DNA of 63,769 nucleotides, counting the filler, from Octopus bimaculoides (taxonomy: Eukaryota): NCBI RefSeq assembly GCF_001194135.2. It is 9 parts of 8 records of this genome, joined end to end, with 100 filler letters (N's around TTAATTAATTAA, not from the genome) between each part and the next. Parts side by side here need not be neighbours in the genome. Positions count along the whole stretch, not along the records: positions 16,606 to 34,795 come from NC_069003.1; 8 more parts are not named here. One strand, given 5' to 3'. The notes under the pieces are model-generated. The model worked only from the letters and a program-made list of their open reading frames with translations. It was not told the origin of the DNA and did not search any database. Shown here piece after piece: positions 1-63,769 of this stretch (its first letter is position 1; each line of letters begins with the position of its first letter). The translations under genes were made by a program, and so were the position numbers.

Positions 1-65
<65 letters not shown>

Positions 66-210
66 TACATATATAGACAAACATATATATACATATATAC
101 ATATATAGACAAACACATATATACATATATACATACAGACACATATATATATATATATATACATATATACATACATACATACACTCATACATATATACAT
201 ATGTGTGCGT
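1..210. repeat. (CA)n/(TA)n/(TACA)n compound microsatellite
   Basis: Seen directly. Representative of dozens of such tracts; most ORF-track entries with [16 protein letters not shown] runs derive from them. Confidence 0.95.
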
Positions 211-1191
211 ATGTGTCACAATATTTTCTTTGTTCCTTTAATCAGAACCAATTTTAAACATTTAATTTCCGTACAGTATTTTTGCTTTCGAACATATTGC
301 TGGGAAAAAAACAAAAAGGAAAACAAAAATTAAACATAAAAAAAAAATCGGCACAGAACAAAAATAAAACGAAAATAAAAACACAAAAACACCCCAAATA
401 AACAAACAAACAAACAAACCGAAACCCAACTCAATTGAGTGACCATGTCTGTGTGTCCGTGTTTGGATCTGTGAATTTTATGCGCATTTCTGAGTCTGTG
501 GGCGTGGCTATTTCCTTCTCGTTACTCTGTAGAATATTTGGTTTGGCTCTGATATTCCTAACTACTTCTTCAATCTACATTTGCCTTAAAACTAGACGAA
601 TGATAATAACATCTATGCATGGCTTCATTAGCAGCAGATATCCGTTGTCATTCATTTGATGGTAGCAGTCGTCACAAAAGAGATTTTTCGAACCGATTTG
701 GCAGTGTGTATTATAAAGTGAGTCGATGGTGATGGGTGCAGTAAGGATGTTGTTATTGCTAACAAAGAGAACAGCAACAGTTGGAAACTGCTAGTTGTAA
801 CATTAGTGCTGTTTTGTTAATGGTGGCTCTCATACAGTGGTAACGACAGTATCAGTGAAGAAGTTCGTTCTGATAATGTTTCTCGAGAAAATCGTCAGTT
901 TTGCGAAGAAACTATAAAAGTTTACCGTCTAATTTCTAAAACATGGGAAATCATGAATAATATATCAGGATTCAATAATTATTTACTCAAAATCTATCCT
1001 GCATATCGGAATAGGTAAGTTTTTCGCTAATTCTTTCTGTGTAGAGATGTTAAATTTATCTTTTGCTAATTTTACTTATTCTCATTTTCGCTTGCTGCTA
1101 CCGCTATCACAGTTTTTCACTTACCACACACACTCGCGCACACGCACGCACACACGCACGCACGCGCACACAGACACAGACACAGACACAG

Positions 1192-1240
<49 letters not shown>

Positions 1241-2271
1241 CTCTCTCTATTTCTACTTCTCTCTCTATTTCTCCTTCTCTCTCTCTCTGACCTGTTTGTT
1301 TATCTTCGACTATTTTTCAGTATTTCTTTCTCTCTCGTCGCTGTTTTTGTGTTACTATTTCAATATTTTTTTTCTACCGTCCAAGGACTATGCTTTATTT
1401 CAATTCTTTCATACTTGGGTTATTTCGTGGGGGGTAAATCTCACTCAAAAGCCTAGCTCCACGAAGACAGAGAGACCAATATGACTTTCTCGCATGTGCC
1501 ACGCTAGACAGAAAATTGGATCTATCAGAACGACTATAAATACATTAGTGACAGAAAACATTATTGTTTATTAATGAGGAAATTACTCGACTGTGTCCAT
1601 ATTGATAGCAATTTTTCGCTAACTCGTTAATTATATAGTATCAAACGAACCTTAATTTCCAATAATGGTCGTATGGGAAGAAAATAAATAAAGGAAATCG
1701 TTCTTTAACTTGGATCGAATCGGACGTTTAATGTTATTAATATTATAGACGTTCATTGTTATTTATATTAGATAACATTATCTATATTATATCAATGTCA
1801 ATATAGAGAAATAAAGTTTCTTCGTTGAGTATACATCCTCACAATTCTATCAATCCCACCCGAGAAGAATAACATACAAAAATGACCTCATCAGTTTAAA
1901 TGATGCAACTTACTGAGTCTGGTGCTGATTGAGGCGCATTCAACGGCTCTAGTTAGTTTCATTCGCAAAATGAGTCCCCTTTAAGTTTGCTCAGAATGCT
2001 TTCGATTTCGGTGTATCGATGCAACTCTGAAATTTGATTACGATCAACCAATTACTTTATCTCGTAAATTTAAGAATCTGATGTTATTTGGAATTAAAAT
2101 TGGGAAATTTGGGTAATTTTGGCCAATCAACAGACAGCAAGGCATTAACATCTTGTTACCATGACAACCGCACGTTGTGTTGTGTTGTGTTTCACTTCAC
2201 CCGCATGTTGTGTTGATTCTTCACAACACGAGATTTACTTGACCAGCGTGTTTTGTTTTCATAAAAAATTA

Positions 2272-2720
2272 TGGAGTGGCTGTGTGGTAAGTAGCTCGCT
2301 TACCAACCACATGGTTCCGGGTTCAGTCCCACTGCGTGGCATCTTGGGCAAGTGTCTACTACTATAGCCTCGGGCCGACCAAAGCCTTGTGAGTGGATTT
2401 GGTAGACGGAAACTGAAAGAAGCCCGTCGTATATATGTATATATATATGTGTTTGTGTGTCTGTGTTTGTCACCCCTATCATTGCTTGACAACCGATGCT
2501 GGTGTGTTTACGTCCCCCGTAACTTAGCGGTTCGGCAAAAGAAACCGATAGAATAAGTACTAGGCTTACAAAGAATAAGTCCCGGGGNNNNNNNNNNGAA
2601 ACCGATAGAATAAGTACTAGGCTTACAAAGAATAAGTCCCGGGGTCGATTTGTTCGACTAAAGGCGGTGCTCCAGCATGGCCGCAGTCAAATGACTTAAA
2701 CAAGTAAATGAGTAAAAGAG
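2272..2720 (+). mobile_element. tRNA-derived SINE (family A, my label), near full length
   Basis: A-box-like GTGGCTGTGTGGTAAG and B-box-like GGTTCAGTCCC. The body is nearly identical to copies at 19681, 29575 (rc) and 60581. It contains a 10-N gap with a duplicated 47-bp overlap. Confidence 0.85.
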
Positions 2721-3279
2721 TTATCAATTGCAATTTTATTATAGATATTTTTCGTCAATTGTTTTGATATTTTACATATTTTTCATATATAGCAAAAGTT
2801 GTTTGCGATTCTTATACGGTTTCTTGGCATTATGAAAGTGAATGGAATATGTGAACTTAGTACACAACCGCACACCTACACTTCAAGCACAATACTGACA
2901 AAGCATCAGTGAATCGACTCAGTATTGCCAAGCTTCAGGGATTCATTGATTCAGCTGGATTTATGATTTCACTTGGTTAATTCTATTCATAAACATTTTA
3001 ATTAGGAGTATTTCTTAAACCGATAGCTTCACATTTCAATAGTTTAACTGAAATTTATCCCACGTAACAGGAACTGAGAAGGATATCGTGGAACAGAGAA
3101 ACTGTGGGTGATACAGATAATTTGACATTATTTTTGAATTCTATATGCAAAAACATACAAGATACAGGTATTCTTTTCGTTGGGACAAACTCTTTGTTGA
3201 CCAGTGTTATTCTTACCGTAGTTTACAAATCCAAGCATGAAAACTTTACTCAACTTTGAAATTTTGGAGACAAAACCCC

Positions 3280-3322
<43 letters not shown>

Positions 3323-4078
3323 NNNNNNNNNNNNNNNNNNNNNNNNNNNNNNNNNNNNNNNNNNNNNNNNNNNNNNNNNNNNNNNNNNNNNNNNNNNNNN
3401 NNNNNNNNNNNNNNNNNNNNNNNNNNNNNNNNNNNNNNNNNNNNNNNNNNNNNNNNNNNNNNNNNNNNNNNNNNNNNNNNNNNNNNNNNNNNNNNNNNNN
3501 NNNNNNNNNNNNNNNNNNNNNNNNNNNNNNNNNNNNNNNNNNNNNNNNNNNNNNNNNNNNNNNNNNNNNNNNNNNNNNNNNNNNNNNNNNNNNNNNNNNN
3601 NNNNNNNNNNNNNNNNNNNNNNNNNNNNNNNNNNNNNNNNNNNNNNNNNNNNNNNNNNNNNNNNNNNNNNNNNNNNNNNNNNNNNNNNNNNNNNNNNNNN
3701 NNNNNNNNNNNNNNNNNNNNNNNNNNNNNNNNNNNNNNNNNNNNNNNNNNNNNNNNNNNNNNNNNNNNNNNNNNNNNNNNNNNNNNNNNNNNNNNNNNNN
3801 NNNNNNNNNNNNNNNNNNNNNNNNNNNNNNNNNNNNNNNNNNNNNNNNNNNNNNNNNNNNNNNNNNNNNNNNNNNNNNNNNNNNNNNNNNNNNNNNNNNN
3901 NNNNNNNNNNNNNNNNNNNNNNNNNNNNNNNNNNNNNNNNNNNNNNNNNNNNNNNNNNNNNNNNNNNNNNNNNNNNNNNNNNNNNNNNNNNNNNNNNNNN
4001 NNNNNNNNNNNNNNNNNNNNNNNNNNNNNNNNNNNNNNNNNNNNNNNNNNNNNNNNNNNNNNNNNNNNNNNNNNNNNA

Positions 4079-4310
4079 ATATTCAGACAAATACATAACA
4101 AAAATAGCAGGACTTACAAATATATATAACATACAGAAAATTGCACTACTGGGTACTGCACACATTCTACGCAAAACACTTTCAATACAGTAAACATAAG
4201 AGCACCACAACAAACCACAGCACATACCCAAGGCGCACAGAGCTGCGCTCGGTAGTGAAGTGAAAGCACGTTATAAAAATAAAACTACTGAATAATAATA
4301 ATAATAATAA
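4079..4310 (+). mobile_element. 3' end of RLE-type (R4/Dong/NeSL-like) non-LTR retrotransposon
   Basis: KYITKIAGLTNIYNIQKIALLGTAHILRKTLSIQ* is the typical C-terminus of restriction-like-endonuclease LINEs; it is followed by a 3'UTR and an (AAT)n tail. Confidence 0.8.
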
Positions 4311-4329
4311 TAAGCGAAAATACAGAATT

Positions 4330-5153
4330 TACCACTTTTATGAAAGGAGATAAATTCTACGACATATGTTGAAAGGAATTATGTAAGAGCTTCCCGTTAA
4401 ACAACATTCTTTGTTTTCTGGTTTGAAGCATAGACAAATGAGTCTTGCAAATTACATACCCTGGAGCAACCAACATAAAGTTGACCATGAGAAAAGTAAG
4501 CCAGTAGATTTCAAAGACTGACTTTGAGCTTTATTAATAGACATTGCAATGCAAAGTTCCACTGGGAATTGTGTTTGTTTGAATTGAAATGGCATGTCTG
4601 TTGGTTTGATTGGAATTCTTGGAATAAAAACCTCTTCCCCAGAGGCACATCCAGTGATGATGGTAGCTTCTGTCACATTAGGTGATAATGTCTTCAGAAT
4701 CAACCTTGTCCCATTGCATTATTTAGGAGGATATAAATTTCTTAGAAGCATTATTGGGATCCTACCTTCTCGTTCCCTTCGTTACTTGTTGTTTAGTTCC
4801 GAGTTAGATCTGATTGAAGAAATATGATCAAAGACGTTCCAACTGTGACCATTCCGCCTTTCTTCCCTGACATAATGGACTCTACGTGTATATCACAGGA
4901 TAGAAGTTTTTCTATTCTGTATATAAAAAAAAGTTTGGCTACTTTTTCTAGCAGGTCATGCAACCACATACAGGCTCCGTCGTTGGTCTGTCTCGGTAAT
5001 AATTTTGTTGTTATTTAGCCTCAAATCAACCCTGATACAGCAAACCTATGTTCCTATAAAACATCTCTGGTTATTAAAGAAGGGTTTTGTTAGGGAAGTG
5101 GACCCGGAAGTTGTTCGCAAACAGCAGCAGTAATTTTCTTCAGCTGAATACAC
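4330..5153 (-). mobile_element. Helitron remnant (PIF1-like helicase C-terminus, frameshifted)
   Basis: ...NGTRLILKTLSPNVTEATIITGCASGEEVFIPRIPIKPTDMPFQFKQTQFPVELCIAMSINKAQSQSLK...HGQLYVGCSRV matches the Helitron Rep-Hel motifs NGTRL, FPVxxxFAMTINKAQGQSL and HGQLYVAxSRV. Confidence 0.85.
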
Positions 5154-5253
5154 NNNNNNNNNNNNNNNNNNNNNNNNNNNNNNNNNNNNNNNNNNNNTTA
5201 ATTAATTAANNNNNNNNNNNNNNNNNNNNNNNNNNNNNNNNNNNNNNNNNNNN
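5154..5253. other. Artificial assembly spacer 44N-TTAATTAATTAA-44N
   Basis: Exact 100-bp pattern repeated eight times in the window. Confidence 0.95.
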
Positions 5254-5400
5254 TATATCTTTCTCTGTTTTTCCTCTGTTTACACGAACGTTTTCTTCTT
5301 TTCGGACAAAACCCTTTGTAACCTTCGTCCTGTCTTTGTCCTTACATGTTTTTAATTTATATCAGCCCTTGTGGCCAATAAAACAGAATTATTATTATTA
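5254..5400 (+). mobile_element. LINE 3' tail fragment (similar to the 36040-36110 tail)
   Basis: Shares CTTTGTCCTT...CAGCCCTTGTGGC(C)AATAAA plus a microsatellite tail with the end of the L1/Tx1-like copy at 35070-36110. Confidence 0.45.
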
Positions 5401-5410
5401 TTATTATTAT

Positions 5411-5451
<41 letters not shown>

Positions 5452-5927
5452 TGTATGTATGTATGTATGTATGTATTTACGAATTGATTGGATTTCGGTT
5501 TGACTTGGGGGATATTCTCTCAGACCCCACAGACACATAAAACGGTGACAGTCATCAAAAAAGTCGCCATTTTATTTAGTTTTTAGGAAAGATATTTAAA
5601 TGTCCTTTGTTTTTTTTAGTAGGAAATAAACCGATTCTGCAAAGCATTTTCAAGAAATAGCGCCGGATTATTTCAGTGTTGGGACACAGAGGTATTAAGA
5701 TAATGTCAGGTTGAACGGAAACGACCATCATTAGACGGATTAAGCTTGATTACTATCGAGATATTCAGAAATCTACTTTAAATTAAGAAAAAATCCCAAA
5801 AGAACGAGAGGGAATTTTACAGTTCTGATTTTTAGAAAACACACAGAAACACAGAGATGAAGAGATAGACTGACTGACTGATTTATTAATAGATAGATAG
5901 ATAGATGGCGGTGAGCAAGGATATGGT

Positions 5928-6006
5928 CCGGAGGGGCCGAGAACGCCGGAGGGGCCGAGAGCGCCGGAGGGGTCGAGAACGCCGGAGGGGCCGAGAACGC
6001 CGGAGG
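5928..6006. repeat. GC-rich 18-bp minisatellite (CCGGAGGGGCCGAGAACG), about 4.4 copies
   Basis: Units start at 5928, 5946, 5964 and 5982, with a partial unit at 6000; only two substitutions. Confidence 0.95.
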
Positions 6007-6787
6007 TCTCCAGTGCCACAGACTCGATCATAAACCCATCAGAGAGTGAAAAATAAATTCCCATATGACAAATTTTACCGAAATCAAAATTCCAGACGTT
6101 CAACGATGATGTTTTTAAAATNNNNNNNNNNNNNNNNNNNNNNNNNNNNNNNNNNNNNNNNNNNNNNNNNNNNNNNNNNNNNNNNNNNNNNNNNNNNNNN
6201 NNNNNNNNNNNNNNNNNNNNNNNNNNNNNNNNNNNNNNNNNNNNNNNNNNNNNNNNNNNNNNNNNNNNNNNNNNNNNNNNNNNNNNNNNNNNNNNNNNNN
6301 NNNNNNNNNNNNNNNNNNNNNNNNNNNNNNNNNNNNNNNNNNNNNNNNNNNNNNNNNNNNNNNNNNNNNNNNNNNNNNNNNNNNNNNNNNNNNNNNNNNN
6401 NNNNNNNNNNNNNNNNNNNNNNNNNNNNNNNNNNNNNNNNNNNNNNNNNNNNNNNNNNNNNNNNNNNNNNNNNNNNNNNNNNNNNNNNNNNNNNNNNNNN
6501 NNNNNNNNNNNNNNNNNNNNNNNNNNNNNNNNNNNNNNNNNNNNNNNNNNNNNNNNNNNNNNNNNNNNNNNNNNNNNNNNNNNNNNNNNNNNNNNNNNNN
6601 NNNNNNNNNNNNNNNNNNNNNNNNNNNNNNNNNNNNNNNNNNNNNNNNNNNNNNNNNNNNNNNNNNNNNNNNNNNNNNNNNNNNNNNNNNNNNNNNNNNN
6701 NNNNNNNNNNNNNNNNNNNNNNNNNNNNNNNNNNNNNNNNNNNNNNNNNNNNNNNNNNNNNNNNNNNNNNNNNNNNNNNNNNNNNNN

Positions 6788-6840
<53 letters not shown>

Positions 6841-7296
6841 TCCCTTTGTCTGGTATTTCACTTATCGAAACCAAATGCGCCGAATGACAAAACCAACCAA
6901 GATGGAGTTTTAATCTAAAGCAGATTTTGTTCAGTTACCGTAAAATTTTTAGTAATGCGACATTTCTTATTATCTGATAAAGGACTTGCATAAAAAGGAT
7001 TAAAATAGTTATTGATAAGCAATTGACGATGATTTCAAATCCTTGCTTATATCCGGCATTTCGTGCGGTGTCGGTTCGAGAATGATATACGATAAGGAGT
7101 TGATAATTTCGAATCGATAGTTATAGATAATTATGAGTATTAAGATACACTATCTATCGAATCTCTAAAAATATGCTAAAAGTCATTGCTTAAAATAAAA
7201 TTATTTCATTGGACTGACTTATGAGATTTATTCCAGAAGTTTTGAGACTTTTTTGGGAGCGGCAGTCAGAACTCTCCTAGATTGTTATAGTATAAC

Positions 7297-7558
7297 ATTG
7301 TTGGCACTCCGTCGCTTACGACGTCAAGGGTTCCAGTTGATCCGATCCGATCAACGGAACAGCCTGCTCGTGAAATTAACGTGCAAGTGGCTGAGCACTC
7401 CACAGACACGTGTACCCTTAATGTAGTTCTCGGGGAGATTCAGCGTGACACAGTGTGACAAGGCTGACCCTTTGAATTACAGGCACAACAGAAACAGGAA
7501 GAAAGAGTGAGAGAAAGTTGTGATGCAAGAGTACAGCAGGGTTCGCCACCATCCCCTT
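7297..7558 (-). mobile_element. SINE family C (my label), 3' part
   Basis: Reverse complement of the copy at 10430-10700 (GTACACGTGTCTGTGGAGTGCTCAGCCACTTGCACGTTAAT... core). Confidence 0.8.
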
Positions 7559-8106
7559 ACCAAGTGAGTTAATAGCACTGCTAACACAGTAGGACACAGT
7601 ATTGACTTATAAATCTTTTAATATACTTTGTAGTACATTACGGTTGTATNNNNNNNNNNNNNNNNNNNNNNNNNNNNNNNNNNNNNNNNNNNNNNNNNNN
7701 NNNNNNNNNNNNNNNNNNNNNNNNNNNNNNNNNNNNNNNNNNNNNNNNNNNNNNNNNNNNNNNNNNNNNNNNNNNNNNNNNNNNNNNNNNNNNNNNNNNN
7801 NNNNNNNNNNNNNNNNNNNNNNNNNNNNNNNNNNNNNNNNNNNNNNNNNNNNNNNNNNNNNNNNNNNNNNNNNNNNNNNNNNNNNNNNNNNNNNNNNNNN
7901 NNNNNNNNNNNNNNNNNNNNNNNNNNNNNNNNNNNNNNNNNNNNNNNNNNNNNNNNNNNNNNNNNNNNNNNNNNNNNNNNNNNNNNNNNNNNNNNNNNNN
8001 NNNNNNNNNNNNNNNNNNNNNNNNNNNNNNNNNNNNNNNNNNNNNNNNNNNNNNNNNNNNNNNNNNNNNNNNNNNNNNNNNNNNNNNNNNNNNNNNNNNN
8101 NNNNNN

Positions 8107-8168
<62 letters not shown>

Positions 8169-8211
8169 GAGACAGAGAGTGAGTGCGTGTATGTATGAAT
8201 GTATGTATACA

Positions 8212-8249
<38 letters not shown>

Positions 8250-8362
8250 CATACATACACATATACACACACATACACACATTCATACATACACATACAT
8301 ACAAACATACTCACACATACATTCATACACACACACACACACAAATACGTACATACACACAA

Positions 8363-8393
<31 letters not shown>

Positions 8394-8778
8394 CATACAT
8401 TATGCTGGAAGTAGGATTTACAAATTTCGTTGATAACGATAAACTTCAGACACTCGAGACACAGAAACACATTTTTTTCCATAATTAGTTAATTATGTAA
8501 TGAGTGTCTCTGTCAATAGAATAGAATATACTTCCATTTCTTATCTAATGGGATAGTTTTTTCCCACCAGACGACTACGACGACGACAATAATAAGAACA
8601 ACACCAATTGTTGATGTTATTGCTGTTCTGACAGTTCCGTGAATCTATCGCCCTATCCTAGATTGGTACTTTCCTAAAAAAAAAAAACCCCAAAAAAACC
8701 GAAAGGATAAACGACAATGTTGGAATTTGGTGTGATTTGAACTCAGAGAACGGTGTTGGAGAAAAAACGCCTGTCAAA

Positions 8779-9390
8779 TATTCTGTCTATCTGAGTTCAA
8801 ATTCCGCCGAGGTCGACTTTGCCTTTCATCTTTTCGGGGTTGATAAATTAAGTACCAGTTACGTACTGGGGTCGATGTAATCAACTTAATCCCTTTGTCT
8901 GTCCTTGTTTGTCCCCTCCATATTTAGCCCCTTGTGGGCAATAACGAAATAAGAAACGTTAGCATACCGGGCGAAATGCTTAGTATTTCGTCTGCCGTTA
9001 CATTCCTCAGTTCAAATTCTGCCGAGGTCGACTTTGCCTTTCATCCTTTCGGAGGTCGATAAAGTAAGTACCAGTTGCGTACTGGGGTCGATCTAATCGA
9101 CTGGCCCCCTTCCCAAAAATTTCGGGCCTTGTGCCTATTGTAGAAAAGAATATACCCTCACACCGAAGGCGGTGAGCTGGCAGAAACGTTAGCACGCCGG
9201 GCGAAATGCTTAGCGGTATTTCGTCAGTCTTTACATTCTGAGTTCAAATTCCGCCGAGGTCGACTTTGCCTTTCATCCTTTCGGGGGTCGATAAATTAAG
9301 TACCAGTTGCACACTGGAGTCGATCTAATCAACTGGCCCCCTCCCCCCCCAAAAAAAATTTCAAGCCTTGTGCCTAGAGTAGAAAAGAAT
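8779..9390 (+). mobile_element. Three head-to-tail copies of tRNA-derived SINE family B (my label)
   Basis: CTGAGTTCAAATTCCGCCGAGGTCGACTTTGCCTTTCATC...GATAAA..AAGTACCAGTT..ACTGGGGTCGAT occurs three times; the full head GGCGGTGAGCTGGCAGAAACGTTAGC is present in copy 3. Confidence 0.9.
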
Positions 9391-9949
9391 AAGTCCTCAC
9401 ACCACATCCAGCTATTTTTAAGCAGTGGTGGTGGTGGTGGGGAGAATAACACGGAAATATGGCCGCCGTGGATGCAGCATATATAATAACCAAGACAGTC
9501 GCTGGTTGGCATGCTTTTAATCGGTATTGGCCAGTCAATGCAGACCCGGAACTAAACAGCAGCAACAGCACTTACAATTAATTTTATCATTTGATTCATA
9601 GTTTTCCCCTATGATATCTTCCGGTTAATACTCCGAACACCAGACGAAGAAGAGGAACACGACATATGCAGCCGGATGTCCTTGGTCTCAATAGGACAAT
9701 TTATGTTGAAGCGAACAAACGATATTGTTAGACAGGAAGCATTATTATTTTGAATATATTTTCTAACAACATGGAAAATCCAGTTTCCTATACACACCTA
9801 CATATACGACGCAGAAACACACGCACACGAGTATGCATACTCATACACATACATGCGCGCACGCACATACACACATATATATATATGCCTGATATACACG
9901 TATCGTATTTTGCATCGAAATTGTCCATGCACTTTTGCTTACCGACGTT

Positions 9950-10315
9950 AAATGCGTGTTTGTGTATGTATGCATGCATGCATGTGTGTTAGTATGTGTA
10001 TATGTACGTATGCATGTATGTATGAATGTACGTATGTGCGTATGTATGCATATATGCATGCATGTATGCACGTATGTATATATGTATGTATGTATGTTTG
10101 TATGTATTTATTATGTATGTGTGTATGCATATATGCATGCATGTATGCATGCGTGCATGTATGTATATGTGTATCTATGCTTGCGTGCATGTATGTATTA
10201 TGTATGTATGGATGCATGCATGTATGTATGTATGTATGTACGTACGTATGCATGTATGTATGCATGTATATACGCATTATATATGTGTATATGCATATAT
10301 GCATGCATGTATGTT
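9950..10315. repeat. Degenerate (ATGT)/(ATGC)n tetranucleotide array
   Basis: Seen directly; source of the MYVCMHA-type spurious ORFs. Confidence 0.9.
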
Positions 10316-10429
10316 ATATCCAACGTAATATCCAACGTACACCACCATGGGATACCATCTTGAAGGGTTTAGCCAAACAAATCGACCCCTACCCCGGGAC
10401 TTATTTCTTAAGCCTGGCACGTACTCTAT

Positions 10430-10700
10430 CGCTCCATGAGGCTCCGGCAGGGGATGGTGGCAGAACACTGCTGTACTCTTTCACCACAACTTTCTCTCGG
10501 TCTTTCTTCCTGTTTCTCTTGGACCTGTAATTCAAAGGGGCCAGCCTTGTCACTCTGTGTCCCACTGAAACTCCCCGAGAACTACGTTAAGGGTACACGT
10601 GTCTGTGGAGTGCTCAGCCACTTGCACGTTAATTCAAGAACAGGCAGTTCCGTTGATCGGATCAGCTGGAACCATCGCCGTCGTAACCGACGAAGTGCCG
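10430..10700 (+). mobile_element. SINE family C copy
   Basis: Matches 7297-7558 (rc) and 17190-17342 (rc). Confidence 0.8.
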
Positions 10701-11209
10701 CGATTCATACCTGTGACTATACGAAATAGCAGTCAAATCTCCCTCAAATTCTACCCTGCTGTCTTAAAATAAAACCACAAAAGAGAACGTGGTTTTATAT
10801 AGAGTATTTAAAAACAAGACTTTGTAAGGTTGAAGCATCTTTGATCATTGGGTTACTCAATCTGCGCTGGCCTGGGGCTAAACAGTATAAGCCTGTGATT
10901 CTATTAAATGACAATTTGATCACTTCCACGTTTCGTATTTCATCTTTTTCCTTCGGTTACTTATTTTAGCATTAAGTCGCTGACACGTCGTCATCACTGA
11001 TAGAATGATGGTTGCTTAAAAAGGTCATTACGAAAAATAAATAAATAAATAAATAAATAAATAAATACAGGTCGGCGAAATGGTAGAATCACTGAAGCGC
11101 CGTATAAATTGCTTTGGAGTCATTTGTTCTGGATCTCTGTGCTGTGGGTTCAATTCTCACCGAGGACAACTTCACATTTTCGTCTTTCGATAGCTAGAAA
11201 AGAACTCCA

Positions 11210-11580
11210 GTTCAAGAGTGGTGGATTATCAGAATTGTTAAAGAAGTCATGAGCAAACTGCTCCCCTCGACCCCCATGCTGCTCTCGAGCCCACTTCTCG
11301 AAAACAGGTTGTCCATGCTAAAGAGTCGGATTAGACGTCTTATAGTGTCCATTCCGGTTCTTTGCATTCTGACAACGGCAGCGCTTGAGAATGCCAGGTT
11401 GTATTGGCCCTTGCCTCTTCCTGGGACAGTATCAGTGACCAAGAGAGAGGGAAACACTTGCTAGGGGACCAAATGTTGATCTTTCGTGGAAAAAAGACCT
11501 TGTCCAAATGATGGCCTTGAACAAGAATTTTCCACATGCAATTTGACGGACTCATAAGATATGCGAAAGACCGCGAAAAT
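11210..11580 (+). mobile_element. Degraded RTE-clade LINE ORF2 C-terminal remnant
   Basis: With frameshifts it reads like W.DxIxNEEV...LSMLKSR..R.FxHIL...LEN...GTV.GKR.RG...LIRYAKDRE.W, the pattern of RTE 3' ends. Confidence 0.45.
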
Positions 11581-11844
11581 AGATAAAAGATAAATAAAAT
11601 CAGAAGTCCAGAAAGAAAAATTAATTCAGTTTTAAACTAATGTGGAGGCCTCAAGGCACTGGGGTTTACCTTGCTGAATATAACAGCTCAAATCTCCCTC
11701 AAATTACACACACAAGCACGCACACACGCTCGTACACACAGACACACAGACACACACACACATACACACACACAAACACACGCACGCACACACATACACA
11801 TATACACACACACAGAGATGCATACATGCATACATAAGCACATT

Positions 11845-12178
11845 CAAATTCCGATCTAATAATGTTATGTGTGGGGCATAATATTATATGTGGAGTACAG
11901 ATGAGCGAGAGACCGACAAAAGATGAACTGAAGTCAAGGATTATGGCAGCATTCAACAATTTAAACAAGGGAACCGTCCAGAAGAGCTGCAGGAGATTCC
12001 GAAGTCGTCTGGAGGCCGTGGTTGAAGCCAATGGCGATTTTATTAAATAAATTCACTCTTTAGTATTTCAAGATATTTTAATGTTATTTTGGTAAGTATA
12101 TCTGTTAAAATGAGATGTCAGTGTTATTTCCATTTTTGCGTAATTTAGACGACAGTTTATTCACCACACCCTGTGTAT
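11845..12178 (+). mobile_element. Tc1-like DNA transposon 3' remnant
   Basis: ...YYMW..DER.TKDELKSRIMAAFNNLNKGTVQKSCRRFRSRLEAVVEANGDFIK* is a Tc1 transposase C-terminus; it ends in a TIR-like CACCACACCCTG followed by TG/TA repeats. Confidence 0.8.
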
Positions 12179-12192
12179 ATGTACATATACAT

Positions 12193-12253
<61 letters not shown>

Positions 12254-12944
12254 CTTACATCATACACACACACACATACATGCATATTCATGTTATGTAT
12301 GATTTATATATATATATATATATATATATACGTAGATACATATACATGCATACATGCATACATGCATACATTGCATCTGCACCTATAATGCATGACAATT
12401 GATTGTACATACAGTATCTCATCTGTAAAATATGGGTCCATGATGAGTCTAAACGGCCGCAGCGGATCTGAATAAAGAGCTTTGTGAATTCCATTTTGTC
12501 TCTGAATCAAAGCTGGACAGATATTTAAATCTGGTTAAGGTCTTCATATCTGGACAAAACAGATTCAAGGCCTTATGAGATCTTTTTAATCAAGGCTGGG
12601 TTGAGATTCAACGAAACGAACAACCGTGGGTGAGTGGGAAATTAATTAAAAAGATGTCTTCTAAGTTACAATAATCGTCCCCATATGTTACAAATGGATT
12701 TGTTACTGTTTTTTCATCGTTGATATTTTTTTTTCCCTCTCCGGAAACAAATATAATTCGTAATAACGATTGTAACTTAATACATACACTGTACTATCAT
12801 AAAAACAGAGTACAGACAGTCGCCGTCACTAGCGAGCGAGTACGGCTTGCTAATATGTATCCTGGTCAGCTGGAGATGTACTACGGTGTCAGCTGTTCAC
12901 TACCAGTGAACTAAGGTAACACCTCCTATTTGTCGAGCACCTTC

Positions 12945-13002
12945 CGGAGTATTCGAGCGGTTCCAAGCAGTACTGTTTTCTTGAAACCGCTCGAATACTC
13001 CG
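12945..13002. repeat. Near-perfect inverted repeat / hairpin
   Basis: CGGAGTATTCGAGCGGTTCCAAG-cagtactgtttt-CTTGAAACCGCTCGAATACTCCG; 23-bp stem with one mismatch. Confidence 0.9.
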
Positions 13003-13346
13003 AATATGGACACGACACACACACACACACTTACACGCACAAATACACACACATGCACACACACACGCACACACAAACACACACACACACACACAGCACA
13101 AAGCTAAGCGAACCTTAACCAGATTTTATTTACACTAGAGTGATTAACCGCATAATTAACAAAAATTTGAATTACAAACACAATATTAATTATGTATACA
13201 CTGATTTCTTTTGCTTGCGGTTTAGGCAAGCCATAGGAACACATCAATGGCCACACACGCGCGCGCACGTATGTGCGTACGTAACTTCGACAATAGAAAG
13301 TTGCTAATGGTATGTATTTGTGTACACACTCACACTCACACACACA

Positions 13347-13410
<64 letters not shown>

Positions 13411-14439
13411 NNNNNNNNNNNNNNNNNNNNNNNNNNNNNNNNNNNNNNNNNNNNNNNNNNNNNNNNNNNNNNNNNNNNNNNNNNNNNNNNNNNNNNNNNN
13501 NNNNNNNNNNNNNNNNNNNNNNNNNNNNNNNNNNNNNNNNNNNNNNNNNNNNNNNNNNNNNNNNNNNNNNNNNNNNNNNNNNNNNNNNNNNNNNNNNNNN
13601 NNNNNNNNNNNNNNNNNNNNNNNNNNNNNNNNNNNNNNNNNNNNNNNNNNNNNNNNNNNNNNNNNNNNNNNNNNNNNNNNNNNNNNNNNNNNNNNNNNNN
13701 NNNNNNNNNNNNNNNNNNNNNNNNNNNNNNNNNNNNNNNNNNNNNNNNNNNNNNNNNNNNNNNNNNNNNNNNNNNNNNNNNNNNNNNNNNNNNNNNNNNN
13801 NNNNNNNNNNNNNNNNNNNNNNNNNNNNNNNNNNNNNNNNNNNNNNNNNNNNNNNNNNNNNNNNNNNNNNNNNNNNNNNNNNNNNNNNNNNNNNNNNNNN
13901 NNNNNNNNNNNNNNNNNNNNNNNNNNNNNNNNNNNNNNNNNNNNNNNNNNNNNNNNNNNNNNNNNNNNNNNNNNNNNNNNNNNNNNNNNNNNNNNNNNNN
14001 NNNNNNNNNNNNNNNNNNNNNNNNNNNNNNNNNNNNNNNNNNNNNNNNNNNNNNNNNNNNNNNNNNNNNNNNNNNNNNNNNNNNATATATATATATATAT
14101 ATATATATACGCATACATTTATACACATAACATCCCTATCAGTATGAACACTGTCCCCTCATTTCTAGTTCTCCTCCACACGCCGCCAAAGCAGAAAACA
14201 TGAGACTCGATTGTTGTGTCGCTGGATATGGCCAGCGTGTGTTTGTTTGAACAAAAGATTACGTGAGACTGGCAGCCGATCCAGTTGCAGACGACACGTA
14301 ATGGAGATAAACTGACAAAGCAAACGAGACGGCATTTTGGCGAGGAAATATGAGAAGGGTTAAGGTAACGGATTAGTTAAAAATGGATGGAAGTGTTTGG
14401 GGAGAAAGGAAGAGGAGGGCTGAGAGGGAAAGTGAGAGT

Positions 14440-14701
14440 GGTTAAGAGGAAGTGTTCGAGTGTGTATGTGAGAGGGGATAGAGGGGGAGGTAGATTGATA
14501 GAGAAAGAGAGAGAGACGGGAAGAAATGAAAGGGAAAGAGAGAGAGAGAGGAAGTGAGTGATGCGGTGAAGGTGGCTTGAATGGGAGCTAGAGTAAGGTA
14601 TTGAGATAGTGAGAGAGAGAGAGAGAGAAAGAAGGAGAGAGAGAAAGAAAAAAGAGAGAGGTCAGAGAGGTGTAGAGGCGGAAGTAACAAAAACGGGGTT
14701 T

Positions 14702-14743
<42 letters not shown>

Positions 14744-15282
14744 CAGATAGATAGATAGATAGATAGACATAGATACATAGATAGATAGATAGATAGGTAG
14801 ATAGATGGGTAGGTAGATAGATAGATAGATAGAATGTAGTGAATGAAAGAGACGTAATGAAGGTGAGATGTGAAGAGAAAAGAACATGGAGGAAGAAGAA
14901 GCGGACAGGAAAAACGAAATATATATTAAAGACAGGAGAGAGAGGGAAAAGAGAGAGAGAGATGGGGAGAGAGAGCGAGAGAGAGAAGGAAAGAAAGAAC
15001 AAAGGAAGGAAGGAAGAGAGAGAAAGAAAGAAAGAGGGAGATGATTAAAGTGAGAGAAAAATTGTAGGAAACCGAAGATAGGAAAGGAAAACAAACGAAA
15101 AGGAAATATAAAGGAAAATGCAAAAGTAAATAAAAAGTAAATAACAATAAAAAGGAAAATGAGAGAGAGAGAGAGAGGGAGAGGGAGAGACGGGTGGCGG
15201 GAAAAGAGTGATGAGAAGCGGTGTGAGGAGTGGCGAGAAGAAAAATGTAAAAGGAGACAAGCATTCGGGTAGGGAGGGGTGG
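14440..15282 (+). repeat. Long purine-rich tract with (GA)n and (GATA)n microsatellites
   Basis: Seen directly; strongly A/G-biased plus strand. Confidence 0.9.
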
Positions 15283-16076
15283 NNNNNNNNNNNNNNNNNN
15301 NNNNNNNNNNNNNNNNNNNNNNNNNNNNNNNNNNNNNNNNNNNNNNNNNNNNNNNNNNNNNNNNNNNNNNNNNNNNNNNNNNNNNNNNNNNNNNNNNNNN
15401 NNNNNNNNNNNNNNNNNNNNNNNNNNNNNNNNNNNNNNNNNNNNNNNNNNNNNNNNNNNNNNNNNNNNNNNNNNNNNNNNNNNNNNNNNNNNNNNNNNNN
15501 NNNNNNNNNNNNNNNNNNNNNNNNNNNNNNNNNNNNNNNNNNNNNNNNNNNNNNNNNNNNNNNNNNNNNNNNNNNNNNNNNNNNNNNNNNNNNNNNNNNN
15601 NNNNNNNNNNNNNNNNNNNNNNNNNNNNNNNNNNNNNNNNNNNNNNNNNNNNNNNNNNNNNNNNNNNNNNNNNNNNNNNNNNNNNNNNNNNNNNNNNNNN
15701 NNNNNNNNNNNNNNNNNNNNNNNNNNNNNNNNNNNNNNNNNNNNNNNNNNNNNNNNNNNNNNNNNNNNNNNNNNNNNNNNNNNNNNNNNNNNNNNNNNNN
15801 NNNNNNNNNNNNNNNNNNNNNNNNNNNNNNNNNNNNNNNNNNNNNNNNNNNNNNNNNNNNNNNNNNNNNNNNNNNNNNNNNNNNNNNNNNNNNNNNNNNN
15901 NNNNNNNNNNNNNNNNNNNNNNNNNNNNNNNNNNNNNNNNNNNNNNNNNNNNNNNNNNNNNNNNNNNNNNNNNNNNNNNNNNNNNNNNNNNNNNNNNNNN
16001 NNNNNNNNNNNNNNNNNNNNNNNNNNNNNNNNNNNNNNNNNNNNNNNNNNNNNNNNNNNNNNNNNNNNNNNNNNNN

Positions 16077-16113
<37 letters not shown>

Positions 16114-16216
16114 ATATATATAGGGGTTGCGTGGTGGTGTGTGGGGGTGTACATATGTATGTATATGTATATGAATATATATACATACATGCATACATAC
16201 AGGAAGACATACATAC

Positions 16217-16255
<39 letters not shown>

Positions 16256-16400
16256 CATATACACACACGTACGCGTATATCGGTGTATATATAAATACAT
16301 ATATATGTGTGCATGTGTATATAAATGCATATATACTGTATATATACACACAGGTACACACACAAATACGTACATACATATACATATATGTATACACTTA

Positions 16401-16482
<82 letters not shown>

Positions 16483-16505
16483 CATTATCATTTCAAATGA
16501 ATTTT

Positions 16506-16605
16506 NNNNNNNNNNNNNNNNNNNNNNNNNNNNNNNNNNNNNNNNNNNNTTAATTAATTAANNNNNNNNNNNNNNNNNNNNNNNNNNNNNNNNNNNNNNN
16601 NNNNN
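16506..16605. other. Artificial assembly spacer
   Basis: 44N-TTAATTAATTAA-44N; lies 52 bp past the last visible calpain exon. Confidence 0.95.
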
Positions 16606-16657
16606 CCCCCCCCCCCCCCACCACCTCTCTCTGTTAAAGGGTAGAAATTTCGCTTAC

Positions 16658-16726
16658 CTTGGTGGCTGCTGTCACAATATGAAGAAAGCGGTGCGTATCT
16701 TCGGCATCATTCCATATGGATGTTTG
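16658..16726 (-). CDS. Calpain-like protein exon (domain IIb, catalytic-His region; His replaced by Phe)
   Basis: Acceptor aatctcttttgcAG and donor AAG|GTAAGC; 69 bp, phase 0 to 0. Translates QTSIWNDAEDTHRFLHIVTAATK, which aligns by its end and phase with GLVKGHAYSVTG..(K/Q)| of calpains. Similarity is weak apart from VT and the intron position. Confidence 0.7.
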
Positions 16727-16923
16727 CTGCAAAAGAGATTTGCTTTGTAGAATGTGAGAATGTGCACACATTGTCAAATTATCGATAGAATGTATATTTA
16801 GAAGACGTTATGCGGTGAACTTAAACACTATACTGGGGTCTGGTTTGCTAATTTTGCGACGTAGGCTGAAGGGAAAATCAGCAGCCTGAGCTGAAGTAAA
16901 GAACATTAGAAAATTATTATTAT

Positions 16924-17020
16924 TATCATTATTATTATTCAGATCATTGCCTGGAATCGAACTCGGAATCTCGGGGTTAGTAGCCCGTGCTCTTAACCAC
17001 TACGCCATATACTCATGGGC
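16924..17020 (-). mobile_element. Short tRNA-like SINE / pseudo-tRNA with (AAT)n tail
   Basis: The rc reads GGCGTAGTGGTTAAGAGCACGGGCTACTAACCCCGAGATTCCGAGTTCGATTCCAGGC, with an A box, B box and anticodon-like loop CTACTAA; the acceptor stem is poor. Confidence 0.7.
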
Positions 17021-17189
17021 ATTAGAAAAATACTTCTGCATATTAAAGATTAATGTTGTCATGTCTCAGACATGTAAAATTATCAGTTGAAATACGTCGA
17101 TTAACAAGAATTAATCATGTAATTATTAAACAAAATCTCCCTCTAAGGAAAATTCAAAATATGAAAAATTGCAAACAGAAACAGGAAGA

Positions 17190-17342
17190 AAGTTGTGATG
17201 AAAGAGTACAGCAGGGTTCACCGCCACCCCCTGCCGGATCTTCGTGGATCTGCAGGTGTTTTCGCTCAATAAACACTCACAACGCCCGGGATGGGAATCG
17301 AAACCGCGACCTTACGACCACGAGCCCGCTGCCCTAATCAAT
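17190..17342 (-). mobile_element. SINE family C, tRNA-like head and 5' body
   Basis: The rc reads TGATTAGGGCAGCGGGCTCGTGGTCGTAAGGTCGCGGTTTCGATTCCC followed by family C body; it lies immediately downstream of the calpain exon donor at 17367. Confidence 0.75.
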
Positions 17343-17367
17343 TATTGAACAAAGGTTGGTTAACTAC

Positions 17368-17587
17368 CTGTGAAGGCTGGTAAACTATAAACCCGATTGG
17401 CGTCAGGCGTTTCTCACTGCGCCAACACACAATCAGAGACCGGTGGAAACAAGACATGTGTAAAAGGCGGAAGAGGTTATGTGGAGGGTTGACATCCGGT
17501 GTGAAGTATTCACAGATGGCACCAGTAAGGTCAGTTAGGGCATCCAGGATATTTCCATTTTCGATTGATTCATATGTCCTGTTACAC
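17368..17587 (-). CDS. Calpain-like protein exon (CysPc domain)
   Basis: Acceptor ctttcttcttttcttcAG and donor CAG|GTAGTT; 220 bp, phase 2 to 0. Translates CNRTYESIENGNILDALTDLTGAICEYFTPDVNPPHNLFRLLHMSCFHRSLIVCWRSEKRLTPIGFIVYQPSQ, matching the calpain motif YExLxGGxxxDALxDFTGG. The 3' boundary is less certain because of an alternative donor at 17417. Confidence 0.88.
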
Positions 17588-17887
17588 CTGAAGAAAAGAA
17601 GAAAGGGATATTTAGAAAATATCTTAATGGTTTTTCGACATGACATAGGATTTAGACATAAGAAGAAAACATTTTAGCCAACATGTTAATAAGCTCATTC
17701 GTAGGATTCAAACTTCGTTTTTAACACTAAGCAGTCAACCGCGATATCATTCATACCGCACAGCACTCTCCCATCTTATAACTTTTTAGGCTCTAGGGTG
17801 TGATTGGTGGAAAATTAGCATCTATTATCAGCAATTCGAATAACCACGTGGAATCTTCCCCGCTATCTTATCGTAGTGTTTACTTAC

Positions 17888-18041
17888 TTGGCATAGGCCT
17901 TCTCCAAGAGAGGGGCCCAGTATTCGTGGTGTGAGCCTACGGGTTCACAGTAGGCCACCTGGCTATCCAAGAAGGGGAGGTTGTCATCGACGATGATATC
18001 CTGCCAGGCTCCAAATCGCCACAGTCGGAATATGAAGGCGC
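17888..18041 (-). CDS. Calpain-like protein exon (CysPc domain)
   Basis: Acceptor tcgttctcgtttcAG and donor AA|GTAAGT; 154 bp, phase 1 to 2. Translates (G)AFIFRLWRFGAWQDIIVDDNLPFLDSQVAYCEPVGSHHEYWAPLLEKAYA(K), containing the hallmark calpain motifs GxFxFxxWxFGxWxxVxVDDxLP and ExWxxLLEKAYAK. Too short for the ORF track. Confidence 0.95.
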
Positions 18042-19123
18042 CTGAAACGAGAACGATTGAAGCAACACATCATAGACATGCTTTCATTGACAGATTTCTA
18101 CCCCCCTCCGCCCCCCCTCTCTCTCTATATATATATTTGCCCAAACGACCTCAACATTACCTTCAAAAGTCATCTAAGGCTATGACCACGGGCCCTACGT
18201 ACCCTACCCAAATTCAGGATCACAACACATAAATACACTGCAACATAATTTCTTTTCCTCAACAGTCCCTGTCCTTTTTAATATTGTGTCCCGAAACAGA
18301 TCAAAGAGCAAAAAAAGATCCGACCACCTATGACCGGTATCTGGACCCCAACTCAAACCATTACGTCTTTTCTTCTTTTTTTTTTGCTGTTTTTCAAGGA
18401 ACATTTAATCCCCCGATTAATCCTCCAATAGTGCCATTCTTTTCTGAGACGGTAGAATGAATTCTCTGGCAGTTTGGTTGCTACTTCCAGTATCGCTGTC
18501 TTTTGCTGTCGTCATTNNNNNNNNNNNNNNNNNNNNNNNNNNNNNNNNNNNNNNNNNNNNNNNNNNNNNNNNNNNNNNNNNNNNNNNNNNNNNNNNNNNN
18601 NNNNNNNNNNNNNNNNNNNNNNNNNNNNNNNNNNNNNNNNNNNNNNNNNNNNNNNNNNNNNNNNNNNNNNNNNNNNNNNNNNNNNNNNNNNNNNNNNNNN
18701 NNNNNNNNNNNNNNNNNNNNNNNNNNNNNNNNNNNNNNNNNNNNNNNNNNNNNNNNNNNNNNNNNNNNNNNNNNNNNNNNNNNNNNNNNNNNNNNNNNNN
18801 NNNNNNNNNNNNNNNNNNNNNNNNNNNNNNNNNNNNNNNNNNNNNNNNNNNNNNNNNNNNNNNNNNNNNNNNNNNNNNNNNNNNNNNNNNNNNNNNNNNN
18901 NNNNNNNNNNNNNNNNNNNNNNNNNNNNNNNNNNNNNNNNNNNNNNNNNNNNNNNNNNNNNNNNNNNNNNNNNNNNNNNNNNNNNNNNNNNNNNNNNNNN
19001 NNNNNNNNNNNNNNNNNNNNNNNNNNNNNNNNNNNNNNNNNNNNNNNNNNNNNNNNNNNNNNNNNNNNNNNNNNNNNNNNNNNNNNNNNNNNNNNNNNNN
19101 NNNNNNNNNNNNNNNNNNNNNNN

Positions 19124-19176
<53 letters not shown>

Positions 19177-19341
19177 TATAAACACACATACATACACACA
19201 CATATATACATGCACAGATATGTGTGTGCGTACCTGTATGCATACGTATGTATATATGGATGTATGTGATGAGTGTAATGTGTGTATATGCATGCGAGTG
19301 TGTATGTGTATGTGGGTGACAGTGTGCACCTTTTTTTCCTT

Positions 19342-19379
<38 letters not shown>

Positions 19380-19680
19380 AAACCATTGCTCTGTCTGTTT
19401 GTCTGTCTGTGACCCTGTGACTACATATGTATAGTAGGCATGGGCGCGTAGTTAATAATTACGCCTCGCAATCATGCGATCATCAGAGCATAGGTTCCAT
19501 CCCGCACATTGGTATGTTGTTTATGCGTCTTTTACTGTAACCCAAGTCCGTCAAAAAATTTGGAAGTGGAAACTGGACGGACGGAAACTACGTGGAAGCC
19601 TATCAGAATGGGCTATATCTATAATTCAGTAGGCAAAAGCTTGTTACTCTTTGGGTCAGACTGATTCTGCATAAAGATGT

Positions 19681-19850
19681 AGGCGCAGGCGTGGCTGTGT
19701 GGTAAGAAGCTTGCTTCCCAACCACATGGTTCTCGGTTCAGTCTCACTGTGACACCTTGGAGAGGTGTCTTCTACAGTAGCCCCGGTCCACCAAAGCCTT
19801 GCAAGTGGATTTGATAAATGGAAACTGAAAGAATCCTGTCTTACATGCAT
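19681..19850 (+). mobile_element. SINE family A, 5' half
   Basis: AGGCGCAGGCGTGGCTGTGTGGTAAGAAGCTTGCTTCCCAACCACATGGTT..., matching the 2272 copy. Confidence 0.85.
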
Positions 19851-20328
19851 ATATATATATATANNNNNNNNNNNNNNNNNNNNNNNNNNNNNNNNNNNNN
19901 NNNNNNNNNNNNNNNNNNNNNNNNNNNNNNNNNNNNNNNNNNNNNNNNNNNNNNNNNNNNNNNNNNNNNNNNNNNNNNNNNNNNNNNNNNNNNNNNNNNN
20001 NNNNNNNNNNNNNNNNNNNNNNNNNNNNNNNNNNNNNNNNNNNNNNNNNNNNNNNNNNNNNNNNNNNNNNNNNNNNNNNNNNNNNNNNNNNNNNNNNNNN
20101 NNNNNNNNNNNNNNNNNNNNNNNNNNNNNNNNNNNNNNNNNNNNNNNNNNNNNNNNNNNNNNNNNNNNNNNNNNNNNNNNNNNNNNNNTATACATATATA
20201 CATATATACATATGTATATACATATATATGTATGTTCTAAACACGATGAATGTATAAATGGGTATAAGTTTGCATGTATTTATGTAGCTTCCTTTTTCGT
20301 CTATTCTTAGTGTATGTATGCATGTATC

Positions 20329-20376
<48 letters not shown>

Positions 20377-20720
20377 AATGCATACACACACTACACACAC
20401 ATACACATATGCGCACCAATAGATAGTGACGATTAAAAATGAAAGAAAGTAAGAGAGAATGAGTGAATGAATGAGAATTGTTGACGACGCCATTTTTTCC
20501 GTTGTATTTCTTAATCGCTCCATTCGAGATTCGTCTCTCATTTGGTTGCAACTTGTAATGCAACAATCTCTACTATTTCTTCACTTCTTCTTTTGTAGCC
20601 ATATCTTGCAGCCGTTCAAATAGCACACAAATATATATCTCCATGGAAATCATCACATATCAACGCAACAAGGATATCATTAAGAACATTATTAAGTTTC
20701 CCTTTCTTTTCTTTATTATC

Positions 20721-20772
<52 letters not shown>

Positions 20773-21169
20773 GTATTATTGAGATCGTTATTACCATCGT
20801 CATCAATAAAATTCTTGTTGTTCTCTTATACTTCGCCTTTGTGGCATCTAAAGAAACAATAATCTATAACTAACTGTTGTAGTGTTTTCAGACGATAAAT
20901 AACTAGGATTATGATTATGGAATACAATCAACGTCGTGATCTAAATTTTTCACATGATTAAGTAAGTTCGAGTGTTGGTGGGCTTTACATACTTAACTAT
21001 GGAAGGATATCGAAGCCGTAATCGACATTTTTCACATGATGGATCAATGTTAAGAAGATTATAAATTTATTTAGCCAAAAATAATAAAATAATAAAATAA
21101 TAAAGTTAATACTGGCACAATGATAAAACAGCAAAATTAATAAAATGTGGAATTTTCACGGTTTCTGGG

Positions 21170-21345
21170 GTAGCAGATCTGTTGAACAAATGTCGGTGAA
21201 AATGCTTTGTCATTATTTTCTGCGGACCTTTACGTTCCGAGTTCAAACATTTCTGAGTTCCTCTTTACCTCTAGCTCTACTGGGGTCGATAAAATAAAGT
21301 TTCTCTCGAGTACTAGGATAGATTTAATCAACTGTTTCCTTGCAA
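21170..21345 (+). mobile_element. SINE family B, degenerate
   Basis: GAGTTCAAA...GGGGTCGATAAAATAAAGT pattern, as in 8779-9390. Confidence 0.6.
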
Positions 21346-21366
21346 CAAATATCTGGCCATGTGTAA

Positions 21367-21399
<33 letters not shown>

Positions 21400-21458
21400 C
21401 ACCTGCCCTAAGTGTCAGGAAGACACTCGGCAAGGAATGGAAACAAAACTGAAAGATG

Positions 21459-21492
<34 letters not shown>

Positions 21493-21510
21493 TAATAATA
21501 ATAATAATAA

Positions 21511-21930
21511 TAAAGACCTTCATGGACTTTAACTTCCAAACAGACAATGTGTTAGAGCACCGATTGCCGGATATTGTAACCTTTTGGATGGACAAACAAG
21601 AGTACCTAATAAATGACGTGGCAGAGCCAGGAGATCAACATATGATGAGAGGAAGGAAAAAAAGATGGATAAATATGGAGACCTGAGAATTGAGATCGAT
21701 ATGATGTGGCATCTACGAGAGTCAAACGTCTGGAAACTTTAGAAATACCCTACAATCTAGCTGTATTGTAAATATTGGCATTACTTGGAACTTCACGCAT
21801 ATTTCATAAAATACCGTCTGTCTGAGGTCTTCGTTGTGACTTGACAAACAGTACAAACCCCCGGTAGACACAATATCTTCAATCCACAACATCACGATAT
21901 TGGATATTTTACAACGTCTTCAATAATAAT
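21511..21930 (+). mobile_element. RLE-type LINE 3' remnant (endonuclease region)
   Basis: DFNFQTDNVLEHRLPDIV...LINDVAEPGD...KYGDLRIEI...LALLGTSRI matches the RLE motif WDxxIQTD..I.HRRPDIV...IDVAxP.D. Confidence 0.8.
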
Positions 21931-22953
21931 TATAATGAAGAGAATAATAAGAAGAAGAAACGAGGAACAGGAATTGGAGAGAACCCAGAGTTTGTTTTTG
22001 ACGATGAGAACGATTATAAATCGCAAGGACAGGAGGGGAATTCAAGGTTAAGACGAACAGCAACAGGGACAGAAAGAAGGAATGCGTAGACTTATTTGCG
22101 ATAAAAGTTGAATAAAATACAGGTATTTTTCAATCAAAATAAAAAGTCATTCAATTAAATTGCTTATAAAACAAAAGGAAACAAGTTAAAACAAAAGTGC
22201 CACAGGTGCAACGTAAAAAAGAGAAAAAAAGAAAATTCGAGAAAATTGTTCGGCGAAATCCTTGAACAGGTAACGGTAGAGAAAAGGATATATGTACTCC
22301 CAAGACGAATTGGAAGACAAGAAATGCAAGCCATATTTTCTCACTTGCTTGTTTAGTTTCTAAATGTTATTTTCTTTCTCTTTACTTCCTCTCTTCTCTT
22401 TTCTGTTACACTCTCATTGGAGATATCCCTCGTTTCTATTCTTCTATCACTCTACATCTCTCTAGAATTTCCATCTCCACGATTTTCTTTGTGTTGTCTC
22501 TCCGTCTCTGCCTCTTTCCATTTCCGGCAAGTCCCTTTCTGCTTCCGTTCTGAGCATTTACATCCATTTTCTTTCTCATAATGATAATGATGTGTTGCTC
22601 GTGCGCTTTGCTACAAGGCCGCAGAAGATCATAGGAATACTGTTATAACTGATAAAATCATTAACACCGGATTCCATTATTTTATTATGCTTAAGTCCGG
22701 TAACTACTTTTGTCTGTTGTTAATGTGAGCATTAACTTTTGGCTGAAAATTTAGCATTATGAGCGAATAACAAGCCATTTTGATGAATTTAGGAACACAA
22801 TTGTTTCAGAATACGAAATCAAACACAATGCCTACTAAAAAAGAAAAGTCGTTAAGAAAATGGACAAAAGACGAAAGCATTCGTGTCTTCAATATATAGT
22901 CTGTGCGCATATATATATGTGTGTATGTGTGTGCGTGCATTTACGTATATGAA

Positions 22954-22989
<36 letters not shown>

Positions 22990-25055
22990 NNNNNNNNNNN
23001 NNNNNNNNNNNNNNNNNNNNNNNNNNNNNNNNNNNNNNNNNNNNNNNNNNNNNNNNNNNNNNNNNNNNNNNNNNNNNNNNNNNNNNNNNNNNNNNNNNNN
23101 NNNNNNNNNNNNNNNNNNNNNNNNNNNNNNNNNNNNNNNNNNNNNNNNNNNNNNNNNNNNNNNNNNNNNNNNNNNNNNNNNNNNNNNNNNNNNNNNNNNN
23201 NNNNNNNNNNNNNNNNNNNNNNNNNNNNNNNNNNNNNNNNNNNNNNNNNNNNNNNNNNNNNNNNNNNNNNNNNNNNNNNNNNNNNNNNNNNNNNNNNNNN
23301 NNNNNNNNNNNNNNNNNNNNNNNNNNNNNNNNNNNNNNNNNNNNNNNNNNNNNNNNNNNNNNNNNNNNNNNNNNNNNNNNNNNNNNNNNNNNNNNNNNNN
23401 NNNNNNNNNNNNNNNNNNNNNNNNNNNNNNNNNNNNNNNNNNNNNNNNNNNNNNNNNNNNNNNNNNNNNNNNNNNNNNNNNNNNNNNNNNNNNNNNNNNN
23501 NNNNNNNNNNNNNNNNNNNNNNNNNNNNNNNNNNNNNNNNNNNNNNNNNNNNNNNNNNNNNNNNNNNNNNNNNNNNNNNNNNNNNNNNNNNNNNNNNNNN
23601 NNNNNNNNNNNNNNNNNNNNNNNNNNNNNNNNNNNNNNNNNNNNNNNNNNNNNNNNNNNNNNNNNNNNNNNNNNNNNNNNNNNNNNNNNNNNNNNNNNNN
23701 NNNNNNNNNNNNNNNNNNNNNNNNNNNNNNNNNNNNNNNNNNNNNNNNNNNNNNNNNNNNNNNNNNNNCTATATAGATGCATCCTTGCATATGTAATCAC
23801 ATTTGTGTCTATGTGTTTATGTGCTTGCCTGTATACCTATCACACACGTAACCCTCTGCGTGTGTATGTGTGTGCGCGTGTGTGTATTGCGCGCGCGCGT
23901 GAGTGCGTGGTGTGTCTCTCTGCTTATTCATGTGTTTGTAACTTCAACAACCCCACCACTATCGTCACCACGACCACCAGAGGCTATTATTCCCTACTCC
24001 CTCCATGTCTCCCTTTCGCAACACTTCCGCTAACTACCCCCCCCCCCGCCATCCCTCATACACACATATAACAACCTCTACTCATCCTCGTTACTATGCG
24101 GAATCATTAGCATTTCCACACTTAGATTCCTTACAAATTCTTCCATAAACGCACACGTACATTACATACATAAATAGACATACACACATACATATATATA
24201 TATATACATACATTATACACATACGTACATACGTACGTATGCGCATGCACACACATGCATACATACGTACGTATGCGCATGCACACACATGCACACGCGC
24301 ACACACACATATATATACATGTATACACACATCGAGGTACATAGGCATACATATCTTTAAACATACGCTCATACACACGTGCACAAATGTATGTATGCAT
24401 ACATACATAATTATACATTCATGCACGTACATAAACATACATACCTATACACATACATACGCACATATATATATTTATACATACACACACATGTATATAT
24501 ATATATGCTTACATACCTACATCCACCCACCTACCCATCCATCCATCCATCCATACGTACATACATACATACACACATCGACCTCCAGCCAGTCTTTCCT
24601 CTCACTCTCAGGGATATTTTCTAATACATTTAATTACATTCAAATATCCATACAATCGCCTCCTCCACCTTTCCCTCATACTATGACCATCACCACCACC
24701 ACCACCACCAACCACCACCACAACCGCTCCGGCTCTTCTCTTTCCTCGCCTTGCAGCCATTATTAATTGTCTCTCCCAAATTGTTATAACCCTCGACATC
24801 AAAGATTAAATTTCCCATTAAGTAGCTCTTTATAATTACTTAAGTTGCAGCAAATACATTTAATACAACAAATAACTCAGTGAATTATTGGCCATCTCTA
24901 CAACTCTATCCACATTCTACATTTGCATTTACACACAAACAAACACACTTGAGCGTCTACATTCACGTATACAAGTCACACACACAAATGCACTGCACTT
25001 AACTGCCGTGCCCCTTCCTTCATCTCTCCCACGTAGTACTTAGAACATCCATACA

Positions 25056-25259
25056 TACGAAGGGGAACTGGAAAGTTCCTGGCTTTAAGAGTATCGCGAA
25101 AGGCCTGGCTGGAGGCCCAACCTTTCAAGTTCTTTTACATAGCCTAGAAAAACTAAAGGACTGCTGTAATAAGTGTGTGAATCTGAGAGGGGAAAATGGT
25201 GAATAAATTCATAATTAAGTGATCCTCCTGTATATTTTTACCCAAAGCACCCCTTCGTA
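25056..25259. mobile_element. Mariner-type MITE with TA ends
   Basis: Starts TACGAAGGGGAACTGGAAAGTTCCTGGCTT and ends AAGCACCCCTTCGTA (imperfect TIRs, right TIR internally deleted). Confidence 0.75.
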
Positions 25260-26172
25260 TATACTGTCGTTCATTAAACACACACACACATATATATACA
25301 CACATACACATGCACACAATCACACACAAATATTTGAGATATCATATTACATGTGTGTAAGGCGGTGAGCTGGCGGAATCGTTAGCGCAAAGAGCTTAAG
25401 AGTATTTCGTTCGTCAGTATATTCTGAGTTCAAATCCCACCGTAGTCAGCTTTAATTGTATGCATACACTACTGATTATTTTTTTTAAATATACACACCA
25501 TTAATGTATTGTTTACAAATGCACACACTCACAAATGCACACACACACACAGTATATTGTTTATATAATAATTTCATTGTTACGAACGCTGTTAATTAGT
25601 TGTGTATAAATACACAAACTGCTAATCTATCGTTTACACATACAATTTACACATACAGTTTACACATACACAAACTACTGATAGATTGTGCATACATACA
25701 CATACCAGCAACGAATTGATTGTAAACGTACGCGTCATTAATATATTGTTAATAAATAAAACAAACACACCGATTAATCATGCATATACACAATTAACAC
25801 ATTGTACAAACACTACTGGTAGATCGTGTAAACACAGAGTATATTTGTACATCGCTTTCACGTATAAACGATTGCACTTTTGAAGTTTCGTTGACTTTTA
25901 TCAGAAGGAAAACAATATTAGCGTAAAATTAAAAGAAAAAAATGAAGAAATTAAGAAACAAGGAAAAACAAAAAAATAAAAAGAAATGAAGAGAAAGGAT
26001 TTAATGGAATGAAAGGAGGTAATCGAAGTTAGAGCGTAGCTAAGCTGTGTGGTTAAGGTGTTCGCTTTGCATCCCGTTTAGCTCCAGGTTCGATCCCACG
26101 GCGTGACAACAGGCTGATTATTGAAACTAGTCACAGAATAAAGGCGGTAGAAATAATCGCCGTGCCAAATGG

Positions 26173-26203
<31 letters not shown>

Positions 26204-26385
26204 ATAATAATAATAATTCTGTCCACGATAGGCACAAAGCCCTGAATTTGTGGGGAGGAGGCCAGCCGTTTATATCGAACCCCTACCGTCCAGTACTCAT
26301 GTAGTACTAATTTAATCTGCTAGTTCTCCGCCTAACTAACATCAGCAATAAAGAAGAAGAAGAAGAAGAAGAAGAAGAAGAAGAA

Positions 26386-26416
<31 letters not shown>

Positions 26417-26453
26417 GAAGAGGAGAAGAAGAAGAAAAAGAAAAAGAAGAAGA

Positions 26454-26531
<78 letters not shown>

Positions 26532-27796
26532 AATGGGATGATGAAGAGAAAAAGAAAGCAAAGGTAGATTGAAAATTATTGCGAGAAAAACAAATGTTTT
26601 AAGAAAAGATTTATACAAAATAATTAAAAGCCAGCAAATGACAATTACTTTAGAAAAATCAGTGGAGAGAAAATGGTCTGCGATGCGATAAGAAAACGTC
26701 GTGATTTGTCGCTAAAGTTTCCCTCTTGCACGCAGATATTATCAGTGATTTGTACTTTATTTGAGCAGTTGAAATAAAATATCAAAAATTTATTGAATGT
26801 GGGGAAGAAATGAAGCAATGAAACGGAAGTTGTAAATAGCTGCGGACAAATGAGATGATATCTGGACAATTATGTTGGGAACTAAGTAGTTAGCCAAACA
26901 ATCAGAAAGCTTAAAAGAATACACAAGCATGAAAAACATAAACGAAATGCAAACAATATTAATATGGTAATGCCGAAAGGAAGTAATACTAATATTGTAA
27001 TGTTGAGAGAAAAATAATAAGCGACAAACTCAACAAAAAAAAACAAAAAAAAACGACGAGTTGTTGATGAATAGAATAATAGCTAACAAAAGATGGCTAC
27101 GGTAGCATTGAAATTGATCAATACATCAACATGAGCAATATAAGAGAATAACTCCAACAACTGGGAGATGAAGTACTTAAAGAAATTACAATGGTTGGAT
27201 GGAGAAGAGAAGGACGGGAGGGGAATGGAGGAAAAAAACGTCTTGTGAAGAACATGATTAAATGGAAGGAACGGATGATAACTATATCTGGTTTGTAAGG
27301 GAAATCCTCCACTAAGAATCAGTTGTATCTGGCGAACTGTCTGCATGATTACGGAAAAAAAGAACGGAAAGAATAGAAGAAAAAAATATGATTGGGAAAT
27401 ATTTGTAAGGAAATGAATATGTTTCAGATGTGTTTAAGACTGACGGACAAATGCTGAAAGACAACTGAAACGTAAGTGAAATGAATCCAACGGCAGACAA
27501 TACGATGTACAGAAGAAAGGTTAGAGTGATCAAGGAAAAGTTAAGACAATTGATTAGCGACATTGTCACAGAGAATAAGGAAAAAACAAACAAAAAAACA
27601 TGAAATCCTGGGCTTTTATGATTATATGAAGTCAAAGTCCTGCTAAAAGATACAGAATAAATAAGCAAAGATATAATAGAACCACAATATGAATAAAAGA
27701 AAAAAAAAAACAAAGAAAAAAAACTCAAAGTCTCTCGTTCAAATATTAAACAGAAAACATTGTATAAATAAAACAACGGGCGATATAGGGTGGTGG

Positions 27797-28035
27797 AGGC
27801 GCGTGACTTAGTGGTTAGGGTGTTGGTCTCGTGATCGTAGAATTGTGGTTTCGATTCCTGGACCGGGCGACGTGTTGTGCTCTTGAGCAAAACACTCCAT
27901 TTCTCGTTGCTCCAGTTCGCTCGGCCAGCAAAAATGAGTTAATCCTGCGACGGACTGGCGTCCCGTTCAGGTGGTGAATATAAACGCCATTGGAACCGGG
28001 AAACCGGCGTCCCTTATCAGTCAGCATGATTCAAG
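27797..28035 (+). mobile_element. tRNA-derived SINE with V-SINE-like core
   Basis: Head TTAGTGGTTAGGGTGTTGG...GGTTTCGATTCCTGG, then CTTGAGCAAAACACT...CTGCGACGGACTGGCGTCCCGTTCAGG. A degenerate sister copy lies at about 50195-50380. Confidence 0.7.
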
Positions 28036-28559
28036 AAGGAAACATCTATTTATTTTATTGGATAATTCCTGACTTAAATTAGATCAAAATAAACTAGATT
28101 TAGAGTCTGACAAAGGAATAGATACAATGGAAGATGACAGATGAGAGATATCAGGCACCAGCCAATAGGGAGAAGACAGACGTTCGGCGGTAGCTAACAG
28201 ACAACAAGTGTTTAAAAACATATAACGAACGATGAATGGCAGACGAAAAATGTTTACACAATAGAGAGCAGACAATGGATGGAGCATGGCAGACGACAGA
28301 AATCATCTGTCAACGATATAACGACAGATAACTGACAACTGGAGAGTGAGAACAGTCGACAAATGGCGGATGTAATGAAATCGTGGATGATTATGGTTGA
28401 CAGTCAAAAACGAAGTTGAAGTGAAGAATGATGACGATAACGACGACGATGGCGATGATGATGATGATGATGATGGTGATATTAATGGCGTGATGAAAAT
28501 GGAAACGATGTACGAAATCTTTGCTAAAAGGATCCAATAATAATAATAATAATGATTTT

Positions 28560-28760
28560 AAATTTTGGCTCAAGGACAGCAATTTCGGGGGTCTATTATG
28601 CTGATTCCAGTGCCCGACTGGTTACTTATTTCACAGATCACGAAAGGACGAAAGGCAGAGTCGATCCCGGTGCAATTTAAACTCAAAACGTAAAGACGGA
28701 AGACAATGCCGATAAGCATTTCGCCCGGTGTGCTAACGTTTCTGCCAGCTCGCCGCCTTA
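28560..28760 (-). mobile_element. SINE family B
   Basis: The rc begins GGCGGCGAGCTGGCAGAAACGTTAGCACACCGGGCGAAATGCTT. Confidence 0.8.
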
Positions 28761-28774
28761 ATAATAATAATAAT

Positions 28775-28824
<50 letters not shown>

Positions 28825-28832
28825 TGATGATG

Positions 28833-28887
<55 letters not shown>

Positions 28888-28888
28888 C

Positions 28889-28921
<33 letters not shown>

Positions 28922-28952
28922 TAATAATAATAATAATAATTATAATAATAAT

Positions 28953-29042
<90 letters not shown>

Positions 29043-29088
29043 TAATAATAATAATAATAATAATGATAATAATAATAATAATAATAAA
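28760..29088. repeat. (AAT)n trinucleotide array, about 330 bp
   Basis: Seen directly; starts about 10 bp into the intron after the 29098 donor. Confidence 0.95.
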
Positions 29089-29097
29089 ACGCCGTAC

Positions 29098-29287
29098 CAA
29101 AGTAATCTTCCTGAAATGATTCTTCGAATTTACGGTAACCAGGGATGACTTTTTCCAAACACTTGACGCTTAGGGATGCGATTGCCATAGCCCCTTGAAA
29201 CCATCCTCTTCCGCGCCACAACACCCAAGGAAACGGCCACTGGCACGTGCCGCCGACACCTGTGAACGTGGGATTTTCATCGATTTC
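29098..29287 (-). CDS. Calpain-like protein exon (CysPc domain IIa, active-site Cys region; Cys replaced by Gly)
   Basis: Acceptor tttgcattacAG and donor G|GTACGG; 190 bp, phase 0 to 1. Translates EIDENPTFTGVGGTCQWPFPWVLWRGRGWFQGAMAIASLSVKCLEKVIPGYRKFEESFQEDYF(G). This aligns with the calpain segment E..NP.F..DG....D..QG.LGDCW.LAA.ASL......L.RV.P....F...YAG and joins the 18041 exon in frame. Confidence 0.9.
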
Positions 29288-29329
29288 CTGTAATGCAAAT
29301 AAAACAACTCGAATCAATGATGGTTGTGC

Positions 29330-29374
<45 letters not shown>

Positions 29375-29575
29375 CCAGGACAACGAAGACGACGATGATG
29401 ATGTTGATGATGACGATATCGACAATGAAGATGATTATGATGGAAAAGGGATTATGAATATGATGGTAACGATGACGACGACGCCGATGACGTTGATGAT
29501 GGTGATAATGATGATGATGACGAAGATGATGACGAAGATGATGATGATGATAATGACGATGATGATGACCACTTA
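29330..29575. repeat. (GAT)/(GAC)n trinucleotide array
   Basis: Seen directly; lies about 40 bp upstream (in the gene's sense) of the 29287 acceptor. Confidence 0.9.
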
Positions 29576-29834
29576 TTTCAGTGGTCTCTTTTTTTACCGA
29601 ACCGCTAAGTTAAACACACCAAAATCGGGTGCCAAGCGATGGTGGGAAGATACAGACATAAATAATATATACGACAGGCTTCTTTCAGTTTCCTTCTACC
29701 AAATCCAACCACGAGGCTTTGGTCAGCTCGTGGCTATAGTAGAGGACACTTGATCAAGGTGCCACGCAGTGGGACTGAACCCTGAACCATGTGGTTGGGA
29801 AGCAAGCTTCTTCTCACACTGCCACTCCTGCGCC
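29575..29834 (-). mobile_element. SINE family A
   Basis: Reverse complement of the 2272 and 19681 copies; the plus strand ends ...GCCACTCCTGCGCCT. Confidence 0.85.
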
Positions 29835-31073
29835 TTTGTTTCTATTTCCGTTTTACGATAAGAATTTTATGATTTTAGGTTCTTTTTATCTAATTCTTTT
29901 TATAATAACATAATGATTCCTAATCATAACTGCGTACCTACTTTTGCCCACCCCTGTATATAATAGCCATGAAACAAAAACCACATTTCCCCATTCATTA
30001 CAGCCACCAATCACTACGAAAACAGCTCATTTGTCGGCGGCCATTGTACTACAGCTTCTTTCATCTGAAACAGCCTATAGCCGTTTCCTTTCGCTGACTA
30101 AAGCAACTTGGAAAAGTTTCGCAAAAGTTGAAAACCTGGGAAGATGCACAACTTGCCACCAGCCATTTTACATCTTCATCTGTTATAGCTGCCAGCCATT
30201 CTACATGTTATGTACGCCATGTATCTATAATTAAAGCTTCTTCACTTGTTACGAACTCAACTACGAAAGGAATTTTGCATTCAGTTAGTCTTACATGATG
30301 CCCATGCTTAGCCGAACGAGCGTTCCCAGTTACTGAAAGTATGGTTCTTAGGGTTTTACTGCAGCAAAATTATCCGTTGCTTGACAACCGCAGTTGGTTT
30401 GTTTACGTCTCCGAAACTTAGCGGTTCGGCAAAAGAGACCTATAAAACTAGTATGAGGCTTAAATAAAATAAGCACTGAGTTAGATTAGCCTGACTAAAC
30501 CCCTTCAGGGTGATGCCCCTGCTTGGCCGCACTGCAAAACTGTAACAAGTAGAAGAACATTGTATATTTTCATTCCCCTGGTTCCACACTTTTACAAGAC
30601 TTTTGCTGCTCTCATTCGTTTATCTTCCATTATGATATTTCTTGATATCTCGCTATAATTTTTTAAGTAATGTTTCAAAGATTTTATTCCAATGGAATTG
30701 CATTTTTGCAACGAAATGAATCCCTTTTTATTAGAATCAATTTGTTAAAAAAAAAAAAAAAAATTTTAGTTCTTGATTTTTCCAAAATCTTTCAATTTCT
30801 TGACATTATTATATCAGCTGACAAATGCTACTTTTTCTTTAATTTTTTTTGTTCTCTTTTCCACAGAATAAAGCTGGTTGTTTTATTGTCAATTCTTTGG
30901 TTAAATTTTCATTTTAGATATAAAATAGATTTTTATTTAGCAACAAAAAAAGGAAAAACAGAAAGAAAATAATCCAATATTAAATATATAAAAGATCAAA
31001 TCTAGAAAGGAAAAAGAACAGAACTACGTCACCAAAGAAACGAAGAAAAGGAAAAGAGGGGACAACAGAAGAT

Positions 31074-31110
<37 letters not shown>

Positions 31111-32327
31111 GAAGAGGAGGAGGAGGAGATAGGTATATATATTATTACATATATTTTTGTCGCCGATGTTTTCATCGCGTGGGTGAAAGTTGACATTGTC
31201 TTGAATTCCTCTTCACTAGGAATTGCTATAGAGACAAAATAAATCCCCTCTTGACGTGTGGTACACCGTATACCTGTTCAGGCAACGTCGATTTGATGGA
31301 GAGAGTGAGTTAATGTACGGCACGAACATTTGATCATTATAAGCAAATCATTTGTGCAGGTCATTTGGCAAAAAGATTGAACGCTCATACATCGTCTTCT
31401 ACGAGGGAGTCCATCATTAAAAAAATGTTAAAATAGTATATCGTAGAAGCATAAGCAATTTTTTGCAGATAAATTTCAACAAAAAAGCCTTATATGAACC
31501 CCCTATGCGTACATGGGCTCCGTTTGAGAACCACTGCTATTCTAGTGTAGGGGCTAACAGCGACACACTTTGTTTACACATTGCTTTGTGCTGTTTTAAA
31601 AGGTGGCGTAGAATGTCCTGTTAGGACACATAGCAGAGAATGGGATAAAAATATTTCTTGATTTTGATGATGGCTCGAATGACGCGTGTATTTTTTTTTT
31701 TTTTTTAACTTTCTAAAGAAACCACATCCCATTTAGGTTGGATGTGCTAATTAATATTCACTACAATGTCTGATTCTCTCGCTAATGGCTAAACGCATCA
31801 GATTTTATTTTTGTTCCAATGACCGAGATGTAATCCTTTGTATTGAAACATTTTCATTGTGTTTTGAGATAACATCCGCCATAAGTGTTTTGTTTCTGGT
31901 GCATTCATTGAAACCAATGAAAGCAACAGAAAACGATTACCTTTGTGCCATCGGCACTTCTTAACTTTCTGTGGTTATTCTGAAATACAGTTGCTTATGT
32001 ATTTTAGTTTTCTTTTGGCTTATCCCAACCGTGCCCACCACCCATCACCCATCATTAGTTCATTGCTCTCTTAGCAGAGGAATAAATTTTTATACCAATG
32101 GATATTAAATGAATCCTAACACAGTTTACTTCATTTGTGTAGTCCCACCACGGGGTTTTATTGTGTAGTAAGATATCAGACATATGGGTATGACTGTTAT
32201 ACGCGCGTGCACGTGATTACGTTTTGGTAAATAATTTTTGGCGTTGGAAGGATTCTATTCTGTATAGTGACAGAGTGAAGCATCCGCCACGAAAGAATAG
32301 AGATACATCTATATAGACAGACGAGGT

Positions 32328-32402
<75 letters not shown>

Positions 32403-33078
32403 TACATACACACACACACATATATATATATATATATTATTTCTTTACTACCCACAAGGGGCTACACACAGAGGGGCCAAACAAAGACAGACAAACGGAT
32501 TAAGTCGATTATATCGACCCCAGTGCGTAACTGGTACTTATTTNNNNNNNNNNNNNNNNNNNNNNNNNNNNNNNNNNNNNNNNNNNNNNNNNNNNNNNNN
32601 NNNNNNNNNNNNNNNNNNNNNNNNNNNNNNNNNNNNNNNNNNNNNNNNNNNNNNNNNNNNNNNNNNNNNNNNNNNNNNNNNNNNNNNNNNNNNNNNNNNN
32701 NNNNNNNNNNNNNNNNNNNNNNNNNNNNNNNNNNNNNNNNNNNNNNNNNNNNNNNNNNNNNNNNNNNNNNNNNNNNNNNNNNNNNNNNNNNNNNNNNNNN
32801 NNNNNNNNNNNNNNNNNNNNNNNNNNNNNNNNNNNNNNNNNNNNNNNNNNNNNNNNNNNNNNNNNNNNNNNNNNNNNNNNNNNNNNNNNNNNNNNNNNNN
32901 NNNNNNNNNNNNNNNNNNNNNNNNNNNNNNNNNNNNNNNNNNNNNNNNNNNNNNNNNNNNNNNNNNNNNNNNNNNNNNNNNNNNNNNNNNNNNNNNNNNN
33001 NNNAAAAAATCATGTAATGCGATATCCAGTAGAGCGAACAATAATGACAAAAATATAAAAACTAAAAGAACGTAAAGC

Positions 33079-33144
<66 letters not shown>

Positions 33145-33639
33145 TATTATTATTATTATTATTATTATAAAGATTGCTTGAATAATAATAATAGTAAAAA
33201 TTGAAAATATGTCTAATAATTGAAAAGAAAATAATCTGCGAGTGGTCGCCTCACATCCGGTCAGGTGATCAAAGTTAATTACTTGAGGAAACAAAGGCGA
33301 GCAAAGGCAGCAACCAATTAAAAGCAACCGTTAAAAAGAGCGAAGCAAACAAGTGAGAATGATGAAAAGCGCGAAAGGCAACGTCATGATAATAATGTCT
33401 ACAAAAGAATAACGACCACGTCTTCTCCAATAAGCAACAGAATCGTCGACGAGAAGACAGGATTACAAAAACAAAATTAACAATAACAATAACGACAGAA
33501 TTGGAAAAGTTAAGATCAGCAATGATAGCAAAAAACAGCCGATAATAATGGACGTATAATAAAAGAAAAACAAACGAAAACAGTTATTTCGATTATCGAT
33601 GGGAAGAACCATTCATCGTTTGCTTGTTTCAGTCATTGG

Positions 33640-33950
33640 ACTCCGGCCACGCTGGGGCACGGACTTGATGGGTTTTAATTGAACAAATCAACTCCCGTTG
33701 TTTTTTTTGGAGTTTTTTTTTTAAAGATTTTCTACTGGAGGCACAAGGCTTCAGATTTGGAGTGAGGGAACTAGTCCATTATATCGCCCCCCCCCAGTGT
33801 TTCACTGGTACTTAATTTATCGACCCCCCCCTTAAAGGATGAAAGGCAAAATCAACCTTGGTGGAATTTGAACTTAGAACGTAGCGACGGGCGAAATACC
33901 GCCAAGCATTTCATCCAGCGTGCTAACGAAACTGCCAGCTCGCCGCCCTC
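33640..33950 (-). mobile_element. SINE family B
   Basis: The rc contains GGCGGCGAGCTGGCAG..CGTTAGCACGCTGGATGAAATGCTT...GAGTTCAAATTCC-like sequence and GGTCGATAAATTAAGTACCAGT. Confidence 0.8.
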
Positions 33951-34138
33951 TTTTTTTAAAGCCTAATACTTATTCTATCGGTTTCTTTTTGTCGAAACAT
34001 TGTGTCCAATATCGGCAGATATCGCATATTGCATTTAATGATGTAACGCTTCCTTCCTAGTATATTCAAACGTATAACTATTCATACACACGCACGCACA
34101 CGAACACGCATATACTTCCATGCATTATATACAATCAT

Positions 34139-34169
<31 letters not shown>

Positions 34170-34369
34170 AACATGCATACATACACACACACGTTTTCAT
34201 TAACCTTTAAGGAAACGTAAATTACATATGCTATACACGTTCCGAACCTCCTTATGTTATCATTCCTCCGCAGAAAAATAACTTTGCCAATGGAAAGGAA
34301 AGTAAACTGCAAACAACTACAATGATCTCTACTTCGACTCTACCCCTCTCTCTCTCTCTTTCGCACGCA

Positions 34370-34400
<31 letters not shown>

Positions 34401-34557
34401 AGAATTCCCCCCACCCTCTCTCTCTCACCAATACAGCAGCCATATTAAAAGTCAGAACATTTTATGAAGATGAAGTAGTTTGTGTCTGTAAGAATCATGG
34501 AGCGCTTTCTGAATTTTATTATTTGTTTCTCGTCTGTTGACATTTTCACAAACACAC

Positions 34558-34622
<65 letters not shown>

Positions 34623-34624
34623 AC

Positions 34625-34795
<171 letters not shown>

Positions 34796-34895
34796 NNNNN
34801 NNNNNNNNNNNNNNNNNNNNNNNNNNNNNNNNNNNNNNNTTAATTAATTAANNNNNNNNNNNNNNNNNNNNNNNNNNNNNNNNNNNNNNNNNNNN
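34796..34895. other. Artificial assembly spacer
   Basis: 44N-TTAATTAATTAA-44N. Confidence 0.95.
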
Positions 34896-34908
34896 GCTAC
34901 TTGTTTGC

Positions 34909-35003
<95 letters not shown>

Positions 35004-35069
35004 GTGGTTGTTGTTGTTGTTGTCGTCGTTGCTGTTACTGTTGTTGTTTGCCAAAGTTTTAGCTGTATA

Positions 35070-36110
35070 AAAAAATAGGACAGAGGGTGACTCAGTGAGA
35101 AACTTAGAAGAGGCGCTTAGGAAAGGCTTTGCAACTGATGTGCTGGCATCGAGGTGGCCTTCGGTCAACACTTCAACACCAAGCACGAAGGATGCATCGT
35201 CAGACCTAATGCACATGCTTTGAGGCCAGAGGGAACCAAAGCTGCCTGATGGGCTCGGGTTGCGGTGATGCCAAATTGCAACAAAAACATCATCCGCTCT
35301 TTGCTGGACCCAAATGAGCTCACGGTAAACGATACTGGAGCAGACGTGTGCGAATTTTCAGCGGCATTTTGCCGGCTTTCGGGCTGTGGGCTATGGATGA
35401 CGTCCAGAAATGACTGGCCTAGCAGTGCAACCAGGGAGCACTACAGACTCGGGAGTGCCATCAACCTAACCTGCCCGATGTGCGCAGAGCGATAGAACCA
35501 TTCTCAACGCTCTCGTTAAATGCTTGAAATACGGATTTATGTCGAACCCCTGCTATTATGTATAGCACGTGTCCGCTTGTCGGCTGATTCCTTCATGAGG
35601 ATTGCCCCGCAGCCTTCCTTTGAACGGCAGGTGGGGGGGGCAATTTCGTGGCTGTAGCGAAAGGGGTTGTGTAATGGTTTAGACTGAAATGGCTGAAGAT
35701 AGACACTTTTTTCTTTGGCCTATTCCTCATAAACTTTTTCAGATCCCAAAGATACCATCTGAAAAGGAAAGTGAACGTTGAAAGAGAAGTGCTGACTTCC
35801 AGCCATTTGTTGAAAGGTGGGTGAATGTGTCGAAGTTGGCCCATGTCAACGGGCCTATCTTGAGCATGCGCTTCTGGGATTCCCAAGCTGAGAGAGAGAG
35901 AGAGTGGAAGGTGTGGAGAGGGCCCTTGCCCTAGTGGTTGGAGCGTTTGTAGGCCTGAGTTGTTTGCCTCTCTTAGTTATTTTCTTTGTTCTATTTTTCA
36001 TTTTTATCGACATTTTACACGATACTTTAAGCAACCCCACTTTGTCCTTCATGTTTTGTAATGTCCAGTCTTATTTCTGTCAGCCCTTGTGGCTAAAAAA
36101 ATTATCATCA
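35070..36110 (+). mobile_element. Degraded L1/Tx1-like LINE 3' end
   Basis: With frameshifts and stops it reads LA(W)QCNQGAL...RLGSAINLTCPMCAQSDRTILNALVKC (zinc-knuckle CxxC...HxxxxC-like), then KRKVNVEREV...ERWVNVSKLAHVNG, a 3'UTR and a microsatellite tail. Confidence 0.6.
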
Positions 36111-36339
36111 TCATCATCATCATCATTATTATGAAAGCAGCCAGCTGGAAGTATCGGGGGAAATGCATAGCGGTATTTCATATGTCTTCAGGTTCTGACT
36201 TCAAATTCTGCGAATGTTGAATTTGACTTTCATCATTTCTGACCTTTTGCCTTCATTAGACAGAATTATAATCATCATCATTAATATTATCATTGTTGTT
36301 GTTGTTGTGGTTGTTGTTGCTCTTGTTGTCCTTGTTATT

Positions 36340-36660
36340 GTTATCATTTTCATATACACTCAACAAATTAGGCTGTCGGAAAACAAAAATCATACCAACA
36401 TTGGCCTACTACAAGTAAAGTTACATGCCAAGAACCCTCCTAAGCATCCTAGCTCTCCCTAATAACACTGTTTTCTGGAGCTGTGCTAAACTGGGTTTTA
36501 TGCCTATTTCCTTTATCCAACTGCTCAGATCTTTACCGATAGTTCCCAATGCACCTATAAATATTTTGATACAATTTACCCGCTCCTTGAATAGTCTTTG
36601 CAATTCAATAGTTAGAAAAATCACTGTCCAAACGAAACCAAGAGGAAAAGAGAATGATGT
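36340..36660 (-). mobile_element. RLE-type LINE 3' remnant
   Basis: IGALGTIGKDLSSWIKEIGIKPSLAQLQKTVLLGRARMLRRVLGM*. Confidence 0.85.
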
Positions 36661-37035
36661 GCAGAAGACTACAAAATTGAAGCGCTATATACATTCTACA
36701 ATGTAACAGTATAGGCAAACGCAATAATAAAAGAAAGATATGAGAGATGAAGGAAAATAATAAATGTATGCGTGCAAATATGCAATTCCAAACCTCCGAC
36801 GGAATATCTTACGAGAAGGGGAACGTCTAATGTGAAATAGACAAACTCATACAGTAAATATCCAATGAAGTGAACATCCCTTACATTTATTCTACAGGCC
36901 TGATACACACAGAACTTGTATTACACGCACAAAACACTATAGAAACATTAATACAAAAACTCAAATCAAACCCCATAACAAAGCATACTGATAAAATATA
37001 ATCCCGAGAAGTGTTTCTATTTCGCACAGACAACA

Positions 37036-37094
<59 letters not shown>

Positions 37095-37096
37095 TA

Positions 37097-37163
<67 letters not shown>

Positions 37164-40155
37164 GTAGTAGTAGTAGTAGTAGTGTCGTTAATATTATTAT
37201 CGTTATTAACAGCAGAGGCCACATCGTTGAGCATATACTGTTTGATGAAAATACTTTTTTGTTTCTGTTTTTACAGAATGATCGATTATTCTTCTAAAGA
37301 AATAATCAAATTCTTTTTCTTCAAAGTTTACGTTTTTTATATCCTGTTATTTAAATAATGCAGCCCGTGATAAGTGTATATTAGTTTAAATAATAGTCGA
37401 ATTATTTTTGAAGCTTTTTATACAACATATATATTTAAAATATCGAGGTCACATTCCAGAAAAAGGTTAACACAATCAGACATTAAAAAGGCGACATTTT
37501 ATATTAATATGATTTTCTATGAAAACTTCGATGTTTGAAGGTGAAGTTGTCTTCTGTATCTACAGTGAATATATACGTTTAAAGGCGAGTGATACTACTT
37601 TCAATTTTGTTTGTATACTTTATAACAGACAACGTGTTTTTGTTTTTATGTTTCATAATCTTTATCCAGTTTATTTAGATATACATTATCTCTTATAAAA
37701 TGTAGAACAACCGATGTAATATCGCTGATATTGTTGACATTATGCTGCTTTTTCATTCTATGAGTGTATAACGTTATTATTTTATAATACTTATCCTCGT
37801 AAACGAGCTGCAGTTAGTAAATGTTATACATACATACATACATACATACATACACACATACATATAAATGCGTGTTAGTGTGTCTGTGTGTCTGTATGTA
37901 TAAATATGTATGTATGAATGCGTATATTTATAAATAAGAGCTGTGAAAATATCAATACAAAAAGTATTAATATATACTATAGTGAGTACGTGATGGCAGA
38001 AATTCCAGAGTGAATTTTTTGGAGTATTGTGTTCCGATGTTTAGTTTTTGAATCGTTCTAACCTTGAGTTTAATTCTAAGTTTCGAGAATCCTATGTTTG
38101 GAGGGAATTTGCTCGCTTAAAATGTATGAATACAATTTATAATTGAATGATCAGAATAACGAACTTTACTGAAGGGTCATTTGTTCATAGATAGTATAAA
38201 TACTTTTGATTATATTCTTTAATAGTTTTCTCACGAAACAGAATAAACAATGCATTAATGTTTTTGAAGGATCACACGACATATAAAAGAAGGCGATGTT
38301 GTTAACCTGGAAACGAAGACATGGTCTGAGTCTCCACCAGTGAAAATAACTGAGTGCCAAGTGATCATTTTCACAGACATTTTGCCGCCCAAAAATTAAT
38401 ATCAATGATTTGATTATCCTGCATTTTTGTTGTCCTGCGTTTTCCCAAATTGTGGTACTGGTAGATTGGACGCGAAACCGCTTCCTAGCAAAGTACTTAA
38501 TCTTCAACATAAATATAAGCGAGTCAAATCCCTACTCTACCTGTGTTTGTGTCATTATTTATACTACAAAAGGTTGAAAGTGACAGAAAAATTGCGTTGA
38601 AAATACATATGTTGTTGTTGGTGAGAGTGAAAGTTAACGATAAAACACTAATTAGGAACAAAGCTGAAACGGATTGAGATTATCTTTGAAGGAGCTGACA
38701 AACTGTATCCCAAAATATGTTCCTGTCCCTTTGTGATTCAAGATAAGAAGGAAGACAACTATGCATATCATAATAACAAATACGGAACGAAATCCGAGTG
38801 GTGTGGATTTAATTTATTCTATACGTTTCCTTTCATACCTATACTTGAGTTTACTTTGAAATGGGTGCATAACTGAAACGTATATATTATATTAATGCAG
38901 AAGCAATATTCAATTTCATCACTATGTGATCAATATTAATCCCGTTTGTAAGAATATTGTTTGAAGTTTTATACGTGCCATTATATAATTTTTCTCTTTA
39001 GATAAGACGCAGCTTTTTGAAGATATATGGAAGAAGATATATGGGCACTTGTATAGAAATTGCATAATATCATTTCATTTAAGTTCATTTATGGAGATCT
39101 TTTGATGCGTCTTAGATTTGGGGAGGCATTTCCCTTCTCATCCAGGATTTGTAAGATTAATGCTGTTCATGTTCCTTTTAAAACTTTATTCAACGAACCC
39201 GGAAAAAATAATTTTCAGGAAAAAAAAAGATTCTAGGCAGTCGATGTTCTGGTTAGAAATTATCGGCTATAATGCATATTGCGGTTCAAGGGAAAAAGTG
39301 AAGAGACGAGCTGAGCTAATCTGTACACATGTGGAAGAGGAACAAGGTAGGTAACTCCAAATAACAAAGGCAAAGCTAGTAGAGTTAGAAAAATAACAAT
39401 GCCTTTATGATTGGGCAGAATCTAGCGTGGAAATTTGAATGCTGTTCTATTAATCCACAAAGAATTCTTTTTGGATGATGTTAAATATGCATTTAAATGT
39501 AATAAATGCACTGACCAAGCATAAATGTCAATTTTCTGTATCTCAAGTCCACACGCCAATGAATATGTGACTGTAATACAAGTGCATGTTTCTACGTCAA
39601 TAGGCGTACTTATATATGCATATAAGTATATACATTTACTTTTGCGAATGCTATGTTGATTCGTTGCAGGTACAAGCAAACGTGCTTCAGCTTTTCTATT
39701 GCTATATGCATTCATTCTGCTAACAACACTCGTCTTTACTGAGATAGTTTCCCGTAATCACTCTGAATCCTACGTTGATTTGCAATCCTAAAAGTAGTAT
39801 CTACCTCAAACACGTAAGTCCCTCTTTGTGTTTTATATGCAACTATGAACAGATATAATCAGATTCAAGCTCAATAACTGGTCGTCCTAATTACGTTAAA
39901 GGTGGCATCATGTTATGTAAATGAACTGTTTACAAGCAAATAAAGTCGACAGCACACACAAGATTTGAGTAAGTCTTTCCCAGGTAACTGTCTTCCCGTT
40001 CACCTCACGTTTTATACCGCAGGCCTACCATCCTCTGTAGCTTACACCTCCTCCCACCATTCCAATTTTTGTTCCAACCCTCTCCCCTACTGTTTTTTCT
40101 CTTACGGGTAGTATCATCATGAATCATAACCACTGCATAGAATGGATTTAACGCT

Positions 40156-40221
40156 ACATATTACTCTTAGGATATGCATCTTCTATAGACATATTACTCT
40201 TAGGATATGCATCTTCTATAG
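40156..40221. repeat. Perfect 33-bp tandem duplication
   Basis: ACATATTACTCTTAGGATATGCATCTTCTATAG x2. Confidence 0.95.
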
Positions 40222-42829
40222 AAACCTGATAATATTATTATAATTGGTATATTTAATGTTGTTTCTTCCATTCTCCATCACGGCCTCACCCTATTTTCAT
40301 CTTCGTCCTTTCATGCTGTCTCGTTTTGCAGCATTTTTTCAAACTCATTCTTCTTTTTACACTCATACATCAATAAATATTTACATGTGTGCATGCATGC
40401 ATACATACGTACACACACACACGCATACATACATACCTGCATACATACATATACACATATATACATAAGTACGGTCGCCCTCATAAATGCACATGTGTCC
40501 GTGTGCATCTCTGCCCGTGTCTGCTTTTGCATATATATATATATACATGTATGTATGTATATATGTATATAAATTAATACATAAACGTATCGTTTGTGCA
40601 AAGTGGTCTTGGAAGGAGTTTCAGAAAAGTGAACCGAACCGAACAGAATCAGGTTAAGTGCGATAAAATAACTATTGAGAAGTGCAGTTAAAATAGAAAA
40701 GCGAAGCTAAAACCCAGTTGAATAATATATTATTGAAAATACTGTATATTCTGCAATATCCTGTTTTGCTATTGTGTGAACTATTTAATCTCGTTAAAAT
40801 TCTTCATTCAAAGGAAGAAAAGAAAGATTCGAAATTTATAATCTTATCGTAGTATCACTGCAACGACCATGAATCTCTGCACTGTTTTTTCCGCAAAATA
40901 TCTTGCATTAATTACAGTACGTTGCTCTGTGTCACATTTATGTGTCTCTCCAATGTAACTGTTGTCATATTTCATATTTCCCATCTAAAGGAGGTTTCTT
41001 ACTAATTTTTCAATATTACGGGATTCACTATAGCTGATTCAATGGCTGTAGTATATTTTGTTTCCTTTGTTTATTCGTGTCACCATTTGAATTTTCTGTT
41101 TTAAAATATTCAACTGCGTTGCATGTGTAGTGAGTCAAGGAAGTCATATTTTGTTGTCGGGTAATAGCATAGTTGTGCTATCGTAACTTCAGCTAATCAC
41201 AGTTTGCCTCGTGTTACTACAAACAGCAGGCAAGTGTCCAGCGGCAAACGCGTGTTTAGTTAGTTAGCAGAAGACTTCGTGGCGAGTAACGCTATTCTCG
41301 GTCAGTCATTCGAAGGACACTGATGTCTAACGCTGTTTCTTCAATATGAACAGCTTGTTTATTTCACCAACTTTGCACAGCAACTATTGTGTATTTAAGC
41401 TATCCACGCCAACCACTCCATAGACATCCTGTTGCATTTATGTCAAGTTCATTTTGGAATTACTGTTACCATGAGTCCTTAAAACACATAGCTACCTGTA
41501 ACAATGAAAGGTTTGACTTAGCATATCATGTTTTCTTGGTCGATAAAATAAATACCATTTGTGTACTGGATTGAATAAAATCAACTTAACCTCTTACTCG
41601 AACTTCTGACCTTGTACAAAAATTTGAAATGGATTATTCAACTTTTTGTAGAATATAAACATTTTCTTCAGTATGCAGATCCTCGATTTATACATTAGAA
41701 TAATCTTATAATTCATTTCCTCTATCGAGCGCTGAGGTATGAATTACTATAATTTTGTCAGTTTCAGGCAGGGGGAAACACGATCGCATCGGAATACGAT
41801 ATGAATCAAATAATGAACTGTGTGTTAATTTCAATACGTAGCTTCATGCAATTTCCAAGTTTCTCTCCGCTTTAGCTACACACACACACACACACANNNN
41901 NNNNNNNNNNNNNNNNNNNNNNNNNNNNNNNNNNNNNNNNNNNNNNNNNNNNNNNNNNNNNNNNNNNNNNNNTATATATATACATGCATGTATGTATGTG
42001 TGTGTATGTGTGTGTGTGTGTGTGCGTGTGTGTGTGTGTGTCTTTGTATATCATTTAATGTGTTTTGACATCTGAGTGTGCCCTTTTGAAATGAAGATAT
42101 TTGTATATTGCAGAAGAATGACATGGAAAAAGAATCCTTCAACCTTCACATCCTTTCGTTTTCCTACGACGATTTTCTTTTTTCCTTTTACAAATCCGTA
42201 TTGAATAGACTCTAATTGTAAGTGAAATCCTCTATAACTTACATACGTAAGGAAATAAGCAATGAATATCCAGACTGTCAATGGTAAAATTACAGAAGTA
42301 TGCATTAACATTTATCTGTATCGATTTTCATACAAAATCTCATAAAGACATGTTGAAAATTTATAAAGGTTGAACAAACGCGCGTGATGCACGTACACGC
42401 CCATATCCATACATGTAAATTTTATATTTAATTATATACATGTTTACATATACAACTTTTCTCTAGACTGCATGCATATCATTGTGGGGTATTCATACAT
42501 GGTTTACAATAAGTTTGTAAACCATATATTACAACACAGACACACATATCTGAACTCAAGTGAACACATGTACAAACACATACAAACACACACACGCACA
42601 CGCACACTTATACAAACACGCACACGCACACTTATACAAACGCATACATGTTTTTAACATATTTTCGTATATTACGAAGAAAACTAAACGCCGTGATAGA
42701 AAGAAATGTTTCTCTGTTACATGTAACAGGTTTCCTTACATATTTTCCATGTCTTTCTCAAATTGCAATCATTGAGGACGCTATTGCTGACGTAATTATA
42801 AGTTGCTACAGCCCCTGTTCCTCGTGCTG

Positions 42830-43390
42830 TCTATAGAACTTACGGCAACGGCACAGCCACTGAGAAAATCGGAAATATGAAGAAAACTCATCAGCTTGAA
42901 TATGACGATCGTCGGAGGATAATCAGCGATATGGTCGATGCAGTTCGTCTGTACACGAAAGACTAACATCTGAAATGAACATACGGCGTATCTCTCCCAA
43001 GATTGTCCGCCGCTTGCTGACTGTGCAGAAAGATCATCGCGTTGAAATTTGTCATGATCTCTGCCAGCATGTCACTGATGACCCATCCTTCATGTTGAGA
43101 ATCATCACCACTGACGACTGATGGGCGTACAGTTACGGCCCTGAGACGAATTGGCAGTCATCACAATGTAAGAGCACTTCATGTCCAAGGCTTAAGAAGG
43201 CACGACAGAGTTGCAGGACAATTAAGAGCAAGCTCAGCGTTTTCGTTAGAAAATCTGCTGTTTTGTGCATGTAGAATTCGCCCCGCCGAGTCACACTAAT
43301 ACATGAGAGTTCTGCTATGTTTTGAAGCCTTTGCGGGTGGACATTTGGAGAAAGTGACCGGATCTGTTGGGCGCGGAGAATTTAAGTCTT
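42830..43390 (+). mobile_element. Mariner transposase remnant
   Basis: With frameshifts it reads LNMRRxSxKxVxRLLT.QKDHRVEIC..L.QH..DDPSFMLRIITxDxxWAYSYGPET..QSSQ, the mariner WVP-like and TGDETW..YDPE region. Confidence 0.75.
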
Positions 43391-44573
43391 CACGGCGAAA
43401 ATACACCCCGTAAAGAAGCTCTCCTCACTATTGAGTTTCTCGCAAAAAAGAAAAGGGTATTTTTCTTTTGAGCTTTTATCTAAGGTTGTGTTCTTTTTTA
43501 TATCTAAGGTCTTGTTCTTTTGGCTTTAGATATACAAAGGTTTGATAAACTAGTCTATAAACTAAACGGACCCCATAAAACAGTGACGAGCAAAATGTGT
43601 AACAAGTCTTTCTTCCTCATACCTTAGTACCTTCTAAGCTGAAGTGAAGACAGCATGTTCTTTGTCTATCTCCTTACATTCTTGGAGATAGATTTTAGGT
43701 AAATATGACAATCTGTTTTAATTTACTTAAATTTTGTCTTTATGCAGCTGAGGATTGCTCTTCATTTAAATTGATGTAATGATTGCATTGTTCAATTAAA
43801 TGGAGTAAAGCATGTCTTTTCGAAATTTTGGGCAGAATCAGATGCGTCATGGTGTTGTTTTTTCTTCTTCTGGCAGACGCTTCCCAACTGACCGTACTAT
43901 AATGTATTGTAAACAAAAGCAAATCCAAACAATGCGCATGAGCGAAATAAAAAAAAGCATATAAAACAACAACAATTTACCCATTGCACGTTGTATATAT
44001 ATATATATATATATATNNNNNNNNNNNNNNNNNNNNNNNNNNNNNNNNNNNNNNNNNNNNNNNNNNNNNNNNNNNNNNNNNNNNNNNNNNNNNNNNNNNN
44101 NNNNNNNNNNNNNNNNNNNNNNNNNNNNNNNNNNNNNNNNNNNNNNNNNNNNNNNNNNNNNNNNNNNNNNNNNNNNNNNNNNNNNNNNNNNNNNNNNNNN
44201 NNNNNNNNNNNNNNNNNNNNNNNNNNNNNNNNNNNNNNNNNNNNNNNNNNNNNNNNNNNNNNNNNNNNNNNNNNNNNNNNNNNNNNNNNNNNNNNNNNNN
44301 NNNNNNNNNNNNNNNNNNNNNNNNNNNNNNNNNNNNNNNNNNNNNNNNNNNNNNNNNNNNNNNNNNNNNNNNNNNNNNNNNNNNNNNNNNNNNNNNNNNN
44401 NNNNNNNNNNNNNNNNNNNNNNNNNNNNNNNNNNNNNNNNNNNNNNNNNNNNNNNNNNNNNNNNNNNNNNNNNNNNNNNNNNNNNNNNNNNNNNNNNNNN
44501 NNNNNNNNNNNNNNNNNNNNNNNNNNNNNNNNNNNNNNNNNNNNNNNNNNNNNNNNNNNNNNNNNNNNNNNNN

Positions 44574-44616
<43 letters not shown>

Positions 44617-45820
44617 AATGATATGTGGGCATATGCATGCATACAAACATATATGAACATACCTACATCTACATGTTTATATAGATTCATATCCGGGTAC
44701 AGGACGTCAAAAAGTCGTGGACGAAATGTGGGTGTGTGTATATATATACATATATATGTATGTGTACATATTTAATAGTTGCAATACACTTTATTATGTG
44801 CTATTAATAGTTTCTTGTGATGAAAACATGCCAAAAAATAAATTATAACATGTGTAACATCGCACAGTCACCAGGCGTAAACGGAGTAGTTTAGAAAGGG
44901 ACAAACGGAAAAGTTAGCAGAAATAATGAAAACATGTAAAGAATTATTTCACTTCAACCTTAAAGAATAAGTTTGAAAATAATAGCGACAAATTAATCTG
45001 GTATAGGCGGAATTTTCGAGTTCTTCAAAGGAAACTTCGGCATATGTCTACATCCGCCTAAAATTTCAAACAGAGAGTTCATTAGTGAGATGCAGATCAT
45101 AGATCTAAAGCGTATCTGAGCTCTTTCAGCTGAGCATATCTTACATGTATTTATTCCTTTAACATAAGTTGTTTATTTGTTGATTATTTTCGGCTTGATC
45201 GTCTGTGGTGTTGAGTTAGATTTCAAAGTCTATATGCGGCTAGACGCACGCAGGTACAGGAAAATATTGAAGAGGCCTTCTATGAAATTATCATGTAGCT
45301 GCTGCGCCAATATGAATAATATCATTACATAAGGTCCACACCATCACCAGCGACAACAACAGCAACAACTACCATGATGGCACGTCGTGGGAGAACAAAC
45401 AAGCACAGTGAATTCCAAGAACAGTACAAAAATGTCGGGCTCAAGGGCAGCTGCAGTGGCAACAAGATAGGGGAGGGAGCTGTGCGAGGGTCAAAGTGCT
45501 ACTAAGAACAATGACACAAGCACACAAACACACATGGGCACACCCGCACGATCACGGGCGCATGCGCATACAAGGATACACATCATAGAAGAAACACAAT
45601 GGAAGAAGAACAAGTGCTCACACGAAGACAGAAAGTGTCATTAAGGAGTTCACAGAAGTGTGGCGAAAGATTTGCGGAAAGTGGACAAGATTTCGAAACA
45701 AAAACAGTAATAAATGTGTGAAGAACGAATATATATAGTGCGTATGTTTATTTGGCAAAAATACACCGACCGTCCCAAAATATGTATACGTATATATATA
45801 TAAGTTAATGGAGTTCATTA

Positions 45821-45920
45821 NNNNNNNNNNNNNNNNNNNNNNNNNNNNNNNNNNNNNNNNNNNNTTAATTAATTAANNNNNNNNNNNNNNNNNNNNNNNN
45901 NNNNNNNNNNNNNNNNNNNN
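45821..45920. other. Artificial assembly spacer
   Basis: 44N-TTAATTAATTAA-44N. Confidence 0.95.
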
Positions 45921-46067
45921 ACCTTCTGTGCGTTGTATATATAGCCTTTCTATGTCAGATTTTGGGTGGTGCATCCTATATCCTGTCATTATTTTTCTTG
46001 TTTTTCTGTCTATTTTACATAGTTCGTTTAGTGTCCAGTTAAGGATGTTGTAGCTGTAGCTTATATC

Positions 46068-47310
<1,243 letters not shown>

Positions 47311-47389
47311 TTATGTTTGACTTTTGTTTTGTATTTGTACAAGTTGGATCCAAGTCTCACCCAGAGACTTCAAGAGACAACAAGTTAGA

Positions 47390-47489
47390 NNNNNNNNNNN
47401 NNNNNNNNNNNNNNNNNNNNNNNNNNNNNNNNNTTAATTAATTAANNNNNNNNNNNNNNNNNNNNNNNNNNNNNNNNNNNNNNNNNNNN
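47390..47489. other. Artificial assembly spacer
   Basis: 44N-TTAATTAATTAA-44N. Confidence 0.95.
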
Positions 47490-48750
47490 TATATATATAT
47501 AAAGGTATAGATACATATGTATGTATATGTATATGTACATACTCGAGAGAGGCCACTTGTTAGAGAAGCCTTAGGCCTAGGATCTGAAGAAGCACTGTAT
47601 CTATCTATCGATCTATCTATCTATCTATACGCACGTACACACACACGTTTGTCCCTTACGCACTGCTTCACTACCAGTGTATATTTATTCGCGTAACCTA
47701 GTGATTCAGAATAACATTCAGGCGTAAATAGTAATAATTACCGTGGTGGATTCTTTTTAGATAAATAGATTGTAAAAAACATTTACGCTTAGTAAATCTC
47801 AGTTTTTATACGAGTCTAGGTCTATCAGTATATTTTTTCAAAGTACATTGCTTGAGACTAATGTTGTTTATTAATTCTGTAGAACAATATCAAAACCACT
47901 CCTTGATGCAATCAATGATATCCAAATAAAAAATTTTCGGAATTCTGTAGAGAAGGATTGTAGTTCTCTACCACATAGAAGTTACGTTTTCAATTTGCGA
48001 ATTGTTTATCTTTGCAAATTGCTGAAAAGTTTGATGTTTATTGATGAGGAAGCTTCCAGATGTCTCTTTAAATAATCGTCCTTAATTCAACTACCATTCA
48101 ATTATCTTGCCGCCTCTGCTGTTTGCAAAAAAAAAAAAAAGAGAAAAACAATGGATTGTCAGCAGCACTTCGAATGATATTTCCACCAATGATAATGTTT
48201 TTTGAGAAAGAAAAAAAGAAGGTAAATAAAATATAATAAAAATTAAAATTAAAAAATTAGCTTAAAAATATAAGAAGACCTCCAAATCAGAGCAATACTT
48301 TGTAAAGAGGGACACCAAGTAAACAGAAATCAAATTAATTTTCTATCTTTTTAGTCAACACTTAATTTATTTAACAAGCCTTTTTTTTCAAATTCTACAA
48401 CTAAATTATTAATTTCTTGCTGTTATTTAATTTAATATTACTTTATATTTTCACACTCATTAAATTGCCATATGAATAATTCCAAAAGTTTACACTAAAT
48501 CAGTTGGAGAAAGAGAATGTGGAATATGCCTATCAATAATGACAGTTACTGTTAATATGAAGGAATATTTAAATTCAAACAGACAGACAGACAGACAGGC
48601 GCAAACAGATACACATCCCATTCTGAAATCAGATGTAGAGAAACTGGAGCACATCTCTTAGCGCCAGATTCAAGTTCACAATGGTTCTATGACTTAAAAT
48701 TTATTCAAATATTCTCATATATTTTGCACAACATAATGTATTATATATAT

Positions 48751-48850
48751 NNNNNNNNNNNNNNNNNNNNNNNNNNNNNNNNNNNNNNNNNNNNTTAATT
48801 AATTAANNNNNNNNNNNNNNNNNNNNNNNNNNNNNNNNNNNNNNNNNNNN
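48751..48850. other. Artificial assembly spacer
   Basis: 44N-TTAATTAATTAA-44N. Confidence 0.95.
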
Positions 48851-49439
48851 GGTTGTGTATGATTGTGTATAGAGGAATATATTATTTTGTTTAAAAGAGT
48901 TCCAACACTGTCTGTTTGTTATGTTTTATTTATATTCCTGCAAAAGCAATGTGGGATATAGAATATGGAATATACAATATATAATATTAAATAAAAATGG
49001 ATGGTACAATGAAATAAAGTATTGAATGTCTTATTGAATATATGGAATATGTCTTATTGAATAGATGAAATATTGAGTGTTCAATATAAAAGATTACTTT
49101 AACAGAACGGTAGATAAATATATATATATATATATATACATACATATATATATATATATAAATTTATATATATACATATATATACATATATATATGTATA
49201 CATATATATATACATATTTATATATACATATTTATATATACATTTATATATATATATGTGTGTGTCTCATTGTCTCTGGTTGTTTGTACACGTGTGAGAT
49301 GTAAATTCTCTAATGTGCTGGCATCCCATTTTGCCAAACTTTATGTACTAATGCATCTTCCTCTCCCCGTGTCTTTTTCTCTCTCTTTTTACCATGTATG
49401 CATACCTACATAGTATTAATTCATGTACATATTTTACAC

Positions 49440-49499
<60 letters not shown>

Positions 49500-52400
49500 T
49501 TATCCATCTATATGTCAATTCCAATCTCTTTCTTTATATATATATATATGATATTATAATACTAGGGAATGTAAAATTATATTTATATATAAATANNNNN
49601 NNNNNNNNNNNNNNNNNNNNNNNNNNNNNNNNNNNNNNNNNNNNNNNNNNNNNNNNNNNNNNNNNNNNNNNNNNNNNNNNNNNNNNNNNNNNNNNNNNNN
49701 NNNNNNNNNNNNNNNNNNNNNNNNNNNNNNNNNNNNNNNNNNNNNNNNNNNNNNNNNNNNNNNNNNNNNNNNNNNNNNNNNNNNNNNNNNNNNNNNNNNN
49801 NNNNNNNNNNNNNNNNNNNNNNNNNNNNNNNNNNNNNNNNNNNNNNNNNNNNNNNNNNNNNNNNNNNNNNNNNNNNNNNNNNNNNNNNNNNNNNNNNNNN
49901 NNNNNNNNNNNNNNNNNNNNNNNNNNNNNNNNNNNNNNNNNNNNNNNNNNNNNNNNNNNNNNNNNNNNNNNNNNNNNNNNNNNNNNNNNNNNNNNNNNNN
50001 NNNNNNNNNNNNNNNNNNNNNNNNNNNNNNNNNNNNNNNNNNNNNNNNNNNNNNNNNNNNNNNNNNNNNNNNNNNNNNNNNNNNNNNNNNNTATATATAT
50101 ATATACACACATATATTTATATCTCTATATGTATGTATCTATCTATTTATCTACCGTTCTATATATACATATATACAGATAGAATTTGCAAGTGAACGCG
50201 CATGAGTTAGTGGTTTAGAACGTCGGTCACAAAAATCATAGGGTAGTGAGATCGTTTTCCGGACAAGGTTGTGTGTTGCGTTCTTGGGCACGGTGTAGCA
50301 AACTATAATTCTCGTTACTCCAGTTCAGTCAGCTGTAGAAATTAGTTGCGACATCACTGCCACCAATCTGTAACGGCCTTCGCTTTTTCCTCGGCAGAAT
50401 TTGAACTCAGAATGTAGCGGCAGACGAAATACAGCTAAGCAATTCGCCTGGCTTGCTAAAGTTTCTGCCAGATCGCCGCCTTCGAAACATATTTCGAGTT
50501 AGTACTATCTCTGAACTCATACAAGAGAGTGTGATGTTAAGTGAATGCGCTCTCCCTGGAAGCTCTTCACTGGTTTTTATCAATCATATCTAACATATTC
50601 TATAACTAAGTTCACAAATGTCTCTTTGCCATGAAAACAGTAGTCCCGATGTTGCTACTGGTATCTCTAGCGGTTGTGTTTATATTTGTTGTCGACGTAT
50701 ATTTGGGAAATAATGACTTCGAAAGATATGTTGCTAAATTTGCCAATATCTTGAAGAACATGTGATATTCATGTATAAGTGGGCAAGTATTTTCTTTTTT
50801 TTATTATTCACGGGCCACATAATACTTATTCTATTGGACGCTGATCTCGTATACTGCTAGCAATTTCAAGCCATTACTGTCATCATCATCTACGACCAAC
50901 ATCATCACCATCCTGTTACTTCGGCAGCTTCTTGTGACTTTCTGCTGCGGTACATCGTGCAACTCCATGTTCCTGGTGTGTGTGTGCCACATTTTGTTCT
51001 TTTTCTTGTGGATACTGGAGTAATAAACCCGTTACCTGTTGTTGTATCTCTGTCAGTTTGTCATGATGTTTTTCTTTTTAATTTTATTAATCCCTGTAAT
51101 ACCAGTGCTACGTCTATTGATTATGTCATGTGTAACCTGATTTGTATCATATTTGGCGTTTACCTTCTGCTGTAGATGTTAGAACATGTGTGTGTGGGGG
51201 GGTTCGAGGGTGGGGGGGTCATGCTTCATACAATGTGTTGTGAGTGTGATAATTCTTCTATCCAACCAATAGCGTCTAGCGCATGTAGGAGGTTTTTACT
51301 AGAGCTATTTATGGAACAGCGTGTATTTTTGTGAGCCCTGGTATGAGTTTAGTACAATTGCTATCGTTATTGTTATCCCTAATGCTGTTTATGCAGGTTT
51401 TATTGTTGTCTTCGTCGTCGTCGTTGTTGTCCTTGTTGCTGTTATCTGTTGTTGACAAATAAAGGTGTGTTTTGAGTACAATCTTTAACGTGCTATATCA
51501 TTATTTATAGACATAAGCTTTTGCCAGTATTGTGGGATAACATATCCGATCCTAAATAGCTTTCGAAGAATTAGAAATCCTTACGAGGGACGGTTCATAT
51601 GAAAAATAATGTTTCTTGTAAGATAAATATATATAGAGTTTTTTTTTGTGATTTGTCTTCCTAAAATACAACTTGATTACCACAAATAACTATAATGTTT
51701 CCAAAAGAATAAAGATAAAAAGTAAAAAAAGTTTGTTACAAAAGAATAAAACATAACAAGTATTGTACTGCAAGTCACACACAATTATTATATTATATTT
51801 TTCTAGCAACAATGGTATTCATATGAACAGTTCTTACGACAATAAAAACAAGACTTGCACATTCTCTCAAACAAAGGCTTGGCCGAATGAAAATATCGAT
51901 TGAAATTTGAGTGAAACTCTAGATTCATCTTTTGTACACATAACTCTGAAGTGACGAGCGCTTGACATGCAACATTAAGATGAAAAGAAAAAAGGCATGC
52001 CAGCATCAAATTACATAAACAGGTGATATTTGAAAACCCAAAGCTGTCAGGAAGATGCAAGAAGGAAGCTAGTTAATCTAACTGCGCATTTCTAAGTTTA
52101 CCAAAACCGTCTTGGCGAATCGAAAGAGGACTTAGATACAGTTCTGACTGGTACATAAAATGGGATTTCTTGTACGAAGTGTACACAGTAGTATGGCCCC
52201 ATAATTGTTGCTGTTAAATGTGGGAACTGGGTGAAAACGACTTTGGGTAAAGAAATAATGTGGTCACCCTAAAGATTACCGCTGGCTAATATTGCAGCTG
52301 GATTGTTGTTCATATTCATAGTAAAATATCCGCACTGAGTTTTTATTTGTAATGTATGGAGTTGTGGTTCGGCGGGCATGCAGGTTTCTATGAGCCTAGG

Positions 52401-54969
52401 GAACAGCAAAATAATCTCAGAGCTATATACAGTAGGGCATGCGAACAGATAAACGCTGCGACTAGTTATTTAGTGCAGAAATCTTTGTTGTAAAATATGT
52501 AACAGTAAAGATGATGTAAGAAACTTCCTGTCAGAGATTTGCAACGCAAAATTCAAAAGGTACCAACAGCGCTAACAGCGTGTAGTGGAGGCTCCTGTTC
52601 CTTGAGGATGCTAATTGCATCTCCAGAAGCTTTAAAACAGATAGGTTTTCATTCTTAAGGACCAACATGTTTGATGGTAGACCCCCTCCTGAAGCCCAAC
52701 CATAACGTAGAGCCCTTATACATCATCTTTGATGATAACAAAATAGTAGAGAGCGTGTCATGAAGACATACTAATATAAGCAACGGTAAATTCACGAAGT
52801 AAGAAATGCATGTGAATAGGAAACGAGATCTGTGAAGAGGGCCTTTTGATATATATATATATATGCTAGAAATATGACACGAAATTCAGAAAGACGAAAG
52901 GCTTGGTAATATTTGGGCAGGCGTGCATTTGAGCATCGTCACGCGGGAAGTGGAGTTGAGAGAACACTCCGATATACTAATGTCTAATATTTGGCAGGTT
53001 TTTGAGGAGTAAAAGTTGTTCGTTATTCTCCCTGAATGTTCGATCACGTGGTTTTTCATACATTATCACTTTGATTATATATTATATCTATTGTTTTTTC
53101 CCCTATGATTTGATATTTATACGGTGCTTTCGTGTATAATCTCCTTATACATTCATTTGTCTTTATATTGTTGGGTGTTATCCCTCCACATGCTTTTTTT
53201 TTGCAATCCACCGTGTTTCAATATCATTTTCGGAAGTCTGAATTCTAGCTAATAATGAACAAACTCATTCTCATTAGAATTATTATTCTAATTATTGCTA
53301 TTGTGGTTTTGCATTTATACTGCTTCAGCGACTCTTGTAATTGCTGTTGTTGTTTTAGTTGCTATCGTTGTTTGCGATAAAAGGATGATTGTATCAGACG
53401 AAAGAAAAAAATTTGATTTTTGGAAAAAAAAACAAACAAAAAGATAGCTTCAACAACCAGAGAAACTTTATTCGTGAGATATCAAATATGATTTCTAGAT
53501 AAATAGATATTGTACTATCCAAAAATACGATACGAATGGATATTCTCTTATAAACCACAAACCGAGGGAAATTTTCAAAAACATCATTAACCCTTGAGCA
53601 AGAACACACACGATCATATGCATTTACGTTTCACAAATACACATTTAAAATGCAACAATAAGAAGAACAATAGCAAGAAGCATCAGCAAAAAGTTTGCAA
53701 ATTTGCTTTCAAATGATATCTCTAAATATGTGTCAGCTTCAGTAAAACATTAGAAAATTAGGTGATAACGTACGTTATAAAAAACACTACCTACTTAGCC
53801 GAATAATTCATCATTAAAAAGACAAACACGAACATTTGTTTGTATATTATTAAAGGCAGATTTTGTATAACCTTTGAAAGAACAGTTAGAAGAATTCTTC
53901 GCAGATATCTAGCCGAATGCTTTCTCAATCCACAATTTTTAGATTGTACAGACGTACATTTTTCTAATTATTAATACGAAATCCTACACGAATCAGCAGA
54001 TGGAATTGGACCAACACAAACATAAACATAAGCTGTTGCGATAGTATATTAACTAATAAGCAAGAGGGTTCAGAGATACGACCCCTGTAAACCATGTTAA
54101 TGGTTGTAATGTCACTACATTTGTGAAAACGTAGACACGACAAGGAACATCATATGATTGGAAGAATGAGGGTCATATGAAAATGCAAATTATGATGATC
54201 GCATGTGTAAATGCGTATGAAACTGGATAACGTTGAAGAGCGTCGGATAACCAAACAAACTACTGAGCCAACCGGGAACATCCATTGGTTTATAACTAAT
54301 GGAAGCTATCATTACGGCTTCTCCGCAAGTTAACATTGTTTTTCGTCATTTGAGGATCAATAAAAATACGTAGCCAACCAAGTACCGAGGTGCATATTTA
54401 TACTTTCCGTTTTTGTTACCGGACTCCAAATAAACTAGGATAAAGCTGTTCTCTTCATGACCCAGAATAGGTTGTTAAACCGCGAATGTCAAATGAAGTA
54501 ACGCGTAGGGTAAGGGGAAATAATGGCTATATGCTTACAACAGAGGAGAACACCATACAAAGAGGTTCACACGCTGGAATAAATAATTATTGATTGGTTA
54601 CATTGGTAGAAAAAAGAAAGAAAGAAAACTACGCCTTTTGCATTTGTTGCGTCAGTAATGATAAGGGTGGGACTTGTATTCGTCGAGCAAAAATCATTTA
54701 AATCGATCCTAGTGGAGGAAAGTTTTCATCATTAAGAGCCTCGTGGAAGGTACAGTCAAGTCTAACCGAATTGTAACGTGGACGCAATCGCTCGCATACT
54801 CACTCATTCACAATAAAATAGCAAAGTAAAGTATTTTCGCATATACACCTATTAACCTGCGCTACTGAATATTAGATGGTTCTCTATATAAAGAACAATA
54901 ACTAATAAAAAACACACACACAAACATTCACACATACATACATACATAAATAAATAAATAAATAAATAA

Positions 54970-55018
<49 letters not shown>

Positions 55019-55118
55019 NNNNNNNNNNNNNNNNNNNNNNNNNNNNNNNNNNNNNNNNNNNNTTAATTAATTAANNNNNNNNNNNNNNNNNNNNNNNNNN
55101 NNNNNNNNNNNNNNNNNN
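55019..55118. other. Artificial assembly spacer
   Basis: 44N-TTAATTAATTAA-44N. Confidence 0.95.
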
Positions 55119-55339
55119 GCTGGTAGAATGTGTCATATAAAACATTTTTTACTCTTAGTGCTGTTGAGAAAAGTTTATACTTAAAAAGTTATTTCGTGTT
55201 AAAGTTGTCGTATTTCGGTAATTTCAACCAATCAATGACGTGTATTCAGCTGAATAAAATTACTGCCGTTGTTTGTCAACAGCAACTATCGGCAGTGTAT
55301 ATTTCTTTTGTCGAGGAAATTGTCTATCGGCAGAAGGGC

Positions 55340-55630
55340 ACTAGAGTGACTTCATCTTCGTTTCAAGGACGTTTGCAAGAGAGATATGAAGTGAAAAGGT
55401 CTAGATGTCCTGAGATTGGAGGAAGTCGCAAAGGATCGCCCGCGTTAGATACGAATACTACACAAGGAGATGGAGTGACAGGGAGAGAAACCGAATCTTG
55501 CCACTGCTGAAAACGCTCGCGATGGAAGAAGCGCCAATGGACCGTATCTTGAAATGCAGTTGCTACATGCTAGACTACCACTCCCGTGTGGGCCTGTGCA
55601 GCCTCAGCAGATGCTGCACCACCACTTAAC
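55340..55630 (+). mobile_element. RTE-clade LINE 3' end
   Basis: RFKDVCKRDMK...WEEVAKDR..R...EKR.R.K...C...CHSRVGLCS.SRCC matches the RTE C-terminal zinc-finger-like tail. Confidence 0.75.
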
Positions 55631-55821
55631 AGCTGACACAAAATTCACATACATACATACACAAGCATACAAACACACATATACACATACACAAACGTAT
55701 ACATACAGATACCTATGTACGTATGTATGTATGTATGTATGTATGCATGTATGTATGTATCTGTATCTATGTATATCTGCATACATATTACAGTATAATA
55801 CCTAAAAATACTTAAATCATA

Positions 55822-56715
55822 TACGAGTGGGTATCCAAAAGTAACCGGAAACCTCTCTAGGAGAAGCCCATTGCAGTTCTGGGTTCCGCCGCTAGAATCC
55901 ACTTGATGGAACCCTCAGACATCCGTCTGTGACTGGTGTTATCGAGTGAAGTCCTACTTTTGCAGTGCTTCTACCCTGTACGTCGATTTTTGCGACGGCT
56001 GAAAGCAAGGGGCAGCCTCCTTCTGTGAAATTCTGTTTTCTACTGGTGAAAACGGCGGTCGAAACAGTTGTCATACTTCAAACAGCTTACAAGGACGCTG
56101 CCATGAGCAAATTGAGTTTACACGTGGTTTTCACGCTTTAGGAATGGTCACATGTCACTTGAAGACCAACCTCGTTTAGGGCGCCTCTCAACCTCCCGAA
56201 CGAACGAAAACATCACGAAAATTTATGAATTGATTTTAGAGGACCATCGCTGAACAATTGACAAAATGTTTGATATGACTGGTGTGTCCTGAAGCTCCTG
56301 CCAACACATTTTGAGGTAGGAACTGCAAATGAAAAGAGCTGCAACAAAATTCGTGCCTCATTTGCTCACGGCACATCAAAACCAGTCACGACTAGATGCG
56401 TGTCGTGCACTAAAAGAACAGTTGGAAGTTGATCCGAATCTTTTTTCGAAGCTCATCACTGGTGACGAAAGCTGGTGCTACGACTACGACCGGGAAACGA
56501 AGAAGCAATGAGATACGAAAAGAATTGTCCACAGAATTTGTTACTCCTAGCCAAACTGTTAACCGGATATTTTACTTAGCAGTTCTGAAGCGTTTGCGAG
56601 ACGCGGTGAGACGAAAGCGACTCAAACAGTGACAAAGTGGAGAGTGGCTTCATCATGACAATGCACCTACGCACACCACCTTGAAAGTGAGACAGTTTAT
56701 GACAAAAATGGCATA
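55822..56715 (+). mobile_element. Mariner element, 5' TIR plus degraded transposase
   Basis: TIR TACGAGTGGGTATCCAAAAGTAACCGGAA; MKRAATKFVPHLLTAHQNQSRLDACRALKEQLEVDPNLFSKLITGDESWCYDYDRETKKQ...FYLAVLKRLRDAVRRKR...LHHDNAP. Confidence 0.9.
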
Positions 56716-58005
56716 ACCACGCTTTAACGTTTCGAGCCTACGCTCTTCAACAGAAAGGAACACAGAAAGAAATAACGAGAGAACCAAGGAGAGAAAAAAT
56801 GTGTAGTGGTCAGCGATCTATCATAGCGAATGCTGGACACACACACATATATATGTATATANNNNNNNNNNNNNNNNNNNNNNNNNNNNNNNNNNNNNNN
56901 NNNNNNNNNNNNNNNNNNNNNNNNNNNNNNNNNNNNNNNNNNNNNNNNNNNNNNNNNNNNNNNNNNNNNNNNNNNNNNNNNNNNNNNNNNNNNNNNNNNN
57001 NNNNNNNNNNNNNNNNNNNNNNNNNNNNNNNNNNNNNNNNNNNNNNNNNNNNNNNNNNNNNNNNNNNNNNNNNNNNNNNNNNNNNNNNNNNNNNNNNNNN
57101 NNNNNNNNNNNNNNNNNNNNNNNNNNNNNNNNNNNNNNNNNNNNNNNNNNNNNNNNNNNNNNNNNNNNNNNNNNNNNNNNNNNNNNNNNNNNNNNNNNNN
57201 NNNNNNNNNNNNNNNNNNNNNNNNNNNNNNNNNNNNNNNNNNNNNNNNNNNNNNNNNNNNNNNNNNNNNNNNNNNNNNNNNNNNNNNNNNNNNNNNNNNN
57301 NNNNNNNNNNNNNNNNNNNNNNNNNNNNNNNNNNNNNNNNNNNNNNNNNNNNNNNNNNNNNNNNNNNNNNNNNNNNNNNNNNNNNNNNNNNNNNNNNNNN
57401 NGCACCAGAATTTAGTATAGTATTATCCAAACAATTCCAAAATCAAAAATCAAGATGAGCAACAAAGATATTCAAGGTTACTGCAGTACGATCGTTTCAT
57501 GCGACTCCATTTATTTAAGGAATGCGAGCATTACATTAAATGTAAAATGCAGAGCAATCTTCAGGTGCACAAAGATACAGCAAATTTACTGAAATTTACT
57601 TTCAGTAGAAGGACATATTACTGTTGTAACTAGATTTAAACAATCCAAGTGGGAAGGAAGAATATAAAAAAAAACGTTTTGACTTAGTCAAAGCAAACAG
57701 GCTAGTAATTAATTTTAAGCAGAATTTTAACTGTCACTGATTTTATTTGCTTTTTGTCTAGTGATTTAAAGCTTAAGAGGGCACCAACCTTTTTCTTATA
57801 AGGAAAGGAAAGGGGTAAACATATGGTTATAAAGCTTTGGTAAAGTACATTTAGACTTATTTATATCAGTATAAAGAACCAATTGATAAAGAACCATAGA
57901 TAAGATGTGAAGTTAAATTCTTTTTTTTATATATATTGGACTAAAAACTATTTAAAATTATTTTAAAATTAAAATTAAAGCTAATATAGCTAATATTATT
58001 TGAAA

Positions 58006-58550
58006 GGCACATGAGAGATAAAATCTATTTTATACCTACTATAAAAGAATTGATACATAGGATTTACATGGTCTATAATGGTTTATAATTGGTTTATAAT
58101 GATGGACTCATTAAGGTTTAAGAAACTGGTAAAATGAATGATTGAAATTAACATAGAATATAATGGTGAAAAATTATATATCTAATATCATATTTAATGG
58201 ACACATAAGATATAAATTTATTTTATAGCTAATGTAAAGAATTGATACATAAGGATTTACATAGTTTAGAATGATTTTTACAATGATAGACTCATCAAGG
58301 TTTAAGAAACTGGTAAAGTGAATGATTTGAATTAACATAGAATTATAATGGTGAAAATTAAAAACTTCTATATCTAATATCATTATAATTTACCATTTCA
58401 ATCATTTAAAGGACACATAAGAGATAGAATTTATTTTATAACTAATGTAAAGAATTAATATATAGGATTTACATAGTTTATAATAATGGGCTTATCAAGG
58501 TTTAAGGAACTAATAAAAAAAGAACGGTTGGAATTAACAAAGAATTCAAT
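58006..58550. repeat. Diverged tandem repeat, about 200-bp unit, 2.7 copies
   Basis: The anchor CACAT(A/G)AGA(G/T)AT...AAAGAATT.ATA.ATAGGATTTACAT...CAAGGTTTAAG.AACT recurs at 58008, 58202 and 58414. Confidence 0.9.
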
Positions 58551-58899
58551 AGTAGTCCAAAACAATTAATAGAGAACATGATAATTATGTACTAGTTTAA
58601 TTACACTATCTTACATAATCAGGAACTTGTGTTAACTAACATGGGCCAAGTGCAGAATAATACTGGAGCAAAGATTAGAAGGATTAGATTTATTTAAGTC
58701 AAAACTATAGAATAACAATAACAATACCACTACCAGCCAGGAAATAATGGAATAATAAGGATCTTTTAGGGTCAGGCATTAAATAAAATAAAATTTACAA
58801 GGTTGAAGAACTAATTAAAAACTATTAAGAACTTTCAAAACATCCTATTCTTTTACGTTAAATAGAGTAGCAATAAGTAAGATACATACTAAGAACTAA

Positions 58900-60400
58900 C
58901 AGCAATCGCAGAAGTGATGTGAAAGAATATACTATCAATAGATAAAGTTGAAATTTTAGTTATCACAGGAAGATTATATATTAAGGTGCGAGATCAGAAA
59001 CATATGTTATAAAGGTTCAATTTCAATTTAAATATGTGCTAATTTATAGCCTAAGATGAACATAGTAGATGTTGAAATATCACATTTTTTAAGTTTACTA
59101 CTTTTTAAAATATTTAAAAGTGCGAGTGGAACAGTGTACACACAATACTCTAAGGTTTAATCTATTATTAATCAAGTTAGAATTGTTTCTAAGTTTTAAA
59201 ATTTCATATATTTCCATAGAACATAATTCACATCTATATCTGCTATTTCTGTAAGGTTGGGCTTTTCTTATAATTTACCATTTAAGGCTAAAACTAATAC
59301 CACTTTCCTTTAACTCACAAATTTTATTAGCTAATGACGTACGATTTGCCTTATGTTTTAGCCTAAAAGACGACAAGCGGTTATATATTCACTGTTTCAG
59401 ATTAATCGTACATCCCACGTAAATAAAGTTATCGGTTATAGTACTTATTGTGCATTTGTAATTTACGTTACGGGTGCAAAATCGGCCTAATAACGGACAA
59501 AGTGACTTATTTCTACAGTTGCAATTAGTGGAACTATGAAAAACCTCTATATTATTACTAATATTTACATTATTGTTGTTACAATTATTTATATTTGTAT
59601 TATTTCCCATTTTATTATTTCTATTATTAGGTTTATTTTGATCACTTCTATTACTATCTACCTCGGTTTCTAACGTGCTATCAGATAGAATTATTCCTGC
59701 AGCATCAGGCATACTAATATTGTCTATTTCTACATGTGAACTAGATCCATAATCCACATTACCACCATTTACTTCAATTATACTTTCAACATCAATACCA
59801 CTATATTCTATTTGTTGGTTTAAGTTGTGGTTGGCAGGACTAAGTATATTGCTACTACCTTCATAATTGCTATTTTGTTATTTCTACTTCTATTTCTATA
59901 ATTATTAGTAATATTATTATTGACATTGGTTAAATTATTATTTATATTCCTATAACTATTTCCACCATTTCTATTATCATTGATTCTAATTAATCTTATG
60001 TTCTTTCTATCTAACCTAGCTATGATTGTACCTACATTAGGAACGGTAGAGTAAGAGATTCGGACTGTATGACATGAAAAGATTCTACTATATCTGTGGG
60101 AAGAAGGGAAATTTTTTTGAAAAATATCCAAAAAGTTTTTGTAAATATTCGTGGATACAGCACAGTTGAAAGGGATATTAAACCAGACAGGATTTTTATT
60201 TTTACTTTTAAATTTATTGTGTGAGTGAGTATAGGATATGCTTCGATTACCATTATTTTCTAGGACATTATATTATTATGATTGTAGATTTTTTTGTGGA
60301 ATCCTTATTATTATGTAGAGTAGCTATATCACTTACATTGCCATTACTATTAAGTAACCTGTTCTTCCCATCGTACTGCGGGACGAAATTAATAAGAGCC
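58900..60400 (-). mobile_element. Penelope-like retroelement remnant (RT C-terminus/linker plus GIY-YIG endonuclease)
   Basis: WFNIPFNCAVSTNIYKNFLDIFQKNFPSSHRYSRIFSCHTVRISYSTVPNVGTII, then CNCRNKSLCPL...VNYKCTI...YVGCT...SSFR...RTSLA.KI..LK...LKW.I...PY...CELC..E; this is the PLE signature. Confidence 0.85.
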
Positions 60401-60580
60401 TAGGTGTGTGGGTTACCCCCAGGCACCGAGGCAAGTTGGATTGAAGATACTATCCGACGGGGCCTGGAAGATAGCGGGCCCAGGCTCATAAATGTAAGGA
60501 TATCACCGTCCTGGGACTCTTAAGCAACATTTGGCTACCTTGTAATTATTACCTTGGATCTTTCCTATATATATATATAT

Positions 60581-60716
60581 AGGCGCAGGAGTGGCTGTGT
60601 GGTAAGTAGCTTGTATACCAACCACATGGTTCAGGGTTCAGTCCCACTGCGTGGCACTTTGGGCAAGTGTCTTTTACTATAGCCTCGGGCCGACCAAAGC
60701 CTTGTGAATCCATCGT
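60581..60716 (+). mobile_element. SINE family A, 5' half
   Basis: AGGCGCAGGAGTGGCTGTGTGGTAAGTAGCTTG..., matching the 2272 copy. Confidence 0.85.
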
Positions 60717-60816
60717 NNNNNNNNNNNNNNNNNNNNNNNNNNNNNNNNNNNNNNNNNNNNTTAATTAATTAANNNNNNNNNNNNNNNNNNNNNNNNNNNN
60801 NNNNNNNNNNNNNNNN
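60717..60816. other. Artificial assembly spacer
   Basis: 44N-TTAATTAATTAA-44N. Confidence 0.95.
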
Positions 60817-60833
60817 GTATATATACATATAAA

Positions 60834-60865
<32 letters not shown>

Positions 60866-60991
60866 CGTATATATACATATATATCTGTATATATACATAT
60901 ATATCTGTATATATACATATATATCTGTATATATATATATACATATATATCTGTATATATATATACATATATATCTGTATATATATATACA

Positions 60992-61042
<51 letters not shown>

Positions 61043-61044
<2 letters not shown>

Positions 61045-63160
61045 CCCTGGTGAAATCCTACTGCCACTTTGAATTCTTCACTATACTCGTTGCCAACCTT
61101 CACCGTACTCACAGCATCCCTGTACACGGCTTGTACAGCTCCTACCAGCCACTCGTCTATCCCCGGTTTCTGCATTGACCACCAGATAAGAGATCGGGGG
61201 TCCCTGTCAAAGGCTTTCTCCAACTCAACAAAAGCCAAGTACGGAGGTTTATCTTTGGCTGGGTATTTATCCTGCAGTTACCGGAAATATAGCATCAGTG
61301 GTGCTTCTGCCTGGCACAAAACCAGACTGCATCTCATCTAGGCTAACTCTCTCCCTAATTAGTTGGGTTATGATCCTCTCTGTAACTTTCATCACCTGAT
61401 CTAAAAATTTGATACCCCTGTAGTTATTTCTATCTAAAACATTACCTTTCCCCTTGTAGCATTTGACTACACCACTCATTGGAGTCTGACTCCTTCATGA
61501 ATTACATGATTTATGATGCGGATGACAATACCATAACCCACACCACCTGATATTGTAAGCATCCCAGCAGTGATTCCTGATGGGCCGGGTGCATTCCCTG
61601 TCTTCATATCCTTAAGTGCTCTATCTTATCTACCAGGGTACTGTCGATTTGGTTAGCTGGTCCCTCAATTGGGTCAACCTTTGCAGACTCTCCTCCTCCC
61701 CCCATTCATTCTCCACGTTCAGCAATTTTTTCATAATGGCATCACCAAGCCTCTTTCTATGCAGAATCATTAAATGTAAGTGCACCATCATCCATGTGGA
61801 CACATTTCTCTCCTATGACATCACAGTTTTCTCTCACACACTGTCTTGCAATCCGAAATACTTCAGTCCTTTAGTCTTCACGACTCTCTTGGCTTCATAT
61901 AACTGTCTCTTAGCTTCCCTTTTGGCTATCTGATATATTCTCCTGCTACACCCACTCTTCAGGCCTTTCAAGCCTGTTTCTTTGTTCTAATGGCCTTGTC
62001 TACACAGTATTGTTCCACCACCACGTTTCCCTAGGTCTGGAAAGGACTTTGCGCCAGCCACAGATTTGGTCTGTGGCACTCAGCAAGCTGTCTCACAGGA
62101 ATTCCCAGCTGCCTTCTATGTCACAGGACTGTAGTTCCTCCGTCCTACCATCAAATTTCTTGGTAAGGATATCCCTAAATCTCTGACCATGTGAAGGCTT
62201 CCTATGCTTCCAAGTCCTTATTTTCCAGATTGGTCTGGGTTTTTTTGGCATCCTTCTGGCTTCGAGTCTAAAGTCACTAATAACTAGTCTGTGTTGAGGA
62301 GTACATTCTTCACCAAGTAGGGTCTTAGTATTTAAGAGCAACCATGCATCCCACGTTCTAGTAAGAATGAAATCGATCTGGCTAGCAGAGTCACCTGATT
62401 GATAGGTTATCAGGTCGCTAGATGGCTTCCTGAAGTTGGTATTGCAGATCAATAGGTTATTTGCATTTCAGAACTCCAGGAGTCTCGTTCTCTCTTCATT
62501 CCTGGTACCAACTCCATGGCCCCCAAAGTACACCATGGAAGATATCAGGTTGCTCTCCGACATGCCCATTAAAATCTGCAGCTAGAAAGATGAGATCATT
62601 GTCACTTGTCTTTAAGGCAGCCTGCAGAAGAATATCATAAAAGTGATCTTTCTGTTCATTTGGTAGGCCCGTTTGTGGGACGTAAGCAGAGAAAATTGTA
62701 GCTATACCATTCTGCAAGACTAACCTGAGTTTAAGTACTCTATTGCACACCCTCACTACCTCTGTGGCCTTGTCCACCCATCTCTCTGCAAGAAGTGTAC
62801 CCAGACCCCCTATTCCATCACTACTATTTTCCCAGAAGAGTTTATACCTATGTGCTTTGCCTGTGAGGACTGGTTGAAGCTCCTCTCCATCTTACTTCTT
62901 GTACGCAACATACATCAACACGTCTCCGTTCAAGCATCTCTACAATCTCACTAGACCTACCTTCCAATATGCCTACACTTACAGTGCTAACTCTGAAAAC
63001 TGGGAAAGAGATATGGGAGGTAACACAGGAAGAAGAGATGTTATTCAGCATCTGAAAAGAAGGTTCCTGTGAACATTTGGTGACAGATGGCATAATAATT
63101 GTTCTTGCTTTTAACCTACCATCATTCAAACATGTTAGAGTTGTTAAGGTTGTTACCTCT
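61043..63160 (-). mobile_element. RTE-clade LINE (APE endonuclease plus N-terminal RT), degraded
   Basis: APE motifs VDVCCVQEVRW, ADFNGHVG and SQIDFIL; RT motifs YKGKG...[29 protein letters not shown] and GFHQG; interrupted by stops and frameshifts. Confidence 0.95.
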
Positions 63161-63254
63161 ACTGGCGGGGAGGAAGCATAGTATATGAAAATATATGGGG
63201 CGTTGTAAATATAAGCGTTATGAACATTGTGGATGTAGGCATTACTGGCGCTGC

Positions 63255-63287
<33 letters not shown>

Positions 63288-63698
63288 NNNNNNNNNNNNN
63301 NNNNNNNNNNNNNNNNNNNNNNNNNNNNNNNNNNNNNNNNNNNNNNNNNNNNNNNNNNNNNNNNNNNNNNNNNNNNNNNNNNNNNNNNNNNNNNNNNNNN
63401 NNNNNNNNNNNNNNTTAGGGAGCAAAGCAAACAAGAAATAGTTATTTTAGAGAAAAGTACGAAATATGTATATACATGTAGCCAAGAAACAAGATTAGTC
63501 ATTGCAGGGTTAGAACAAATACGAAAGAATTATTTTAGAGAATAGATGAGTTTGAATGAATGAGGCTATTAAAAACAAGAGATTCTTAGCTTAGCCGTGC
63601 ATATATATGTGTGTATATATAAATATTTATATGCATGTATGTGTATGTATATATATATATATGTGTGCATGTATATGTATGTATGTGTGTGTATATAC

Positions 63699-63736
<38 letters not shown>

Positions 63737-63769
63737 CTATGCATATATATGTATATATATGCATATATA

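Follow-up and report, generated by a model that had tools for sequence, protein, structure and literature searches.

The window (the whole 63,769-nucleotide stretch of Octopus bimaculoides DNA that was analyzed) contains part of a minus-strand calpain gene whose product, as read from its sequence, cannot act as a cysteine protease. The gene is very probably a selected, non-proteolytic calpain homologue of a lophotrochozoan dead-calpain family. By sequence comparison, it is the cephalopod-lineage orthologue of that ancient family. The preliminary description had proposed a candidate cephalopod pseudo-calpain, but the family reaches molluscs, annelids, and brachiopods, and that narrower scope was abandoned. 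The overall account, in which an intact, selected gene of this ancient family encodes a proteolytically dead calpain homologue that would work as an anchored scaffold or regulator, is considered likely.

Gene structure and family membership

Four exons bounded by AG acceptors and GT donors, with matching phases (0-1, 1-2, 2-0, and 0-0), splice into 633 nt, or 211 codons, free of stop codons (Table 1). The coordinates were re-derived and agree with the exon structure of the preliminary description. The 190-nt exon is the second coding exon by comparison with scallop, and seven of seven family proteins matched it in tblastn searches (E values of 1e-14 to 1e-20). The window holds coding exons 2 to 5 of about eleven: a first coding exon was sought in 29288-34795 and not found there, at least six further exons lie downstream, past 16606, and the exon map of the scallop and oyster orthologues places the remainder of PC2, the linker, the C2L domain, and the C terminus outside the window. 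The end of the 69-nt exon (after ..TK) is the position of an exon skipped in the Lottia gene model.

Table 1. Features of the dead-calpain gene in the window, in order of transcription
Feature	Position	Strand	Details
Coding exon, 190 nt	29098..29287	-	Codons 1-63 plus 1 nt; acceptor ttgcattacag, donor GTACGG; product includes the active-site helix region ...FPWVLWRGRGWFQGAMAIASLS...IPGYR...
Trp21 (TGG)	29225..29227	-	Oxyanion-hole Gln column; profile alignments, with a one-residue insertion after Trp21
Gly28 (GGA)	29204..29206	-	Calpain nucleophile Cys column (C105 of m-calpain, C115 of mu-calpain); aligned without gaps to PDB calpains by HMMER
Intron 1	18042..29097	-	Nominally 11056 nt, including three assembly gaps
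Coding exon, 154 nt	17888..18041	-	...AFIFRLWRFGAWQDIIVDDNLP...EYWAPLLEKAYAK; tblastn and homologous L003 exon
Glu103	17923-17925	-	Counterpart of Ca-site-1 Glu185; in exon 17888..18041
Intron 2	17588..17887	-	300 nt
Coding exon, 220 nt	17368..17587	-	CNRTYESIENGNILDALTDLTGAICEYFTPDVNPP...SLIVCWRSEKRLTPIGFIVYQPSQ; tblastn and L003 homologue
Gly126	17554-17556	-	Conserved cleft Gly; in exon 17368..17587
Intron 3	16727..17367	-	641 nt
Coding exon, 69 nt	16658..16726	-	QTSIWNDAEDTHRFLHIVTAATK; bears family motif R[FY]LHI[VI]TA.TK
Phe202	16685-16687	-	Catalytic His column; HMMER and hhalign
His204	16679-16681	-	Two residues past Phe202, Tyr column of HAY; HMMER and hhalign
Start of next intron	16606..16657	-	Donor GTAAGC; gene leaves the piece

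Intron 1 contains microsatellites, one copy of a dispersed repeat, and all three assembly gaps (18517-19123, 19864-20188, and 22990-23768), none of which touches an exon; AT-rich simple repeats adjoin three of the six gap edges. No additional calpain-like exon was found within this intron. Continuity of the coding sequence across it is supported by orthologues, which lack no residues at the ...DYFG|AF... junction, and by an ungapped contig (L003) from a second cephalopod-like species, on which 809 bp separate the same two exons and the phase is unchanged.

The L003 contig carries the same three exons (190, 154, and 220 nt) with AG and GT splice sites retained, the homologue of the 190-nt exon lying at L003:282-471. 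Protein identity between the two species is 82% and DNA identity 74%, with pN=0.10, pS=0.84, and saturated synonymous sites. The 220-nt exon and its counterpart, L003:2035-2254, share 93% protein and 79% DNA identity, and the introns have no alignable sequence. Family-invariant residues located in the fragment are retained. The high protein identity despite synonymous saturation, together with equal exon lengths and splice sites, indicates selection and not a pseudogene. The sequence thus supports an intact gene held by selection, as judged on 211 codons; a disabling lesion may lie elsewhere in the copy.

The 211-residue fragment matched PF00648 (Peptidase_C2) with an E value of 3.3e-35 (122 bits; cut-off, 23.8), a profile check that the preliminary description had proposed, and orthologues match the full profile (1-297). 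The signature of the CysPc fold is retained (WRFG.W, VDD.LP, LLEKAYAK, the cleft Gly, and LDALTDLTG). The family comprises about 27 sequences from bivalves, gastropods, one chiton, annelids, and one brachiopod. In an exhaustive HMM search, seven family representatives scored 255 to 302 bits, versus at most 200 bits for every other calpain; a second search returned 27 named lophotrochozoan members, beyond which the score fell from 346 to 266 bits. Identity is 50 to 58% to molluscan members versus 34 to 35% to classical references. All family motifs (FPW..W...WF, IPGYR, CE[YF]FTPD.NPP, VCWR..K.LT..GF, and R[FY]LHI[VI]TA.TK) are present in the translation, and the intron positions RP.|EI.., ..DY.G|AF.., and ..YAK| correspond to scallop exon ends at residues 73, 136, and 187 and were also found in L003. 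The neighbor-joining family tree agrees with the species tree. An uninterrupted full-length open reading frame on 2.4- to 2.5-kb Logan contigs of a mussel-like species implies a spliced mRNA there.

Catalytic site, Ca2+ switch, and alternative readings

Phmmer alignment against PDB calpains placed RGRGWFQGAMAIASLS without gaps on LGD(C)WFLAAIACLT, which confirms the register at the Cys site and bears out the ungapped register past the W that had been proposed earlier. The codon and the alignment likewise agree with the earlier reading of the nucleophile Cys as Gly. That Gly is encoded by GGC in L003, so its conservation at this site extends to the second cephalopod-like species; in the wider family the residue varies (G, A, K, D, S, Q, H, T, F, Y, or R), although Cys occurs in 0 of 27 members. 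An active calpain protease using the nucleophile Cys of the QG.LGDCW helix was accordingly rejected. The oxyanion Gln had been read as Val, but the profile alignments give Trp21 instead, and Trp fills this column in 26 of 27 family members. The His column is Tyr or Phe in 21 of 25; the placement of Phe202 and His204 comes after a variable loop, where a two-residue shift is possible, and AlphaFold modeled an orthologue poorly (mean pLDDT, 46). The cleft Gly (Gly208 equivalent) is retained in 27 of 28 sequences. The exon bearing the Asn column lies outside the window piece; among orthologues, 19 of 22 have Cys there. On the Cys and Gln columns, with Phe or Tyr as the probable occupant of the His column and the Asn column mostly changed in orthologues, the earlier claim of a dead protease site was upheld. 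The Ca2+ switch has lost two ligands, the Asp106 column being Pro in 15 of 27 members and the Glu302 column having no acidic residue in any; Arg104 of the switch is also lost.

A decaying calpain pseudogene, with an open frame over four exons as a residue, could account for the loss of the catalytic Cys, for the absence of both ends of the gene from the piece, and for protein searches that gave no annotated cephalopod protein. Such decay is very improbable in view of the 82% protein identity to L003 at synonymous saturation with equal exon lengths and splice sites, the intact family-invariant residues of the fragment, and the Cys loss shared by 27 orthologues from three phyla. The comparison of synonymous and non-synonymous changes that had been suggested as a check (pN far below pS), along with the three intron positions in common with scallop and the family tree, sustained the earlier view of a selected gene. 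Even less credible is an artefact, in which sequencing or assembly gave a false base call in the Cys codon, pieces were misjoined over the gaps, or Cys is brought back by RNA editing or by an alternative exon that escaped notice. The assembly is a draft with three gaps in intron 1, but two base changes would be needed to turn GGA into TGY, the independent contig from the other species reads GGC, the exon's two remaining frames are either closed or lack conservation, and a second calpain-like exon was found neither in the piece nor in the 809-bp L003 intron, which has no gaps. A-to-I editing, moreover, is unable to make a Cys codon from GGA.

Slightly less remote than either, though still improbable, is a hydrolase with non-canonical residues, in which the Cys of the Asn column would pair with the His two residues past the His column, or a different conserved Cys (CE[YF] or VCWR) would serve. 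The prevalence of Cys in the Asn column, an LH His that is nearly invariant among molluscs, and the retained cleft Gly are in its favor. However, the Asn column is Asn in Owenia, Asp in Capitella, and Ser in a chiton, and the LH His is Met in Capitella, so that no alternative dyad is universal; a bulky Trp replaces the oxyanion Gln, and the VCW Cys has a non-catalytic counterpart in active calpains (GCS). The reading of a selected gene without protease activity was therefore retained. Since the Cys loss is common to 27 orthologues from three phyla, it is hundreds of millions of years older than the octopus lineage.

Relation to known calpains

The classical calpains (CAPN1/2/3) are the closest active relatives by sequence (family profile versus m-calpain, E=7e-68), and the CysPc and C2L domains of the two groups align end to end. 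At 34 to 35% identity, the family differs from them in having no Cys nucleophile and no PEF domain, in the loss of Ca2+-switch residues, and in two additions: a linker of about 250 residues that separates CysPc from C2L, and a terminal CaaX box. CAPN6 has lost its nucleophile Cys and is retained by selection, with a non-proteolytic role in microtubule stabilization (PMC3315469, PMC13413365). It resembles the lophotrochozoan family as a Cys-less calpain homologue under selection, but it belongs to the TRA/CAPN5 group with a C-terminal C2 domain, whereas the family lacks C2 and ends in CaaX; the two Cys losses are independent. Membership in the TRA (CAPN5-CAPN6) group was tried and rejected: the orthologues lack PF00168, and against the family profile classical CAPN2 reaches 233 bits and CAPN5 158 bits.

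Drosophila CalpC and other "classical family C" calpains have a classical-type CysPc domain that has lost catalytic residues (PMC5650170), which is the likeness to the present family; CalpC retains a PEF domain that the family lacks, and the family is set apart from it by description. Family C members of lophotrochozoans retain the triad (PMC5650170), and the dead-calpain family is therefore a different clade. The Caenorhabditis elegans CLPR proteins and 344 "calpain-like" proteins that lack a triad residue, for which non-proteolytic roles have been proposed (Joyce et al. 2012, PMC3315469), represent the same phenomenon in other lineages and architectures; the main text of that paper makes no mention of Lottia or Capitella. 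The phylogeny of Hastings et al. 2017, in its accessible parts, includes the Lottia family member as LOTTRUNC3 (XP_009066084; S1 Table) and has a "Truncated L" clade of lophotrochozoans only, and the family architecture (CysPc plus one C2L, no PEF) is "truncated" in its terms. The accessible text describes the activity of "truncated" calpains as "an open question" and there leaves the triad loss, the long linker, and the CaaX box unmentioned.

Orthologue architecture, proposed role, and significance

Full-length orthologues consist of a dead CysPc, a low-complexity linker of about 250 residues, C2L, and a C-terminal CaaX box (Cys-aliphatic-aliphatic-Ser) on a separate mini-exon. Their domains are PF00648 and PF01067 only; a domain search of the full-length orthologues found no EF-hand families and no PF00168 (C2). 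Among the C termini of 24 orthologue models, 14 are CxxS and 5 end in GW, the latter being read-through of a TG|GT donor. The scallop CIIS mini-exon was confirmed, and oyster has an unannotated CVIS mini-exon about 270 bp downstream. The linker contains a conserved RxxSxP (RPxSAP) site, of phosphorylation or 14-3-3 type by motif. Literature searches for a calpain with a lipid-anchored CaaX end found no report.

From these features, we infer that the protein most likely serves as a scaffold or regulator that has no proteolytic function and is probably farnesylated. Farnesylation of the CaaX Cys would keep the protein at the membrane, where the preserved substrate cleft and C2L could bind partners without cleaving them. 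The protein might then serve as a scaffold, a substrate trap, or a regulator of calpain-type signaling, independent of Ca2+ activation and possibly controlled through phosphorylation or 14-3-3-type binding at the linker RxxSxP site. For the octopus-lineage protein, prenyl anchoring has about even chances; its C terminus lies outside the window, and the motif was read from orthologues. A composite picture is offered tentatively and with somewhat less confidence: a pseudo-calpain family with an age of over 500 million years would be tethered to the membrane by farnesylation of its mini-exon CaaX. Stripped of triad and Ca2+ switch but with cleft and C2L retained, the protein would trap substrates or act as a scaffold from its lipid anchor, with phosphorylation or 14-3-3 binding at RPxSAP as the gate. 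Any specific scaffold or decoy role is doubtful.

Dead calpains are well known as a class, and the octopus gene is a further example, from a family that is old, conserved, and undescribed. Cephalopod annotation seems to lack the gene, since protein searches returned no cephalopod protein of the family. Several mollusc gene models stop at the TG|GT donor and so miss the CaaX mini-exon, and names assigned automatically, among them "calpain-3-like," "calpain-9," and "calpain-1 catalytic subunit," falsely suggest an active protease. The family adds an independently evolved, well-supported case of a retained "dead" calpain, found in at least three phyla, beside CAPN6, CalpC, and the CLPRs, and its dead CysPc-linker-C2L-CaaX architecture suggests a membrane-associated, non-proteolytic role.

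Exon structure and surroundings of the window gene

The four-exon splice proposed in the preliminary description was confirmed when exon ends, phases, and splice sites were re-derived. All four exons are bounded by a polypyrimidine/AG acceptor and a GT donor, and together they form 633 nt, or 211 codons, free of stops; the introns measure 11056, 300, and 641 nt, the first being nominal (~11 kb) in both its length and the internal arrangement of its pieces. The translation matched Pfam Peptidase_C2 (PF00648, the calpain protease domain, CysPc) significantly in HMMER (122 bits; E=3.3e-35) and matched solved calpain cores at E ~1e-27. Proteins of a family lacking the nucleophile Cys, hereafter the dead-calpain family, matched just the four exons, and nothing else, in a tblastn comparison with the piece (window positions 16606 to 34795). 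An identity as androglobin was rejected, the similarity to classical calpains being far too high and the orthologues carrying PF00648 and PF01067 only. Neither tblastn nor a motif search located the first coding exon (DLFVDPSFPPD..YVYSGDD.YE..F.RP) in 29288-34795; the gap at 32544-33003 may contain it, or it may fall outside the piece.

Coordinates of features in the window, in the cephalopod-like contig L003, and in the Pecten (L011) and Saccostrea (L012) loci
Feature	Position	Strand or orientation	Details
Window exon 1	29098-29287	-	190 nt, phase 0-1
Window exon 2	17888-18041	-	154 nt, phase 1-2
Window exon 3	17368-17587	-	220 nt, phase 2-0
Window exon 4	16658-16726	-	69 nt, phase 0-0
Window dispersed repeat pair	19681-19846 and 29667-29835	inverted	80% over 169 bp
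Window dispersed repeat pair	28643-28757 and 33834-33947		77% over 115 bp
L003 exon 1 homologue	282-471
L003 exon 2 homologue	1281-1434
L003 exon 3 homologue	2035-2254
Pecten C-terminal exon boundaries	L011:29008-29025, 29742-29756
Saccostrea C-terminal exon boundaries	L012:~20725-20740, ~21006-21037

Three assembly gaps (18517-19123, 19864-20188, and 22990-23768) all fall within intron 1. Coding continuity from exon 1 to exon 2 is sound, because no residue is lost at their junction relative to the orthologues and because L003, a gap-free contig of a second, cephalopod-like species, carries both exons in equal phase, separated by 809 bp. AT-rich simple repeats adjoin three of the six gap edges (19124, 19863, and 22989) and may have caused some of the breaks in the assembly. 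Exon 1 is flanked by long trinucleotide microsatellites (28706-29097 and 29310-29580), with (ATT/AAT)n runs directly 3' of its donor and (GAT/ATC)n upstream. The repeat scan returned microsatellites and two dispersed repeat pairs only; the pairs sit in intron 1 and the upstream intron or flank and are probably interspersed (SINE-like) elements. The tRNA and Rfam scans gave no match, and tRNA-like stretches noticed by eye in introns 2-3 (~16945-17010 and ~17285-17340) received no ARAGORN or Rfam call.

Residues of the catalytic and calcium sites

The HMMER alignment of RGRGWFQGAMAIASLS with LGD(C)WFLAAIACLT was gap free and therefore places Gly28 (GGA, 29204-29206) at the nucleophile position, where it had been placed by the preliminary description. 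The Val assigned there to the oxyanion Gln did not hold up; Trp occupies the Gln column. Frame +1 of exon 1 contains ..GRFLGCCG.., resembling ..LGDCW.., and was rejected (stop 20 codons on; unconserved in L003).

Columns were assigned by profile alignment to m-calpain 1df0, profile-profile alignment to 19 classical calpains, and MAFFT alignment with two active references, and they follow mu-calpain numbering. The nucleophile column contained Gly (six members), Ala (five), Lys (four), Asp, Ser, Gln, and His (two each), and Thr, Phe, Tyr, and Arg (one each), with Cys in 0 of 27. Trp stood in the oxyanion Gln column in 26 of 27. The His column was Tyr or Phe in 21 of 25 members, with a nearly invariant His two residues on (Met in Capitella), and Cys filled the Asn column in 19 of 22, the others being Owenia (Asn), Capitella (Asp), and the chiton (Ser). 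At Ca site 1, the Asp106 column was Pro in 15 of 27; Arg was found in the Arg104 column of no member, and the Ca-site-2 Glu302 column was acidic in none. The Glu185, Glu333, and cleft Gly208 columns were retained. The corresponding window residues are Gln16, Pro18, Trp21, Gly28, Glu103, Gly126, Phe202, and His204. Free drift of the nucleophile beside a conserved flanking helix is the signature of a long-standing loss of catalysis. An AlphaFold2 model of the Haliotis orthologue (20-sequence alignment) had a mean pLDDT of 46, the C2L domain (PF01067) alone being confident.

Distribution and architecture of the dead-calpain family

An exhaustive HMM search with an octopus plus Capitella profile against 1.84 billion representative proteins yielded seven full-length proteins (700-865 aa; 255-302 bits), with all other calpains at ≤200 bits, mostly ~100-120. 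When the family alignment served as the query in a second search, 27 named members were returned: bivalves (Solemya, Ruditapes, Pecten, Argopecten, Ylistrum, Mactra, Mytilus, Mizuhopecten, Dreissena, Saccostrea, and Tegillarca), gastropods (Biomphalaria, Physella, Lymnaea, Lottia, Patella, Haliotis, Pomacea, Littorina, Batillaria, and Gigantopelta), the chiton Liolophura, the annelids Owenia, Capitella, and Lamellibrachia, and a Lingula-like brachiopod sequence. Below the family, scores stepped from 346 to 266 bits, and the next match was a fish calpain-3. The family is thus lophotrochozoan-wide rather than the cephalopod-specific pseudo-calpain first suggested. Protein searches returned no cephalopod member, with orthologues annotated in >20 other molluscs, and cephalopod genome annotations may lack the gene or model it wrongly. 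Database names assigned automatically to members included "uncharacterized protein," "calpain-3-like," "calpain-9," and "calpain-6-like." Proteins P0004-P0010, considered as other cephalopods, were rejected as oyster sequences matching Saccostrea P0183; the Capitella and Lingula loci (L001 and L002) were too short to reach the active-site exon.

PF00648 and C2L were the sole Pfam domains of full-length members, separated by ~250 Ser-rich residues for which a low-confidence model predicted no secondary structure. A conserved linker block, R-P-x-S-A-P, lies ~25 residues N-terminal of C2L (proteins P0011-P0017 and P0169-P0184); a strict pattern recovers it from at least 18 of 24 members, and inspection by eye adds Ruditapes, Lottia, and Mactra. 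Its variants include RPKSAP, RPHSAP, RPRSAP, and RRMSAP, and it fits RxxSxP, a candidate basophilic-kinase or 14-3-3 mode-1-like site. Further conserved blocks in the otherwise variable linker are ST[FY]S[AT]SDIS and E.I.V.EN..T.KVDNT.

A C-a-a-S end was present in 14 of 24 models (CAIS, CIIS, CKIS, CVIS, CIVS, CMVS, CLIS, CRVS, and CMMS), and five (Saccostrea, Patella, Dreissena, Pomacea, and Solemya) ended in ..GW or ..GWYV. The box lies on a ~10-nt mini-exon, preceded by an intron located within the Cys codon (TG/gt...ag/Y, slashes marking splice sites). The scallop penultimate exon ends ..GGA TG/gtaagt and the last exon is tttcag/T ATC ATA TCG TGA, and the intron therefore splits the Cys codon. 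The annotated Saccostrea end, ..GGA TGG TAA, is a read-through of TG/gtaaat, and a single candidate mini-exon, unannotated and ~270 bp downstream (ttatttcag/T GTC ATT TCT TAA), would give CVIS. Read-through of a TG/GTAA or TG/GTAT donor explains the GW ends of all five models, which are annotation artefacts; the CaaX box is thus a family-wide feature. CaaX boxes with X = Ser, such as CVLS of H-Ras, belong to the farnesyltransferase type.

Selection on the gene and its probable role

The second cephalopod-like sequence, L003 (Logan ERR12921341; 3659 bp; identical assembly in eight runs), has exons equal in length to those of the window and retains their AG/GT sites; a search of the 1.4 kb that follow exon 3 did not recover exon 4. 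The two lineages differ strongly in intron size (809 bp versus a nominal 11 kb for intron 1; 600 versus 300 bp for intron 2), and intron sequence is unalignable. Identity to the window is 82% for protein and 74% for DNA, with pN = 0.10 and pS = 0.84; at this pS, synonymous sites are saturated, and the ratio is about 0.1 or below. A pseudogene is therefore very unlikely, and the earlier claim of a selected gene stands. Three intron positions are common to the window and scallop genes, and in a mussel-like species the full 698-aa frame runs unbroken on 2.4-2.5 kb contigs, which implies spliced mRNA. The family neighbour-joining tree follows species-tree order: window and L003 together make up a separate molluscan branch outside gastropods, bivalves, and chiton, and annelids fall outside all molluscs. 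This is consistent with a single-copy, vertically inherited gene and with a cephalopod origin of the window.

An artefact, an alternative exon, or RNA editing could in principle account for the missing Cys. L003 keeps Gly at the site, with the synonymous codon GGC, and tblastn with classical calpains found no alternative or mutually exclusive active-site exon of the 11-kb intron in the piece or in L003; such an origin is extremely improbable. A hydrolase working unconventionally through the Asn-column Cys and the His close to it is very unlikely, since that Cys is absent in annelids and chiton and the His is absent in Capitella.

Recognised inactive calpain homologues include CAPN6, Drosophila CalpC, and the C. 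elegans CLPRs, and 344 calpain-like proteins lack a triad residue (PMC3315469); the window gene belongs to this same known class. In the phylogeny of Hastings et al. 2017 (S1 Table, PMC5650170), the Lottia member XP_009066084 appears as LOTTRUNC3; that paper describes lophotrochozoan "truncated" calpains and leaves their activity open, and its text mentions neither triad loss nor a CaaX box. Literature searches found nothing on a prenylated or CaaX calpain or on a described lophotrochozoan dead calpain. The window gene is a further, new, and apparently unannotated dead calpain, and the family architecture with its CaaX end appears to be previously undescribed.

The gene has a dead protease site and is under selection, which supports the overall interpretation of the preliminary description. 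The fold signature and cleft Gly are preserved, the nucleophile, oxyanion residue, and Ca2+ switch have been lost, and the family has retained C2L and the CaaX end. These sequences are best read as encoding a binding protein that is non-proteolytic and probably membrane-anchored; we infer the anchoring, as well as a role that may be that of a scaffold, substrate trap, or regulator.
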